A stretch of 64,000 nucleotides of DNA from Myxococcota bacterium (GCA_022710975.1 JAKLGA010000011.1:14678-78677); one strand, 5' to 3'. Numbered from the stretch's first letter, positions 1 to 64,000 are shown. Notes: generated by a model from the sequence alone, not told the origin. Numbers and translations are program-made.

Positions 1-1
1 C

Positions 2-1126
2 GCCGATCAGGCCGGGCTGCTCCGCCGGCTGCTGGGCCGGCTGAACGTGTGCTCCAAGGAGTACTGGGTGCGCCAGTACGACCACGAGGTGCAGGCGGGC
101 AGCGTGCTGAAGCCGCTGTGCGGGCTCGAGGGCGACGGGCCCGCGGACGCGGCCGTGTTCCGGCCGCTGCTGGACGACTTCCGGGCGGTGGCCATCAGCC
201 ACGGGCTGTGCCCGCGCCTGTCCGACCTGGACGCCCACGCCATGGCCCAGGCGGCGGTGGACGAGGCGGTGCGCAACGCGGTGGCCGTGGGCGCCGACCC
301 GGACCGGCTGGCGGGCCTGGACAACTTCTGCTGGTGCGATCCGGTCGAGGGGCCCGGGAACCCGGACGGGGCCTTCAAGCTGGGGCAGCTCGTGCGCGCG
401 GCCCGCGGGCTGTACGAGCTGTGCGTGGCGTACGGCGTGCCGTGCATCTCGGGCAAGGACAGCATGAAGAACGACGCGGTGGTGGAGGGGCGGCGCATCA
501 GCATCCCGCCCACGCTGCTGTTCTCGGTGCTGGGGCTGATGGACGACGCGCGGCTGGCGGTCAGCATGGACGCGAAGCGGGCCGGGCACCGGGTGTACGT
601 GCTGGGGACGACCCGGCCCGAGCTGGGGGCGAGCGAGTACTTCGGGGCGGTGGGGCTCTTGGGGGGCGCGGCGCCGCGGGTGCGGGCGGCGGAGAACCTG
701 GCGCTGTACCGGGCGGTGCACCGGGCGATGCGGAGGGGGCTGGTGGCCTCGTGCCACGATTGCTCGGACGGGGGGCTGGGGGTGGCGCTGGCGGAGGTAG
801 CGTTCGCGGGCGGGCTGGGCCTCGACCTGGCGCTCTCCCAGGTGCCAGCCTCTTTGGACGCTTTGGACGCGGTCCACGTGCCAGCCTCTTTTCGGTGGCG
901 GGACGACCTGTTGCTCTACGCGGAGAGCGCCGGCCGCTTCGTGGCCACGGTGGCCGAGGAGCATGCGGCGGCCTTCGAGGACGAGCTGCGCGGCCTGGCG
1001 TCCGGCCAGGTGGGCGTGGTCATGGCCGAACCTCGGCTGCGGGTTCGCGGCTTGGCCGGCGGCGTCATCCTGGACGAGCCACTGGCCGAGCTCAAGCGGG
1101 CCTGGCAGGCCCCGCTGGCCCTCTAG
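2..1126 (+). CDS. purL: Phosphoribosylformylglycinamidine (FGAM) synthase subunit PurL, C-terminal part (5' end lies outside the window)
   Basis: The reading frame is open from base 2. It has the PurL signature 'ISGKDSMKN' and an AIR-synthase-related C-terminal domain. The TAG stop at 1124-1126 is immediately followed by the purQ ribosome-binding site. Confidence 0.85.
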   Translation, partial: ADQAGLLRRLLGRLNVCSKEYWVRQYDHEVQAGSVLKPLCGLEGDGPADAAVFRPLLDDFRAVAISHGLCPRLSDLDAHAMAQAAVDEAVRNAVAVGADPDRLAGLDNFCWCDPVEGPGNPDGAFKLGQLVRAARGLYELCVAYGVPCISGKDSMKNDAVVEGRRISIPPTLLFSVLGLMDDARLAVSMDAKRAGHRVYVLGTTRPELGASEYFGAVGLLGGAAPRVRAAENLALYRAVHRAMRRGLVASCHDCSDGGLGVALAEVAFAGGLGLDLALSQVPASLDALDAVHVPASFRWRDDLLLYAESAGRFVATVAEEHAAAFEDELRGLASGQVGVVMAEPRLRVRGLAGGVILDEPLAELKRAWQAPLAL

Positions 1127-1137
1127 GGAGACGACCC

Positions 1138-1950
1138 ATGGCCAAGGTGCGCGCCCTGGTGGTGAGCGGGAACGGGACGAACTGCGAGCGGGAGACGGCC
1201 GAGGCCTGTCGGCTGGGCGGGGCCGACGAGGTGGTGGTCTCTCCCATCTGGGACCTCAGCGCCGGCGAGACGCGCCTGCGAGACTTCCGCCTGCTGTGCC
1301 TGCCTGGCGGCTTCATGGACGGCGACGACCTGGGTTCGGCCCGGGCGGCGGCCAACCGCTGGCGCCATGCCCGCGTGGCTGGCGGTGAGCGGCGGCTGTG
1401 GGACGATCTGCGGGCGTTCGTCGAGGCCGGCGGGCTGGTCATCGGCATCTGCAACGGATTCCAGCTCCTGGTGAAGCTGGGGATGCTGCCACGGCTCGAG
1501 GCCGCCGAGCCCGTCCAGCGCGTGACGCTCACCTTCAACGCCTCGGGGCGTTTCGAGGATCGCTGGGTGACGCTGGTGGCCGAGCCGCGCTCGCCCTGCC
1601 TGTTCACCCGGGGGATCGAGCGGCTCGAGCTGCCGGTGCGGCACGGCGAGGGCCGGCTGGTGGGCGCACCCGAGGAGCTCGAGGCCCTGACCCGGGAGCA
1701 CCTGTGCCCGCTGCGCTACGCGGATCCGGCCACCGGCCAGCCGACCGAGCAGTACCCGCTCAACCCGAACGGCTCGCCGGGCGGCGTCGCGGCGCTGTGC
1801 GATCCGTCCGGGCGGCTGTTCGGGCTGATGCCCCACCCCGAGGCCTTCCTGCACCGGACCCTGCACCCGCGCTGGACGCGCGAGCCCGGGCTGCCCGAGG
1901 AGGGCGCGGGCGTGGCCATCTTCCGCAACGCCGTCCAGGCGCTGCGCTGA
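1138..1950 (+). CDS. purQ: FGAM synthase glutamine amidotransferase subunit PurQ
   Basis: The ATG at 1138 is preceded by GGGAG. 'MAKVRALVVSGNGTNCE...GICNGFQLL' is a class-I glutamine amidotransferase with the active-site Cys in the GICNGFQ context. The gene is adjacent to purL. Confidence 0.85.
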   Translation: MAKVRALVVSGNGTNCERETAEACRLGGADEVVVSPIWDLSAGETRLRDFRLLCLPGGFMDGDDLGSARAAANRWRHARVAGGERRLWDDLRAFVEAGGLVIGICNGFQLLVKLGMLPRLEAAEPVQRVTLTFNASGRFEDRWVTLVAEPRSPCLFTRGIERLELPVRHGEGRLVGAPEELEALTREHLCPLRYADPATGQPTEQYPLNPNGSPGGVAALCDPSGRLFGLMPHPEAFLHRTLHPRWTREPGLPEEGAGVAIFRNAVQALR

Positions 1951-1993
1951 GCGAGCCACGGATCGACTCCCCACGAGGGTTCGCGGAGGCACG

Positions 1994-2977
1994 TCAGGCT
2001 GGCGACAGCGCGGGCAGGCCCGGGGCGGGTGGGCCGAGCGAACCCAGGTAGTCGAGGGCGGGCGGGAAACAGTGCTCCGGGAAAACGGCGCCTGGTTCTC
2101 CGGCCCGCAGCCGCCGAGAGGCCTCCCGGAACATGGCGGCGAATGCCCGGTAGGCCTGCCTGAATGCGCGCAGGAGCTCCGGGCGTGAGGTGTGGCAAGC
2201 CGGCGCCCGCCGGCGCTTCACCTCGAGCGGAACCTGATGCGGCTCCTGCGCCAGGACGCGCGGGGCCCCGAGCGGGTGGGTGCCCAGCCTGGCGTGTCGC
2301 TTTCTTGTCTCCGCCTCGATGTCCGCGACGAGCGCCCGCGCCTTCTCCTGTCGCTCTGCCACCGGAAGCTCAGCCCAGAAGGGCAGGGGCGTGAGCGGCA
2401 CCTCGTACTCGATCTCCACCTCTTCGGTGGCGAGAGCGGCTCCACCACCGTCGCCGTTCCCTGCGGGCCTGGGCTTGCGGTGCAGGGCGGTGTGGTCGAT
2501 CCACACGCCCGTGAGCTTCTCACCGTGAAGGAGCGCGGGCAGGCAGGACGCCCCGGGCCAGTCCTCTGGCCGGAGCACCAGACCCTCCTTGCAGCCGTGG
2601 GAGAGGATGTACCGGACACGCGCGGCCAGGGCGTCCTGGTCGAGGATGGGGATGGAGTGGAAGCGGTCGGCCCAGAGGCGATCGCGCCAGCCGTGATGGC
2701 GGCAAGCGATGCGGGCGAGGCTGGAATCGAACCGGTTCATGAATCGGGAGATGTCAGCGAGGGTGGGGACCGAAAGGATGATGTGGAAGTGGTTGGAGGC
2801 AAAGGCGAAGATGTAGATGGCCACGCTCGGAAGCTGGGAGAGCGCGCGGCCGAGGGCGCCGAGGACGAGTCGGTTGAACTCGCGCGATGCCCGGAGCAGG
2901 GGTCGGCCCTGGATCGTGCGGTTGGTGATCTCGAACCAGACCTGTCCGTCGGGCCTGTATCGAAGTGGGCGTGCCAT
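1994..2977 (-). CDS. IS200/COG1943 (REP-associated tyrosine transposase-like) HuH transposase-domain protein with a C-terminal extension
   Basis: The ATG at 2977..2975 gives 'MARPLRYRPDGQVWFEITNRT...IYIFAFASNHFHIIL...RYILSH', which matches the Y1/HuH transposase core pattern (R.R...YH.T.R...NHxHhhL...Y). The longer ORF start at 3160 lacks this match. Confidence 0.55.
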   Translation of the reverse strand: MARPLRYRPDGQVWFEITNRTIQGRPLLRASREFNRLVLGALGRALSQLPSVAIYIFAFASNHFHIILSVPTLADISRFMNRFDSSLARIACRHHGWRDRLWADRFHSIPILDQDALAARVRYILSHGCKEGLVLRPEDWPGASCLPALLHGEKLTGVWIDHTALHRKPRPAGNGDGGGAALATEEVEIEYEVPLTPLPFWAELPVAERQEKARALVADIEAETRKRHARLGTHPLGAPRVLAQEPHQVPLEVKRRRAPACHTSRPELLRAFRQAYRAFAAMFREASRRLRAGEPGAVFPEHCFPPALDYLGSLGPPAPGLPALSPA

Positions 2978-3206
2978 TTCGTGCCGGCGAGAAGCAAGAG
3001 GCTTGCCAAGTCGAGTTGGAGAGGTTGCAGGCATGCGGCACGCGGCTGGATTGCGTAGTCGGAGCCGAGGGATGCGCGCGATCACCCCTCTCGCGCGAGC
3101 AGGTGTCAGCCACCTTGGGTGGCTGCTCGGTTGTCTATGGCGTGCCCGGATTACGGACACGGTGACTGAAATCCGGTCACGGCCAACGCGAGCTAGGCGG
3201 CGCGAA

Positions 3207-4172
3207 CTAGGCTGGCACCGGGGGAGCGGGGACGGATGAGTCCGGCCCGGCCCCGGCTGCGCCTGAGATGACGCGCGCGGTCCATTCGGGCGACTCCACC
3301 TGCGGGGCCCCGCCGGCCCGCTCGGCCACGAACAGCTCGGCCCCGGGCAGCAGCTGGGTCAGCCGGCGGCCCTGCGCCGGCGGCGCCAGAGGATCCCGGT
3401 CGCCGTGCACCAGCTTCAGGGCCGCGGGGAAGCTCGCGCCCGAGGCCGCCAGGGCCTGCAGCCGCGCGAGCACGTCGCGGCGGTAGCCAGGTGCCAGCGT
3501 CTGGGCGAGCAGCCGGGCGCGGGTCCGGGCGGCGGGCAGGCTGGCCCAGCCGCGGGCCAGCTCCCGGAGCTCCTGGCGCGAGAGCACGGTGGGGTCGGCG
3601 TAGGCCAGCATCTCCAGCGCGGCCCGGGTCGGATCCTTGTGGGTCCGCCGGGCCCAGCGCTCGGCGCCGCCGCTTCGGTTCAGCCAGAACCCCCGCAGCC
3701 GGGCGCTGGCCGGGAGCTGGGTGCAGACCCCCAGCGTCACCAGCGTGCCCACCGCCTGGGGCCGCTCGAGCGCCAGGCACAGGCCGGCCAGGCCGAGCTC
3801 GGCGTGGCCCACCACGGTCGGGGTGACCAGACCCAGGGCCTGGATGATCTCGGCCACGAGCGCGGCGAGCGCGGCCGGCGTGGCGTCCCCGCCCGGGAGG
3901 AGCGGCTCGGCCTCCGCGGGCACGAGCTCGGGCACCACCGCCCGGCAGCGTGCCGCCTGGAGGCGGGAGAGCAAGGCGCGGAAGGTGAAGCCGGTGGTCC
4001 ACAGCCCGTGCAGCAAGAGCACCGGCCGGCCCGCTCCCAGCTCGCGGTAGACCACCCGCCGGGGGCGCGTTCCGCCCGCGGCCGGCGGCAGCTCCAGGCT
4101 GCGCGCGGGGACGAGGAAGTAGGGGTGTTCCTCGGAGGGGAGCTCGGGGATGGCGGCGAGGCTGGGTCGCAC
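3207..4172 (-). CDS. alpha/beta-hydrolase fold protein
   Basis: A GTG start at 4172 gives 'LLLHGLWTTGFTF...VVGHAELGLAG', with the nucleophile-elbow-like G-H-A-E-L-G and a typical AB-hydrolase length. There is no strong ribosome-binding site. Confidence 0.65.
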   Translation of the reverse strand: MRPSLAAIPELPSEEHPYFLVPARSLELPPAAGGTRPRRVVYRELGAGRPVLLLHGLWTTGFTFRALLSRLQAARCRAVVPELVPAEAEPLLPGGDATPAALAALVAEIIQALGLVTPTVVGHAELGLAGLCLALERPQAVGTLVTLGVCTQLPASARLRGFWLNRSGGAERWARRTHKDPTRAALEMLAYADPTVLSRQELRELARGWASLPAARTRARLLAQTLAPGYRRDVLARLQALAASGASFPAALKLVHGDRDPLAPPAQGRRLTQLLPGAELFVAERAGGAPQVESPEWTARVISGAAGAGPDSSVPAPPVPA

Positions 4173-4203
4173 GGGCCCTTGTGTACACCCACCCGCCGGG
4201 GAC

Positions 4204-4234
4204 TTGCAAGGGCTTGTGCCCGGGTGGTAGGAAT
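4204..4234 (+). promoter_or_regulatory. candidate sigma-70-type promoter (TTGCAA-N18-TAGGAAT) upstream of the VWA lipoprotein gene
   Basis: The -35 TTGCAA lies at 4204-4209 and the -10 TAGGAAT at 4228-4234, about 55 nt before the start codon. Confidence 0.3.
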
Positions 4235-4288
4235 GAATCCGGCTCTCTATCCACGCGGCGTTCTTACGGCTGGAACCTGGAGGCAGGT

Positions 4289-6025
4289 ATGCGCATGAGG
4301 CACATGAATGTGAGGGCGCTGGCGGTGCTCGGGCTCCTGCTCGGAGTCGGGGCCGGGTGCGACGAGACCCGGTTCAACCGCATCGAGACCCAGAAGGACA
4401 CGTTCCTCCAGGACGGCACCCAGGTCGTCGAGCAATTCATCCAGGACGGCACCGCCAAGGTGGACACCTACGCCCAGACGGGCTTCCACCAGGTGGACGC
4501 CTTCGTGCAGAAGGCCGCGGCCGAGGTGGACATCCTGTGGGTGGTGGACAACTCGCCGTCCATGCTCCAGGAACAGCAGAACCTCGGTGACAACTTCACG
4601 GCCTTCATCGGGTACATCGACACCAGCCTGATCGACTACCACATCGGGGTCATCGCCATGGATATGGAGGACCCCACCCACCAGGGCAAGCTGGTGGGCA
4701 CCACCAAGGTCATCACCCGGCAGACGCCCGGCGCGGCGGCCGTGTTCGAGGACAACATCAACGTCGGCACCACCGGCGGCGGCTTCGAGATGGGCATCCT
4801 GGCCGCCCACGACGCCCTCAGCGAGCCGCTGCTGTCCGGGGCCAACGCGGGCTTCCTGCGCGACACCGCCTCGCTGGCGGTCATCTTCGTGTCCGACGAG
4901 GACGACCACTCCTACGGCGGGGTGACCTACTACAAGCGCTTCTTCACCACCCTCAAGGACGTGGGCAACGAGCGCCGGGTGATCATGGCCGCCATCGTGG
5001 GCGAGAACCCGGACGGTTGCAGCGGCGCCGCCGGCGAGGCCGCCCCGGGCGCGCGCTACCTCGAGCTGGTGCAGGCCCTGGGCGGCAGCTCGGCCTCCAT
5101 CTGCGCCGCGGACTTCTCCGTGACCCTGTCCCAGCTCGGCCTGACCGTGGCCGGCCTGGGGCGCAAGTTCGTGCTGTCCCAGGCCCCGGATCCCAGCTCG
5201 ATCGTGGTGAGGGTGCGCGCCGCGGGGGCGCAGGACTGGGTCGAGATCACCGAGAGCCCGGCCACCGGCTGGCGCCTGGATCAGGGCGAGAACGCCATCT
5301 ACTTCGACGGCTCCTACGTGCCGCCGCCCGAGGCGGACATCGAGGTCGAGTACTCCAACTCCCAGTACGAGTTCCCCATGTCGGGGCGCGGCGATCCCGA
5401 GACGCTGGTGGTGACCGTGGACGCGGACGGCGACGGCCCGGGCCTGCCGGTGACCCAGACCGAGAGCACCGACTACGTCTACGACGCGGCCTCCAACACC
5501 ATCCGCTTCCTGGACGGGCACGTGCCGCCGCTGGGCGCCACGGTGGAGATCTCCTACGCCTCCCTGCGGCGCTCCTTCGCGCTGGGGCAGGAGGTGGAGA
5601 ACCCGGAGACCCTGCGGGTGGACGTGGATCTGAAGGACGGCAACGGCTACCGCCAGGTGCTGCGCGACGAGGCGACCGGCTGGCTGTTCGACTCGGCCGG
5701 CAACGCCGTCCTGTTCCAGGGCAACTTCGTGCCGCCGCTCGGCTCCGACATCCGGGTGTCCTTCTCCAACCTGCGCTGGCTGTTCCCGCTCACCCGCGTG
5801 CCGGTCTCCGGGACCCTGGTGGTGACCCTGGACAACGACGGGGACGGGCCCCTCGAGGTGATCGAGGTGCCGGTGGACGATCCCGCCGGCGCCCCGGGCT
5901 ACATCTACTACGGCACCACCGAGCCTGCGCCCTACACGAACTCCATCAGCTTCGAGAAGCTCGAGTGGCCTCCGCTGGGCGCGGTGGTGACCGCGGTGTA
6001 CCGGCCGAGCGCCATCGCCCCGTGA
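4289..6025 (+). CDS. lipoprotein with a von Willebrand factor A (VWA) domain
   Basis: The ATG at 4289 follows GGAGG at a 5-nt spacing. The signal peptide plus lipobox is 'LLGVGAGC'. The MIDAS-like motif 'DILWVVDNSPSM' (DxSxS) is followed by a beta-rich C-terminal region. Confidence 0.7.
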   Translation: MRMRHMNVRALAVLGLLLGVGAGCDETRFNRIETQKDTFLQDGTQVVEQFIQDGTAKVDTYAQTGFHQVDAFVQKAAAEVDILWVVDNSPSMLQEQQNLGDNFTAFIGYIDTSLIDYHIGVIAMDMEDPTHQGKLVGTTKVITRQTPGAAAVFEDNINVGTTGGGFEMGILAAHDALSEPLLSGANAGFLRDTASLAVIFVSDEDDHSYGGVTYYKRFFTTLKDVGNERRVIMAAIVGENPDGCSGAAGEAAPGARYLELVQALGGSSASICAADFSVTLSQLGLTVAGLGRKFVLSQAPDPSSIVVRVRAAGAQDWVEITESPATGWRLDQGENAIYFDGSYVPPPEADIEVEYSNSQYEFPMSGRGDPETLVVTVDADGDGPGLPVTQTESTDYVYDAASNTIRFLDGHVPPLGATVEISYASLRRSFALGQEVENPETLRVDVDLKDGNGYRQVLRDEATGWLFDSAGNAVLFQGNFVPPLGSDIRVSFSNLRWLFPLTRVPVSGTLVVTLDNDGDGPLEVIEVPVDDPAGAPGYIYYGTTEPAPYTNSISFEKLEWPPLGAVVTAVYRPSAIAP

Positions 6026-6036
6026 GGAGGACGGTC

Positions 6037-7533
6037 ATGCGCACTGCCATCACCCTGACGACGCTCGCCCTGCTCTCCACCCTCGCGGGCTGCGAGGGGG
6101 AGGAGATCGCCGGCAACTGCAAGCGCGACTCCGACTGCATGGCCGGCTACCGCTGCTCGCTCGACCACCAGTGCCTGTGTACCATCGATCAGGCCTGCCT
6201 GGAGGGCGAGTACTGCAACGCCGACGGCTTCTGCCAGCGCTACACGGGCTGCCGCACGGATCCGGACTGCGGCCTGCCGGCCGGCGCCTGGCGCTGCCAG
6301 ATCACCGCCGCGGGCTCGGGTCAGTGCCTGTGCCTGACCAACGAGGCCTGCACCGGGGAGCAGGTGTGCAACACCTCCGGCTCCTGCCAGGACAAGGCCG
6401 GCTGCGTGCTGGACGGGGACTGCGGCGATCCCAGCCTGTTCCAGTGCCGCATCAACCCCGAGACCAGCATCGGGGAGTGCTTCTGCAAGGTGGACGGCGC
6501 CTGCCAGGACAACGAGTTCTGCAACTTCTACGGCTACTGCCAGCCGCGCACCACCTGCGCCACCAACGAGGACTGCCCGGCCGGCCGCTTCTGCAACGTG
6601 GCCGACGGCGAGTGCCTGTGCAACTCCGAGGCCCAGACCGGCTGCCGCTCGGACGAGGTGTGCAACGCCTCGGGCTTCTGCCAGCCGCGGCCCGGCTGCT
6701 ACGACAACGCGGACTGCGTGGACATCGCCGGCACCTTCTGCGACTACACCACCCGCACCTGCGTGCCCGAGGGGACCTGCTCGGCCAGCACCCAGTGCCC
6801 GCTGGGCCAGGTGTGCAGCCAGCGCGTGTGCACCACCGGCTGCAACAGCTCCGACGACTGCGAGCTCGATCAGCGCTGCAGCAACTTCCAGTGCGTGACC
6901 GGCTGCCAGTCGGACGAGTTCTGCGACTTCATCGAGTTCTGCACCGACGGCACCTGCACCTCGGCCTACTCGGCCGCCAATCCGTTCTGCAAGGCGTGCG
7001 CGGGCGGCGGAGACATCCTGGGCTGCGGCACGCGCGGCAACTCCTGCCTGATCTACCCGTACACCGGCGACCCGTTCGCCAACGCGGGCAACGAGGACTA
7101 CTGCGCCCCGGACTGCTCGGGCGGCCAGCGCTGCCCGCAGGGCTTCGAGTGCAGCACCGTCATCACCATCAAGCAGAGCGACCTGTGCCAGACCAACGCC
7201 GACTGCCCCTCGGGCTTGCCCTGCCTGAAGAGCGCCGAGGAGGATCAGGGCTTCTGCCCCTGCGCGGCGAACAACACCTGCCCCTCCAACACCTGCCTGA
7301 CCGGCGACACCTGCGGCATGAGCGGGAAGTGCTTCGCGCTGAGCATGTCGGGCATCGACCTGCCCTGCTCGACGGCCGCGGACTGCAACATCTGCACCGT
7401 GACCATGGACCACTGCATGACCAACGCGGACTGCCAGGCCATCAGCTGCGAGCTGTACGACGGCGTGAACTACGGCGGCTGCGTGAGCGCCAAGGCCTGC
7501 GGCCTGGTCGAGGGCATGCACTGCGATCCCTGA
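6037..7533 (+). CDS. Myxococcus-type cysteine-rich repeat lipoprotein
   Basis: The ATG at 6037 is preceded by GAGGAGG. The lipobox is 'STLAGC'. More than ten repeats of 'C..D.DC....C.....QC.C' are present. The gene starts 12 nt after the VWA gene stop, so the two are probably co-transcribed. Confidence 0.75.
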   Translation: MRTAITLTTLALLSTLAGCEGEEIAGNCKRDSDCMAGYRCSLDHQCLCTIDQACLEGEYCNADGFCQRYTGCRTDPDCGLPAGAWRCQITAAGSGQCLCLTNEACTGEQVCNTSGSCQDKAGCVLDGDCGDPSLFQCRINPETSIGECFCKVDGACQDNEFCNFYGYCQPRTTCATNEDCPAGRFCNVADGECLCNSEAQTGCRSDEVCNASGFCQPRPGCYDNADCVDIAGTFCDYTTRTCVPEGTCSASTQCPLGQVCSQRVCTTGCNSSDDCELDQRCSNFQCVTGCQSDEFCDFIEFCTDGTCTSAYSAANPFCKACAGGGDILGCGTRGNSCLIYPYTGDPFANAGNEDYCAPDCSGGQRCPQGFECSTVITIKQSDLCQTNADCPSGLPCLKSAEEDQGFCPCAANNTCPSNTCLTGDTCGMSGKCFALSMSGIDLPCSTAADCNICTVTMDHCMTNADCQAISCELYDGVNYGGCVSAKACGLVEGMHCDP

Positions 7534-7597
7534 GCCCGCGTTTCTTCGGAAAAACCTGAACTGACGGTGCGTTGCAGGTGGCTGGCACCTGGCGCGG

Positions 7598-8896
7598 CTA
7601 CTGCACGGAGTGGAACAGGAAGGGGTAGGTGACCAGCACCTCCCCGCCTCCGCGGGGCCGGGGGAAGCGCAGCCGGCGCAAGCTGCGCAGCAGGCAGGCC
7701 TCGAGATCCGCGCTCTCCGCGGTCGACTGCAGCACGCTCGCCTCGGCCACCCGGCCCTCGGGCCCGATGGTGAAGGTGGTGACCACCTTGCCGCGCAGAT
7801 CCGGCGTCCGGCCGAGCTGCTGCTCGTAGCAGTACTTGAACTGCAGCCAGTGGGCCTGCATGTGCGCGGCCACCACCCCCCTGGGCAGCCCGCCCAGGAT
7901 GCGGGTGCGCCGCTCGTCCACCTCGACCCCCAGCCGCTCGCGGTGGTCGAGGGGCGCTTGGTCCATGGCCGGGCCGCCGTCCGGCCCGCCGCTCCAGCGC
8001 CCGTCGCCGCCGAGCCCCAGCGGAGCGCCACCCGGGGGGCCGCCGCGCAGGCCCGGGGCGCCGACGCCGCCGCCCGGGGGCCCGCTCGGGCCGGCGAGCT
8101 GCGCGAGCTGCGCGTCGAGATCCGCGGGCTGCGCCCCGCCGAGCAGGTTCCCGCCCGGGCCGCCGCCGCCCCGCTGCCGGAGCAGGGCCAGGATGCCCGC
8201 GTCGGCCACGACCTGCTCGTCCCGCCGGCGACGCTCCTCGGGGCGGAGCACCGCCGCGGCCCCCTCGGGCCGGCGACGCGGGGCGGCCCGGACGGGGCGC
8301 GCCCGGGGCTGCGCCTCCTCGATGAGCGCGAAGCGCGGCCGCGCTCGCTCCGGGGCGGCGGGCGGCGCCAAGGAGGCCAGGCGCCCCGGGCTGACCAGGT
8401 AGGCGTCCGCCTCGCGCGCCTGCCCGGGGGTGGCCTGGATCATGGCCCACACCCCCAGGGCCACCAGGCAGGCGCTCGCCAGCCAGGCCCCGGCCGAGGA
8501 GTCGCGCCCCCGCAGCCCGGCCCCGCGCGCGGGCCGCGCCGCCGGCACCCAGCGCAGGCGCACCTCGGCCTGGCCCAGCCCCACGCGCGCCTCCTGCCCG
8601 GGCCGGAGCTCCCAGCCGAAGTCGCTCAGCCCCGCCGGCAGCCCCAGCTCCACGGGCCGACCGCCAGCGCGAACCGAGAACCCCATCCCGGCGGCCAGCC
8701 GCAGGCGGGCGCCGTCCTCGCCCAGCGCCTCCACCAGGGTCCAGGCCGGCGCGGGCAGCGCCAGGCCGGGCACGCCGAGCGCCTCCGGCGCGCCCTGGCC
8801 CAGCACCACGCGCTCGCCCGCGCGGTGGTGCCGCACCGCCAGCGTGCTGCGGCCCCAGCGCACGGCCACCTCGAGCAGTCGTTCCCCTGCGCCCAT
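7598..8896 (-). CDS. membrane protein with a Pro/Gly/Arg-rich linker and an AgmX/PglI-like (TonB-C-like) C-terminal domain
   Basis: The ATG at 8896 follows GGAGG; the ORF's longest start is 8980. A single transmembrane segment 'AWLASACLVALGVWAMIQA' is followed by a low-complexity linker. The C-terminus 'HMQAHWLQFKYCYEQQLGR...VLVTYPFLF' resembles the AgmX/PglI domain. Confidence 0.6.
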   Translation of the reverse strand: MGAGERLLEVAVRWGRSTLAVRHHRAGERVVLGQGAPEALGVPGLALPAPAWTLVEALGEDGARLRLAAGMGFSVRAGGRPVELGLPAGLSDFGWELRPGQEARVGLGQAEVRLRWVPAARPARGAGLRGRDSSAGAWLASACLVALGVWAMIQATPGQAREADAYLVSPGRLASLAPPAAPERARPRFALIEEAQPRARPVRAAPRRRPEGAAAVLRPEERRRRDEQVVADAGILALLRQRGGGGPGGNLLGGAQPADLDAQLAQLAGPSGPPGGGVGAPGLRGGPPGGAPLGLGGDGRWSGGPDGGPAMDQAPLDHRERLGVEVDERRTRILGGLPRGVVAAHMQAHWLQFKYCYEQQLGRTPDLRGKVVTTFTIGPEGRVAEASVLQSTAESADLEACLLRSLRRLRFPRPRGGGEVLVTYPFLFHSVQ

Positions 8897-9057
8897 CGGG
8901 CCATACCTCCCCCGCGCGGGGCGTGGGCTGAACTGCCCGCGCGGCCGTCGCGGCGCTCCGTCGTTCGGCCGCTGCGACAAGCGCCGGGGGGAGGATGTTC
9001 CCGGCCCTTGCCAGGCGGCCCGGGGGCCAGGTAGGGTCTGTGGGCGGAGGGAGCTCC

Positions 9058-10719
9058 ATGACGCACGAACGCAAGGTGATCGAGGCCGGGCTCGCGGCCT
9101 GGCGCAAGGTGGTGGACAAGAGCCTGGTCAAGAACCCGGAGCGCGAGCCCGAGTTCAGGACCAGCTCGGGCATCGCGGTCGAGCGGCTGTACACGCCGCT
9201 GGACGACGACGAGCGCGACTACGCCCGGGACCTGGGCTTCCCCGGCCAGTACCCCTTCACCCGCGGGGTGCAGCCGACCATGTTCCGCGGGCGCTACTGG
9301 ACCATGCGCCAGTACGCCGGCTTCGGCTCCGCCGCGGAGACCAACGAGCGCTTCCGCTACCTGCTGGCGCAGGGCCAGACCGGCCTGTCGGTGGCCTTCG
9401 ACCTGCCGACCCAGATGGGCTACGACCCGGATCACCCCATGTCCAACGGCGAGGTCGGCAAGGTCGGGGTCAGCATCGCCACCCTCGACGACATGCGCCG
9501 GCTGCTCGACCAGATCCCGCTCGGCAAGGTGTCCACCTCGATGACCATCAACTCGACCGCGGCCATCCTGCTGGCCATGTACGTGGTGGTGGCCGAGGAG
9601 CAGGGCGTGCCGTGCGCCCAGCTCAACGGCACCATCCAGAACGACCTGCTCAAGGAGTACGTGGCCCGCGGCACCTACATCTTCCCGCCGCGCCAGAGCC
9701 TGCGGGTGATCACCGACCTGTTCGTGCACTGCAAGGCGAACCTGCCCCGCTGGAACACCATCTCCATCTCCGGCTACCACATCCGCGAGGCCGGCTCGAC
9801 CGCGGTCCAGGAGGTGGCCTTCACCCTGGCCCACGGCGTGGCCTACGTGCAGGCCGCCATCGACGCCGGGCTCGCGGTCGACGACTTCGCCGGGCGGCTG
9901 TCCTTCTTCTTCGGCTGCCACAACAACTTCCTCGAGGAGGTGGCCAAGTTCCGCGCCGCCCGCCGGCTGTGGGCGCGGCTGATGCGCGAGCGCTTCCACG
10001 CCGCGGACGACCGCTCCTGCGCGCTGCGCTTCCACACGCAGACCTGCGGCTCCACCCTGCTGGCGCAGCAGCCGGACAACAACGTGGTGCGGGTGGCCTA
10101 CCAGGCGCTGGCGGCGGTGCTGGGCGGCACCCAGAGCCTGCACACCAACTCGCGGGACGAGGCCCTCAGCCTGCCCACCGAGGACTCGGTGCGCATCGCG
10201 CTGCGCACGCAGCAGATCGCCGCCCACGAGAGCGGCGTGGCCGAGTTCGTCGACCCGCTGGGCGGCTCCTGGGCCGTGGAGGCGCTGACCGACCGCATCG
10301 AGCGCGAGGCCGAGGCGCTCATCAAGCGCATCGACGAGCTGGGCGGCGCGGTCAAGGCCATCGAGGAAGGCTTCATGCAGGCCGCCATCGCCGACGCGTC
10401 CTACGAGTACCAGAAGCGCGTGGAGAAGGGCGCGCAGGTGCTGGTGGGGCTGAACAAGTACCAGATCGAGGAGCGGCTCCAGCCGCCGCGGCTGCGCATC
10501 GCCCCGGAGCTCGAGCAGGCCGCGGTGGAGCAGGTGCGCGCGGTGCGGCAGCGGCGCGACGCGGCCCGGGCCCGCGCGGCGCTCGAGGCCGTGGAGCGGA
10601 CGGCCCGCGGCGCGGACAACCTGGTGCCGCCCATCCTCGAGGCGGTGCGGGCCATGTGCACCACGGGCGAGATCGCGGACGCGCTGCGCAAGGTGTTCGG
10701 AGTGCACCAGGAGGGCTGA
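9058..10719 (+). CDS. methylmalonyl-CoA mutase family, catalytic (TIM-barrel) subunit; no B12-binding domain in this ORF
   Basis: The ATG at 9058 follows GGAGGGAG. '[45 protein letters not shown]' is the classic MCM N-terminal domain. The ORF ends before a cobalamin-binding module. Confidence 0.85.
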
Positions 10720-10754
10720 GCCGCCGCGGGCGGCCGACCGGAGGAGGGTTCCCG

Positions 10755-11159
10755 ATGAAGCTCGACCACATCGGCATCGCGGTGGACGACCTGGAGGCGG
10801 CCCGCAAGCTGTACGGCCAGGTGCTGGGGCTCGCCGTCGGCCCGGTCGAGGAGCTGCCCGAGCGCAAGCTGCGCATCTCGTTCGTCGATCTGGGCGCCGG
10901 CGGGGCGGGCCTCGAGCTGCTCTGCCCCACCGATCCCGACTCGGCCGTGGGCAAGTTCCTGGCCTCGAAGGGGCCGGGCGTGCAGCACCTGGCCTACCGG
11001 GTGGAGGACATCCAGGCCAGGCTGGCCGAGCTGAAGGCGGCCGGGGTGCGGCTGGTGGACGAGCAGGCCCGCCCGGGCGCCCACGGCTGCCTGGTGGCCT
11101 TCCTGCACCCCAAGTCCACGGGCGGCGTGCTGACCGAGCTCGTGCAGCACACGCACTGA
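10755..11159 (+). CDS. mce: methylmalonyl-CoA epimerase (glyoxalase/VOC family)
   Basis: The ATG at 10755 follows GGAGG. 'MKLDHIGIAVDDLEAARKLY' is a VOC fold. The gene lies directly downstream of the mutase. Confidence 0.8.
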   Translation: MKLDHIGIAVDDLEAARKLYGQVLGLAVGPVEELPERKLRISFVDLGAGGAGLELLCPTDPDSAVGKFLASKGPGVQHLAYRVEDIQARLAELKAAGVRLVDEQARPGAHGCLVAFLHPKSTGGVLTELVQHTH

Positions 11160-11287
11160 GCCGTTCGTCAGGGCATCCGTCGGGGTCCTGTCGGCTCGCT
11201 CCCCATCCATGCTCACTCGGCGCTCCGCGTGGATGGGGGCCCCCTCGCCGCCACCCCTCTCTGGCCGATTCGGGTGGGGCGAAGCGC

Positions 11288-12034
11288 TCAGTCTGTCTGC
11301 CCGGCGTTCTGCCGCTTGCGCTTGCCCACCAGCCAGGCCCCCAGCACGCCCAGCTCGTAGAGCGCGTACATGGGCACGGCCACGATGGCCTGGTTGAAGG
11401 GGTCCGGGGTGGGGGTGATGACGGCCCCCACGATGAAGCACAGCAGCAGCACGTACTTGCGCACCCTGGCCAGGCCCCGCGTGGTGACCAGCCCCAGGGC
11501 CGCCAGCAGCACCACCAGCACCGGCGTCTCGAACACCAGCCCGAAGGCCAGCACGAACGAGGAGGCCGTGCCCAGGTAGCCCTGCATGCTGAGGATGAGC
11601 TGCGTGTTCTCGACCATGGTGCCGACCGCGAACTCGGTGGCCTGGGGCAGGATGAGGAAGTAGCAGAAGGCCGCCCCGCCCAGGAAGGCGCCGGTGGCCA
11701 CGAACACGAAGGGCAGCGCCAGGCGCCGCTCGCGCGCCGTCAGGCCCGGGGAGACGAACCACCACAGCTGCTGGAAGATGACCGGGCTGGCCAGCAGGAT
11801 GCCGCCGATCAGGCCGAGCTTCAGGCGGTAGAAGATGGGCTCGAAGATGCCCAGGAAGACCGGCTCGGTGCCCTCGGGCAGCAGGCCCTCGATCGGCCAG
11901 CGCAGCGCCCGGTCCAGGTAGTCCGAGAAGCCCACCGCCACGCCGAAGCCGACGACGATCGCCAGCCCCGAGATGGTCAGCGCCCGGCGCAGCTCGCCCA
12001 GGTGGCCGCTGAAGGTGAGGTTCTTCGGATCCAT
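11288..12034 (-). CDS. tatC: twin-arginine translocase subunit TatC
   Basis: The protein is 248 aa with six predicted transmembrane segments. 'FSGHLGELRRAL...PLDPFNQ' is TatC-conserved. Confidence 0.85.
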   Translation of the reverse strand: MDPKNLTFSGHLGELRRALTISGLAIVVGFGVAVGFSDYLDRALRWPIEGLLPEGTEPVFLGIFEPIFYRLKLGLIGGILLASPVIFQQLWWFVSPGLTARERRLALPFVFVATGAFLGGAAFCYFLILPQATEFAVGTMVENTQLILSMQGYLGTASSFVLAFGLVFETPVLVVLLAALGLVTTRGLARVRKYVLLLCFIVGAVITPTPDPFNQAIVAVPMYALYELGVLGAWLVGKRKRQNAGQTD

Positions 12035-12053
12035 GCGTGCGCCGGGCCCTGCC

Positions 12054-14357
12054 TCACAGCTTGAAGCGCTCGAGGATGCGGTGCAGGTTGACGGCCTGCT
12101 CGGCCACCGAGCCCACGGTGCTCTTCATCTCCGACATGGAGGAGCTGTGGCGCTCGGCGATCTCCTTGATGCGCTCGATGGCGCCCATGATCTGCTCGGC
12201 GCCGCGGGCCTGCTCCTTCTGGGCGCGGTTGAGGTGGTTGACCATCTCCGAGATGCTCTCGATGGCCCGGGTGATCTGCTTGCTGCCGCGGGCCTGCTCC
12301 TGGCTGGAGGCGTGCACGTGCTGGGTGACCACCCGCATGCGCTTGGCCGAGCCCATGAGCTGCTCCGAGCCCTTGGCCTGCTGGGCGGTGGCGGTGGCGA
12401 TCTGCTGCACCGTCTCGGCGATGCGCTGGATGGAGGTGGTCACCTCCTTGGAACCGCGCACCTGCTCGACGGTGGCCCGGGCGATGTCGCGCATCATGGT
12501 GGTGGACTTGGTGGCGCTGTCCAGGATCTTGGTCAGCGCGCTCTCCGCCTCGCTGGACAGGCCCACGCCCTCGTCCACGTCCTTCTGCCCGCGGTCCATG
12601 GCGTCCAGCGCGTTGCGCGTCTCCGACTGGACCGCCTGGATGAGCGCGGCGATCTCGCTGGTGGAGGCCGCCGTGCGCTCGGCCAGGTCCTTGATCTCGT
12701 CGGCCACGACCGCGAAGCCCTTGCCGTGCTCGCCGGCCTGGGCGGCGATGATGGCCGCGTTGAGCGCCAGCAGGTTGGTCTGCTCGGCCACGTCGTCGAT
12801 GACCGTCAGCACCTGCCCGATGGCCAGCACCTTCTTGCCCAGGGTCTCCATCACGCTGAAGGCCTGCTGGGTCGAGTCGTTGATGCGGGTGATGCCCTGG
12901 CGGGTGAGCTTCACCGCCTCCACGCCGCGCTCGGCGTCCCGGCGCACCTCCTCGCTCAGGCGCGCGGTCTGATCGGCGTTGGTCTCCACGTGGGAGATGC
13001 TCACGTCCATCTCGCGCATGGCGGCCGAGGTCTGCTCCGCCGTCGAGGACAGGTCCTCCACGCTCCCGGCCACCTCCTTGATGGCCTGGGTCATCTGCTC
13101 CACGCTGCCGGTGGTCTCCTCCACGCTGGTGGCCAGCGAGTGGATGTTGTCGGCCATCTCGTCGTTGGTGGCGGCCATCTCCAGGATGGAGCTCGAGCTC
13201 TCCTCGGCGCTGGCCGCCAGGATCTCCACGTTCTCGGCGATGCCCTTGAGGGACACGAACATCTGGGACATGGAGGCCGAGGTCTCGTCCACGGCCGCCA
13301 CCTGGCCCTCGGCCCCCAGGGCCACGTCGTCGGTGGCCCCGGTGATGGCGTCCACGGCCGCGCCCAGGTTCTGCGAGGCCGTGGCGATCGAGCGGATGAT
13401 GTCGCTCAGGGCGCCGATGATGCGGTTGATGGCCGCGGCCACCAGCCCGATCTCGTCCTGCTGGGCCACCCGGATGCGCTCGGTCATGTCGCCGCCCGAC
13501 AGCCGCGTGGTCGCCTCCAGGATGTCGAGCAGCCGCCGGTTGAGGCGGTTGGAGGCGAGGTAGACCAGGCCGGAGAAGGCGACCAGCGACACCATCAGCA
13601 CCAGCGCCAGGAACGCCAGCACCGACGAGCGCTGGGCGTTCAGCTCCGCGGTGGACAGGCCGAGCAGCAGGTAGCCGATCACCCGCTGGCTGGCGTCGCG
13701 CCCTCGCGGGGCCGGCGCCGCGAACACCGCCGGGGCGGGGGTCGGGGCGGGGGCCGGGGCCGCGGCCGGGGCCGCGGCCGGCTCCCCGGCGGGTCGGGCC
13801 GCCTCCCCGTCGTCGGACTCGTCCGGCAGGAGCGCGTCCTCCTCGCCCACGCCGTCGGGCACGGCCGCGCCCGGGCCCGCGTCCGCGCCGGCGCTCGAGC
13901 GGATGGGCTCGGTGAAGCCGAGCACGCCCGGCGCCTCCAGCACCTGCTCGGGGTGCTCCAGGTGGCGCCTGACCAGCTCCGCCAGCTCCGCGTCCCCGCG
14001 GTGCAGCTTGGCCATCACCCGGTAGGGGCTGCCCCCCAGGCCCGGCTGGCCCTCGTGGGCCGGGCCGAGCACCAGCGCGTACTCGATCTCGGCGTACTGG
14101 TCGAGCAGCCGGGCCACCTGCGCCTGGAGCTTGTCCTCCTGCTCGTAGAGCAGGTGCATGCGGCTGACCGAGTCCGAGGACAGGGTGCGGGCCAGGATGG
14201 TCCCGCGCGCCTCGAAGGAGGCGCGCAGCTGACCGGACACGAGCCCGAACAGCAGGCCAGCCACGAGCAGCAGGATGACGCCCGTGGCGGCCACCATGGT
14301 GAGCACGATCTTGCGCCGCAGGCTCGTCTTGAGATTCGATAGGATCTGCTCGCTCAT
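12054..14357 (-). CDS. methyl-accepting chemotaxis protein (two TM segments, HAMP, extended MCP signalling domain)
   Basis: The ATG at 14357 follows GAGGA. The two transmembrane segments flank a Pro/Ala-rich periplasmic region. The highly conserved MCP tip 'LLALNAAIIAAQAGEHGKGFAVVADEI' is present. The upstream extension in the ORF track to 15269 is out-of-context translation of the neighbouring gene. Confidence 0.8.
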   Translation of the reverse strand: MSEQILSNLKTSLRRKIVLTMVAATGVILLLVAGLLFGLVSGQLRASFEARGTILARTLSSDSVSRMHLLYEQEDKLQAQVARLLDQYAEIEYALVLGPAHEGQPGLGGSPYRVMAKLHRGDAELAELVRRHLEHPEQVLEAPGVLGFTEPIRSSAGADAGPGAAVPDGVGEEDALLPDESDDGEAARPAGEPAAAPAAAPAPAPTPAPAVFAAPAPRGRDASQRVIGYLLLGLSTAELNAQRSSVLAFLALVLMVSLVAFSGLVYLASNRLNRRLLDILEATTRLSGGDMTERIRVAQQDEIGLVAAAINRIIGALSDIIRSIATASQNLGAAVDAITGATDDVALGAEGQVAAVDETSASMSQMFVSLKGIAENVEILAASAEESSSSILEMAATNDEMADNIHSLATSVEETTGSVEQMTQAIKEVAGSVEDLSSTAEQTSAAMREMDVSISHVETNADQTARLSEEVRRDAERGVEAVKLTRQGITRINDSTQQAFSVMETLGKKVLAIGQVLTVIDDVAEQTNLLALNAAIIAAQAGEHGKGFAVVADEIKDLAERTAASTSEIAALIQAVQSETRNALDAMDRGQKDVDEGVGLSSEAESALTKILDSATKSTTMMRDIARATVEQVRGSKEVTTSIQRIAETVQQIATATAQQAKGSEQLMGSAKRMRVVTQHVHASSQEQARGSKQITRAIESISEMVNHLNRAQKEQARGAEQIMGAIERIKEIAERHSSSMSEMKSTVGSVAEQAVNLHRILERFKL

Positions 14358-14377
14358 GGTCCTCGACCCCCCGTCGC

Positions 14378-15298
14378 TCAGGGGCTCAGCAGCTTGACGT
14401 CCGGCCGGGAGCCCAGCCCGTCCGGCAGGCCCAGGTGGAGCTGGGTGGCGGTCTTGACGTTGACCCACAGCGCCGATCGGGCCTCGCGCTCGGGCAGGCT
14501 GGCTGGATCGGCGCCGTCCAGGATCTGCCGTGCCAGGCGGGCCGCCTCGCGGCCCTGATCCTTGTAGCTCGAGGTGAAGGCGGCCAGGGCGCCGCTCTTG
14601 ACGAACTGCTCGGCGTAGACCAGGACCGGCTTCTGCTGCTCCACCTGCAGCAGCAGGGCCTGCTCCAGCAGCACCTTGCTCACCACCACCGTGTCGCGCA
14701 GCAGCCAGACCGCCTCGCCCCGCTCGAAGGCCCGCTGCAGGGCCGCCGGCACGTCCTTCTTGGAGCCGACCGGCAGCGCGATGAGCTCGAGGCCCAGCTC
14801 GGCCGCGGCCGTCCTGGCCCGCTCGACGAAGGCCCCGGTCGTGCCGGGGTGGTAGACCGTGGCCAGGCGCTTGAGGCCGGGCAGCACCAGCCGGTAGGCC
14901 GCGAGCTGGGAGGCGGGCAGGGGATCGTTGGCCACCGTGGCCGTGCGCCGGTCCCGCCTGGCGTTCCACGGGCCGGCCATGCACAGGACCCGCGGCAGCT
15001 CGGCGAGCTCCTCGGCCGCGAAGGCCGCCGCCTGCGGGCCGAGCGCCAGGATGACCCTGGGCGCGGACGCGCGGATGCGCGCCGCCAGGGGCTTCGGGTC
15101 CTCCCCGGCCGCGGGCAGGGTCACCACCTCGAGGGGGTCGGTCCAGGAGTCGCGCAGGCCGGCCAGGGCCGAGTCGTACGCCTTGAGGGAGCTCGAGCGC
15201 ACCACCAGGGCCTCGGCGGCCGGGGCGGGCTGCGCCCACGCGCACACGAGGAGCGCGAAACTGAGGCACTCCACCGCCTTGACCGTCCGGGTCCGCAC
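14378..15298 (-). CDS. periplasmic substrate-binding protein of the 'ABC transporter substrate-binding' (COG2984-like) family, probable MCP partner
   Basis: A GTG at 15298 is preceded by GAGGAG at about 10 nt. The signal peptide 'RTRTVKAVECLSFALLVCAWA' is followed by a periplasmic-binding-protein fold. The stop lies 18 nt before the MCP start. Confidence 0.55.
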   Translation of the reverse strand: MRTRTVKAVECLSFALLVCAWAQPAPAAEALVVRSSSLKAYDSALAGLRDSWTDPLEVVTLPAAGEDPKPLAARIRASAPRVILALGPQAAAFAAEELAELPRVLCMAGPWNARRDRRTATVANDPLPASQLAAYRLVLPGLKRLATVYHPGTTGAFVERARTAAAELGLELIALPVGSKKDVPAALQRAFERGEAVWLLRDTVVVSKVLLEQALLLQVEQQKPVLVYAEQFVKSGALAAFTSSYKDQGREAARLARQILDGADPASLPEREARSALWVNVKTATQLHLGLPDGLGSRPDVKLLSP

Positions 15299-15454
15299 CG
15301 GCGACGCGCTCCTCGGATCGGGCCGAACCACGCGAAAAATCGCGATATTAGAGTACGTTCCCCCCACCTGCGAGTCAAGCTTTCCCCGGCTTGCCGGGGC
15401 GCGCGGCGGCGCGCTACGATGGGTCGATCGCCAGCCACCCCGGAGGGCCCCCCC

Positions 15455-16486
15455 ATGAACCGCACCGCCGTGGTCACGGATCCGGTCTTCGCCATGCACG
15501 ACCCGGGCCCCTACCACCCGGAGTCGCCCGCGCGCGCGCGCGCCATCCAGTGCAGGCTGGAGGCCGACGACCTGCGCACGCGCCTCGCGCGGCTGGCGCC
15601 CCGGGCGGCCAGCCAGGCGGAGATCTGCCGGGTGCACACCCCGGGCTACTACCGCCGGGTGGCGGCCACAGCCGGGCACACGGCCAGCCTCGATCCGGAC
15701 ACGCAGACCTCGGTCGACTCCTTCCGCGCCGCGGAGCTGGCCGCGGGCGGGCTGCTCGCGCTCACCGAGGCGGTGGTGCGCGGCGAGGTGCGAAACGGCT
15801 TCGCCCTGGTGCGCCCGCCGGGCCACCACGCCGAGCGGGATCGCGCCATGGGCTTCTGCCTGTTCAACAACGTGGCCGTGGCGGCCGAGCACGCCCTGGC
15901 GGCGCTCGGCCTGGCGCGGGTGCTCATCCTGGACTGGGATCTCCACCACGGCAACGGCAGCATGCACTCGTTCTGGGAGCGGGCCGACGTGCTGTACGCC
16001 AGCACCCACCAGTACCCCTACTACCCCGGCACCGGGGCCGTGGACGAGGTCGGCGCGGGGCCGGGGCGCGGCTTCAGCGTGAACGTGCCGCTGCCCTGCG
16101 GCATGGGAGACGCGGAGTACACCGCCATCTTCCGGGAGATCTTCGCGCCCGTGGTGGCGGCCTACCGGCCCGAGCTCATCCTGGTCAGCGCGGGCTTCGA
16201 CATCTTCGACGGGGATCCGCTGGGGGGCATGCGGGTGAGCCCGCAGGGCTTCGCCTGGCTCACCAGCCAGGTGATGGAGATGGCCGCGGTCTGCCAGGGG
16301 CGGGTGGTGCTCACCCTGGAGGGCGGGTACCACGTCGAGGGGCAGGCCGAGTCGGTCGCGGCCTGCCTGCAGGCCCTGCTGGGCGAGCCGCCCGGGCCGC
16401 CCCCGCCGCGCGCGGGCGTCGGCCAGGCCGGACCCATCCTGGCGGCGGTGAAACGCGTCCAGGGGCAATTCTGGAAGCTGGGCTAG
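15455..16486 (+). CDS. histone deacetylase / acetoin utilisation (AcuC/HDAC) family deacetylase
   Basis: The ATG at 15455 follows GGAGGG. 'LVRPPGHHAERDRAMGFCLFNNVAVAA...ILDWDLHHGNG' carries the HDAC zinc-site motifs. Confidence 0.85.
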   Translation: MNRTAVVTDPVFAMHDPGPYHPESPARARAIQCRLEADDLRTRLARLAPRAASQAEICRVHTPGYYRRVAATAGHTASLDPDTQTSVDSFRAAELAAGGLLALTEAVVRGEVRNGFALVRPPGHHAERDRAMGFCLFNNVAVAAEHALAALGLARVLILDWDLHHGNGSMHSFWERADVLYASTHQYPYYPGTGAVDEVGAGPGRGFSVNVPLPCGMGDAEYTAIFREIFAPVVAAYRPELILVSAGFDIFDGDPLGGMRVSPQGFAWLTSQVMEMAAVCQGRVVLTLEGGYHVEGQAESVAACLQALLGEPPGPPPPRAGVGQAGPILAAVKRVQGQFWKLG

Positions 16487-16526
16487 GATCTTCTACGGGA
16501 GATCTGGGGTTCTGCGTGAAGCCACA

Positions 16527-16549
16527 CCCGGGTCGCGTTGCGACCCGGG
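16527..16549. terminator. bidirectional hairpin terminator between convergent genes
   Basis: A perfect 10-bp stem CCCGGGTCGC / GCGACCCGGG with a 3-nt loop sits in the gap between the HDAC gene and the convergent FHA gene. Confidence 0.45.
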
Positions 16550-16585
16550 TAAGACTTTCTGCGCGCCCAGGAGGCGCTTGAAAGT

Positions 16586-18661
16586 CTAAAATTCTTCGGC
16601 GGAGTCGCCCTCGTCCCCGCCGCCCTGGATGCTCTGGATCATCTTCTTGCACTTGGCGTAGTACGGGTTGCTCTTGTTGACCATCTGGGTGACGGTCTGG
16701 CAGGTGGAGATGGCCTTCTCGGGGCTGGTGGCCTTGATCACGTAGGCCGTCTCGAACAGCTTCTTGGCCTCGACCTCCAGCTTCTTGATGCGATCCTCGG
16801 CCTGCTTGAGGTCGGGCTTGTACTTCAGCGCCAGGGTGTAGCTGTCGTAGGCCAGCGGGTACTTGTTGCTGGTGTGGGCGTCCACGCCGCGCAGGAAGTA
16901 CACCTTGCCCAGCGTGCCCTTGACCTTCTCGGTCACCTCGCCCTTGCCCCCGCCCAGCTTCCTGTCCAGCTCGATGGCGCGGGCGAGCATCTTGATGGCC
17001 TGCTCGGCCTGGCCCGGGTTGTTGGCCATGCCCAGGCCGTTCTTGGCGTGCTGCTGGAACTCGCGCAGCGACTTGATGCCGTCCTGGCTGACGCCCGAGG
17101 AGGAGGCCTGGGCCAGGGCTTCGTCGATCTTGTTGGCCCGGTAGAGATCCAGGCACTGCCCGGCCAGCAGGTACTGCGACTTGACCACGGGGGGCGGCTT
17201 CTCGACCTTGGGCTTCTTGCAGCCCTTGCCCACGCAGGGCGGCGGGGCCACGGGCCTGCGCAGCGCGGCCTCGGCCTTGCGCTTGATGTCGCTCGCCACC
17301 GGGTCGTCCGGGAAGGAGCGCAGGATCTCGTCGGCGGTGGTCTGGGCCTCCTCGTAGCGCTTCTCCGCCAGGGCCGTGCGGGCCCGCTCGGTCCGGTCCG
17401 TGCGCAGGCCCTCCTCGGCCTGGACCTTCAGCTCCTGGGCGGTCTTGGTGGAGCTGGACTCCGCGGCCAGGACCGGCGTCAGGGCGGCGATGGCGCCCTC
17501 GTAGTTCTTCTCGTCCAGCTTGGCCCGGGCGTCGCCCACGGCCCGCTCGGCCTCGACCTCGCCGTCGATGGTCTTCTTGTAGCGCAGGACGTCCTCGTCC
17601 TCGGGCAGCAGCTCGAAGACCCCCGCCAGGAGCTTCTGCGCCTCGCCCCACTTGTTCTCGCCGACCAGCTTCTTGACCTCCTCGAAGTCCGTGGCGGCCT
17701 GCGCCAGGGCGGCCTCCTCCTCCGCGGCCGCCGCGGCCGCGGCCTCGGCCTCGGCGGCGGCGTCCAGCTCGGCCTGGCTGGGCCCGCTCATCTTCTTGGC
17801 GATGCCCAGGACGCCGATCAGCACCACCAGGACGCCGCACACCATGAGCATCTTCTTGCGCTTCTTCTTCTTGGGCGACGGGATGCCGTGGCCGGTGACG
17901 TTGGTCCCCTCGCCCGTCTCGTTCACCGCCTCCAGCATGGCCGTGGCGTTCTGCCGGGGGGACCTCGGCCCGCCCCCGCCGGGGGCGGTGAACACGATGC
18001 GGGCGTCGCCGATGTGGATCTCGTCGCCGTCGTAGAGCGGCTCGTCGGTGATGCGCTTGTCGTTGAGGAAGGTGCCGTTGCCGGACTTCTGGTCCACCAG
18101 GTGCCAGGCGTCGTCCTGCTTCTCGATGACGGCGTGCTGGCGGGAGACCAGCTGGTCGGGCAGCACCACGTCGCACTCGGGGGAGCGCCCGATGACGAAG
18201 CGCTCCTTGACGATCTCCACGTCGGACTGCCCATCCCCGGTCTCGATCGTCAGCACCGGCACCGGCTCGTTGGTCACGTCGGCCATGTTCAGGATGGCGG
18301 TCTTGTCGGCCGGGGTGGCGGGCGCCGCCGCCGGCAGCTCGCCCACGAAGGTCGCGCCCGCGTCGCCCGGCGGCGCCTCGCCGAACACCAGGGCGCCGGA
18401 GTCGGGCAGGGCGTCGGCGTCGGGATCGCTGAGATCCGCGTGCGGCGCGAACTCGCCGGTGTCCTCCTCCTCGGTCGGCAGGGGCGGCGGCCCCCCGCCC
18501 TCGGGCGCCAGGCCGCGGCGCGAGAGCTCGCGGTGAATCGGACCGCCCTGGCCGCCCACAGCCTCCAGCTCCTCGTCGGTGGTGTGCTCGCTGCTCCCAC
18601 CCTCCTCATCGGGCGCGGGCACGGGCCTGCGGCGCCGGCGCGATCGGATGTCCTGGGACAT
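16586..18661 (-). CDS. FHA-domain membrane protein with an extracytoplasmic coiled-coil/TPR-like region
   Basis: The ATG at 18661 follows GGGAG. The FHA core is 'FVIGRSPECDVVLPDQLVSRQHAVIE...GSGNGTFLNDKRI'. A Lys-rich stretch precedes the transmembrane segment 'MLMVCGVLVVLIGVLGI'. Confidence 0.75.
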   Translation of the reverse strand: MSQDIRSRRRRRPVPAPDEEGGSSEHTTDEELEAVGGQGGPIHRELSRRGLAPEGGGPPPLPTEEEDTGEFAPHADLSDPDADALPDSGALVFGEAPPGDAGATFVGELPAAAPATPADKTAILNMADVTNEPVPVLTIETGDGQSDVEIVKERFVIGRSPECDVVLPDQLVSRQHAVIEKQDDAWHLVDQKSGNGTFLNDKRITDEPLYDGDEIHIGDARIVFTAPGGGGPRSPRQNATAMLEAVNETGEGTNVTGHGIPSPKKKKRKKMLMVCGVLVVLIGVLGIAKKMSGPSQAELDAAAEAEAAAAAAAEEEAALAQAATDFEEVKKLVGENKWGEAQKLLAGVFELLPEDEDVLRYKKTIDGEVEAERAVGDARAKLDEKNYEGAIAALTPVLAAESSSTKTAQELKVQAEEGLRTDRTERARTALAEKRYEEAQTTADEILRSFPDDPVASDIKRKAEAALRRPVAPPPCVGKGCKKPKVEKPPPVVKSQYLLAGQCLDLYRANKIDEALAQASSSGVSQDGIKSLREFQQHAKNGLGMANNPGQAEQAIKMLARAIELDRKLGGGKGEVTEKVKGTLGKVYFLRGVDAHTSNKYPLAYDSYTLALKYKPDLKQAEDRIKKLEVEAKKLFETAYVIKATSPEKAISTCQTVTQMVNKSNPYYAKCKKMIQSIQGGGDEGDSAEEF

Positions 18662-18748
18662 GGGCCTCGCTCCCTTCGGGCCGGCCCGGCTCGCGCGCCG
18701 GACCGGGGCTCATTCTAACACGACTTCCGGGCGGTCGCCCCGCCCGGG

Positions 18749-21385
18749 TCAGTACATCCGGTCCACCTTGAAGAACTGGTCAGGGGCCGCCACGTCCGCC
18801 GAGGGCAGGTACTCCTTCGGCTCCTTGCCCTGCAGGAACGCCTCCATCACCGAGTGCGGCGTGCCCGGACGGGCCAGCAGGCCCGTGCTCGGATCGATGC
18901 GGGCGAAGGTGATGCCCGGGGGCACCTCGAACTCCCCCTGGGGCCGCTCGCCCAGCGCCTGGCGCATGTAGCTGACCCACATCGGCACCGCGGCGCGCGA
19001 TCCGGTCTCCCCGCGGCCCAGCGGATCCTTGGGCTCGTCGTTGCCCACCCACACGGTGGTGACCAGGTCGCGGGTGAAGCCGACGAACCAGGCGTCGGCC
19101 GAGTCGTTGGTGGTGCCGGTCTTGCCGGCCACGGGCGCGCCCAGGCTGCGGGCGTTGGCCGCGGTGCCGCGGCTGGCCACCCCCTCGAGCAGGTGCAGCA
19201 GGATGTAGTTGGCGCGCGGCTCGATCAGCTGCTCGGGCGGCCGCGCCAGGCGGTCGTAGCCGCGGTCGAGCTTCTCGTCCCAGCTCTGCCAGGGATCGAG
19301 CGGGGAGGTGCGGTTGAGGAGCACCCGGCCCCAGCGATCGGTCACCTTGCGCACGAACTCCGCCGGGGTCCGCCGCCCGCCCTGGTTGAACACCGCGTAG
19401 ACCTGGGTGAGATCCCAGGGCTTCAGGCAGGAGGAGCCCAGCGCCAGCCCGAGCTCCTCCCGCAGCGGCGTGGTCAGCCCCAGCTTGTGGGCCCAGGCGA
19501 TGGTCTCCGGGATGCCGACGTCGTCCAGCACCTTGATGGCCGGGACGTTCATCGAGTTGACCAGCGCCATGTGCACGGTGACCTTGCCCTTGAAGTCGGC
19601 GTCGAAGTTCTCGGGCTTCCAGCGGTTCTGGTTCTCGGGGTCGTCGTACACCACGGCCGAGTCGATCAGCACCTTGGCCGGGTTGTACTCCTTCTCCTGG
19701 ATGGCCAGCGAGTAGGTGATGGGCTTGAAGGCCGAGCCGGGCTGGCGGCAGGCCTGCAGCACCCGGTTGAACTCGCTGTCGTCGAAGTTGTAGCCCCCGA
19801 TGATGGCCTTCACGTAGCCTAGCTGGGGCTCGGTGGTGACCAGCGCGCCCTGCACCGCGGGGATCTGGTCCAGGCGCAGCAGCGCCACCCCGGGCGGGTC
19901 CTCGAGCACCTTCCGCAGCGCCGGGGGCTCGTCCCGCATGAGCGCGTCCGCGCTGGTGCGGCGCACCAGGATCACGTCGCCCGGCTTGAGCTTCCGGCGC
20001 ACGTCGTTCACCCGCGCCGAGGCGGACTGGTAGTGCACGGTCGGGTCGGGATCGCGCGCCCAGCGCATGCCCATGACCGGCAGCAGCCCGCGGGCGAGGC
20101 CCACGGACACCAGCGCGCGAGACTCCGAGACCTCGTCGACGATGGCCAGCAGCGGCTGGTCCATGGGCAGCTCGCCGGCCTCGTCCAGCCAGCCCATGCG
20201 GACGAAGTGCTTCTGCGCCGCCTCCAGGAGCTTCTGGCGCTCGGCCGGCTCGGCGAGGTGGAGCAGCGGCCCGCGGTAGCCCTGGCGGTGGTCGATGGAG
20301 ACGATGCCGTCGTTCATGACCTGCTGGGCCGCGAGCTGGTAGTCGAGATCGAGGGTCGTCTCGACCGTCAGGCCGGCCTCGTACACCCCCTCGGTGCCGT
20401 AGCGCTGCTGGAGCTGGCGGCGCACCTCCTCGGAGAAGTAGGGCGAGCGCTGGCGGAAGATGTCGACGATCGGCCGGGCCTGGATGGGCGCCTTGGCGGC
20501 CGCCTCGGCCTCGGCCGGCGCGGCGAAGCCCACTGCCTGCATGCGCTCGAGCACGTAGCTGCGGCGCTCGCGGGCGGCCTCGGGCCGGGCCACCGGATCG
20601 TACTCGGAGGGCGCCTGGGGCAGGCCGGCGATGGCGGTCATCTCGCCCAGGTCGAGCTCCCACACGTTCTTGTGGAAGTAGTTGCGCGCGGCCGCCTGCA
20701 CGCCGTGCGAGCCGTGGCCCAGGTAGATCTGGTTCAGGTACAGGTAGAGGATGTCCTCCTTGCCGAAGGTGGTCTCCAGCCGCCGGGCCAGGATGGCCTC
20801 CTTGAACTTGCGGGTGAAGGTCTTCTCCCGCCCCACGAAGGTCTTGGCCACCTGCTGGGTGATGGTGCTGCCGCCCTGGACCACCTTGCCGGCCTGCAGG
20901 TTCTTGAGCGCGGCCCGCAGGATGCCCATCGGATCGATCCCGGCGTGGTTGAAGAAGTTGTCGTCCTCGGAGGCGATGAAGGCCTGCACCAGGCGGCGGG
21001 GGATCTGGGACTGGGGCATCACGTCCCGGCGCTCGATGGCGAACTCGGCCAGCAGCGTCCCGTCGTGGGAGTACAGCCGGGTGGTGGCCGGGGGGTTGTA
21101 CTGGTCGAGCCGGGGCAGCTCGGGCACCGAGTCCTCGACCGCCAGGTAAATGCTCAGGATTCCAAGGGATCCGCCGGCGAACCAGAACGCCAGGCAGGCC
21201 AGCATCCACAGCGGGACACGCACGAGCAGGGAGCGCCGGCGGCGTGGGTTGGCCACCAGGAGCCGCGGGGCCTGCTTGCCGGAGCCTGCGACCAAAGGCA
21301 CCTCCTCCGAGCGCGAAAGTCTATGTGTTTCGACGGGCCGAGTCAACTCGCGGGTTCGTTTCCGGGCCGCGCGACCGGGTTGCAT
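18749..21385 (-). CDS. mrcA: penicillin-binding protein 1A (bifunctional glycosyltransferase/transpeptidase)
   Basis: The GT51 motifs 'EDDNFFNHAGIDP' and 'GGSTITQQVAK' are present, together with the transpeptidase 'SAFKP' (SxxK) and 'KTGTTND' motifs. The N-terminal transmembrane segment is 'LWMLACLAFWF'. An alternative TTG start at 21295 directly follows GGAGGAGG and may be the true start. Confidence 0.85.
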   Translation of the reverse strand: MQPGRAARKRTRELTRPVETHRLSRSEEVPLVAGSGKQAPRLLVANPRRRRSLLVRVPLWMLACLAFWFAGGSLGILSIYLAVEDSVPELPRLDQYNPPATTRLYSHDGTLLAEFAIERRDVMPQSQIPRRLVQAFIASEDDNFFNHAGIDPMGILRAALKNLQAGKVVQGGSTITQQVAKTFVGREKTFTRKFKEAILARRLETTFGKEDILYLYLNQIYLGHGSHGVQAAARNYFHKNVWELDLGEMTAIAGLPQAPSEYDPVARPEAARERRSYVLERMQAVGFAAPAEAEAAAKAPIQARPIVDIFRQRSPYFSEEVRRQLQQRYGTEGVYEAGLTVETTLDLDYQLAAQQVMNDGIVSIDHRQGYRGPLLHLAEPAERQKLLEAAQKHFVRMGWLDEAGELPMDQPLLAIVDEVSESRALVSVGLARGLLPVMGMRWARDPDPTVHYQSASARVNDVRRKLKPGDVILVRRTSADALMRDEPPALRKVLEDPPGVALLRLDQIPAVQGALVTTEPQLGYVKAIIGGYNFDDSEFNRVLQACRQPGSAFKPITYSLAIQEKEYNPAKVLIDSAVVYDDPENQNRWKPENFDADFKGKVTVHMALVNSMNVPAIKVLDDVGIPETIAWAHKLGLTTPLREELGLALGSSCLKPWDLTQVYAVFNQGGRRTPAEFVRKVTDRWGRVLLNRTSPLDPWQSWDEKLDRGYDRLARPPEQLIEPRANYILLHLLEGVASRGTAANARSLGAPVAGKTGTTNDSADAWFVGFTRDLVTTVWVGNDEPKDPLGRGETGSRAAVPMWVSYMRQALGERPQGEFEVPPGITFARIDPSTGLLARPGTPHSVMEAFLQGKEPKEYLPSADVAAPDQFFKVDRMY

Positions 21386-21442
21386 GCCCCCGGGGAGCGG
21401 TGTACGCTCCGGCCCCGGATCCTCCAGCGGACGGAGAGCGCC

Positions 21443-22525
<1,083 letters not shown>

Positions 22526-22543
22526 GCGGGCAGGAGGCGGGTC

Positions 22544-24781
22544 GTGGGGCGCGCGCTGTGCACCGTCCTCCTCGGGCTGCTCGGGCCGCTGTGCCTGCCG
22601 GCCCTGGCCGCGGAGCCGGTGACGGTCGAGCTGTGGCACTCCTACCGGGGGACCGAGCGGGACGCCCTGGAGCGCGCCATCCAGGACTTCAACACCACCC
22701 ACGCCGAGCTCCGCGTGGCGGCCACCTTCGTCCCCTCCCAGTCCTTCGCGGACAAGCTCAACATGACCGTGCCGCGCGGGAACGGCCCGGACGTGTTCAT
22801 CTTCGCCCACGACCGGGTGGGCGCCTGGGCCGACAGCGGGATCATCGCCCCGCTGGACGGCTACCTGACCCCCGGGCTGCTCGATCGCTTCATCGGCAAG
22901 ACGGTCGATCCGCTGCGCTACCGGCGCCAGGTGTGGGGCCTGCCGACCGCCTTCAAGAGCGCGGTGCTGTACTACAACAAGGCCCTGGTGCCGGAGCCGC
23001 CCCAGGACACCCAGGCGCTCGAGGCCCTGGCCCGCGGGCTGGCCGGGCGCCGCGCGGCCGACGGGCAGCCGATCTTCGGGCTGGTGTGGCAGGCCTCCCT
23101 GCTCTACATGCACGCCGGCTTCCTGCACGGCTTCAAGGGCCGGCTGTTCGACGCCCAGCAGAACCTGGCGCTCGACGGCCCGGAGAACGCCGCCTCGCTT
23201 GAGTTCGTGCGCCACCTGGTGCGCGACCTGAAGCTCTGCCCGGAGGACGTGGACAGCATCAAGGTCACCTCGCTCTTCAACGCCGGGCGGGCGGCCATGG
23301 TCCTCAACGGCCCCTGGTTCCGGGCGGAGATCGATCCGGCCGTGGACTACGGGGTGGCGCTCATGCCGGTGCTCAGCCCCACCGGGCTGCGGGCCCGCCC
23401 CTTCGTGGGCAGCGAGGCCTTCCTGCTCTCGGCCCAGGCCAGGCGCCCGGCCGAGGCCTTCCAGGTGATGGAGTGGCTCACCCGCGACGAGGCCGCCCGG
23501 GTGCGCATGCGGGTCGGGCTGCAGTCGGTGGCCAACCTGGCGCTCTACCAGGAGGGGCCGATCGATCCGGTGCTGGCGGTCTTCCGCGAGCAGCTCGAGT
23601 ACGCCGAGCCCATGCTGAACACGCCCGAGATGGGCATGCTGTGGGTGCCCTTCGGCAACGCCATCAACGACGTGATCATCGGCCGGGCCACCCCGGCCCA
23701 GGCCCTGGCGGTCGCCCAGCAGCAGGTCAGCTTCCAGATCCAGGAGTTCCGCAAGGGCGAGACCCTCAAGAGCGGCGGGGGCGGCGGCGAGGCGGCCTTC
23801 GTGCAGGCGATCACCTGGGGGCTGGGCGGGGCGCTGCTGGCGCTGCTCGGCGTGGCCGCGGTCCTGTGGCGGCGCTTCAGGCGCGGGCTCGGCGAGGCCT
23901 GGCGGCAGAGGAGCGCCTACGCCTACATCGCCCCGGCCATGATCGGCACCGCGGTGCTGATCTTCATCCCCTTCCTGGTGGGCCTGGGGCTCAGCTTCTT
24001 CAGCTACTACCAGGGCGACTACTACTACGTCGGCTTCAAGAACTTCGGCGACATCCTGTCGTCCCGCGGCTACTCGCTGACCGACACCTTCAGCTTCTAC
24101 TACAAGCTGTTCATCACCGTGCTGTGGACGGCCACCAACGTGCTGCTGCACCTGGGCATCGGGCTGGGGCTGGCGCTGCTTCTGAAGGATCCGCTGCTGC
24201 GGCTCAAGGGGCTGTACCGGGCGCTCTTGATCATCCCCTGGGCGGTGCCCTCCTACATCACCGCCATCGTGTGGCGCGGGATGTTCGACGCCGAGAACGG
24301 CGTCATCAACCACATGTTCGGGCTGACGGGCTTCAACTGGTGGGGCTCCACCTGGAGCGCCTTCCTGGCCAACCTGGTGGCCAACTGCTGGCTGGGCTTC
24401 CCCTTCATGATGGTGGTCAGCCTGGGCGCGCTGCAGTCCATCCCCCAGGAGCTGTACGAGGCCGCCGACGTGGACGGCGCCACCCGCTGGCAGAAGTTCC
24501 GCTTCATCACCCTGCCGCTGCTGAAGCCGGCCCTGTTCCCGGCGGTCATCCTGGGCGTCATCTGGACCTTCAACATGTTCAACGTCATCTACCTGGTCAG
24601 CCGCGGGGCGCCCAACGGAGGCACCGACATCCTGGTGGTGGAGGCCTTCCGCTGGGCCTTCGAGCGCGGCGACCGCTACGGCTACGCGGCCGCCTACTCG
24701 ACGCTGATCTTCGCCATCCTGTTCCTGTACACCCTCATCACCAACCGCATCACCCGGGCCACGGAAGGAGCGTTCGACTGA
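22544..24781 (+). CDS. fused periplasmic sugar-binding domain (MalE-like) and MalF/UgpA-type permease
   Basis: A GTG at 22544 follows AGGAGG. An N-terminal signal peptide and roughly 400-aa solute-binding-protein fold are followed by six TM segments carrying the ABC permease motif '...GATRWQKFRFITLPLLKPAL'. Confidence 0.75.
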   Translation: MGRALCTVLLGLLGPLCLPALAAEPVTVELWHSYRGTERDALERAIQDFNTTHAELRVAATFVPSQSFADKLNMTVPRGNGPDVFIFAHDRVGAWADSGIIAPLDGYLTPGLLDRFIGKTVDPLRYRRQVWGLPTAFKSAVLYYNKALVPEPPQDTQALEALARGLAGRRAADGQPIFGLVWQASLLYMHAGFLHGFKGRLFDAQQNLALDGPENAASLEFVRHLVRDLKLCPEDVDSIKVTSLFNAGRAAMVLNGPWFRAEIDPAVDYGVALMPVLSPTGLRARPFVGSEAFLLSAQARRPAEAFQVMEWLTRDEAARVRMRVGLQSVANLALYQEGPIDPVLAVFREQLEYAEPMLNTPEMGMLWVPFGNAINDVIIGRATPAQALAVAQQQVSFQIQEFRKGETLKSGGGGGEAAFVQAITWGLGGALLALLGVAAVLWRRFRRGLGEAWRQRSAYAYIAPAMIGTAVLIFIPFLVGLGLSFFSYYQGDYYYVGFKNFGDILSSRGYSLTDTFSFYYKLFITVLWTATNVLLHLGIGLGLALLLKDPLLRLKGLYRALLIIPWAVPSYITAIVWRGMFDAENGVINHMFGLTGFNWWGSTWSAFLANLVANCWLGFPFMMVVSLGALQSIPQELYEAADVDGATRWQKFRFITLPLLKPALFPAVILGVIWTFNMFNVIYLVSRGAPNGGTDILVVEAFRWAFERGDRYGYAAAYSTLIFAILFLYTLITNRITRATEGAFD

Positions 24782-25941
24782 TGCCTCCCGTCCAGCGCTC
24801 CCGGAAGGTGCTCACGCACGCGTTCCTGATCCTGTTCACCGTGGGGGTGATGTTCCCCGTGGCCAAGGTGTTCCAGGTGGCGCTGCAGGACCAGCAGACC
24901 TTCGACATGAGCCTGCTGCCCTTCCCCAAGCCGGCGCTGTTCACCCTGCAGAACTTCTCCGACGTGGTCACCCGCGAGAAGGTGCTGGGGCTCGGGCCCG
25001 AGCTGTCCGGCGCGGAGGTCGAGCGCCTGGCGCGCTTCCTGGCCGGGGTGCCCGGGGCCGCCGAGCCAGCCTGGGACGTGCCGCCGGACCAGGCCGCCTT
25101 CCTGACCGAGAAGCGCTGCTTCGCCTGCCACGCGCTGGGCAGCCAGGGCCGGGCCGGGCTGGGTGGGGACCTGCGGGCCGCCGCCCGGCTGGGGGAGGAC
25201 GGGCTCGCGGCCTGGCTGGCCGCGCCCACGCGCGACCACGCCCGCGCGCTGGGGATCGGCGGGCCCGCGCCGAGCGGCGCGATGGAGCGGCGCGCGGTGT
25301 GGCTGTTCGGCCGCCAGCTCTTCAACAGCGTGGTGGCCGCCCTGGCGACGACGCTGTTCGGCATCTTCCTGGCGTGCACCGCGGCCTACGCCTTCAGCCG
25401 CTTCCGCTTCCCCGGTCGCCGGGCGGGGCTGCTGTCCTTCCTGGTGATCCAGATGTTCCCCGGGACCATGATGATGATCCCGCTGTACATCCTGGTGGAC
25501 AAGCTGGGGATGCTCGACCAGCTCCTCGGCCTGGTGCTGGTGTACTCGGTCAGCGCCATCCCCTTCTGCGTCTGGACGCTGAAGGGCTTCTTCGACACCA
25601 TCCCCAGGGAGCTGGAGGAGTCGGCGCTCATCGACGGGGCCAGCCGCATCCGCATCTTCTGGAGCATCATCCTGCCGCTGGCCCGGCCGGCCATCGCGGT
25701 GACCGCGCTGTTCTCGTTCATGGCCGCCTGGAACGAGTTCATCCTGGCGGCCACCTTCATGAACGACGAGACCGCCCAGACGCTGCCGGTCATGCTGAAC
25801 GGCTACGTGTCCGAGACCACGGTCGAGTGGGGCCACTTCGCCGCGGGGGCGATCATCGTCTCCGTGCCCGTGGTGCTGCTGTTCTTCGTGCTGCAGAAGA
25901 ACCTGGTGGGCGGCCTGACCGCCGGCGGCGTCAAGGGGTAG
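24781..25941 (+). CDS. MalG/UgpE-type ABC permease with a roughly 130-aa periplasmic insertion bearing a CxxCH (c-type heme-binding-like) motif
   Basis: The ATG overlaps the upstream stop (TGATG). The permease motif is 'ESALIDGASRIRIFWSIILPLARPA'. The inserted loop 'EKRCFACHALGSQGRAGLGGDLRAAARLGEDGLAAWLAAP' resembles a class-I cytochrome c. Confidence 0.75.
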   Translation: MPPVQRSRKVLTHAFLILFTVGVMFPVAKVFQVALQDQQTFDMSLLPFPKPALFTLQNFSDVVTREKVLGLGPELSGAEVERLARFLAGVPGAAEPAWDVPPDQAAFLTEKRCFACHALGSQGRAGLGGDLRAAARLGEDGLAAWLAAPTRDHARALGIGGPAPSGAMERRAVWLFGRQLFNSVVAALATTLFGIFLACTAAYAFSRFRFPGRRAGLLSFLVIQMFPGTMMMIPLYILVDKLGMLDQLLGLVLVYSVSAIPFCVWTLKGFFDTIPRELEESALIDGASRIRIFWSIILPLARPAIAVTALFSFMAAWNEFILAATFMNDETAQTLPVMLNGYVSETTVEWGHFAAGAIIVSVPVVLLFFVLQKNLVGGLTAGGVKG

Positions 25942-26025
25942 CGCCGCCTCGAGTGGTCTGGGGCTTGCCCGCGGGGCGCCCGTCCGTTACGCTCCGGGTC
26001 AGTCACCCGTGACCGTGGAGGCCCC

Positions 26026-27375
26026 ATGGAAAACCCGTTCGGACTCGAGCGCCCCGGCATCCTGGACCTGGCCCCGCCGCAGCCGCGCACGGTGGAGGAG
26101 ACCGGCCTGCAGCAGGGCTTCCTGGTCGATCTGGCCCTCAAGTTCCTCTACTACGGCGGGGTGATGAGCGGCGTGGTCATCGCCGACGAGATGGGCCTGC
26201 CGTTCGCCGGGGTGATCGAGGACATCATCAACTTCATGGCCCAGGAGAAACAGGTCGACATGCGCGGCGGCAAGGGCTTCGGCCGCGCCTCGGTGGACTT
26301 CACCCTCACCGAGCGCGGGCGCGAGGCGGCCCGCGAGGCCGTGCGGCGCACCGCCTACACCGGCAGGGCGCCGGTGCCGCTGTCGCAGTACACCTCGCTC
26401 GTGCGCCTGCAGATGCAGGACGTGCCCTTCATCAGCCGCGAGGCCCTGACCGAGCACTTCAAGAGCCTGATCCTGCCCGACACGTTCTTCGACCGCATCG
26501 GCCCGGCCATCAACTCCAGCCGCTCGCTGTTCCTGTACGGCCCGCCCGGCAACGGCAAGACCACCGTGGCCGAGATGGTGGCCGACATCCTGGCCGGCGA
26601 GGTGTTCGTGCCCTACGCCATCGAGGTGGACGGGCAGGTGATCAAGGTCTTCGACCCGCTCAGCCACCGGGCCGTGGATCTCGAGCGCGCGGTCAAGCCG
26701 CCGCCCCTCAAGGGCGTGCGCTCGGCGGGCGGGGCGGTGCAGAAGAAGGTCGGCCCGGAGTTCGATCGGCGCTGGCTGCTGTCGCGCCGGCCGTCGGTCA
26801 TGGTCGGCGGCGAGCTGACGCTGGCCACGCTGGATCTGATCTACAACCCCAACACGGCCTTCTACGAGGCGCCCTTCCAGGTCAAGGCCAACGGCGGCAT
26901 GCTGCTGATCGACGACTTCGGCCGCCAGCGGGTGCACCCGACCGATCTGCTCAACCGCTGGATCGTGCCGCTGGAGAAGCGGGTGGACTACCTCACCCTG
27001 CACACCGGCAAGAAGTTCGAGATCCCCTTCGATCAGCTCATCATCTTCGCCACCAACCTGGATCCCAAGGAGCTGGTGGACGAGGCCTTCCTGCGGCGCA
27101 TCAAGTACAAGATCGACGTCTCCAACCCGAGCGAGCCCGAGTACCGGGCCATCTTCCAGAAGGTGTGCGCGGCCAAGGGCATCAAGTACTCGGACGAGGC
27201 CATCAGCTACATCATCGACCACTACTACAAGGCCCACGACATGGAGCTGCGCTCCTGCCACCCGCGCGACCTGATCGGGCTGATGATCGACGTGGCCCGC
27301 TTCCGGGCGGTCCAGCCCGCCCTCAACAAGCAGCTCATCGACCAGGCCTGCAAGTCCTTCTTCGTGATCATGTAA
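26026..27375 (+). CDS. AAA+ ATPase, MoxR/AAA_5-like
   Basis: The ATG at 26026 follows GGAGG. Walker A is 'LYGPPGNGKTT' and Walker B is 'MLLIDDFG'. 'LLNRWIVPLEKRVDYL...FDQLIIFATNLDPKELVDEAFLRRI' matches the MoxR/AAA_5 sensor region. There is a unique 150-aa N-terminal domain. Confidence 0.7.
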   Translation: MENPFGLERPGILDLAPPQPRTVEETGLQQGFLVDLALKFLYYGGVMSGVVIADEMGLPFAGVIEDIINFMAQEKQVDMRGGKGFGRASVDFTLTERGREAAREAVRRTAYTGRAPVPLSQYTSLVRLQMQDVPFISREALTEHFKSLILPDTFFDRIGPAINSSRSLFLYGPPGNGKTTVAEMVADILAGEVFVPYAIEVDGQVIKVFDPLSHRAVDLERAVKPPPLKGVRSAGGAVQKKVGPEFDRRWLLSRRPSVMVGGELTLATLDLIYNPNTAFYEAPFQVKANGGMLLIDDFGRQRVHPTDLLNRWIVPLEKRVDYLTLHTGKKFEIPFDQLIIFATNLDPKELVDEAFLRRIKYKIDVSNPSEPEYRAIFQKVCAAKGIKYSDEAISYIIDHYYKAHDMELRSCHPRDLIGLMIDVARFRAVQPALNKQLIDQACKSFFVIM

Positions 27376-27409
27376 TTCCTGAAAGTCCAGGCGCTACGAA
27401 TGGTTGCGC

Positions 27410-27441
27410 GACCGCCCCCGGGCGGTCGGGGCTATTTTTTT
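27410..27441 (+). terminator. Rho-independent terminator downstream of the AAA+ ATPase gene
   Basis: A GACCGCCC..GGGCGGTC stem is followed by GGGGCTATTTTTTT. A seven-T tract is conspicuous in a roughly 70% GC genome. A consensus TTGACA follows immediately at 27440-27445. Confidence 0.6.
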
Positions 27442-27510
27442 GACACGTTCGGCCTGGGTGTGCTAACGATTCGATTCCAAAGGGATTTGTCCTGCGACGA
27501 GGGTACCCAG

Positions 27511-28266
27511 GTGCGCACCGCATACTTCGAGCTGGACGACAAGACCGAGGAGCTCCGGCACGAGCTCGGGCTCCGCAAGGACGTGGCCAGGGACTTCGAG
27601 GAGCGCTTCGAGGTCTCCTGGATCTTCCACGAGAACGCCCTGGAGGGCACGGTCATCGACGTGTTCGATCTGAAGGCCGCGCTCGACCACGTGACCATCG
27701 GCGACGGGGTGCTCATCCCCACCTACCAGCGCATCCGCAACCACCGGCTGGTCATCGAGAAGATCAGGCAGATGGCCGACGAGCCGGGCAAGAGCGTCAC
27801 GCTCCAGTTCGTCAAGGGGCTGCACCTGCTCCTGTGCCACGGCATCCAGGGCTCCGGCGCCGGGCTGTACCGCAAGGAGATCCCCATTCACCGGACCTAC
27901 TTCCACGACATCGTGGAGCCGGGCAAGATCTCCTACCAGATGAACAAGCTCGTCCGGGACCTCAAGGGCCGGGAGTTCAAGCAGCTCCACCCCATCCAGC
28001 AGGCGGCCGAGGTCCACTTCCGCTTCATGGCCACCTTCCCCTTCGACCAGGAGACGGGCAAGGTGGCCCGGCTGCTGATGAACCTGTTCGTGCTGCGGGC
28101 CAACTACTTCCCGGTGATCATCCCGGACGTGGAGCGGCAGCACTACTACGAGGCGCTGCGGGCCTCGCCCAGCGAGCTGCACGCGCTCATCGTCTACTGC
28201 ATGGAGCAGCAGCTCGAGCGCTCGCTGCGCTTCCTGCGCAACGAGACCCTGACCCCTCCGCCCTGA
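27511..28266 (+). CDS. Fic/DOC-fold protein with a degenerate active-site motif (pseudo-Fic)
   Basis: A GTG at 27511 follows GAGGG at 7 nt; the ORF extends up to 27400. 'HFRFMATFPFDQETGKVARLLMNLFVLRANYFPVIIP' aligns to the Fic core HxFx(D/E)GNGRxxR...LLMN, but the catalytic His is replaced by Phe and the DGNGR by DQETGK. Confidence 0.6.
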   Translation: MRTAYFELDDKTEELRHELGLRKDVARDFEERFEVSWIFHENALEGTVIDVFDLKAALDHVTIGDGVLIPTYQRIRNHRLVIEKIRQMADEPGKSVTLQFVKGLHLLLCHGIQGSGAGLYRKEIPIHRTYFHDIVEPGKISYQMNKLVRDLKGREFKQLHPIQQAAEVHFRFMATFPFDQETGKVARLLMNLFVLRANYFPVIIPDVERQHYYEALRASPSELHALIVYCMEQQLERSLRFLRNETLTPPP

Positions 28267-28295
28267 CGCGTGGTCTGCCCTGACCTCGGCTCGGC

Positions 28296-29000
28296 TCACT
28301 CCCCCAGGCGGGTCAGGGAGACGGCCTCGGGGTGGCGCTCGCCGCGCGCGATCCAGGTGCCGGTCAGGGTGGGCTTGAGGGGCGGGCCGCCCAGGCGCAG
28401 GACGAAGCGCTGCTGGTCGTGGCCCTGGTGGAACCAGACGTCCACCCGGACACCGTAGCGCTTCACCTCCACCACCGGGAGCTCCGCCCCGTCCAGGCGC
28501 AGCAGCCCGCCGCCGCGCTCGGGCAGGGTGAGCTCGAGCGGGCGCCCGCCCGGCCCGCGCCCGAGCAGCTGCCCCTGCCAGCGCCCGGTGTGCTTCAGCC
28601 CCCCCGCCTCCCGCGCCGCGGCCTCGGCCCGGGGGCAGAAGGGCCGCGGGCTCGTCTTGCAGAACTCCATCACCAGCGGCTGGCCGCCGATGGCCGTGAG
28701 CGCCTCCGCCGCGGCCTGGGCCACGGGCAGATCGCGATCGCCGAGCGCGGCCGCCAGGTGGCGCAGCGCCCGCACCTCGAGCTCGAACAGGTTCTGCTGG
28801 ACCTCCGCGGTCGGGGTCCCGCACTCGCCGCCGATGTTGCGCCGGAGGATCTCGAGGTCCTGGTTGACCGCCAGGCAGGTCTCGTCCGCCGGGTCACAGG
28901 TGAGCGCCTCCGGCCCCGGCGTCCCGCCCAGGGTGGGCGCGCAGGCGGCGAGGCCTAGAGCCGAGAACATGAGCGCGAGCACGGTTCGAATACCGATCAT
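28296..29000 (-). CDS. putative lipoprotein (hypothetical)
   Basis: The ATG at 29000 has a weak ribosome-binding site. The signal peptide plus lipobox is 'MIGIRTVLALMFSALGLAAC'. It is the last gene of the minus-strand string. Confidence 0.5.
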   Translation of the reverse strand: MIGIRTVLALMFSALGLAACAPTLGGTPGPEALTCDPADETCLAVNQDLEILRRNIGGECGTPTAEVQQNLFELEVRALRHLAAALGDRDLPVAQAAAEALTAIGGQPLVMEFCKTSPRPFCPRAEAAAREAGGLKHTGRWQGQLLGRGPGGRPLELTLPERGGGLLRLDGAELPVVEVKRYGVRVDVWFHQGHDQQRFVLRLGGPPLKPTLTGTWIARGERHPEAVSLTRLGE

Positions 29001-29164
29001 GGAGAGGAATCTACCAGGGAGAGAAGAGCTGTTCCAGCGTGAGAGCCTCGAGCCGTCCCTGATCTCCTGGCTTCGTCTGGAGCCGGGGTCGCAGTTTTCT
29101 TTGAGGGTGGGGGAGGGCAGGGCAGGGGACAGGGAGGGGATGCGCGGGTCGGGCTGGCGGTGGC

Positions 29165-30106
29165 TCACATGGCGCCGGTGAGCTTCGCCACCACGGCCTT
29201 CAGCGCCCTGGAGATCTCGTCCTCGCTGCAGCCGCTCTCGTGGGTGGCCCCGCTCTCGCTGGCCGCGGTCTTCAGGTCGTAGATCACCGAGGTCACCGAG
29301 CAGGTCGCGCCCAGCCGGATGACCTGCGTGGACAGGGTCTTCTCGGCCGCCAGCTCCTTGCCCAGCTCGATCTGGCAGGACTGGTCGTAGCACTCCTTGT
29401 ACGACTCGGTCCGCTGCAGGCCCAGCCGCTCCTTGAGCTGGGAGCGCGGGATCACCTGGAACTTCCCCGAGGCGGCCAGGGTGGACGCCAGGTAGTCGCT
29501 CAGCCGCTCCTGGACGTCCGTGGCCAGCTTGGCTCCGCGGTCCTCGATGGTGAAGACCGCGACGACGCGCTTCGGGCCGCCGGCCGGCGCCCGGGCCGCC
29601 TCGGCCAGGCGCTTCTGCTCGAGCTCGTCCGCGCTCAACTTCCTGACCAGCGGGCACTTCCAGGTCGGCGCGCCGAGCGGTTTCAGCACTCCGCCCTCCT
29701 CCTTGGCGAGCCAGTCGCCGGACTCGTAGGAGTAGTGCACGGCGGGCAGCGCCGGGTCCCTGGGGAACACGAAGTGCTCGGCGATCGAGGCCTTCACGTA
29801 CATGAAGAAGTGGTCGCCCTCGGCGTCCGCCCAGTGGTTCGAGAAGCGTACGCCATTGCCCGTGGCGTCGAGCCCGTACAGGCTGGGGGGCGTCGAGCCC
29901 AGGTCCAGGTAGATCTGGTCCCCATCCTTCACGGCCTTGGTGCCCGTGCCCTTCATGTTCTCGCAGGGCTGGCCGGTGTAGATCGCGGTGGCCTGCGCCG
30001 GCGCGCCGGTCTTGTGCACCTGGGCGCCCACGATGAACCAGTCCGCCCCGCAGCCCGTGGCTGCGATCGCCGCCAGAGCTGCCGTCGACACGAGGGCCCG
30101 AGTCAT
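29165..30106 (-). CDS. putative lipoprotein; N-terminal domain paralogous to the 30146..30619 product
   Basis: The lipobox is 'LAAIAATGC'. It shares the 'VGAQ.H.TGAPA...CE...YLDLG..PSLY.LDA.GNG.R..NHW.DAEGDHFF.YVK...PAV...YE...GGV.KP.G.P.WKCPL' pattern with its neighbour. Confidence 0.65.
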   Translation of the reverse strand: MTRALVSTAALAAIAATGCGADWFIVGAQVHKTGAPAQATAIYTGQPCENMKGTGTKAVKDGDQIYLDLGSTPPSLYGLDATGNGVRFSNHWADAEGDHFFMYVKASIAEHFVFPRDPALPAVHYSYESGDWLAKEEGGVLKPLGAPTWKCPLVRKLSADELEQKRLAEAARAPAGGPKRVVAVFTIEDRGAKLATDVQERLSDYLASTLAASGKFQVIPRSQLKERLGLQRTESYKECYDQSCQIELGKELAAEKTLSTQVIRLGATCSVTSVIYDLKTAASESGATHESGCSEDEISRALKAVVAKLTGAM

Positions 30107-30145
30107 GGGTGCTCCGTTCTCGATCCGCCTGCGGGGGCCGGAGGG

Positions 30146-30619
30146 CTACTTCTTGGCCAGCGGGCACTTCCAGGACGGGTTGCCGGTCGGCTTGATCACC
30201 CCGCCCTCGTCCACCGTGTTCCAGGCGCCGTTCGCCTCGTAGGCGAAGCGCACGGCCGGCTGGGCCGCGTCCTTGGGGATCACGTAGTGCCAGGCGCCCG
30301 CGGTCTTCACGTAGGTGAAGAAGTGGTCGCCCTCGGCGTCCACCCAGTGGTTGACGATGCGCGCGCCGTTCCCGGCCGCGTCGAGCTCGTACAGGCTGGG
30401 CTGCGCCCCGGCGAGATCGAGGTAGTACTGGATCCCGGCCGGCCCGGCCACCGGGGCCGCGCCCGTCAGGCTCTCGCAGGTCGCGATGGTGAAGATCGCG
30501 CCGGCGCCGGCGGGCGCGCCGGTGTCATGCATCTGGGCGCCTACCAGGAAGAAGCCCGCCGTGCAACCCGCGGCCGCGAGCGCCAGGAACATCGCCGTCA
30601 TCCCGAGAACACGAGTCAT
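30146..30619 (-). CDS. putative lipoprotein; paralog of the N-terminal domain of the 29165..30106 product
   Basis: The lipobox is 'LALAAAGC'. The conserved block is described under the neighbouring gene. Confidence 0.65.
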   Translation of the reverse strand: MTRVLGMTAMFLALAAAGCTAGFFLVGAQMHDTGAPAGAGAIFTIATCESLTGAAPVAGPAGIQYYLDLAGAQPSLYELDAAGNGARIVNHWVDAEGDHFFTYVKTAGAWHYVIPKDAAQPAVRFAYEANGAWNTVDEGGVIKPTGNPSWKCPLAKK

Positions 30620-30671
30620 GGTCGTTCTCCCCTCGTTGCTCCGCAGGCTCGATTGCCCCGGAGACGGATCG

Positions 30672-32510
30672 TCACTCGCCCAGGACGCCCCCCAGCATCT
30701 GCTGCAGCATCTGCAGCATGGCCGGGTCCAGGCCGTCCATCTGGAAGTTGTGGAAGCCCTGCATCTGCTTGGCCAGGTCCTGCATGACCGCGTCCATGCT
30801 GATCCCGCCGATGTCCTCGTCCCCGTGCGTCTCCTCGATCCAGCGCCGGTAGAGGGCCCGGGCCTGGTCGGGCTTGGCCGAGGCCTTGGCCAGCGCGGCC
30901 ACCAGATCCGCGGGCTCGGCCTGGCGGAAGGCGTGCGCGCGGGCGTAGGCCTTGAGGCCCTTCAGCAGCGCCTTGCCGCCCAGGGCGCCGCGGAAGGCGT
31001 GCAGGAAGAGCGCCCCCTTGCCGTACACCAGGGCCGCGTACTCCGCCGTCGAGCCGAAGGCCGAGGTGGGCCGATCGACCACGCCGTCCTGGCCGCCCAT
31101 CAGGGCCAGGAGCTGGAACGGCATGCGGAGCTGCATCTCGAGCTGCTCCGTGGCCGCCTGCTCGCCGTGGCGGTGCTCGTAGTAGAGCACGCCGCTGTAA
31201 TTCGCCAGGGCCTCGTCCAGGAACGGGTGGCGGTTGGAGTCCGAGCCCACCAGGGCGTGCCACCACTGGTGGGCCACCTCGTGGGCGATCACGAACTCGA
31301 CCATGCCCGTCTGCTGCATGAGCATGCCCATCAGGTCCATCGGCCCGCCGCCCGGGCCGGCCGAGGTGGTCAGCGACATGGCGATCGTCACCAGGCCCGG
31401 GTACTCCATGCCGCCGGCGCCGCCGATGAGCGGCGCGTCGGCCACGTCCAGCTCCGGCCAGGGGTAGGGCCCGAACATCTCCTCGAAGGCCTTGAGGCTG
31501 GCCACCGCGATCTGGAGGTTCTTGGCCGCGCCCTTGGCGGTCTCGGCCGTGTGGAAGTAGCGCACGCGGACGTCCCCGACCTCGGTCTCCTCCAGCTCGT
31601 AGCGGCTGGAGACCTGCAGGGCGAAGTTGCGCACCCCCGTGCCCAGCAGGTAGATCTCCTTGAGCCCCTCGGCCCCGGAGCCGAGCGGCTTCTCGCCCAC
31701 CTGCTGGCCCGAGGAGGCCACCAGCTGATCGCTGGGCAGGGTGACCTTGACCAGGTAGTTGGCCACCTCGAAGTGGGCCACGTCCCCGAGCCCGGCGGGC
31801 GCGGCGGTGTCCCAGGCCCCGTCGGTGCGGGCCGGGATGATGGGGTAGAAGAAGCCCAGGTTGAGCATGCCGGCGCCGCAGGCGTACACCCCGTAGCCGC
31901 CCTGCTGCTCCTTGCCGAACAGCTGCTGGGTCAGGTCGTCGGCCGCGGCCCCGCCCAGGGGCGTGTCTGCGCCCTCGGGCAGGCGCGGGATGCGGCTGGC
32001 GAAGGCCAGCCCGATCCGCACCCGCCCGCCCGGGGCGAGCGGCGCGTCCAGGCGCACCGCGAAGGTGGTCGGGTGGAGCTCCCGCGCCTCGGCCGGCCGG
32101 CCGTTCACCCGCACGTCCCGGAGCGTCAGGTTGGGGCCGTCCGCGCCCAGCAGGTGGGCCACGTTGGGGTAGGTGCGCAGCACCACGTCCTCGAGCGGCG
32201 CGCCGAAGGTGTTGGTGAAGTTGATCTCCAGCTGGCCGTCGAGCTGGCAGGACAGCGGCCTGAGCACGAGCTCCATCTGGTACAGCGGCAGCTCGCCCAG
32301 CGCCGCCCCGCCCAGGCGTGTCCTGGCGCCCGCCTGGAAGCCCTTGCGCAGCCCCCGCAGGAAGGGGGCCGGGTCGTACGGCTTGGGCGCCAGGACCTCG
32401 CCGAGCGGGGTCTGCCCGCCCGGGTCCGCCTGCGCGGGGGGTGCGCCCCGGGCCGGGCCCGCCAGGGCCGGGGCGACCAGCGCGAGCGCGAGCCAGCCGA
32501 GTCTGCTCAT
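30672..32510 (-). CDS. secreted M1-family (gluzincin, aminopeptidase N-like) zinc metallopeptidase
   Basis: A signal peptide is present. The zinc motif is 'VIAHEVAHQWWHALVG' (HExxH plus a downstream E). The ATG overlaps the upstream stop (ATGA). Confidence 0.8.
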   Translation of the reverse strand: MSRLGWLALALVAPALAGPARGAPPAQADPGGQTPLGEVLAPKPYDPAPFLRGLRKGFQAGARTRLGGAALGELPLYQMELVLRPLSCQLDGQLEINFTNTFGAPLEDVVLRTYPNVAHLLGADGPNLTLRDVRVNGRPAEARELHPTTFAVRLDAPLAPGGRVRIGLAFASRIPRLPEGADTPLGGAAADDLTQQLFGKEQQGGYGVYACGAGMLNLGFFYPIIPARTDGAWDTAAPAGLGDVAHFEVANYLVKVTLPSDQLVASSGQQVGEKPLGSGAEGLKEIYLLGTGVRNFALQVSSRYELEETEVGDVRVRYFHTAETAKGAAKNLQIAVASLKAFEEMFGPYPWPELDVADAPLIGGAGGMEYPGLVTIAMSLTTSAGPGGGPMDLMGMLMQQTGMVEFVIAHEVAHQWWHALVGSDSNRHPFLDEALANYSGVLYYEHRHGEQAATEQLEMQLRMPFQLLALMGGQDGVVDRPTSAFGSTAEYAALVYGKGALFLHAFRGALGGKALLKGLKAYARAHAFRQAEPADLVAALAKASAKPDQARALYRRWIEETHGDEDIGGISMDAVMQDLAKQMQGFHNFQMDGLDPAMLQMLQQMLGGVLGE

Positions 32511-33613
32511 GGCGACGTCCCTCCTCGATCGCCCGGGATTCTATCACGCCAGGCCGGGGCGAGCCGCGGGAGCAGCGCGCGCTCCGCCAGCGCCCGGGTC
32601 AGGCGCTCGGCCCCGCGCAGGTTCAGGTGGCTCTGGTCCAGGAACTCGTCCGGGCCGAGCGCGAGCCCGAGCTCGTCGAGCCGCACGAAGGGCAGCCCGG
32701 CCCGGGCGGCCTCCTCCCCGACCACGCGCAGGAAGGTCTCGCGGGTGCCGGCGGGCTTGAAGCGCCACAGCACGTCCGCGAGCGGCAGCTCGACCAGCAC
32801 GAGCTCCACGCCCGCCGCGCGGCAGCGGGCCAGCACGCGGGCGAGCGCCTCGCGCTTGGCCTGGCTGAACGGGTAGCGCCCGTCCTGGAGGAGCTGGGAC
32901 ACGTACCAGCGCACGCGCGCCTCGCTGACCTCGCGCCCGAGCATGGCGAGGGTCGGGCCGCGCTGGTGCCACTCGCTGGGGCCGCCCAGGACCGGGTTCC
33001 GCAGGCGCGGCGCGCCGAAGAGCTCGCGCACGGCCTCGGCCGCCCGCTCGCGGCACAGGAACAGGCGCGAGACCGCGCGCAGCCCGCCGCGGACCAGCTC
33101 GGGCAGGCGGCCGAGCGCGGCCGGGCCGTGCGCTTGCCAGTCCGCGCGCCAGTCGTCCAGATCCCAGAAGCGCGCGGCCTGGGCGTAGGTCGGCTCGCCC
33201 CACAGCTGGCGCGGGCTCAGCCCGTAGACGATGAGCCGCGGCCGGCCCCGGCGCAGCAGCATGCCCAGGATGGCCTCCACCTCCACGGCCGTGGCCCCGC
33301 CCACGGCGTAGCTCTCCACCCGCGGCGCGCGCCCCAGCGCCTCCCCCAGCAGCTCGCCGAGCAGCGGCACGCTGAGCGCCTCGCGGGCCCGGCTCGAGCC
33401 CAGCACCACCACCTCGGCGGGGCCGGCCAGGCGCAGGTGGGCCTCGACCGCGGCGTACTCCACCTCGCCCGGCTCGTAGGGCAGCACCGCCTGCTCGGGC
33501 AGCAGCCGCACGCCGAGCTCGAGCAGCAGCAGCGCGAGCGCCGCGGCGCCGAGCGCCCAGGGCCAGCGCCGGCGCGGGCGCGGCTCAGAACTGGAAGTAG
33601 ATGAAGGGCGCAC
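32507..33613 (-). CDS. membrane-anchored partner protein of the MBOAT (DltD/AlgJ-like, putative SGNH-type acyl-transfer module)
   Basis: A GTG at 33613 follows GGGGAG at 7 nt; TTG at 33619 is the alternative. The N-terminal anchor is 'WPWALGAAALALLLLELGV'. A 'VVVLGSSRAREAL' block is GSSE/GDS-like. The gene overlaps the MBOAT 3' end, which is the usual AlgI-AlgJ / DltB-DltD arrangement. Confidence 0.5.
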   Translation of the reverse strand: MRPSSTSSSEPRPRRRWPWALGAAALALLLLELGVRLLPEQAVLPYEPGEVEYAAVEAHLRLAGPAEVVVLGSSRAREALSVPLLGELLGEALGRAPRVESYAVGGATAVEVEAILGMLLRRGRPRLIVYGLSPRQLWGEPTYAQAARFWDLDDWRADWQAHGPAALGRLPELVRGGLRAVSRLFLCRERAAEAVRELFGAPRLRNPVLGGPSEWHQRGPTLAMLGREVSEARVRWYVSQLLQDGRYPFSQAKREALARVLARCRAAGVELVLVELPLADVLWRFKPAGTRETFLRVVGEEAARAGLPFVRLDELGLALGPDEFLDQSHLNLRGAERLTRALAERALLPRLAPAWRDRIPGDRGGTSP

Positions 33614-35042
33614 CGGCAAACTCCCCGAACAGGGCGAAGACCAGGGTCCCGCCCGTGTAGGCCGCGGCGCGGGCCCAGCCGGGCCAGCGCCAGAACCAGC
33701 CCGGCGCGCGCGCGGCCGAGGCCAGGGCCTCGAGGCCGAGCGCGGCCAGGCTGCAGGCGATGAAGATCGACAGCCCGTGGGCGCCCAGCTCCTCCGTCCG
33801 CATGGGCGGCCCGTCCAGCAGCCCGAGCAGCAGGCCGCCGAAGGCGCCGGGCGACTGGGCGCGGAACATCAGCCAGCCGAGGCAGATCAGGTGGAAGGTG
33901 GTGAGCACCCGCACGCCCCGCCACAGCCCCCGGGCCCAGGCGGCCCGGAGCTCGCGCAGCGGGGCCAGCGCCGGGGCGGCGGCCCGCTCGAACCACAGCA
34001 GCAGCCCGTGCCAGGCCCCCCAGACCAGGAACATCAGGCCCGCCCCGTGCCACAGGCCGCCCAGCAGCATGGTCAGCATGAGGTTCACCCGGGTGCGCAG
34101 CTCGCCCCGGCGGCTGCCGCCGAGCGGGATGTACAGGTAGTCGCGCAGCCAGGAGCTCAGGCTGATGTGCCAGCGGCGCCAGAACTCGCGCGGGCTCGTG
34201 GCCAGGTAGGGGCGGTCGAAGTTCTGCATCAGCTCGAAGCCCATGGCGCGCGCCGCGCCGCGGGCGATGTCGCTGTAGGCCGAGAAGTCCAGGTAGATCT
34301 GCAGCGCGAAGGCGTAGGCCCCCAGCAGCACCGCCAGGCCGGAGGGCTCGGCCGCGGAGAACACGGCCTCCACGGGGCGGGCCAGGTTGTCGGCCAGGAC
34401 CACCTTCTTCAGCAGCCCCAGGCCGATGAGCCCGAGCCCGCCCTGGAGCCGCTCGAGGTCCATGGGCCGCGGGCTGGCGATCTGCGGCAGCAGGTTCGTG
34501 GCGCGCTCGATCGGCCCGGCCACGAGCTGGGGGAAGAAGGCGACGTACAGCGCGAAGCGCAGCGGGTCGCGCTCGGCCGGCAGGCGCCGGCGGTACACGT
34601 CCAGGGTGTAGGCCATCGACTGGAAGGTGTAGAAGCTGATGCCCACCGGCAGGACGATGCCCAGCTCGGGCGCGCTGGCCTGCAGGCCGAGCGAGGAGAG
34701 CAGCGCCGCGGCCCCGGCGGCGAAGAAGTCGAAGTACTTGAAGAAGCCGAGCACGCCCAGGTTGGCAGCCAGGCTGGCGGTCAGCACCAGCCTGCGCCGC
34801 GCCCCGAGCCGCGCCACCCAGGCCGGCGCCCGCGGGCCCGGATCGAGCAGCAGCCCCACGCCCCAGTCCAGGGCGGTGGTGAACAGGATGAGCCCCAGGA
34901 AGCGCCAGTCCCAGCAGCCGTAGAAGTAGTAGGAGGCGATCAGCAAAAAGGCGTTGCGCGCGCCCACCCGCCTGCGCAGCAGCCACACCACCAGCAGGGC
35001 CAGGGGGAAGAACAGGCCGAAGTGCAGGGAGTCGAAGCGCAT
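33585..35042 (-). CDS. MBOAT-family membrane-bound O-acyltransferase (AlgI/DltB/PatA-like)
   Basis: The protein is 485 aa and polytopic. It carries the family His motif 'WRRWHISLSSWLRDYLYIPLGG'. Confidence 0.85.
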   Translation of the reverse strand: MRFDSLHFGLFFPLALLVVWLLRRRVGARNAFLLIASYYFYGCWDWRFLGLILFTTALDWGVGLLLDPGPRAPAWVARLGARRRLVLTASLAANLGVLGFFKYFDFFAAGAAALLSSLGLQASAPELGIVLPVGISFYTFQSMAYTLDVYRRRLPAERDPLRFALYVAFFPQLVAGPIERATNLLPQIASPRPMDLERLQGGLGLIGLGLLKKVVLADNLARPVEAVFSAAEPSGLAVLLGAYAFALQIYLDFSAYSDIARGAARAMGFELMQNFDRPYLATSPREFWRRWHISLSSWLRDYLYIPLGGSRRGELRTRVNLMLTMLLGGLWHGAGLMFLVWGAWHGLLLWFERAAAPALAPLRELRAAWARGLWRGVRVLTTFHLICLGWLMFRAQSPGAFGGLLLGLLDGPPMRTEELGAHGLSIFIACSLAALGLEALASAARAPGWFWRWPGWARAAAYTGGTLVFALFGEFAGAPFIYFQF

Positions 35043-35048
35043 CGGCCG

Positions 35049-35816
35049 TCAGGGCTCGAGCGCGCTCAGGGCGGCGCCGTAGGCGCCCATGAGCTGCGGC
35101 TCCTCGGCCCGCTCCACCGGCGCGCCCAGGGCCTCGCCCAGGAAGGCGGCCACGGCCGCGTTGTGCGCCACGCCCCCCGACAGGAAGTAGGGCGGCCGGG
35201 GGCCCAGGCTGCGCACCAGGCTCGTCACCCGGTGCACCAGCGCCCGGTGCAGCCCGCGCACCACGTGCTCCACCGGGGTGCCGCGGGCGAGCAGGGAGAC
35301 GATCTCGCTCTCGGCGAACACCGTGCAGGTGGACGAGATGGGCACCTCGGCGGTCGCGGCCCGCGCCATGTCGCCCATCTCCGCCACCGGCAGCTGCAGG
35401 CGCCCGGCGGTCACCTCCAGGAAGCGGCCCGTGCCCGCGGCGCACTTGTCGTTCATCACGAAGTGCAGCACCTGGCCCTGGGCGCCGATCAGGATCACCT
35501 TGCTGTCCTGGCCGCCGATGTCCACCAGGGTGCCGGCCCGGCCGGTGCGGCGGTACACCCCGCGCGCGTGGCAGGTGATCTCGGTCAGCGCGCGCGTGGC
35601 CGAGGCGACCAGCTTCCGGCCGTAGCCGGTGGCCACCGTGGGCGCGCGCTCGCCGCCCGGCTGCGCGCGGGCCTCGGCCAGCAGCGCCTCGGCCTGGGCC
35701 TCGATGCGCGGCGCGGTCGGCGCGAGCCGGCGCCAGGCGATGTCCCCCGCGGCCGTCACCCCCACCAGCTTGGTGGCGGTCGAGCCCACGTCGATGCCGA
35801 GCGCCGCCAGCGTCAT
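35049..35816 (-). CDS. BadF/BadG/BcrA/BcrD-type ATPase (CoA-substrate-specific enzyme activase, HgdC/HadI-like)
   Basis: The ATG at 35816 follows GGAGG and overlaps the upstream stop (ATGA). The ASKHA ATP motif is 'LGIDVGSTATK'. The [4Fe-4S]-bridging 'MNDKCAAGTGRFLE' is present. Confidence 0.85.
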   Translation of the reverse strand: MTLAALGIDVGSTATKLVGVTAAGDIAWRRLAPTAPRIEAQAEALLAEARAQPGGERAPTVATGYGRKLVASATRALTEITCHARGVYRRTGRAGTLVDIGGQDSKVILIGAQGQVLHFVMNDKCAAGTGRFLEVTAGRLQLPVAEMGDMARAATAEVPISSTCTVFAESEIVSLLARGTPVEHVVRGLHRALVHRVTSLVRSLGPRPPYFLSGGVAHNAAVAAFLGEALGAPVERAEEPQLMGAYGAALSALEP

Positions 35817-37135
35817 GCGCCCAGGACCTCCAGGAAGGCCTGCAGGCGGTTCTCGGCCTGCTCCTCGCTGTAGGCGCGCGGGTCGTTGTGGTCCGCGTCC
35901 AGCAGCAGCGCCGGCGCGCCCAGCTCTCCGGCCAGCCGCCGCTGCTGGTCCATCTGGCCCACCGAGTAGGGCTTGCACGAGCGGTCCGAGTGCAGCAGGA
36001 CGCCGTCGGCCTGGTACTCCTTGAGCATGCGCGCCATGGTGGCGAGCTTGTGGCCGGTGCCGCGGTTGAGGATGGGGTGCAGGTACACCTCCGCCATGGA
36101 GTCCAGCGGCCGGGTGGGATCGATGCGCTCGACCAGCTCGCCCCAGGCGTTGGTGTAGGTGGAGGCCACCAGCGCCACCCCGCGCGCGGCCAGGCTCTCG
36201 GACAGCGGCCGCAGCCGGTACCAGATGGGCAGGTTGTCCCACAGCAGCCGCTTGCGCTCGGCCTGGAGCGCGCCCACCCCGCGGCGCGTGCGCTCCTCAA
36301 GCTCGGCGAGCAGCGCGCGGTAGTAGGCCACCGTGCTCTCCTCGCCGCGCATCTCCACGATGGGCGCCATGTGGATGAACTCGTCGAAGGCGGTGATGGG
36401 CGCCGGGCGGTTCCGGCCGGTCTGCATGATCTTGAGCCACAGGCCGATGGCCTCATGGCTCAGGCGCATGACCTCCTCCAGCCGGGCCGGCGCCAGGCTC
36501 CGGCCCGCCGTGCGCTCGGCCACCTCGACCGCCGCGTCGATCTGCTTGCGCACGAAGGCCAGCATGTGCGGCCTGGCCTCGGTGTACAGGAAGGGCGTGT
36601 CGATGAGCACCAGCGGCACCTGGAAGTGGTGCGCCAGCACCTGGTACCAGTACAGCACGGTCTGGCAGATGTTGTTGCAGCACACCAGCAGATCGGGCGG
36701 GGGCAGCCGGCCCACCGGGGTCTGGCCCGAGAGCACGGTGCCGAAGTCGGTGCGCGCGTAGGAGCACAGGTCGCGCGAGTAGCCCGCGTCCTCGGCCGCC
36801 AGGCACTGGCGCTCGCCCCAGCGCCGGATGCCGCACACCGCCCCGTGGTTCTCCGGGTACATCAGGTAGTAGCCCAGCGCCTTGAGGTGCTCGACCGGCG
36901 CGCCCGAGGTGACCCAGGCCACCTTGCGCACGCCCCGGACGTAGCGCCCGGTCAGGTAGTGGCGCGAGATGAGCTCCTTCAACCAGCCCGAGGTCATGAG
37001 CGGCGGGCCCAGGTGGGGGCCGGCGCTCTTCATCCGGGCCAGCTTGTGCTCCGTGCGCAGGCGGTCCAGGCGCAGGGCCGCCCGGCCCAGCAGGCTCACG
37101 GACGCGTGGAAGCGCAGCGCGCCCAGGCTGCTCAT
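35813..37135 (-). CDS. 2-hydroxyacyl-CoA dehydratase / benzoyl-CoA reductase family subunit (HgdB/HadC-like)
   Basis: The ATG at 37135 overlaps the upstream stop (ATGA). The family signatures 'YPENHGAVCG' and C-terminal 'HSDRSCKPYS' are present. Confidence 0.8.
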   Translation of the reverse strand: MSSLGALRFHASVSLLGRAALRLDRLRTEHKLARMKSAGPHLGPPLMTSGWLKELISRHYLTGRYVRGVRKVAWVTSGAPVEHLKALGYYLMYPENHGAVCGIRRWGERQCLAAEDAGYSRDLCSYARTDFGTVLSGQTPVGRLPPPDLLVCCNNICQTVLYWYQVLAHHFQVPLVLIDTPFLYTEARPHMLAFVRKQIDAAVEVAERTAGRSLAPARLEEVMRLSHEAIGLWLKIMQTGRNRPAPITAFDEFIHMAPIVEMRGEESTVAYYRALLAELEERTRRGVGALQAERKRLLWDNLPIWYRLRPLSESLAARGVALVASTYTNAWGELVERIDPTRPLDSMAEVYLHPILNRGTGHKLATMARMLKEYQADGVLLHSDRSCKPYSVGQMDQQRRLAGELGAPALLLDADHNDPRAYSEEQAENRLQAFLEVLGA

Positions 37136-38223
37136 CGCAGGGTCTCCACGAAGGCCTCGAGGCGCGTGACCAGCGGGGCCGGGAGCGCCTCCGCCAGGTC
37201 GACCTCGAGGGACAGGGCCCGCACGCCGTCCTGGGCCAGCCCCTCCCGGAGCTGGGGCAGGTAGTAGAGCTCGGGCTCGCAGAACTTGAGGGTCAGGAAG
37301 ACCACCCCGCGCGCGCCGGCCGCGCGGGCGAGCTGCCGGAGGTGCTGGAGGCGGGCCTCCACCGAGGCCCCGCGGGTCGAGTCCGGCGGTCCGGACAGCA
37401 TGCCCTCGCTCATGCGGGCGAAGGGCTCCGGGCCCTGGGTGGGCCGGTAGCGGCGCCGGCCGGAGCAGGCCAGGTCGTCCCCGGTCACCGTGGCCCCGGC
37501 CGCCTCGAGGACCGAGAGCAGCGCCATGGGCTCGGGCACGAGCCCGGACACCACCAGCGGGGTGCGGGCCGGCCGGGCGCTGGCCGCCGGGGCCGCCAGG
37601 GCCCGACCCGCGAGCGCCGCGAAGTCCTCGGCCGGCAGGTACTCGCGGGAGCGCACCAGGCGGTAGAAGGCCTCCTCGCCGAGCCCCACGCGGGCGCGCC
37701 CCTCGAGCAGCTCGCCCAGCGCCTGGTCCGCGCGCTCCTCGCGCTCCACGGCCGCGAGCAGCGCGGCCTCGTCCGGGCGGGTGCCCAGGGCGGCGGCCAG
37801 CCGGGCGTCGAGCTCCCGCAGCTCGTCGGCCAGGAAGGCGCGGTCCAGGGCCCGATCGCCGCGCGGCAGGTAGCAGGTCAGCACCGGCGGCGCGGGCTTC
37901 ACGAAGTCGAGCAGCACGCTCCCCAGCCCCTGCAGGGAGTCGCAGCCGTGCGGCACGAGCACCACCCGGGCCTGGTCCAGGCCGCCCTCCAGCAGGAAGC
38001 TCAGCCCGGCCCGCACCAGGGAGCAGGTGTAGGGCTGCAGGTGCGCGTCCCCGCGGGAGCTGGAGCGCCCGGGCGGTCCCCACACCTCCACCGGCAGCAG
38101 GCCGTGGGCCCGCAGCAACGCCCGGGGCGGGTGGTAGGGGAAGACGGCGGCCAGCCCGCCTCCGGACTGGACCTGGGCGCGGATCGCCTCGCGGCGCGAG
38201 GGAACGTGGATCTCGTTCGGCAT
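37132..38223 (-). CDS. 2-hydroxyacyl-CoA dehydratase family subunit (second component, HgdA/HadB-like)
   Basis: The ATG at 38223 has a weak ribosome-binding site; a TTGACT-N16-TAGGCT promoter-like pair ends 6 nt before it. The family pattern includes 'FPYHPPRALLRAHGLLPVEVWG', 'VPHGCDS' and 'LKFCEPE'. Confidence 0.75.
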   Translation of the reverse strand: MPNEIHVPSRREAIRAQVQSGGGLAAVFPYHPPRALLRAHGLLPVEVWGPPGRSSSRGDAHLQPYTCSLVRAGLSFLLEGGLDQARVVLVPHGCDSLQGLGSVLLDFVKPAPPVLTCYLPRGDRALDRAFLADELRELDARLAAALGTRPDEAALLAAVEREERADQALGELLEGRARVGLGEEAFYRLVRSREYLPAEDFAALAGRALAAPAASARPARTPLVVSGLVPEPMALLSVLEAAGATVTGDDLACSGRRRYRPTQGPEPFARMSEGMLSGPPDSTRGASVEARLQHLRQLARAAGARGVVFLTLKFCEPELYYLPQLREGLAQDGVRALSLEVDLAEALPAPLVTRLEAFVETLR

Positions 38224-38476
38224 GCAGGTAGCCTATTGGAAGATGGGGCGAAGTCAAGCGAGCTCCAGGTGTCAAGCTGGCATGACGATCGGAGCGAAAA
38301 GCTGGAAATCATTGCAACCGTACGAAATGCATGGAGAAAGAAATCTTTCCCCGGGGGAGGTGTCAGGCTGGCTTGACAGTCGCCAGGTGCCAGCCACCTG
38401 CGGCGGTCCGGCGAGAGTCCGGATTGCGCTTGTCCGGCAAGGGGTTGGGGCCAGAGGGCGGATCGAGGGCCGGGGC

Positions 38477-38492
38477 TGGCACGGGCGTTGCT
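38477..38492 (+). promoter_or_regulatory. sigma-54 (RpoN) promoter: TGGCACG-N4-TTGCT
   Basis: 'gggcTGGCACGggcgTTGCTcctg' matches the -24/-12 consensus (GG-N10-GC) exactly. It lies about 58 nt upstream of the 38550 start codon. Confidence 0.6.
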
Positions 38493-38549
38493 CCTGTCAC
38501 GGCTGCCGGATGAAATGTCGAACGCTGGATCTACCCAAGGAGGGAGACG

Positions 38550-41000
38550 ATGAACGCGATGAGGAAGATGACGAGGATGGTGGCCCTGCTCGGCGCGGCC
38601 TGTCTGCTGGCCATCGGCTGTCAGGACTACACGAACACCCACGAGAAGGTGACCTACCAGGCCCCGCTGCTGACCGGAGAGCAGGACGCCGAGACCTTCG
38701 TGGATCTGGTCGGCGGCCTCGACTTCGGCGCCCAGGCGAGCGGCAACTTCTCCACCCAGAAGATCCTGACCGGCTACGTGTTCAGCGCCAACCCGGGCGC
38801 GCGGGTGACCCTCACCCTGACCGCCGCGAACGGCGAGGATCCGGTCCTGGTGGTCTACGGCCCGCTCTCGGAGCAGGGCATCTGGGGCCGGGCCATCGTC
38901 CAGGACGACGACGCCAAGGACGGCCGCAACTCCGCCATCCACAACTTCAGCCTGCCCGGCGGCGGCCGCTACCTGATCGGCGCGGCCACCTACGACGGCG
39001 CGGTGGGCGGCCCCTTCACCGTGGACCTCGGCTGCAACGGCGAGTGCACCGACCCCTACTGCGGCGAGGTGATGTGCGACCTGTACTGCCCGTTCGGCTT
39101 CATGAGCGATCCGAACGGCTGCGCCATCTGCCGCTGCGTGGAGCCACAGTGCCAGACCGACGAGGACTGCTGGAGCCCGGACGGGATCCCGGGCCGCTGC
39201 CTGAACGGGGCCTGCGTGTTCGGCGAGGACTACCAGTGCAGCGACATGGATCCGACCTGCCCCGAGGGTTTCGAGTGCGTGCTGGACGCCTGCACCGAGC
39301 CGCAGTGCGATCCGGCCACGGGTGAGTGCTGGGCCTGCTCGGGCTACTGCCGCCCGGTGGAGCCGCCCCAGTGCTTCTCGGACGAGGAATGCATCGCCAA
39401 CGGGGTGGCGGGCCGCTGCATCAACGGCCGCTGCATCCAGGACGCGTTGCCCTGCGACATGAACGAGCAGTGCCCGGCCGGGATGATCTGCGAGATGATG
39501 TGCCCGGCCTGCCCGCCCGACGTCGGCGACTGCCCCCCCTGCATGGGCTTCTGCGTGCTCGAGGGCCCGCCCGCGTGTGACGAGGCCACCCCCTGCCCCG
39601 CGGGCATGGTCTGCGCCATGGAGTGCTGGAGCTGCGAGGATCCCACCCAGTGCCCCGAGCCCGTGTGCCAGGGCATCTGCGTGCCCGACCAGGTCGAGTG
39701 CTACTCCGACCAGGACTGCATCTACCCCGACGGCACCGTGGGCTTCTGCGCCGAGGGCCGCTGCGTGTTCCAGCAGATCCCCTGCCTGGACACCAGCGAG
39801 TGCCCGCCGGGCCAGGAGTGCCTGGTGGCCTGCATGGACTGCGATCCGACCGACCCCGACTGCCTGCCCGGCTGCCAGGGGTTCTGCGCCCCGGTGGTGC
39901 AGCCCCAGTGCTACAGCGACTACGACTGCTACGACGCGGCCGGCAACGTGGGCCGCTGCGTGAACGGGCTGTGCGTGTTCGAGCCCCTGCGCTGCCGCCT
40001 GGATTACGACTGCCCGCCCAACAACCGCTGCGACATCGTCGAGTGCGACCCGAACTGCGCGGACCCGCTGGCCTGCTGCTGGGGCATCTGCGTGCCCAAC
40101 GGCCAGCCGCAGTGCTTCAGCGACATGGACTGCATCGCCCCGGACGGTATGCCGGGCCGCTGCGTGCAGGGCTACTGCATCTTCGACGGCTGCGCCTGCC
40201 CGGAAGTGTGGGACCCGGTGTGCGGCGTGGACGGCCAGACCTACGCGAACGCCTGCTTCGCCGACTGCGCCGGCGTGCCCATCGCCTTCTGGGGCGAGTG
40301 CAGCGGCCAGCCGGGCGAGTGCTTCTCGGATCTCGACTGCCCCGCGGGCACGTACTGCGAGCTGTTCCAGGATCCGACCATGCCGCCCGAGCAGGGCGGG
40401 GTGTGCCTGCCCCTGCCGGTGATGGAGTGCCTGGCGGACGCGGACTGCCCCGAGGGCTTCCGCTGCGAGGCCGGCCTGTGCCCGGGCATGCCCTGTGACC
40501 CGGCCACCGGCGAGTGCCCGACCTGCTGGGGCCAGTGCGTGCCGGCCGAGGGCGGCTGCATCCAGACCGGCTGCAGCGGCGAGATCTGCGCCCCCTACCC
40601 GGTGAACTCGAGCTGTGTGTGGCTGCCCGAGTACGAGTGCCTGCAGTTCTCGCGCTGCGAGCTGCTGATGGACGCCGCCGGCCAGCAGACCTGCGGCTGG
40701 TTCCAGACCGACGAGTACCTGGCGTGCCTGGAGCGCATCCAGGGCGGTGGCGAGTGCCAGGCGGACAGCGACTGCCCGGCCGGCTCCTTCTGCGCGCTGG
40801 CCTGCTACGACTGCATGCCCGAGGATCCCAACTGCCTGCCGGGCTGCCAGGGCACCTGCGTCGAGCAGGGCTGCACCTGCCCCGACGTGTACGACCCGGT
40901 CTGCGCCGCGGACGCCGCGGGCGAGCTGCGGACCTTCGGCAACGCTTGCGAGGCGAGCTGCGCCAACGCCCAGGTGCTCTACTGGGGCGAGTGCCAGTGA
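38550..41000 (+). CDS. large cysteine-rich repeat lipoprotein with Kazal-type inhibitor-like domains
   Basis: The ATG at 38550 follows AAGGAGGGAG. The lipobox is 'LLAIGC'. About 14 repeats of 'QC.SD.DC...DG..GRC.NG.C.F' are present. Two Kazal-like segments are 'CACPEVWDPVCGVDGQTYANACFADCAG' and 'CTCPDVYDPVCAADAAGELRTFGNACEASCA'. Confidence 0.8.
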   Translation: MNAMRKMTRMVALLGAACLLAIGCQDYTNTHEKVTYQAPLLTGEQDAETFVDLVGGLDFGAQASGNFSTQKILTGYVFSANPGARVTLTLTAANGEDPVLVVYGPLSEQGIWGRAIVQDDDAKDGRNSAIHNFSLPGGGRYLIGAATYDGAVGGPFTVDLGCNGECTDPYCGEVMCDLYCPFGFMSDPNGCAICRCVEPQCQTDEDCWSPDGIPGRCLNGACVFGEDYQCSDMDPTCPEGFECVLDACTEPQCDPATGECWACSGYCRPVEPPQCFSDEECIANGVAGRCINGRCIQDALPCDMNEQCPAGMICEMMCPACPPDVGDCPPCMGFCVLEGPPACDEATPCPAGMVCAMECWSCEDPTQCPEPVCQGICVPDQVECYSDQDCIYPDGTVGFCAEGRCVFQQIPCLDTSECPPGQECLVACMDCDPTDPDCLPGCQGFCAPVVQPQCYSDYDCYDAAGNVGRCVNGLCVFEPLRCRLDYDCPPNNRCDIVECDPNCADPLACCWGICVPNGQPQCFSDMDCIAPDGMPGRCVQGYCIFDGCACPEVWDPVCGVDGQTYANACFADCAGVPIAFWGECSGQPGECFSDLDCPAGTYCELFQDPTMPPEQGGVCLPLPVMECLADADCPEGFRCEAGLCPGMPCDPATGECPTCWGQCVPAEGGCIQTGCSGEICAPYPVNSSCVWLPEYECLQFSRCELLMDAAGQQTCGWFQTDEYLACLERIQGGGECQADSDCPAGSFCALACYDCMPEDPNCLPGCQGTCVEQGCTCPDVYDPVCAADAAGELRTFGNACEASCANAQVLYWGECQ

Positions 41001-41048
41001 CGGCTGACAGAGGCTGAAGCGCCCCGCCCCCCGGGGCTGGGACGATGG

Positions 41049-41087
41049 GGCCCCGCATCCTTCCCCTGGGATGCGGGGCTTTTTCTT
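41049..41087 (+). terminator. Rho-independent terminator after the Kazal/Cys-rich gene
   Basis: The stem is GGCCCCGCATCC, the loop ttcccct, the second arm GGGATGCGGGGC, followed by TTTTTCTT. Confidence 0.6.
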
Positions 41088-41152
41088 GCCCACCCTTGAA
41101 CGCTTCCGCGGGGTGTGGGAGCTTCACGCAGGAGGAGAGAAGGGAGCCAGTC

Positions 41153-43051
41153 ATGCGGAGTCGGTCCTGGGTCCGGACGGTGGCGCTCGGCGCGGTGCTC
41201 CTGGGCGCCGCGGCCGGGCAGGCGCAGGAGGGGAAGATGAGCCAGGGCGTGAAGGCGCGGGAGCAGATCGAGGAGCGGTACCGCTGGCGGCTGGAGGATC
41301 TCTACCCGACCCAGGAGGCCTGGGAGGCGGACTTCAAGGCGGTCGAGACCGATCTGCAGGCGCTCGGCAAGTGCCAGGGCCGGCTGGGGAAGAGCGCCAA
41401 GGGGCTCGGCGGCTGCCTGGATCTGCAGTTCTCGCTGACCAAGCGCTTCTACCGCCTGTCGACCTATGCCCAGCAGCTCAACGACCAGGACGGCGCCGCG
41501 GTCCAGGGCCAGGAGCTGAACGACCGGGCCGGCAAGCTGGGCACGCGCCTGGCGGCCGAGACCGCCTGGGTGGAGCCCGAGCTGCTGGCCGTCCCGGCCA
41601 GGAAGATGGCCGCCCTGCGGAAGGCCCGGGCGCTCGGCCCGTACGGCCACTTCCTGGACAACATCCTCCGGCGGCGCGCGCACGTGCTCGGCAAGGACGA
41701 GGAGCGCGTCGTGGCCCGGGCGGGCGACATGGCCAACCTGCCCTACACGGCCTACAATGTCCTGTCCACGTTGAACCTGCCCTTCCCCGAGTTCACCACC
41801 CGGGCCGGGGAGAAGGTGAGGCTCAACCAGGCCCAGTACACGCGCCTGCGCACGAGCCCCGACCGCGACGAGCGGCGGCGGGTGTTCCAGGCCTTCTTCG
41901 CCGCCCTCCGGTCCTTCCGCGAGAGCTACGCCGGGTTGATCTCGGGCGCGGTCAGCCGCGACCACTTCTACACCCAGGTGCGCGGCTACCGGGGCGATCT
42001 CGAGTCGGCGCTCGACGCGACGAACGTGCCCACGGCCATCTACACCAACATGCTCGAGCAGGTGCGCGCGGGCCGGCCGCTGCTGTGGCGCTACCTCAGG
42101 CTGCGTACACAGCTCCTGGGGCTCGACAAGCTGACCTACAGCGACCTCTACCCCTCCATCGTGCCCTCGGTGGAGATGCCCATCCCCTTCGACCAGGCCC
42201 GGGGGACCATCCTGGAGGCGCTCGCGGCGCTCGGGCCCGAGGTCAAGGCCATCCTGGAGGAGGCCTTCGCCAGCCGCTGGATCGACGTGTACCCGAACGC
42301 CGGCAAGCGCTCCGGGGCCTACATGTCCGGCTCGGGCTACGACGTCCACCCCTACATCCTGCTGAACTACGTCGACTCCTTCGACGCCATGAGCACCGCG
42401 GCCCACGAGCTGGGCCACGCGGTGCACTCCTACCTGGCCAACAAGGCCCAGCCCTTCCACTACTCGGGCTACCCGACCTTCACCGCCGAGGTGGCCTCGA
42501 CCGCCAACGAGAACCTGCTGCGGCTCTTCCTGACCGCCCGGGAGACCGACCCCAAGCGGCGGCTGTTCCTGCTGGGCGAGTACCTGGAGTCCTGGCGCAC
42601 GACGGTCTTCCGCCAGGCCCTGTTCGCGGAGTTCGAGCTGAAGATCCACGAGCTGGCGGCGGCCGGCAAGCCGCTGACCGCGGATCTCCTGGACGCGACC
42701 TACCTGGAGCTGCTCAAGGAGTACTACGGCGTGGCCGAGGGCGTGGTGGAGATCGATCCGCTCTACGCCATCGAGTGGGCCTACATCCCGCACTTCTACT
42801 ACAACTTCTACATGTTCCAGTACACCACCAGCTTCATCGCCTCGGTGGCCATCGCCGAGCGCATCTTCTCCGGCGACGCGGCCGCGCGGGACGGCTACCT
42901 GGCCATGCTGCGGGCCGGCGGCTCGCTCTACCCGGTGGAGCTGCTGAAGCTCGGCGGGGTGGACATGACCACGGCCGCGCCCTACCAGGTGGCCTTCAAG
43001 TCGCTGGAGAAGACCCTGGCCGAGGTCGAGCAGCTCGCCGCCAAGAAGTGA
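41153..43051 (+). CDS. pepF: secreted M3B oligoendopeptidase F-like zinc peptidase
   Basis: The ATG at 41153 follows GGGAG. The signal peptide is 'VALGAVLLGAAAGQAQE'. The zinc motif 'TAAHELGHAVH' and M3-family length are present. Confidence 0.85.
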   Translation: MRSRSWVRTVALGAVLLGAAAGQAQEGKMSQGVKAREQIEERYRWRLEDLYPTQEAWEADFKAVETDLQALGKCQGRLGKSAKGLGGCLDLQFSLTKRFYRLSTYAQQLNDQDGAAVQGQELNDRAGKLGTRLAAETAWVEPELLAVPARKMAALRKARALGPYGHFLDNILRRRAHVLGKDEERVVARAGDMANLPYTAYNVLSTLNLPFPEFTTRAGEKVRLNQAQYTRLRTSPDRDERRRVFQAFFAALRSFRESYAGLISGAVSRDHFYTQVRGYRGDLESALDATNVPTAIYTNMLEQVRAGRPLLWRYLRLRTQLLGLDKLTYSDLYPSIVPSVEMPIPFDQARGTILEALAALGPEVKAILEEAFASRWIDVYPNAGKRSGAYMSGSGYDVHPYILLNYVDSFDAMSTAAHELGHAVHSYLANKAQPFHYSGYPTFTAEVASTANENLLRLFLTARETDPKRRLFLLGEYLESWRTTVFRQALFAEFELKIHELAAAGKPLTADLLDATYLELLKEYYGVAEGVVEIDPLYAIEWAYIPHFYYNFYMFQYTTSFIASVAIAERIFSGDAAARDGYLAMLRAGGSLYPVELLKLGGVDMTTAAPYQVAFKSLEKTLAEVEQLAAKK

Positions 43052-43074
43052 GCCCGCCGAGATCTGCTTCAGAT

Positions 43075-44604
43075 CTACCGCGCCTCCTCGACGAGGACCT
43101 GCATGCCCGAGAGGATCAGGCCCGACATGGTCTGGTAGCGCGACTCGTCGTCCGACAGCCCGGTCGAGGTCTCGGCCAGGCGCAGCCGGGCCGGGGAGAC
43201 GTGCTCCGCCCCCAGGGCCGCGTCCAGCGGGCGCCACTCGCCCACCCACACCTCGGTCCACATGTGGCTGATGAGCGCCCCGTCGCTGACCGCCAGGCCG
43301 TAGACCGGGCGGGCCGGGATGCCCGCGGCCCGCGCCAGCGCGGTCAGCAGCAGCGCCATCTCCGAGCAGTCGCCCTGCTTGCGGCGCAGCGTGTCCAGCG
43401 CCGAGGCGAAGGCGAAGCCCAGGCTGCCGTCCACCTCGGCCGCCACCCAGGCCCGCAGGCGGTGGGCGGCCTCCCAGGCGTCGGCCGCGCCCCGGGTCAG
43501 CGCGCGCGCCCGCTCGGCGATCTCCGGGTGGTCGGCCTGGGCCAGCGCGGTGGGCTCCAGCAGGCTCCGCAGGGCCGGCTCGCGCACGCTGGGCGGGAAG
43601 GCGGTGGCCGGCGGCGGCGGCAGGCGCCAGGCCTCGATCACCACGCTGCCGGGCGCCGGGCCGGGCAGCGCCCGCTGGCCGGGGCCCTCGAAGTCCGCCG
43701 CCTTCACCGAGTCCGGCAGGCGCGTGAGCAGGAAGCGCACGAAGTCCTGCCGGTCCGGGTCCAGCGGCCGGCCGGACAGCTCCAGGCGCATCAGGTCGGT
43801 CAGATCCACGGGCTCGGCCGGCACCTCCGCGACCTGCCCCGGGGCGGCCGGCCGGAGCTCCCAGGTGAGCACCCCGGTGGTGGCCACCAGGCGCCTGAGG
43901 CCCCGCGCCGGGGTGAGCTCCCAGCGCAGGCGGGTGCTGGGCTCGGCGCCCAGGGTCTGCTCGAGGACCAGGCCCCGCCCGGGGTCGGCCTCGAGCGCGA
44001 CCACCTCCAGATCGGTGAAGCTGGCGGTGGAGCTGGTGTAGGCCCGGAGCTTGAGGCGCTCGCCCGGCCGCGGCAGCCGCCCGGGCCAGGCCAGCTCGGG
44101 CACCAGCCAGTCGTCCACCCCGGCGGCCTCGAAGGGCACCCGGCGGAGCTCCTGGCCGCGCACGGTCAGCATCTCGTCGCCCACCCGGCCGGCGTCGAGC
44201 TCGAGCCCCTGGGTGCCGGTCTGGGCCGCGCGCTCGTGGTAGCGCAGCACCCGCCCGGCCGCGTCGTCGAGCACCCGCGCCTGGACCTCCATGTCCAGCC
44301 GATCGCCCCGGCGCAGGTACACGCTGCGCTGCCTGAGGTCGAACAGGCGGCGGGCCCCCCGCGGGGTGTCGCAGCGCCGCTCCTCGAGCACCCGCCGGCC
44401 GGCGGGCTTGCCCTGGATGAGCACCTGGTACTCCGTGCGCACCGGGGCCACCCCGGCGCACTCGGGCCAGGGCTCGAGGGTCGCCAGCAGGGCCGCGTGG
44501 GGGGAGGCGGGCGGATCCTCCTGGCAGCCGGCCGCGAGCAGGGCGGCCAGCGCCGCCAGGGCGAGGGCGATCCCGTGGACGTGGACGGGGCGTGCGGCTG
44601 CCAT
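43075..44604 (-). CDS. lipoprotein with a C-terminal transglutaminase-like cysteine-protease-fold domain
   Basis: The lipobox is 'LLAAGC'. 'RRKQGDCSEMALLLTALARAAGIPARPVYG...HMWTEVWV' is a transglutaminase-core Cys...His pattern. Confidence 0.7.
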   Translation of the reverse strand: MAAARPVHVHGIALALAALAALLAAGCQEDPPASPHAALLATLEPWPECAGVAPVRTEYQVLIQGKPAGRRVLEERRCDTPRGARRLFDLRQRSVYLRRGDRLDMEVQARVLDDAAGRVLRYHERAAQTGTQGLELDAGRVGDEMLTVRGQELRRVPFEAAGVDDWLVPELAWPGRLPRPGERLKLRAYTSSTASFTDLEVVALEADPGRGLVLEQTLGAEPSTRLRWELTPARGLRRLVATTGVLTWELRPAAPGQVAEVPAEPVDLTDLMRLELSGRPLDPDRQDFVRFLLTRLPDSVKAADFEGPGQRALPGPAPGSVVIEAWRLPPPPATAFPPSVREPALRSLLEPTALAQADHPEIAERARALTRGAADAWEAAHRLRAWVAAEVDGSLGFAFASALDTLRRKQGDCSEMALLLTALARAAGIPARPVYGLAVSDGALISHMWTEVWVGEWRPLDAALGAEHVSPARLRLAETSTGLSDDESRYQTMSGLILSGMQVLVEEAR

Positions 44605-44669
44605 GGCGCCAGCCTACCCCGGCCCCGAGCCGGGCGGCAACTTGTGCCCGGCGGGGAGCGCGGGCTACC

Positions 44670-45377
44670 ATGGGGCCGATGTCACCCGCCGGCGGAGCGC
44701 TGCGGAGCCTGAGCATGCGGGGCGCGGACCTGCTGGAGTCCGTCGCCCGGCGCGGCCCCCTGGCGGTCGTGTTCGTGCCCACCGCCCGCCAGCTCGAGCT
44801 CGGCGAGGAGGTGAACCTGCTGCTCGACTTTCCCGCGGCGCGGCGCCACTTCCGCCTGCGGGCCAGGATCATCGCCCGGCGCATCGCCTCGTCCGGCACC
44901 GCCATCCCCCCCGGGGTGGAGCTGGAGGTGGGCAGCGAGCAGCTGCACGTGCTGCAGCTCGCGCTCGACTGCGCCGCGGGCAAGAGCGTGGACTTCATCG
45001 ATCGGAGCTCGCGGCGCGTGCCGTGCGAGGTGGTGGTCGAGTACCGCACCGACCAGGGCTTCGTGCGGGACTTCGCCGAGGACATCGGCGCCGGCGGCAC
45101 CTTCCTGCGCACCGAGCGCCTGTTCCCGGTGGGCACGCAGCTCGAGGTCAAGCTCAAGCCCCCGGGCTACCTGCTGGGGGTGCGCCTGCGCGCCCGGGTA
45201 GCCTGGGTCAAGACGCTCGGCCGCCCGCGCGGCATGGGCCTGGAGTTCCTGTTCTCCGGGGCCCGCCAGCAGGCCAAGCTGGCCCGCATCGTGGAGCGGC
45301 TCTCGGCCGAGCACGCCCGCCGCCTGACCGAGGGCCTACGCCCCTTCCGGGACAGGGCCCGCCCCGGTCCCGGCTGA
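44670..45377 (+). CDS. PilZ-domain protein
   Basis: The ATG at 44670 is assumed; the ORF begins at 44592. The C-terminal 'DQGFVRDFAEDIGAGGTFLRTERLFPVGTQLEVKLKPP...GMGLEF' is a PilZ fold, with an RxxxR-like 'RRHFRLRAR' upstream. Confidence 0.6.
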   Translation: MGPMSPAGGALRSLSMRGADLLESVARRGPLAVVFVPTARQLELGEEVNLLLDFPAARRHFRLRARIIARRIASSGTAIPPGVELEVGSEQLHVLQLALDCAAGKSVDFIDRSSRRVPCEVVVEYRTDQGFVRDFAEDIGAGGTFLRTERLFPVGTQLEVKLKPPGYLLGVRLRARVAWVKTLGRPRGMGLEFLFSGARQQAKLARIVERLSAEHARRLTEGLRPFRDRARPGPG

Positions 45378-45389
45378 GGCGGCCCGGGC

Positions 45390-46163
45390 TCAGCCCTCGG
45401 AGGCCTCCGCCGGCTCGTCGCCGTGCGCGTCCAGGAAGCGGGCGATGTTCTCTGTGTGCGCCTCGGTCAGCGTGAGGAAGTTGACGCCCAGGCCCGGGGG
45501 CGAGAGCGGATCGGCCTCGCGGCTGGGCGGGTTCACCCAGGAGACCACGGCCTCGGCCTCCATGGGCGCCTCGTCTCCGGGCAGCACGAAGCGCACCTGG
45601 AGGCGCGCGCCCTCGACCGGGGCGCCCTCGCACTGGATGAAGGCGCCCTCGCGGCTCAGGTTGTAGACCAGCCCCTCGCGCCACGGGCCGGCCGGGCTGG
45701 CCACGGCGCGGAAGTGGATGGCGAAGCCGCCGAACACCCGGGTGTAGCGGCGCAGCTCGCGGATCTTGGGGAACAGCAACCGGTTGAAGGCGAACATCAC
45801 CTCCAGCAGGTGCGCCTCCCGGGACAGGACCTCGCTGCAGCCGAGCGCGCGCAGCTTGTCTGCGGCGTCCGCCTGCAGCGGCAGGCTGGAGACTGCCAGC
45901 ACCGGCGGCAGCCCCGGCCGCTTGAGCCGCAGCCCCTCCAGGCGCGCGAGGATGGCCGGCCAGTCGGCCCCCAGGACGCGCAGGTGCAGGAAGACGAGGT
46001 CCGCGCGCTGCTCTCCGGTCAGCCGGTTCTCGAGGCGCCGATCGGTCTTGTGCTCGTCCACCTCGAAGCCCAGGCGCTCGAGGAGCCCGCGGATGACCAC
46101 CCGCGAGCGGTGCTCCGGGTCGAAGGTGGCCACCCGCTTCCTGGCTTGGCTGGGCGTGTCCAT
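45390..46163 (-). CDS. receiver-like domain protein with a C-terminal PilZ domain
   Basis: The N-terminal CheY-like fold lacks a clear phospho-acceptor context. The C-terminal 'GLVYNLSREGAFIQCEGAPVEGARLQVRF...GLGVNF' is PilZ-like. Confidence 0.55.
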   Translation of the reverse strand: MDTPSQARKRVATFDPEHRSRVVIRGLLERLGFEVDEHKTDRRLENRLTGEQRADLVFLHLRVLGADWPAILARLEGLRLKRPGLPPVLAVSSLPLQADAADKLRALGCSEVLSREAHLLEVMFAFNRLLFPKIRELRRYTRVFGGFAIHFRAVASPAGPWREGLVYNLSREGAFIQCEGAPVEGARLQVRFVLPGDEAPMEAEAVVSWVNPPSREADPLSPPGLGVNFLTLTEAHTENIARFLDAHGDEPAEASEG

Positions 46164-46191
46164 GGCGGCTCGGCTCCCTGTGTACGGAGGC

Positions 46192-47778
46192 TCAGCCCGG
46201 CTTGGAGCCGGCGGGCTGGACCCGCCGCTGCAGCAGGCGCACCTCGGATTGGGCCAGGCGATTCTGCGGGTTGGACTCCAGCGCGGCCTGGAACTCCTTC
46301 AGCGCCCGGGCCAGATCGCCGTTGCGCTTGGCGATGTAGCCCAGGTACAGGCGGGGCTCGTCGTAGTGCGGATCCAGGCCGAGCGCCTTGAGGAACGGGG
46401 TGCGCAGGTTGTCGGGCAGCTTGTCCTTGGCGGGCACCCTCTCCAGGGCCTCCAGGTAGGCCACCCGGCCCAGCTGACAGTGGTAGCTGGGCTCCTGGGG
46501 GTAGAGCCGGGCGGCCTCCTGGAACAGGGCCAGGGCCTCGGCCCAGCGCCGCGCGATGATGGCCAGCATGCCCTTCTGCGCCTGCACGTCGGCCAGCACC
46601 CGCGGCGGCACCTCGCGCCGCTCCGGGTCTCGCTGCTCGGCGCGGTCCGCCAGGTAGCGGGCCCGGCTGTCCCCGTCCGCCAGCTCGCGGAAGGCCAGCG
46701 TGGCCTGGTCCAGCAGGCGGTGGGCCAGCTCGCGCTCCTTGGGGGTCGGGTAGGCCTGCTCGATGTCGTGCAGCTTGAAGGTCCTGACCAGCCGCTCGTA
46801 GGCCGCGCGCACCTCGGGCTCCGAGGCCTGCAGCCCGACCCCCAGCAGGCCGAAGTGATCCACCCGCACCAGCGACAGGATCTTCTCGGCCAGCTTGGGA
46901 TCGATGCGGCCGTCGAGGATGCTGACCAGGGTGGGCTGGCGGACCTGGCCGTCCAGGCCGAGGTCCTCGCCCTCGTCCACGCTCACCTCGACCTCGATCG
47001 GCTGCTCCGGGTCGGGCGCCTCCCGCTCGAGCCCGGGCAGGCCGAGATCGTCGAAGGCGGGCCGCTCGACGCCGCTGGCCTCGAGCAGCCACAGCGCGTG
47101 CATGCCGTACAGCATGGACAGGAGCTGGCGCAGGTCCGCGCCCCCGGCCATCAGCCTCGCCAGGGCCGCGCCGGCGGCCACGGTGCGCAGCAGCCGGCTC
47201 TCCTTGGGGCCGAGCGGCACCGGCTGCTCGGGCCGGGGCGGGCGGGTGGTGAACACGGTCTCCTCGTCCACGCGGAACTCGTCCATCAGCCGGTCGGCGG
47301 AGTAGTGGGCCTGCAGGCCGGCGAAGATGTGCTCGGGCAGCTCCAGGCGGGCGAGCTGCAGCTCGATCGGCACGGCCACGGCCTCGAGCTGGAAGCCGTA
47401 GGACTTCATCCTGAAGCTGTTCGTCAGCTTCTTGCGGGTCTGGAACTCGAGCGCCCCGAACACCTCCTGCGGCCCGAGGATCCCGAGCTGGATCAGGATC
47501 TCGCCCGCCGGGCGCTTGGACTGCACCATGCGCTCGAGCAGCTGGTCGTACTGGGCCTTGTTGAGCTTGCCCTCGTCGAGCAGGATGCGCCCCAGGGTCT
47601 CCTCCTGGAGCCGGGACTGCACGTGGACCACCCGGCCCTGGACCAGGAACAGCACCCGCTCGACCGCCCCCTCGAGCAGGGTCAGCTTGCCGCTGAAGGA
47701 GGTGCGCCACAGGGCCGCCAGCAGGTAGGGCAGGTGGATCGGGCTGTCTTGCTCCATGTCCATGGACGGTAACAACAT
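46192..47778 (-). CDS. DUF4388-domain protein with C-terminal TPR-like repeats
   Basis: The N-terminal 'LPYLLAALWRTSFSGKLTLLEGAVERVLFLVQGRVVHV' is DUF4388-like, followed by a TPR-like helical C-terminus. The ribosome-binding site is weak. Confidence 0.6.
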   Translation of the reverse strand: MLLPSMDMEQDSPIHLPYLLAALWRTSFSGKLTLLEGAVERVLFLVQGRVVHVQSRLQEETLGRILLDEGKLNKAQYDQLLERMVQSKRPAGEILIQLGILGPQEVFGALEFQTRKKLTNSFRMKSYGFQLEAVAVPIELQLARLELPEHIFAGLQAHYSADRLMDEFRVDEETVFTTRPPRPEQPVPLGPKESRLLRTVAAGAALARLMAGGADLRQLLSMLYGMHALWLLEASGVERPAFDDLGLPGLEREAPDPEQPIEVEVSVDEGEDLGLDGQVRQPTLVSILDGRIDPKLAEKILSLVRVDHFGLLGVGLQASEPEVRAAYERLVRTFKLHDIEQAYPTPKERELAHRLLDQATLAFRELADGDSRARYLADRAEQRDPERREVPPRVLADVQAQKGMLAIIARRWAEALALFQEAARLYPQEPSYHCQLGRVAYLEALERVPAKDKLPDNLRTPFLKALGLDPHYDEPRLYLGYIAKRNGDLARALKEFQAALESNPQNRLAQSEVRLLQRRVQPAGSKPG

Positions 47779-47936
47779 GCGGCCGGGGAATCAACCGGGA
47801 CGGCTTTGGCACCAGGGATGGTTCACTTGTCGGGCTGGCACTCCTTGTCGAAGGTATGCGTCAAGACGAACTCGGCAATCCGCGGACCACATGGCCACAT
47901 CGCGCTGCTTCCTGGCTGTGGACATGCATGGGGCGC

Positions 47937-48584
47937 TCAGTCGCCATCACAGAAAGGGCCAGTGACTACAGGAGCAAAGATCACGCTCACCTCGCGTCGG
48001 TTGTTCGCATCATCGAGGAAGGTAACGCTGTAGGAAATCAGAAGCGGGTCGACGGATGTCACCGTAGCCGCGCCAACTACAGAAACAGATCGATACTCGG
48101 GAAATCCCCAGCCTTCCTCTCGCCAGTTCAGGTAGATTGCCGGAGGCGAGGGTGGTATCAGGTCGAAGTCCTCAGGGCGCACATGCTGGACCTCGTAGGT
48201 CTCGTTCAGCATCTTGGGACCCACGACGAACTGAACCATGCTGACCCAACCACAGTAGATCGAAGTACCGGCCTGGCAGTACGGCGGCCGCAGCCGAAGC
48301 TCCAGCATTCCCTCACAAGCGCATCTCGATTCCTCCGGCGATGTCGCCAGGGTGCGTAAATCGTTCCAGCCTGCCTCTCCCTCCTCGGTGGAGGTTCCCA
48401 GGTAGTCTTCGGCAGCCGGAACCGTGGGGTAGAGCTCCTGGCCGCGAACCTCGAGTCCGTCGAACCCGCCGTAATATCTGCGGTACTCTCTTCCAGAGCA
48501 CGGATCGCACCCCGAAAGCGCGACATGCTGAAATGCCAGCAGTCCGGCCAGCAGTCCAAGGGCCACTATGCGGAAAATCCCCAT
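47937..48584 (-). CDS. low-GC putative lipoprotein (hypothetical)
   Basis: The ATG at 48584 is preceded by GGAG. The signal peptide plus lipobox is 'ALGLLAGLLAFQHVALSGC'. GC content (about 57%) and codon usage (AGA, GGA, ATA, TTA) are atypical against the roughly 70% GC background. Confidence 0.5.
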   Translation of the reverse strand: MGIFRIVALGLLAGLLAFQHVALSGCDPCSGREYRRYYGGFDGLEVRGQELYPTVPAAEDYLGTSTEEGEAGWNDLRTLATSPEESRCACEGMLELRLRPPYCQAGTSIYCGWVSMVQFVVGPKMLNETYEVQHVRPEDFDLIPPSPPAIYLNWREEGWGFPEYRSVSVVGAATVTSVDPLLISYSVTFLDDANNRREVSVIFAPVVTGPFCDGD

Positions 48585-48702
48585 TTGCTACTCCGAACAG
48601 ATGCAGTGTAGGTCGCAGCCAGGTGAGTGGTCAATCCCGCGGGCCTCCGTGGTTGACCGCGGCCGGCGGCGGTGAGATGGTGTTCGGCTGAGGAGGGAGA
48701 CC

Positions 48703-49761
48703 ATGCCACGCGCCCCCCGCATCCGCTTCCCGGGCCTGAGCCCGCACGCCATCGAGCACCCGGCCGACCGGGCCGCGCTGACCGCGCTGCGCAAGGTGCC
48801 GGGCTTCGACGTGGTGCTGAAGAAGGTGATCGGCCTGGTGGGCGAGCGCCGCCTGCACGTCCTGTACCTGGCCTCCGCGGTCAAGGTCTCGGACGAGCAG
48901 TTCCCCAAGCTCCAGCGCCTGTACCAGGAGTGCGCCGAGATCCTGGACATGTCCCCGGCCCCCGAGCTGTTCGTCTCCCAGACCCCCTTCGTCAACGCCG
49001 GGGCCATCGGCACCGACCACCCCTTCATCGTGCTGAACTCCGCCACCCTGGAGCTGCTGGACGAGGAGGAGCTGCGCTTCATCCTGGGCCACGAGCTGGG
49101 CCACATCCTGTCCGACCACGTGCTGTACAAGACCATGCTGGTGCTGCTGCTGCGCATGGCGGTGCTGCGCTTCGGGATCCCGCTCGGCTGGCTGGTCATC
49201 TCGGCCGTGCTGGCGGCGCTGGGCGAGTGGGATCGAAAGAGCGAGCTGAGCGCCGATCGCTTCGGCCTGCTGTGCAGCCAGGACCCGCAGGCCTCCGAGG
49301 GGGTCTTCCTCAAGCTGGCCGGGGGCGGGCGCACCGCGGAGATGAGCCGGGAGGCCTTCCGCCGCCAGGCCGCGGAGTACAAGGCCGGGGGCGACATGCT
49401 CGACAGCCTGTACAAGCTGCTGAACCTGCTCGGCCAGACCCACCCCTTCCCGGTGCTGCGCGCGGCCGAGCTGGCCGGCTGGGTGGCCTCCGGGGCCTAC
49501 GCGCGGGTGCTGGGCGGCGAGTACGAGCGGCGCGGCGCGGAGAAGACCGCCTCGGTGGCCGGCGACGCGGCCGCCTCCGCCCGGGACTACCGGGACAAGG
49601 CCGCCGGCAGCCAGGACCCCGTGGTGAACTTCCTGCGGGACGTGGGCGGCAAGGGCCGGCGCCTGCTGGAGCGCGTGTCGCGTCGCCTGACCGGCGAGGA
49701 GGAGAAGCCGGGCGGGGGCGAGGGCGGAGGCGAGGGCGGGGGGCAGGGCGGGGCGTCATGA
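48703..49761 (+). CDS. M48-family (HtpX-like) zinc metallopeptidase
   Basis: The ATG at 48703 follows AGGAGGGAG. The zinc motif is 'LGHELGHILSDH'. The C-terminus is Gly/Glu-rich. Confidence 0.8.
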   Translation: MPRAPRIRFPGLSPHAIEHPADRAALTALRKVPGFDVVLKKVIGLVGERRLHVLYLASAVKVSDEQFPKLQRLYQECAEILDMSPAPELFVSQTPFVNAGAIGTDHPFIVLNSATLELLDEEELRFILGHELGHILSDHVLYKTMLVLLLRMAVLRFGIPLGWLVISAVLAALGEWDRKSELSADRFGLLCSQDPQASEGVFLKLAGGGRTAEMSREAFRRQAAEYKAGGDMLDSLYKLLNLLGQTHPFPVLRAAELAGWVASGAYARVLGGEYERRGAEKTASVAGDAAASARDYRDKAAGSQDPVVNFLRDVGGKGRRLLERVSRRLTGEEEKPGGGEGGGEGGGQGGAS

Positions 49762-50465
49762 TCGAGGTCCAGAGGCTCGTCAAGCGCTACGGCGCGCAGC
49801 CCGCCGTCGACGGCATCTCCTTCAGCGTGGCCAGGGGAGAGGTGCTGGGCTTCCTCGGGCCGAACGGGGCCGGCAAGACCACCACCATGCGCATCCTGAC
49901 CGGGGCCCTGCCGGCCACCGAGGGCCGGGTGAGCGTGGCCGGGCTGGACGTGTTCGATCAGCCCATGGCCGTCAAGCGCAAGGTCGGCTACCTGCCGGAG
50001 GTCCCGCCGCTGTACGAGGAGCTCGACGTGCTGGCCTACCTGCGCTTCGTGGCCCGGCTGAAGGGCCTGCCCGGCAGGCGGGTGAAGAGCGAGGTGGAGC
50101 GCGTGGTGCAGACCTGCGGCCTGGGCGAGGTGCGCGGGCGGCTCATCGCCAACCTGTCCAAGGGCTTCCGCCAGAGGGTGGGGCTGGCCCAGGCGCTGCT
50201 GGCCGACCCCGAGGTGCTCATCCTGGACGAGCCGACCATCGGCCTGGACCCCAACCAGATCGCCGAGATCCGCGGGTTGATCCGGCGGCTGGCCGAGAAC
50301 CACACGGTCGTGCTGTCGACCCACATCCTGCCGGAGGTGATCCAGGTGTGCCAGCGGGTGCTGATCGTGCACCGCGGGCGCATCGTGGCCGACGATCGGC
50401 TCGAGAACCTGACCTCCGAGGCCCGCTCGCTCGAGCAGACCTTCCACGATCTCACCCAGGAGTGA
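49758..50465 (+). CDS. ABC-2-type transporter ATP-binding protein (GldA-like)
   Basis: The start overlaps the M48 stop (ATGA). Walker A is 'GPNGAGKTT', the signature is 'LSKGFRQRV' and Walker B is 'LILDEPT'. Confidence 0.85.
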   Translation: MIEVQRLVKRYGAQPAVDGISFSVARGEVLGFLGPNGAGKTTTMRILTGALPATEGRVSVAGLDVFDQPMAVKRKVGYLPEVPPLYEELDVLAYLRFVARLKGLPGRRVKSEVERVVQTCGLGEVRGRLIANLSKGFRQRVGLAQALLADPEVLILDEPTIGLDPNQIAEIRGLIRRLAENHTVVLSTHILPEVIQVCQRVLIVHRGRIVADDRLENLTSEARSLEQTFHDLTQE

Positions 50466-50476
50466 GGCCAAGCGCC

Positions 50477-51256
50477 ATGCGGCCAGCCATCGCCATCCTG
50501 CGCAAGGAGCTCCGCGTCTACTTCACCACGCCCGTGGCCTACGCGGCCTTCACCGTGTTCAGCATCGTCACCTCGTTCTTCTTCCTGCGGCTGCTGGTCG
50601 GCTTCCAGCGGCAGATCGATCTCAACACGCAGCTCCGCCCGCACCTGCTGCAGTACATGAACTTCACCGACCAGGTGCTGGCGCCGCTGACCTTCCAGAC
50701 GGCGGTGGTGCTGGTGTTCGTGGTGCCCTTCATCACCATGCGGCTGCTGGCCGAGGAGCGCCGCACGCGCACCTTCGAGCTGCTGATGACCAACCCCGTC
50801 GCCCCCTGGCACATCGCCTGGGGCAAGTACCTGGCGACCCTGGTGGTGCTCGCGGTGATGCTGGCGCTGACGCTGCTCTACCCGCTGCTGGTCGGCCTGG
50901 TGGCCCAGGTGGGCGGCGTGGCCTGGGAGACCGTGGGCACCGGCCTGCTGGGCCTGTTCATGCTGGGCGCGGCCTTCGTCGCGCTGGGCCTGTTCATCTC
51001 GGCCCTGACCTCGTCCCAGGTGGTGGCCGCCGTCATCACCTTCTGCGCCCTGCTGCTGCTGTGGGTGGTGGGCTGGGCGGCCACGGAGAACGCCGGCACC
51101 ACCGCCGAGGTGCTGCGGTCCATGAGCGCCATCGAGCACATCCGCTCCTTCGCCTCGGGCGCCCTGGACCTGCGCGATCTGGTCTACTACCTGTCGCTGA
51201 GCCTGTTCGGCCTCTTCATGACCCAGCGGGCCCTCGAGGCCCAGCGCTGGCGCTGA
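50477..51256 (+). CDS. ABC-2-family permease (GldF-like)
   Basis: The protein has six transmembrane segments and lies directly downstream of the ATPase. Confidence 0.75.
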
Positions 51257-51276
51257 GGCGGCGGGAGGCGCGAGCC

Positions 51277-52842
51277 ATGAGCAAGCTGGGTCGCATCCTG
51301 GGCATCTGCGGGCTGGTGGCGCTGCTCAGCGTGCCACTGACGCTCTTCCTGTGGGACTGGCAGCTCACCTGGGTGGCGGTGGCCAAGCTGGCCTTCGGGC
51401 TGGCGGCGCTGGCGGCCTGGTTCCTCAGCGCCCGCCCGCGCCTGGGGCAGACCTTCCGGGCCCGGCCGGCCTTCTACGGCACCTTCGCCGGGTTGTTCAG
51501 CGCGCTGGCCGTGGTCGGGCTGGTGGTGGTCAACTTCCTGGCCCAGGCCCACCCGCTGCGCTGGGACCTCACCCGCGAGCGCATCTTCAGCCTGTCCGCG
51601 CAGACCCTGGACGTGCTGGCCGGGTTGCAGGACACGCTCGAGGTGCGCGCCTTCTTCGGGCCCCAGGAGCCGGAGACCGAGTCGGTCCGCGGCTGGCTGG
51701 AGCGCTACCGGCTGGCCTCGCCGCGCTTCGCCTACGAGCTGGTCGATCCGGTGGTGCGCCTGGAGGCCGTGGAGAAGCACAAGATCGTGCCCGGCGGGCC
51801 GCGCGTGCTGCTCACCTACCGCGGCCGCGAGGAGCGCGTGCGCCTGGGCCAGGTGGACGCCAGCGGCCCCGAGGAGGTCCTGACGGGCGCGCTCATGCGG
51901 CTGACCCAGGCGGGCGGCGAGCGCGTGCTGTGCTTCACCTCGGGCCACGGCGAGCGGTCGCTCACCGGCGAGGACCCGCGCCTGTCCATGAGCCTGTGGG
52001 CCCGGGATCTCGAGGGCGAGGGCTTCCGCACCCAGGCGCTCTCCCTGCTGGAGGCGCGCGAGGTGCCCGCGGCGTGCCTGGCGCTGGTGGTGGCGGGCCC
52101 GGCCCAGGACCTCGCCCCGGACGAGCTGCAGGCCATCGCCGCCTACCTGGACCGCGGCGGCCGGCTGCTGGCGCTCGTCGGCTACGGCGACTCGGCCTCG
52201 CTGAACGCCCTGCTGGCCAAGCGCGGGGCGTTGGTCACCGGGCGCGCGGTCATCTTCCCCGAGGGCCGCTCGCCGCTCGAGGTGGTGACCGATCCGCAGC
52301 AGTACCCCAGCGCCCACCCCATCTTCGCCCGCTTCTTCCAGGGCGGGTCCGTGTCGCTCGGCCAGCTCCAGGCGGTGCTGCCCATGGCGCGCCAGCTCTC
52401 GGTGCACAAGGCCGAGGGCGCGCTGCCCATGCTGGTGCTGGCGTCCTCCAGCGTCAACGCCTGGGCCGAGGCGGACGACGTCGCGGCCGTGGACCAGGTG
52501 GCCTTCGACCCCGAGCGCGACGTGGCCGGCCCGGTGGGCCTGGCGCTGGTAGGCGAGGCGCCCCAGGGCGGCACCCGGCTGGCGGTGTTCGGCTCGTCGT
52601 TGATGGCCTGCGACGCCGCCTACCGCGTGTTCCCCTTCAACAGGAATCTGCTGATGAACACGCTCGCCTGGCTGGCGCACGAGGAGAGCAAGATCACCAT
52701 CCGGCCCCGGCTGCGGGCCGCCTCGCTGCTGCGGCTCGAGGAGGCGGATCTGAAGTTCATCACCTTCCTGGCCTCCGATCTGCTGCCGCTCTCCATCCTG
52801 GCCTTCGGCATCGCGATCTGGCAGCTCAGGCGCTGGGCCTGA
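51277..52842 (+). CDS. GldG-like auxiliary component of the ABC-2 system
   Basis: It has N- and C-terminal transmembrane anchors flanking a large periplasmic domain. Coordinates are taken from the ORF-track frame. Confidence 0.7.
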
Positions 52843-52860
52843 GCGGGGGACGCGCGGGCG

Positions 52861-54276
52861 ATGACCTACCGCATGCGCACCCTGATCGGCGCGGCGCTCG
52901 GCCTGCTGCTGGTGGCCGGGCTGGGCGCCTACGCCTACCTGGAGGCGTTCGTGGGCGAGGGGCGCGAGCAGCGCGACGCGGTGCTCGCCCGGCTGGTCTT
53001 CGACCTGGAGCCGTCCGAGGTGAGGCGCCTGGCGCTGGAGGCGCCGGGCGAGCGGGCCGTGGTGGAGCGGAGCCAGGGGACGGACGGGCCGGCCTGGCGG
53101 CTCACCGAGCCGGTCGAGGCCGAGGCCGACGGGGTCGAGGTGGAGGGCGTGCTGTCCAGCCTGCAGCTCCTCGACGCCGTGCGGCGGATCCCCGCCGGCG
53201 AGGCCGGCTCCGCCGAGAGCTACGGCCTGGCGAAGCCCCGCCTGCGCTGGGAGCTCACCCTGGCGGACGGCCGCCGGCTCGCGCTCAGGGTGGGCAAGCT
53301 CAACCCGCTGGGGCAGCTGCTGTACGCGCAGGTGGAGGGCGCGGACGAGGTGCTGGCCCTGCCGGGCCGGATCGAGTCCGCCCTGGAGCGGACCGTGTTC
53401 GACCTGCGCCGCAAGGACCTGGTGCGCTTCGAGCCCGATCAGGTCGAGCGCCTGACCCTCGAGGGAGGGGAGGCCAGGCTCGTGCTCGCCCGGCGCGAGG
53501 GGCGCTGGCGCCTGCAGGCGCCCGTGGAGGACCGGGCCGACGAGCGGGCCGTGGGCAAGGTGCTGCAGACGCTCGCGGCGCTGCGGGCCACGGGCTTCCC
53601 CGGGGCCAACCTGCCGGACGCGGCCCTGGGCCTGGACCGGCCGGCGGCCAAGGTGCGCGTGGAGGGGGCCGCCCCGGGCGTGAGGAGCGAGGTTTGGTTC
53701 GGCCAGGGCAGCCTCAAGAGCAACGCGGATCGGCTGTTCGCGCGCTGCGTGGATCCACCCGGCCCGACCATCCAGGTCGGCCTGCACGTGCTGCCCGTGT
53801 TCCGGCGCCAGGTGATGGAGCTGCGCGATCGCCGGCTGCTCGAGTTCGATCCGGCCGCCGTGAGTCGCATCCGCGCCTCGAGCGAGGGACAGATCGTGGT
53901 GCTCGAGCGGCACGCCCGGGGGGTGGACGGGGGCTGGGACCTGGTCGCCCCGGTGGCCGCCCCGGCCCGGCGGCTGCGGGTCCAGGCCCTGCTGGGCGCC
54001 CTGGGAGAGCTGGAGGCCGAGCAGGTGCTGGCCCCGGGCTCGGAGGGTGCGCACGGGCTGGACGCGCCGCTGCGCACGCTCGCGCTGCTGGACGCGCAGG
54101 GCGGGGAGCTGGCCTCCCTGCGGGTGGGGCGGACCGAGGGCGAGCGGGTGGTGGTGAAGGGCTCGGCTCGTCCCGAGCCCTGCCTGGTGAAGCCGGGGGC
54201 CCTGGCCGCGCTCGCCATGGAGCCCGCGGCGCTGCGGGACGACGACGGCGGGGGGGGCGGGCGTCCAGGGGATTGA
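52861..54276 (+). CDS. DUF4340-like protein (fourth gene of the GldAFG-like cluster)
   Basis: An N-terminal transmembrane anchor is followed by repeated beta-rich domains. This is the typical position downstream of a gldG-like gene. Confidence 0.6.
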
Positions 54277-54347
54277 CTCGCACCCCCCGATTGGCTAGAG
54301 TCCACCGTCCCACCCGCTCCCGCGGGCGATCCCGGAGGTCTTGGAGC

Positions 54348-54569
54348 ATGGCGCGCGTGACCGTGGAAGATTGCCTGGACAACGTCCCCAACCGTTTCGA
54401 GCTGGTCATGCTGGCCACCCGCCGGACCCGCCAGCTGCTCGACGGCGCGAACCCCCTGGTCAAGGCCAGGAACAAGATGCCGATCATGGCGTTGCGGGAG
54501 ATCGCCGCGGGCAAGGTGCGCTTCGCGCGCGACGAGGCCAAGCCGGCCAAGACCGACAAGAAGGCCTGA
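54348..54569 (+). CDS. rpoZ: DNA-directed RNA polymerase subunit omega
   Basis: '[30 protein letters not shown]' is the canonical RpoZ N-terminus. Confidence 0.85.
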
Positions 54570-54590
54570 GGGCGGAGCGGGGCGGGGGAC

Positions 54591-54935
54591 GTGCCTGGTC
54601 GCGAGCAGCGTCGCTACTCTCGCAAGCGGCTCGAGGTTGACATCCTGGTCGGCTCGCAGCACGCGGGCGGAGAGTGCTACTTCGAGAGCTCCAACCTGAG
54701 CGAGGGCGGGGCCTTCCTAACCTCCGAGCTGCTGCTGGAGGTCGGTGACCTCTTCTGGATCACCTTCTCCATCCCGGGCACGCAGGTGGCGGTGCACTCC
54801 CGCGGCAAGGTCGTGTGGGTGAACCGCAACCCGGACGAGAACGATCCCACCACCCGGTCCGGCATGGGCGTCGAGTTCCTCGGCCTCAGCGAGACCGAGC
54901 GCGCGGCCCTGGCCGACTTCCTGGCGCGGGTGTGA
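54591..54935 (+). CDS. PilZ-domain protein
   Basis: The start is a GTG. 'RRYSRKRLEVDILVG...DLSEGGAFLTS...GMGVEF' carries the PilZ RxxxR and D/NxSxGG motifs. Confidence 0.6.
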   Translation: MPGREQRRYSRKRLEVDILVGSQHAGGECYFESSNLSEGGAFLTSELLLEVGDLFWITFSIPGTQVAVHSRGKVVWVNRNPDENDPTTRSGMGVEFLGLSETERAALADFLARV

Positions 54936-54938
54936 GGC

Positions 54939-56582
54939 TCACTTGAGCTTGAGGCCGAAGAAGCGGCTGGCCGCTTCCTTCTCCTTGCGCAGCCCGATCA
55001 GGCGGATCTCGCGGGCGCAGTCCACGTCCTTGGGGTTGAGCTTGGCCGCCTTCATTAGATTGTTCTGGTAGCCCTGCTCGTCGCCCAGCTTCTGGCACAC
55101 CAGCGCCATGTAGCGGAAGCCCCAGAAGCCCTCGGGGAAGGCCTTGATCACCGCGGCCAGCTCGCCCTTGGCGTTGTGCAGCTTGACCTCGGCCGGCTCG
55201 GTCGAGCGCTGCAGATCCACCCAGTGCCGGTAGGCGGGGTAGTCGCCGTTCTTGGGGTCCAGCTCGGACGCCCAGCGGAAGGCCTCGGAGGCGGCCGTCA
55301 GGTCACCCTTCTTCATGAAGACCAGGCCCTTCTGGAACTGGACCCTGGCCTCCTCGGGCCGCGGCTGGCCGCCGGCGCCCTGGGCGCCACCGCCGGGCTT
55401 GGCCTTCTCCTGGGCCTGCTTCTGCTCGTACTGCTCACGGCCGCCGGAGCTGGACAGCACCTGGTAGGCCTCGTTGATCTTGGACAGGATCACGTCCATG
55501 CGGTGCCGGAGATCCTCGTCCGTGGAGTCGGCCACGCGGTCCGGGTGGTAGACCTTGGCCAGCGTCAGGAAGGACTTCTTGATCCGCTCGCCGTCCGCGT
55601 CCCTGGGCACCTCCAGGACGCCGTAGTGGTCGGCGGTCTTGACCTGCTCGAACTTGGCGTTGATCTTGTCCCGGAGCGCGGCCGGCACGGCCGTCCCGGT
55701 GGCCCCGGCCTGGGCGGGCTTGGCCCCGCGCCGTCCGGCGGCCTCCACCTGGGGGGCGCGACCGGCGCCGGGGTGGGGCACAGCCGGCGCCTGGGGGGCC
55801 GGGCTGGCCGCGGCCCTGGCCCCGGGCATGGGCTGGGCGAAGGAGGCCTCCTCGGTCTCCAGCATGTCGCAGTACATCAGCGCGATGAGCATCATCATGC
55901 CGGAGGTCGGCCCGGAGCGGACGCCGCGCACGTACTCCTGCGGCAGGCGGAACTCCTCGAGCAGCTTGGCGTCGGCCAGATCGTCGGGCGGGAACTCGAA
56001 CAGATCTCCGCGCTCGACGAACTGGTGCGACGCCCGCACCGCCCGGCCGATCAGCGGGTTCAGCCCCTTCTTCAGATCGTCGGCCTTGTAGGTGTTGCGG
56101 ATGGCGTTGTACACGAGCGCGAACGGGTTGATGGGGATGGCCTCCAGGGGTAGCGGCAGCACGTCGTCCTCGAAGAAGTCGTAGCTGCCCGAGGTCAGCG
56201 CGAACAGGCGCGAGATCTTGCGCGCGATCTGCAGCGCCAGACCGCGCGCGAGCTTCTTCTCGTCGAGCTTGCCCATGTCCAGCAGGATCTGGCCCTGGAG
56301 GCGTTTCTCCTTGGCCAGGCGCATGAGCGACTCGTTGAAGGCCGCGTCGTCGATGTAGCCGAGCTCGCGCAGCACCTGGCCCAGGTAGTCCGAGCTCCTG
56401 GGCGCGTGCACCCCGGCTGGGAAGCCGTCCTCGAAGAAGATCCAGGGTTTCTGCCCCTCGGCCTCCAGGCGCAGCATCCCGCTCAGCCGCGCGTTGAGGA
56501 TCTGCGCGATGAGCAGGGGCAGCGGCCGCTCCTCCAGCCTACCCTGGGGCACGAACGGCGGCAGGTTGCTGGTGGTGCTCAT
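54939..56582 (-). CDS. DUF4388 / J-domain (DnaJ-like) / TPR protein
   Basis: The ATG at 56582 follows GGAG and overlaps the upstream stop (ATGA). The J domain 'DHYGVLEVPRDADGERIKKSFLTLAKVYHPDRV' carries the HPD motif. Confidence 0.7.
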   Translation of the reverse strand: MSTTSNLPPFVPQGRLEERPLPLLIAQILNARLSGMLRLEAEGQKPWIFFEDGFPAGVHAPRSSDYLGQVLRELGYIDDAAFNESLMRLAKEKRLQGQILLDMGKLDEKKLARGLALQIARKISRLFALTSGSYDFFEDDVLPLPLEAIPINPFALVYNAIRNTYKADDLKKGLNPLIGRAVRASHQFVERGDLFEFPPDDLADAKLLEEFRLPQEYVRGVRSGPTSGMMMLIALMYCDMLETEEASFAQPMPGARAAASPAPQAPAVPHPGAGRAPQVEAAGRRGAKPAQAGATGTAVPAALRDKINAKFEQVKTADHYGVLEVPRDADGERIKKSFLTLAKVYHPDRVADSTDEDLRHRMDVILSKINEAYQVLSSSGGREQYEQKQAQEKAKPGGGAQGAGGQPRPEEARVQFQKGLVFMKKGDLTAASEAFRWASELDPKNGDYPAYRHWVDLQRSTEPAEVKLHNAKGELAAVIKAFPEGFWGFRYMALVCQKLGDEQGYQNNLMKAAKLNPKDVDCAREIRLIGLRKEKEAASRFFGLKLK

Positions 56583-58324
56583 GGCCGCTCCGAGTTTACT
56601 CCGCCCGCGGAAGGGGGGGCAAGGGACAGCCGCGCCCGGCACGCCCCGCGCGGCAGGCTGAACCCCGCGCCCCGGGGGTAGCCCGCGGACACGCTCACCG
56701 GCAGCCGGCCGGTGATCGCCCCGCGCCCCGCCAGGGCCTGGGCGGCGGCCACCTGGGCCGCGGGCAGGTAGGAGTAGGTGCACACGTACCCCGCCACGCG
56801 CGGGAAGTTGCGCAGGTAGTAGGGCGAGGCGAAGGACACGGCCACGACCGGCACCCGGGTGCGCCGCACCAGCTCCTGGACCAGCCAGGCCTGGTAGGCG
56901 TTGTGCACGCCCACCACCAGCGCTCGGTGGTCGGGGGCGAGCTCGAGCAACCGCGCGAGCTCGCGCTGGCGCTGGGCGTCGGACGGGCGCACCCGCAGCT
57001 CCACGGCGGTGACCCCTGGCAGCAGCCGCTGGAGCTCCTGGCGGAAGGGCTTGAGCGGGGAGGCCACCAGGACGCCCTGGCCCTGGCAGAGCGGCAGCAG
57101 CTTGCCCTCGTTGCGCACCAGCGTGAGCCCGCGCACCGCCACCGCCCAGGTGAGCTGCTGGTGGCGCGGGTTGGGCAGCAGCCGGCCGAGCTCGGCCCGC
57201 GGCGCCCGGTGGGCGTCCAGGGTGCCCAGGCGATCCTTGAGGCGCAGGATGCGGCGCACCGACTCGTCCAGGCGCGCGGACGGGATGCGCCCCGCGCGCA
57301 CGGCGCCGAGCAGGGCCTGCACCACCTCGGTCTTGCGGCGCGGGGTCCAGATGACCATGACCATGTCCGCGCCCGCCAGGACGGCGCGCACGGCGGCCTC
57401 GCCCACCCCCAGCTCGCCGGAGATGGCGCGCATCTCCAGATCGTCGGTGATCACCAGCCCCTCGAAGCCCAGCCGCTCCCGCAGCAGGTCGTGGACCACC
57501 CGCGGCGACAGCGAGCCGGGCGTCCCCGCCGGCTCGATCGCGGGCACCTGGACGTGGGCGGTCATGACCGCGTCCAGCCCGGCGCCGACGGCCTGCCGGA
57601 AGGGGACCAGGTCCACGGACTCCAGCTCCTCCAGACCGGCCTCGATGCGCGGCAGGGAGAAGTGGGAGTCGGCCGCGGTGGTGCCGTGCCCGGGGAAGTG
57701 CTTGGCCACCGTGGCCAGCCCGGCCTCCTGCTGCCCGGTGATGTAGGCCGTGCCCAGGGCGGCCACCAGGCCCGGCTCGTCGCCGAAGGCGCGCACGTTG
57801 ATGACCGGGTTCCTGGGGTTGTGGTTGATGTCCAGCACCGGGGCCAGGTTCATGTCGAAGCCCAGCATGCGCAGCTCGGTCCCCACCGCCTGGCCCACCA
57901 GGTAGGCCAGCATGGGGTCGCGCGTGGCCCCCAGCGTCATGGCGCCAGGCAGCACGGCCAACGGGTGGTGGACGCGCACCACGTTCCCGCCCTCCTGGTC
58001 GATGGCCAGGAAGGGCTGCACCTCCTCGGCCATGACCTGACGCACGTCGCGGATGAGGCGCTGCGCCTGGGCGGCGGACTGGATGTTGCGGGTGTACAGG
58101 GCCACCGCGCCGATGTGGTGACCCCTGAGCAGGCGCTCGATCTCGGGGCCCATCTCCCGCCCGCCGAAGCCGACCATGAGCAGCTGGCCCACCTTGGACT
58201 CGAGGTCGAGGCGCTCGAGCAGGGCCTCCACGCGCGCCTCGTCCGCGGGCGCCGGCCCGGCGAACCCGCCGGCCAGGAGCCCGGCCAGGAGCGCGGCGAG
58301 CAGGCAGCGGCGCGCGGGGCGCAT
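56579..58324 (-). CDS. glycoside hydrolase family 3 (NagZ-like beta-N-acetylhexosaminidase) with signal peptide
   Basis: The ATG at 58324 overlaps the M23 stop by one nucleotide. 'KHFPGHGTT' and 'DDLEM' are GH3 signatures. Confidence 0.8.
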   Translation of the reverse strand: MRPARRCLLAALLAGLLAGGFAGPAPADEARVEALLERLDLESKVGQLLMVGFGGREMGPEIERLLRGHHIGAVALYTRNIQSAAQAQRLIRDVRQVMAEEVQPFLAIDQEGGNVVRVHHPLAVLPGAMTLGATRDPMLAYLVGQAVGTELRMLGFDMNLAPVLDINHNPRNPVINVRAFGDEPGLVAALGTAYITGQQEAGLATVAKHFPGHGTTAADSHFSLPRIEAGLEELESVDLVPFRQAVGAGLDAVMTAHVQVPAIEPAGTPGSLSPRVVHDLLRERLGFEGLVITDDLEMRAISGELGVGEAAVRAVLAGADMVMVIWTPRRKTEVVQALLGAVRAGRIPSARLDESVRRILRLKDRLGTLDAHRAPRAELGRLLPNPRHQQLTWAVAVRGLTLVRNEGKLLPLCQGQGVLVASPLKPFRQELQRLLPGVTAVELRVRPSDAQRQRELARLLELAPDHRALVVGVHNAYQAWLVQELVRRTRVPVVAVSFASPYYLRNFPRVAGYVCTYSYLPAAQVAAAQALAGRGAITGRLPVSVSAGYPRGAGFSLPRGACRARLSLAPPSAGGVNSERP

Positions 58325-59787
58325 CAGCCGGCCCCCTTGCCCTCCGCGGCGGCCAGATCGCGCGGCTGGATCGGGCCGGGCAGGCGGATCCTGCCCAGGC
58401 GGTCCAGCAGGGGCGCCGTGGCGCCGCGGAAGGCGTCCAGCTCGGCCCTGGGCACCGGCTCGGCCGGCGGGAAGCGCTGCGCCATCGGGCTGACGTTCTT
58501 CCCGTGGAGGGTCATGCCGTAGTGCAGGTGGGGCCCGGTGGACAGGCCGGTGCTGCCGACGGCGGCGATGACCGCCTTCTGCTGGACGCGGGCGCCGGCC
58601 TTGACCTTGATGCTGCTCAGGTGGGCGTACAGGGTCTGGTAGCCGTTGGCGTGGCGCAGCACCACGGTGTTGCCGTAGCCGCCCTTCCGGCCCGCGAACA
58701 GCACGGTGCCGTCGGCCGGGGCCCACACGGGCGTGCCGGTGGGGGCCCCGAAGTCGATCCCGGCGTGCACCCGCGAGTAGCCCAGGATGGGGTGGACGCG
58801 GGTGCCGAAGCCCGAGGTGATGCGGGCGAACTTGAGCGGCGACTTGAGGAACGCCTTGCGCAGGCTGCCGCCCTGCTCGTCGTAGAAGCCGGCCTTGCCG
58901 TCCGCGCTGGTGTAGCGCAGGGCGCGGTGCGCGCCCACGCTCCGGCCGTCGTACTCGGCCGCCAGCACCCGGCCGTAGCCGATGACCTTGCCGTCCAGGC
59001 GCTTGCGCTCGACCAGCAGGCGGACCGTGTCGCCGTTCTGGGTGTCCACGTAGAAGTCGATGTCCCAGGCGAAGATGTCGACCAGCTCGGCGACCAGGGC
59101 GTCCTCCAGCGAGCAGTACAGGCACCGCTCGATGCGCACGCCCACCTCGGCCAGCTCCACCTCCGCGCGCCGCTCCTCGCGCCGCCCCTCCAGCCGTTCG
59201 CCCCGGCGGTCGACCCGGTAGGCCAGCTCGGCCGACTTGCGGTAGACGAAGCGCTGCAGGCCGCCGCCCGGGCAGACCAGCAGCTCGAAGGCGTCGCCCT
59301 CGCGGCAACGGCGGAAGTCGAGGACGTCCCGGAGCGCGTCCACCAGGCGGGTCGTCTGGGGGCCGTCCAGGCCCGCGCGCATCACCGCGACGCCGAAGGT
59401 CTCGCCCCGGCCGATCTGGCCCGCGCGCGGCTCGCACCAGTCGGTGAACGCGCGCTGGCCGGCCACGCCCTCGGCCGCCTCGAGATCGAAGCGCGGGCCG
59501 GAGGTGAGCGCGGCCGTGCGGGCGGGCTGGGCGTGGGCCAGGCGCACGCCCGCCACCCCGCGGATCTCGCCCAGCGCGCTGCGGAACGGGGCCTCGCCTG
59601 GTGGGGAGGCCGCGGCCGGGGCCGCCGCTGGCTCCGGGGCCTGGGGGCGGGGCAGCCCGCGGATGCCGAACAGGTAGATGTTGAGCAGCAGCAGGCCGCC
59701 GACCAGCCAGGGCCAGGGGTTGCGGCCACGCGGACGACCGGGACTGCGGCCTGGGCTGCGGGGAGAACGCTCCATGCCTCTACACAC
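58324..59787 (-). CDS. M23-family (LytM-like) peptidoglycan metalloendopeptidase, membrane anchored
   Basis: 'HAGIDFGAPTGTPV...GNTVVLRH...STGLSTGPHLHY' is the M23 zinc site. The start is GTG at 59787 or ATG at 59775; both lack a clear ribosome-binding site. Confidence 0.8.
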   Translation of the reverse strand: MCRGMERSPRSPGRSPGRPRGRNPWPWLVGGLLLLNIYLFGIRGLPRPQAPEPAAAPAAASPPGEAPFRSALGEIRGVAGVRLAHAQPARTAALTSGPRFDLEAAEGVAGQRAFTDWCEPRAGQIGRGETFGVAVMRAGLDGPQTTRLVDALRDVLDFRRCREGDAFELLVCPGGGLQRFVYRKSAELAYRVDRRGERLEGRREERRAEVELAEVGVRIERCLYCSLEDALVAELVDIFAWDIDFYVDTQNGDTVRLLVERKRLDGKVIGYGRVLAAEYDGRSVGAHRALRYTSADGKAGFYDEQGGSLRKAFLKSPLKFARITSGFGTRVHPILGYSRVHAGIDFGAPTGTPVWAPADGTVLFAGRKGGYGNTVVLRHANGYQTLYAHLSSIKVKAGARVQQKAVIAAVGSTGLSTGPHLHYGMTLHGKNVSPMAQRFPPAEPVPRAELDAFRGATAPLLDRLGRIRLPGPIQPRDLAAAEGKGAG

Positions 59788-59865
59788 CTAGCACGCGCGG
59801 CCGGATCGGTCAAAAAATGCGCTGAGATCCGGACCGTTGCGCGGGTCCGGTCGGCTTCGAATTCC

Positions 59866-59894
59866 TTGATGTGGCCGCTGCACCTTCGTACAAT
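59866..59894 (+). promoter_or_regulatory. sigma-70-type promoter TTGATG-N17-TACAAT, positioning the transcription start on the ATG of the FHA-GGDEF gene
   Basis: The -35 is at 59866-59871 and the -10 TACAAT at 59889-59894. The ATG at 59902 lies 7-8 nt downstream, with no room for a Shine-Dalgarno sequence. Confidence 0.5.
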
Positions 59895-59901
59895 CAGACC
59901 C

Positions 59902-60813
59902 ATGTCGACGCTGGGAGCCAAGGCCGACGGGGCCGGGTTCATGACCGACGACCTCACCCGCAAGTCGGATCTGGCCGAGATCCAGCGCCCGCCCTCCAAG
60001 ACCGAGAGCATCCTGATCGAGATCCACGGCCCCAACCTGGGCAAGAACTACAAGATCACCGAGGACATGATCAGCATCGGCCGGGAGGCCAGCGCCACCA
60101 TCCAGATCGACGAGGAGACCGTCTCGCGCCAGCACTGCAAGCTCGAGCGCATGCGGGGCTCGATCTTCATCGAGGATCTGCGCTCCACCAACGGCACCTA
60201 CGTCAACGACGTCAACATCCGCCGGGAGCGCCTGCGCCACGGCGATCTCATCAAGGTCGGCAGCGTGGTGTTCAAGTTCATCTCGGGCGGCAACATCGAG
60301 GGGCTGTACCACGAAGAGATCTACCGCATGACCATCGTGGACGGCCTGACGCAGGTGCACAACAAGCGCTACCTGCTCGAGTTCCTGGAGCGGGAGATCT
60401 CGCGCGCCATCCGCGTCGGGCGCCCGCTGGCGCTCGTCATGTTCGACCTCGATCACTTCAAGTCGGTCAACGACACCTTCGGGCACCTGGCCGGCGACTT
60501 CGTGCTCAAGGAGATGTGCTCGCTGCTGAAGGCCATGGTGCGGCCCGAGGAGCTCCTGGCGCGCTACGGCGGCGAGGAGTTCGTGGTGGTGCTGCCCGAG
60601 ACCGGGCTCTCGACCGCCACCACCATCGCCGAGAAGGCGCGCCGCACGGTCGAGGCCCACGAGTTCGAGTTCGGCGGCACGCGCATCCCGGTCACCATCT
60701 CGCTGGGTACCGCCGAGCTGTCCCCCATGGCCGCCGATCCGCTCAACTTCATCCGCGCCGCGGACGACATGCTCTACCAGGCCAAGGCCGCCGGGCGGAA
60801 CTGCGTGCGCTGA
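59902..60813 (+). CDS. FHA-domain diguanylate cyclase (GGDEF)
   Basis: The FHA domain is 'ISIGREASATIQIDEETVSRQHCKLE...STNGTYVN'. The GGDEF domain has 'RYGGEEF' and an I-site-like 'RxxD'. Confidence 0.8.
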   Translation: MSTLGAKADGAGFMTDDLTRKSDLAEIQRPPSKTESILIEIHGPNLGKNYKITEDMISIGREASATIQIDEETVSRQHCKLERMRGSIFIEDLRSTNGTYVNDVNIRRERLRHGDLIKVGSVVFKFISGGNIEGLYHEEIYRMTIVDGLTQVHNKRYLLEFLEREISRAIRVGRPLALVMFDLDHFKSVNDTFGHLAGDFVLKEMCSLLKAMVRPEELLARYGGEEFVVVLPETGLSTATTIAEKARRTVEAHEFEFGGTRIPVTISLGTAELSPMAADPLNFIRAADDMLYQAKAAGRNCVR

Positions 60814-60824
60814 CGGCCGGCGGC

Positions 60825-62213
60825 TCAGAGCCCGCCCAGGCAGCAGCGCCCGCCCAGGGTAGGGCGGACGGCCTCGGGCGGGAAGCGCTGCTCCCGATCG
60901 TCGGAGATCGGGCAGCGCAGCACTTCCTCGAGATCGATCCGATCGTCGCCGCCCGGGCTGAGGTCGCAGGGGCGGCAGGCCGCGCCGTTCACGCACAGCT
61001 CGCACAGGTGGTGGTAGCCCCCGACCAGCCTGTGGGTGGGGAGGTCGGCGTCCTCGGTGAGCTGGTCCAGCCACTCCGCCAGGTTGCCACTCATGTCCTG
61101 GGCCCGGGCCAGCGAGGCGCAGCCGGGGTAGTCGCCGCACGCGCTCGGCGCCTGGGGGCCGCCGATGGGGTCGTTGCACACGCGCGTCACGAACATGCCT
61201 CCGTACGGGAACAGCAGGACGCCGTCCCCGGAGCAGGCCGCGCTCCACTCGTCGCCGCGGCACAGCCGCTTGCCCTGGGCCTCGCAGGCGCGCAGGGCCC
61301 GGTACCAGGACAGGTGGCCCGAGGGGACGAGCCCGGCCAGCGAGCAGGCGTGGAGCTGGACGGTGGCCTCGCCCTCGGCCGGGAAGCCCGGCGGGTAGTC
61401 GTCGCTCGCCTCGCCGTAGCGCGCCCCGGCGCAGTCCGCGCGCTCGAACACCGTGCTCTCGTAGGCGTCGATCCACACCCCGGGGCGGCCCGGCACGGGC
61501 ACCATGACCCCGCCCGGCTCGTCCGTGAGGCCGTTGCAGTTGTTGTCCTGCCCGTCGCCGGCCTGGGCGCCGGCCTCGGGCTCGAGCCGGAGCGCGTCCT
61601 CGTCGGTCGCCCCGTCGCAGTCGCTGTCCAAGCGATCGCAGGTGTCGTCGCGGTCCGCGGTGAAGTCCGGGCCGTAGTCGCAGGCGGGGTAGGTGCCCCG
61701 CGCACAGGCCGCGCTCGAGCCCAGGCACAGCCCGAGCTGGAGCGGGCAGGGCTGGGCCGGCGCGTCCTCGTCGGTGGCCCCGTCGCAGTCCTCGTCCCGG
61801 CCGTCGCAGGTGGGGTCGTCCGGGGCGGGCAGGGGCCCGGTGCAGCGCTCGCCCGAGCCGTCCGCGGCGCACGCCCAGACGCCCGCGGGGCAGCCGCCGT
61901 TCTGGCAGGCCGTGCCCAGGCGCGGGAAGTCCTCGTCGCTGAGCCCGTCGCAGTCGTTGTCGAGCCCGTCGCAGGCCTCGACCCCGCCGTGGGTGCGGGT
62001 GCAGCCCTCCACGCAGCGGCCGCGGGCCGGGTCGCAGCGGTAGCCCTGGGCGCACTGGCCGTCCACGGCGCAGTCGTAGGTGCAGGTGCCCACGGCGCAG
62101 TAGCGGCCGGTGGGGCAGTCGGCGTCGAGCGCGCACTCCGCCCCGCCGCCGCCCCCGCACGCGGCGGCCCCGAGCCAGACACCAGCCACCAGGTTCCAGA
62201 TACCCTTCCTCAT
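60825..62213 (-). CDS. lipoprotein with MopE-like putative metal-binding repeats and a C-terminal FGE-sulfatase (SUMF1-like) domain
   Basis: The lipobox is 'WLGAAAC'. Repeats of 'CDG.D.DCDG..DE' are present. The C-terminal 'RLCRGDEW...DMSGNLAEW' is FGE-like. Confidence 0.75.
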   Translation of the reverse strand: MRKGIWNLVAGVWLGAAACGGGGGAECALDADCPTGRYCAVGTCTYDCAVDGQCAQGYRCDPARGRCVEGCTRTHGGVEACDGLDNDCDGLSDEDFPRLGTACQNGGCPAGVWACAADGSGERCTGPLPAPDDPTCDGRDEDCDGATDEDAPAQPCPLQLGLCLGSSAACARGTYPACDYGPDFTADRDDTCDRLDSDCDGATDEDALRLEPEAGAQAGDGQDNNCNGLTDEPGGVMVPVPGRPGVWIDAYESTVFERADCAGARYGEASDDYPPGFPAEGEATVQLHACSLAGLVPSGHLSWYRALRACEAQGKRLCRGDEWSAACSGDGVLLFPYGGMFVTRVCNDPIGGPQAPSACGDYPGCASLARAQDMSGNLAEWLDQLTEDADLPTHRLVGGYHHLCELCVNGAACRPCDLSPGGDDRIDLEEVLRCPISDDREQRFPPEAVRPTLGGRCCLGGL

Positions 62214-62216
62214 GGT
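61289..62216. repeat. direct repeat copy A (about 928 bp, near-identical to 62671..63598)
   Basis: The ORF-track translations 61187..62182 and 62473..63564 are identical over more than 300 residues. Direct reading shows only isolated mismatches. Confidence 0.8.
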
Positions 62217-63595
62217 CCGTCCAGGCAGCAGCGTGCGCCGAGGTAGGCGAAGGCGGTCGCGCGCGGGAAGCTCTCGAAGTAACGGTCGGAGGGGATGCAG
62301 TTGAGGGCCTGCGCCATGTTGCGCTCGTGCGTGCTGCTGGCGGGATCGCAGGCGTCGCAGCCCTCGGCGTAGTCACACAGCTCGCACAGGTAGCTGGCGC
62401 CGCCCAGGTAGGAGCAGTTCGGGTGGAGGGGATCGGGGTCCAGGCTGTCGGTCCACTCGCTCAGGTTGCCGCTCATGTCGTAGGTGCGGCTCGGGGAGGT
62501 GCAGGCCGGGTAGGAGCCGGCGGGGGTGGCGTGGCCGGGCCCGGTGCCCGGATCGTTGCAGAAACCGACGACCGGGCTGTCCCCGTAGGGGTACGGCACG
62601 AGGAGATCCGCGGAGCAGCCCAGGTTCCACTCCATGGCTTCGCACAGCCGCTTGCCCTGGGCCAGGCAAGCGCGCAGGGCCCGGTACCAGGACAGGTGGC
62701 CCGAGGGGACGAGCCCGGCCAGCGAGCAGGCGTGGAGCTGGACGGTGGCCTCGCCCTCGGCCGGGAAGCCCGGCGGGTAGTCGTCGCTCGCCTCGCCGTA
62801 GCGCGCCCCGGCGCAGTCCGCGCGCTCGAACACCGTGCTCTCGTAGGCGTCGATCCACACCCCGGGGCGGCCCGGCACGGGCACCATGACCCCGCCCGGC
62901 TCGTCCGTGAGGCCGTTGCAGTTGTTGTCCTGCCCGTCGCCGGCCTGGGCGCCGGCCTCGGGCTCGAGCCGGAGCGCGTCCTCGTCGGTCGCCCCGTCGC
63001 AGTCGCTGTCCAAGCGATCGCAGGTGTCGTCGCGGTCCGCGGTGAAGTCCGGGCCGTAGTCGCAGGCGGGGTAGGTGCCCCGCGCACAGGCCGCGCTCGA
63101 GCCCAGGCACAGCCCGAGCTGGAGCGGGCAGGGCTGGGCCGGCGCGTCCTCGTCGGTGGCCCCGTCGCAGTCCTCGTCCCGGCCGTCGCAGGTGGGGTCG
63201 TCCGGGGCGGGCAGGGGCCCGGTGCAGCGCTCGCCCGAGCCGTCCGCGGCGCACGCCCAGACGCCCGCGGGGCAGCCGCCGTTCTGGCAGGCCGTGCCCA
63301 GGCGCGGGAAGTCCTCGTCGCTGAGCCCGTCGCAGTCGTTGTCGAGCCCGTCGCAGGCCTCGACCCCGCCGTGGGTGCGGGTGCAGCCCTCCACGCAGCG
63401 GCCGCGGGCCGGGTCGCAGCGGTAGCCCTGGGCGCACTGGCCGTCCACGGCGCAGTCGTAGGTGCAGGTGCCCACGGCGCAGTAGCGGCCGGTGGGGCAG
63501 TCGGCGTCGAGCGCGCACTCCGCCCCGCCGCCGCCCCCGCACGCGGCGGTCCCGAGCCAGACACCAGCCACCAGGTTCCAGATACCCTTCCTCAT
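62210..63595 (-). CDS. lipoprotein paralog (MopE-like repeats plus an FGE-sulfatase domain)
   Basis: The ATG at 63595 overlaps the upstream stop (ATGA). The N-terminal roughly 310 aa are nearly identical to the 60825..62213 product. The C-terminal FGE domain is divergent. Confidence 0.75.
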   Translation of the reverse strand: MRKGIWNLVAGVWLGTAACGGGGGAECALDADCPTGRYCAVGTCTYDCAVDGQCAQGYRCDPARGRCVEGCTRTHGGVEACDGLDNDCDGLSDEDFPRLGTACQNGGCPAGVWACAADGSGERCTGPLPAPDDPTCDGRDEDCDGATDEDAPAQPCPLQLGLCLGSSAACARGTYPACDYGPDFTADRDDTCDRLDSDCDGATDEDALRLEPEAGAQAGDGQDNNCNGLTDEPGGVMVPVPGRPGVWIDAYESTVFERADCAGARYGEASDDYPPGFPAEGEATVQLHACSLAGLVPSGHLSWYRALRACLAQGKRLCEAMEWNLGCSADLLVPYPYGDSPVVGFCNDPGTGPGHATPAGSYPACTSPSRTYDMSGNLSEWTDSLDPDPLHPNCSYLGGASYLCELCDYAEGCDACDPASSTHERNMAQALNCIPSDRYFESFPRATAFAYLGARCCLDGP

Positions 63596-63598
63596 GGC
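62671..63598. repeat. direct repeat copy B (period 1382 bp)
   Basis: See copy A. Confidence 0.8.
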
Positions 63599-64000
63599 CC
63601 ATCCAGGCAGCAGCGCGCGCCGAAGGAGAGGCGCACCGTCTCGCGGGGGTAGGAGTCCAGGCCCAGGACGGTGTTCTCCACGTTGCAGTCGAGCAGCCGG
63701 ATGAGGTACTCGAGATCTCCGGCGTAGCCCGGATCCGCGGTGTAGCAGCTCGCGCCCTCGAAGCAGATGCGGCGGTCGAAGCTCCAGCTCGCCAGGACGC
63801 CCTGCCCGGGGCTCGACACGCTGTCGTCGGACACCCACTCGGCCAGGTTGCCGCTCATGTCGAAGGTGCCGTTGCCCACGGAGCAGGCCGGGTAGGAGCC
63901 CGCGGCCGTTGCGTGCAGGGGGCCGACCACGGGATCGTTGCACTGCCCCTCGGCGAAGTTGAAGCCGTAGGGGAAGTACATGCTCATGCCGTTGGAGCAG
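63592..64000 (-). CDS. FGE-sulfatase-domain protein, C-terminal part (gene continues beyond the window end)
   Basis: 'DMSGNLAEWVSDD...' is FGE-like. The stop overlaps the start of the downstream paralog. Confidence 0.6.
   Translation of the reverse strand, partial: CSNGMSMYFPYGFNFAEGQCNDPVVGPLHATAAGSYPACSVGNGTFDMSGNLAEWVSDDSVSSPGQGVLASWSFDRRICFEGASCYTADPGYAGDLEYLIRLLDCNVENTVLGLDSYPRETVRLSFGARCCLDGP

Follow-up and report, generated by a model that had tools for sequence, protein, structure and literature searches.

A MalG-type ABC permease of uncultured Myxococcota with a cytochrome-c-like domain inserted in periplasmic loop P1

A MalG-type permease with an enlarged first loop

We analyzed a 64,000-nucleotide stretch of DNA from a Myxococcota bacterium (the window), in which three genes on the plus strand form a malK / malE-malF-fusion / malG operon. 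The first gene (21443-22525) encodes a MalK-type ABC ATPase of 360 aa with C-terminal regulatory OB/TOBE domains (Pfam ABC_tran, 1.4e-34; OB_MalK, 1.6e-09; TOBE_2, 5e-09), and the 360-aa gene is also called on the public contig L081. The second (22544-24781) encodes a 745-aa protein in which a MalE-like solute-binding protein (SBP) is fused to a MalF-like permease (Pfam SBP_bac_1 at residues 37-318, BPD_transp_1 at residues 544-736); it is a single 745-aa gene in public contig calls too. Together with a scan for transmembrane (TM) segments, these matches show a signal peptide and then the SBP domain, which a single TM helix (at about residue 417) links to a MalF core of six TM segments. NCBIfam MalE matches residues 66-395 of this fusion, while the MalF half, which is without the large P2 loop, is matched by NCBIfam MalF at profile positions 265-517 only. 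The final gene, malG (24781-25941), whose ATG shares one base with the stop codon of the gene upstream, translates into a 386-aa protein with chain G of PDB 2r6g as its best PDB match (E 3.6e-44).

The partners expected of a MalG-type permease, namely a second permease, a MalK-type ATPase and a solute-binding protein, are thus all present, with synteny in about 70 loci, and the order malK / SBP-malF / malG extends across metagenome-assembled genomes (MAGs) of Myxococcota, Bradymonadia and Bdellovibrio. The operon is flanked by unrelated housekeeping genes (PBP1A, an FHA protein, an AAA ATPase, Fic, and M1 and M3 peptidases). When the gene neighbourhoods were checked for a functional partner, these flanking genes proved to be conserved merely as general clade synteny. 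None of the operon's proteins reaches the NCBIfam equivalog cut-offs for MalG, MalF or MalE, so the substrate is uncertain. NCBIfam MalG (NF008231) is still the best family match of the permease, at 182 bits, under its cut-off of 261 bits; this score is too low for the protein to be classed as a MalG equivalog.

The ABC permease core (25360-25905, plus strand) comprises TM2 to TM6 and the EAA motif (nt ~25615-25677). BPD_transp_1 (PF00528) matches residues 194-375 (E 5e-22, 78.9 bits vs a cut-off of 26.4 bits), and the EAA motif is intact at residues ~279-299, in a region invariant among orthologues; an earlier note on this sequence, which had described the permease motif as intact beyond the loop, was therefore right on this point. 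A hydropathy scan revealed six TM segments starting at about residues 9, 179, 215, 242, 292 and 348, with the positive residues R6, R8 and K9 before TM1. The earlier placement of TM2 at residues 195-225 was slightly late, since the scan has it starting at ~179-183. In the alignment to 2r6g chain G, the protein and E. coli MalG are colinear. The topology of E. coli MalG is established, and by homology to it the N-terminus would be cytoplasmic and the TM1-TM2 loop (P1) periplasmic, which would also place the insert described below, and any haem attached to it, in the periplasm.

In this alignment, residues 6-51 of E. coli MalG pair with residues 2-47 of the query and residues 85-296 with residues 180-386, so that ~133 query residues stand in for ~34. 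Comparison with the insert-less close relatives P0039 and P0043 places the insertion at residues ~71-173 (24991-25299, plus strand), a length of ~100 aa, and both comparisons bear out the claim that the first periplasmic loop is unusually long. The insertion point is the tip of a hairpin, between ..REKVLG and VWLFGRQL.., where P0039 reads ..SRSNTEG-HWVFGHQL...

The insert begins with a helix, PELSGAEVERLARFLAGV (residues ~73-92; 24997-25056, plus strand), which is conserved in our alignment of the inserts (A1) and is followed by a linker that varies in length and is often poly-acidic among orthologues. Next comes a cytochrome-c-like core (residues ~98-170; 25072-25290, plus strand), supported by HMM, hhalign and PDB profile matches, in which the order of elements is N-helix, CxxCH, GLGGDL, WL..P helix, PT..ARALGI helix and Met loop. 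As the earlier note had it, the CxxCH haem-attachment motif lies at 25117-25131 (plus strand) and consists of C113, C116 and H117. The Met loop, P-S-G-A-M168 (25270-25284, plus strand), belongs to a conserved PxGxM motif located 51 residues past CxxCH, and this conservation makes M168 the candidate distal (sixth) haem ligand. Beyond the Met loop we found no clear counterpart of the class I C-terminal helix; the chain passes directly into TM2.

The complex resembles E. coli MalFGK2-MalE (PDB 2R6G) in its homologous MalG core, with six TM segments and the EAA motif, in its MalK-type ATPase with regulatory domains and in its MalE-like binding protein. It differs from it in that P1 of the permease is ~100 aa longer and carries the cytochrome-c-like module, and in that the MalF protein is without the P2 Ig-like domain and is fused to the binding protein. 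A fusion of MalE to MalF has been described in the maltose/maltodextrin transporter of Bdellovibrio bacteriovorus (Licht et al. 2019, via PMC6906923). As in that transporter, the binding protein here is joined to the N-terminus of MalF, in our case through an extra TM helix. In contrast to the MalG of the Myxococcota clade, however, the MalG of Bdellovibrio-type loci (L057) carries no cytochrome insert.

Homology of the insert to c-type cytochrome domains

Searches against the PDB returned nothing other than c-type cytochromes, both for the insert profile (20 of 20 matches) and for the profile of alignment A3, which combines MalG inserts with stand-alone cytochromes (59 of 59, with 2l4d at E 9.4e-7). 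An exhaustive HMM search with the insert profile A2 gave 388 matches among 1.84 billion representative proteins; almost all of the matches listed (149, the MalG family's own P0006 aside) carry CxxCH, mostly two to eight per protein. In this search the P0121 family was matched at E 1e-30 to 1e-20 and P0131, which itself scores 199.7 bits for PF13442, at E 8.4e-18. A word-indexed protein search with the same profile gave no match at E <= 1e-3.

The nearest relatives among the matches listed, P0121-P0136, exceed the gathering score of Pfam Cytochrom_C. In the reverse direction, an HMM built from stand-alone cytochromes only matches query residues 105-170 (52 bits, E 9.5e-17), and hhalign against canonical CBB3-type repeats gave a probability of 97.7% (E 1.5e-12). 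The best scores of the insert alone, 12.8-16.2 bits, stay under the Pfam gathering scores of 21.3 and 27, the families being Cytochrom_C (PF00034) and Cytochrome_CBB3 (PF13442), and sub-threshold Pfam cytochrome matches occur in 15 of 25 insert sequences. Thus, at the level of sequence, homology between the insert and class I c-type cytochrome domains is supported.

The insert is 27-39% identical to the tandem dihaem cytochromes P0121-P0130 and to the single-domain proteins P0132, P0135 and P0136, and it shares with the stand-alone cytochromes the pattern C-x-x-C-H..G.G...GG.GG.L....L..WL..PT..NA..LgIR..P.GaM. Unlike the insert, the tandem cytochromes are anchored by four to six TM helices at the N-terminus; both of their domains are complete and include a C-terminal helix, and a transporter domain is absent. 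The N-terminal helix of the insert shows a weak resemblance to the C-terminal helix of this tandem family. One possibility, though not a likely one, is circular permutation: the module may have been taken out of register from a gene for a tandem dihaem cytochrome. The C-terminal helix of domain 1 would then come first, the linker next, and domain 2 would follow as far as its Met loop, so that the helix which normally closes the fold would precede CxxCH.

Among solved structures, the best full-length relative is PDB 2L4D, a SCO1/SenC-cytochrome c fusion, whose alignment to A3 runs from before CxxCH through the WL..P helix and the Met loop to the C-helix. Both proteins join a cytochrome c module to a non-respiratory periplasmic protein, but in 2L4D the module is attached terminally to a copper chaperone or thiol-oxidoreductase fold rather than inserted within a transporter loop.

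A confident AlphaFold model of residues 95-200 (pLDDT 87) had a class-I-like order of helices. Foldseek of this model against the PDB gave no significant match, the best being a dihaem cytochrome c (E 1.8, TM 0.23). The full-length model, computed from 26 sequences, was poor (pLDDT 61; strands at 66-69 and 171-174 and a helix at 77-88, all of low confidence) and was left out of our conclusions. Modelling therefore lends weak support to a cytochrome fold. The earlier note's proposal of a cytochrome-c-like domain in the permease loop consequently stands on homology and on the conserved CxxCH and Met, while its structural side went without a significant match. Its functional reading, a haem- or redox-sensing importer subunit, is one of several possibilities.

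Conservation and distribution of the insert

The earlier note had suggested looking for the insertion in orthologous permeases; it is present there, and its CxxCH is conserved. C113 and C116 are invariant, H117 (and with it CxxCH) is retained in 38 of the 39 orthologues with a full insert, and PxGxM is found in all 39. The exception, P0033, reads CFACD and has lost the His. Across MalG inserts and stand-alone cytochromes together (A3), the C, C, H, G and M positions are invariant. Insert-bearing orthologues are 83-89% identical in the permease core and 42-55% identical in the insert, where the motifs, including GLGGDL and WL..P, are nonetheless kept. This difference indicates purifying selection on the haem-binding residues.

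These counts bear on whether the domain still binds haem at all. It could be a haem-less relic, derived from a cytochrome, in which the two cysteines form a disulfide or a metal site; the scores below the Pfam thresholds, the lack of a significant structural match, the missing C-terminal helix and the lost His of P0033 all fit such a history. A relic would hardly be expected to hold the His in 38 and the Met in 39 of 39 orthologues, nor to keep the haem-pocket-type GLGGDL and WL..P in inserts of such low identity, and we regard this explanation as improbable.

The insert occurs only in a single clade of uncultured Myxococcota, within which the same arrangement is common to ~40 orthologue clusters and 13 species-level genomes. 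Public gene callers predict the identical 386-aa product on 13 independent metagenome contigs. In the six frames of the window, the only CxxCH within open frames of at least 150 aa is that of malG, and over 255 kb (the window plus 13 orthologous loci) 14 of the 15 open frames of at least 80 aa that contain CxxCH are malG. On these contig, orthologue and open-frame counts we rejected a chance motif, a mis-called frame or an assembly chimera, any of which would now be very hard to credit.

Some relatives outside the clade carry other modules in P1. MalG relatives of 605-651 aa, which have an N-terminal multi-TM extension, were considered as bearers of a larger version of the insert and ruled out: their P1 insert, Cys-rich and ~130 aa long, is a different one without CxxCH. 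The relative P0048 has a small 2-Cys insert at the same P1 site. Since sister lineages thus hold non-haem inserts at this position, P1 is apparently a general site for accessory modules.

Possible roles of the module

In the explanation that we favour, the permease serves a CUT1-type ABC importer (maltodextrin/oligosaccharide-like) as its MalG-like membrane subunit, the binding protein of this importer being tethered to MalF. A class-I-type cytochrome c module, ~100 aa long, has been grafted into the tip of the P1 hairpin in a single clade of uncultured Myxococcota. The module would most likely carry one covalent haem c on C113 and C116, attached by the cytochrome c maturation system of the host, with H117 and M168 as axial ligands; within the 64-kb window and the orthologous loci, we saw no ccm or ccs cytochrome c maturation genes. 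In E. coli, P1 of MalG contacts MalE during the transport cycle, and P1 and P2 both touch the MalE N-lobe (PMC6906923). Given this contact, and given that MalF here has no P2, the haem module would sit at the docking interface of the binding protein. A haem that changes its redox state or its ligation could alter this interface and so tune docking, and ATPase activity and sugar uptake would then track the redox state of the periplasm or of the respiratory chain. We favour this explanation because of the P1 contact in E. coli, and as a whole we give it a probability of about 45%; its last step, the redox gating of transport, is speculative.

The same contacts allow a simpler role, in which the haem-bound fold is a stable periplasmic scaffold that replaces MalF P2, either as a cap or as the surface on which the tethered binding protein docks, and has no redox function, CxxCH and Met being conserved because the fold needs haem. 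The missing P2 and the non-haem inserts of the sister lineages at the same site speak for this role. However, docking does not require the module, since an SBP-MalF fusion of the same kind, likewise lacking P2, occurs in the insert-less close relatives P0039, P0043 and L012-L017, and a cofactor-dependent fold is costly for a mere scaffold. Weighing these points, we find a purely structural role unlikely, though worth keeping in mind.

Alternatively, the module could be a tethered electron carrier for a periplasmic redox enzyme, such as a peroxidase or a sugar-oxidising enzyme, with the permease serving merely as an anchor or as a means of placing sugar uptake next to the enzyme. Class I cytochromes with His/Met ligation typically carry electrons rather than act as sensors, and the nearest relatives among the matches listed are membrane-anchored dihaem cytochromes. 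We looked at the gene context of these stand-alone relatives at two loci, the contig of P0121 being too short for any context: the gene immediately upstream of P0123 encodes a dihaem cytochrome c peroxidase, whereas the P0122 locus, the other long one checked, has no peroxidase neighbour. Beside the operon itself, neither the window nor the 13 loci showed a conserved redox enzyme, and an internal loop of a polytopic transporter would be an unusual anchor. A carrier function of this kind therefore seems to us rather improbable.

A precedent for the sensing proposed in the favoured, redox-tuned docking explanation is found in the Geobacter chemoreceptors GSU0582 and GSU0935, which have periplasmic c-haem sensor domains with covalent haem c (PMC3460858, PMC8396549). 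These membrane proteins come from the former Deltaproteobacteria. They combine a PAS-like fold with a signalling output, whereas the module here is a class-I-type cytochrome in a transporter; it does not belong with the PAS/Cache sensors, as its homology is entirely to class I cytochromes and its host protein has no signalling domain.

Type I ABC importers are known to be regulated at the cytoplasmic ATPase, by inducer exclusion or trans-inhibition, or via the binding protein. A cytochrome c module in P1 of a sugar importer could connect nutrient import with redox state. If this is true, a redox cofactor carried by the permease on its periplasmic side would give these importers a new point of control, nutrient uptake would be tied to respiratory or oxidative conditions outside the cytoplasm, and cytochrome c domains would be seen to mature even within the internal loop of a polytopic transporter. 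That this is the first ABC importer with covalent haem c in its membrane subunit, gating sugar uptake by periplasmic redox state, is a claim that we would at present rather doubt than defend.

An open-access literature search for ABC permeases with a cytochrome c or CxxCH domain returned nothing relevant, an absence that is no proof, and the database annotation of every family member gives PF00528 only. Both are consistent with the earlier note's view that such a fusion is undescribed. Other cofactor modules in transporter loops may be similarly hidden: here, standard annotation misses the insert, both through these PF00528-only entries and because some NCBI gene models begin inside the loop and cut the insert off.

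The MalG-type permease and its enlarged loop

The 386-aa MalG-like permease (24781-25941, + strand; BPD_transp_1 at residues 194-375) is encoded by the last gene of a three-gene operon, behind a MalK-type ATPase (21443-22525, +; ABC_tran, OB_MalK and TOBE_2 domains) and a 745-aa protein in which a MalE-like binding protein is fused to a MalF-like permease in one gene (22544-24781, +; SBP_bac_1 at 37-318, BPD_transp_1 at 544-736). The protein quoted in the earlier note is the exact translation of nt 24781-25941, its ATG overlaps the upstream stop codon by one base, and gene callers report the identical 386-aa product on 13 independent public metagenome contigs. The best NCBIfam models are MalG, MalF and MalE, each scoring below its own equivalog cut-off; the operon encodes a CUT1-type sugar importer. 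The MalF part matches the E. coli MalF model at positions 265-517 only, and thus the large periplasmic docking domain (P2) is absent. In order, the fusion comprises a signal peptide, the binding protein, a linker rich in Gly, an additional TM helix and a core of six TM segments that lacks the P2 loop. The arrangement is found widely among MAGs of Myxococcota, Bradymonadia and Bdellovibrio and, to our knowledge, has been characterised in Bdellovibrio only.

Residues 6-51 and 85-296 of E. coli MalG (2r6g chain G) align to window MalG 2-47 and 180-386, respectively, so that ~133 window residues stand against ~34 in E. coli. Across the insertion site, the close insert-less relatives P0039 and P0043 read ..VVSRSNTEG-HWVFGHQL.. 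and ..RSKTEGFGAEEKQTWVFGHQL.., and the window protein ..VVTREKVLG[~103 aa]VWLFGRQL... This comparison delimits the module to residues ~71-173, where it seems to extend from the tip of a short hairpin. Six TM segments emerged from a hydropathy scan, TM2 having been placed slightly late in the earlier note, while the CxxCH lies exactly at nt 25117-25131, as first described. Because basic residues precede TM1 and the protein is colinear with MalG, the insert-bearing TM1-TM2 loop (P1) is probably periplasmic, by homology.

Relationship of the insert to c-type cytochromes

The proposal that the loop holds a cytochrome-c-like domain stands at the level of profile homology, although the insert alone scores only 13-16 bits, short of the Pfam cut-offs of both Cytochrom_C and Cytochrome_CBB3. 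An insert-only profile matched 20 PDB entries, every one a c-type cytochrome, and gave 388 matches (E <= 1e-3) among 1.84 billion representatives. Leaving aside the MalG family's own representative, almost all of the best 150 of these 388 contain CxxCH, mostly in 2-8 copies each, and they include no other ABC permease. The nearest relatives (E 1e-30 to 1e-14) are ~390-aa proteins in which four to six N-terminal TM helices precede a pair of cytochrome domains, with single-domain forms also among them; they share with the insert the extended motif C-x-x-C-H..G.G...GG.GG.L....L..WL..PT..NA..LgIR..P.GaM. The nearest stand-alone relatives exceed the Pfam Cytochrom_C gathering score across the full model length. 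In the reverse search, an HMM built from stand-alone proteins only matched window MalG 105-170 (52 bits, E 9.5e-17), and profile-profile comparison matched the insert-only profile to canonical CBB3-type repeats (97.7% probability, E 1.5e-12). A combined profile of MalG inserts and stand-alone cytochromes recovered 59 PDB sequences at E <= 0.01, all 59 class I cytochromes; 2l4d (SCO1/SenC-cytochrome c domain) aligned to it from ahead of the CxxCH as far as the C-helix, by way of the WL..P helix and the Met loop. Since the profile searches, the reverse search and the profile-profile comparison agree, the sequence evidence gives good support for placing the insert in the cytochrome c superfamily.

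AlphaFold modelled the full-length protein poorly (pLDDT 61) and residues 95-200, using 52 aligned sequences of MalG inserts and stand-alone domains, confidently (pLDDT 87.3). The latter model starts with an N-helix and the CxxCH, continues with a pair of middle helices and a long Met loop, and ends in TM2 as its last helix, a predicted helix order that is class-I-like. Foldseek returned no significant PDB match for this model.

Across all six frames, the window has only one CxxCH within open frames of at least 150 aa, and malG frames account for 14 of the 15 CxxCH-bearing open frames of at least 80 aa in 255 kb (window plus 13 orthologous loci). These counts rule out a chance motif. All 14 malG frames match a cytochrome c HMM containing no MalG sequence. 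An artefact is excluded.

The insert was also sought in orthologous permeases. A search of 5.8 billion proteins returned ~40 clusters of full-length insert-bearing orthologues (61-95% identity) and many ~280-aa MalGs without it. CxxCH is kept in 38 of 39 complete inserts, the exception being P0033 (CFACD in place of CFACH), and PxGxM in all 39; in the orthologue alignment, C113, C116, G123, G126, G128, G129, L131, P164, G166 and M168 are invariant and H117 nearly so. A relic that has lost its haem is disfavoured by this conservation of His and Met. We put the probability that the insert is a real haem-binding cytochrome module at about 80%.

Distribution and possible origin of the module

All 13 species-level genomes with the insert are uncultured Myxococcota MAGs; relative to the window, their permease cores are 83-89% and their loops 42-55% identical, with the motifs kept. 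Neighbour joining on the C-terminal 205 residues grouped the 40 insert-bearing sequences in a single clade of 46; its six remaining members are either truncated gene calls or P0039 and P0043, which have no insert. The pattern is compatible with one gain and perhaps a later loss. One insert-bearing subclade (P0017, P0020-P0023, P0025-P0028, P0031-P0035) lacks ~15 residues (columns ~192-206 of the orthologue alignment), corresponding to the PT..NA..LGIR helix that connects the WL..P helix to the Met loop, and retains CxxCH (save P0033) and PTGAM.

The insert opens with a conserved helix (PELSGAEVERLARFLAGV), followed by a linker (window 25042-25080; alignment columns 101-135) and the cytochrome core. 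The linker varies greatly in length among orthologues and is poly-acidic in many (D/E runs up to ~20 residues); in the window protein it is short and neutral. The stand-alone family has a C-terminal helix similar to this first one, with the pattern L-[ST]-x-E-[ED]-x-x-x-L-x-x-[WF]-L. A junction HMM from tandem proteins, spanning the domain 1 C-helix, the linker and domain 2 as far as its Met, aligned colinearly with roughly half the MalG orthologues over residues ~75-170. With a helix-only HMM, real segments averaged 0.7 bits versus -6.5 bits for composition-matched shuffles, and the window helix reached 3.2 bits (about the 99th percentile). Because the sequences are mutually related and the signal is small, we treat a tandem-cytochrome origin as a lead, not a finding. 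If correct, the module would derive from a tandem dihaem cytochrome by capture in a shifted register and be, in effect, circularly permuted.

In this MalG lineage, P1 seems especially prone to insertions. Seven sister-group relatives of 605-651 aa (P0061, P0082, P0084, P0088, P0096, P0106, P0117) are extended at the N-terminus by ~230 aa with multiple TM segments, and their P1 insert (~130 aa, ..AACYRRA..GSAC.D.VC..) is a different one, rich in Cys but lacking CxxCH. The insert of P0048 is small and has two Cys.

For every family member, the precomputed Pfam annotation is PF00528 alone, with no cytochrome domain. Several NCBI gene models of orthologues (P0037, P0038 and P0040; also loci L001 and L004) begin inside the P1 loop (e.g. 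MGTFMKGKGCFACH...). They lack TM1 and a portion of the module, which is thereby concealed in public annotation. The searchable literature yielded no description of an ABC permease with a cytochrome c or CxxCH domain; the components are known singly and, as far as we could determine, their combination is new. The insert would surprise a transporter specialist and is directly testable.

Possible role and genomic neighbourhood

The insert is confined to one uncultured clade. In E. coli, MalG P1 and MalF P2 touch the MalE N-lobe throughout the catalytic cycle (PMC6906923), and a MalE-MalF fusion transporter is cited there for Bdellovibrio (Licht et al. 2019). With a tethered binding protein, no P2 and a cytochrome module in P1, the module would lie at the docking interface, where the redox or ligation state of haem c could modulate binding-protein docking and hence transport. 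Geobacter chemoreceptors offer a precedent for periplasmic c-haem sensing (PMC3460858, PMC8396549), although their domains have a PAS fold, unlike the insert. We favour this role over its rivals, tentatively, and judge gating itself less likely than not. That the module is purely a docking scaffold is weakened because insert-less sisters share the same P2-less fusion. A rival to gating is a tethered electron carrier: the gene for the stand-alone dihaem cytochrome P0123, among the insert's closest relatives, lies directly downstream of one for a dihaem cytochrome c peroxidase (CCP_MauG; L085 4951-7203), which suggests that at least some members of its family donate electrons to peroxidase. However, no peroxidase neighbour was present at P0122, the one other long relative locus examined, and no redox enzyme flanks the operon in the window or the 13 loci.

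The window has ~72% G+C. Upstream of the operon and divergent from it, the annotation of the identical public contig L081 gives a class A penicillin-binding protein (18749-21209, -; Transgly, PCB_OB, Transpeptidase) and an FHA/YscD-like protein (16589-18709, -). About 85 bp downstream of malG lies a 449-aa AAA-type ATPase (26026-27375, +) with Walker A only and no family assignment, and next a Fic-domain protein (27400-28266, +). The ATPase follows malG in 13 of 13 insert-bearing loci (75-81% identical), probably reflecting clade-level synteny rather than a functional link. Farther away, an 828-aa protein (38514-40997, +) matches the Antistasin and Dickkopf N-terminal Cys-rich repeats, families that are mostly eukaryotic, so that such matches are unusual in a bacterial genome.
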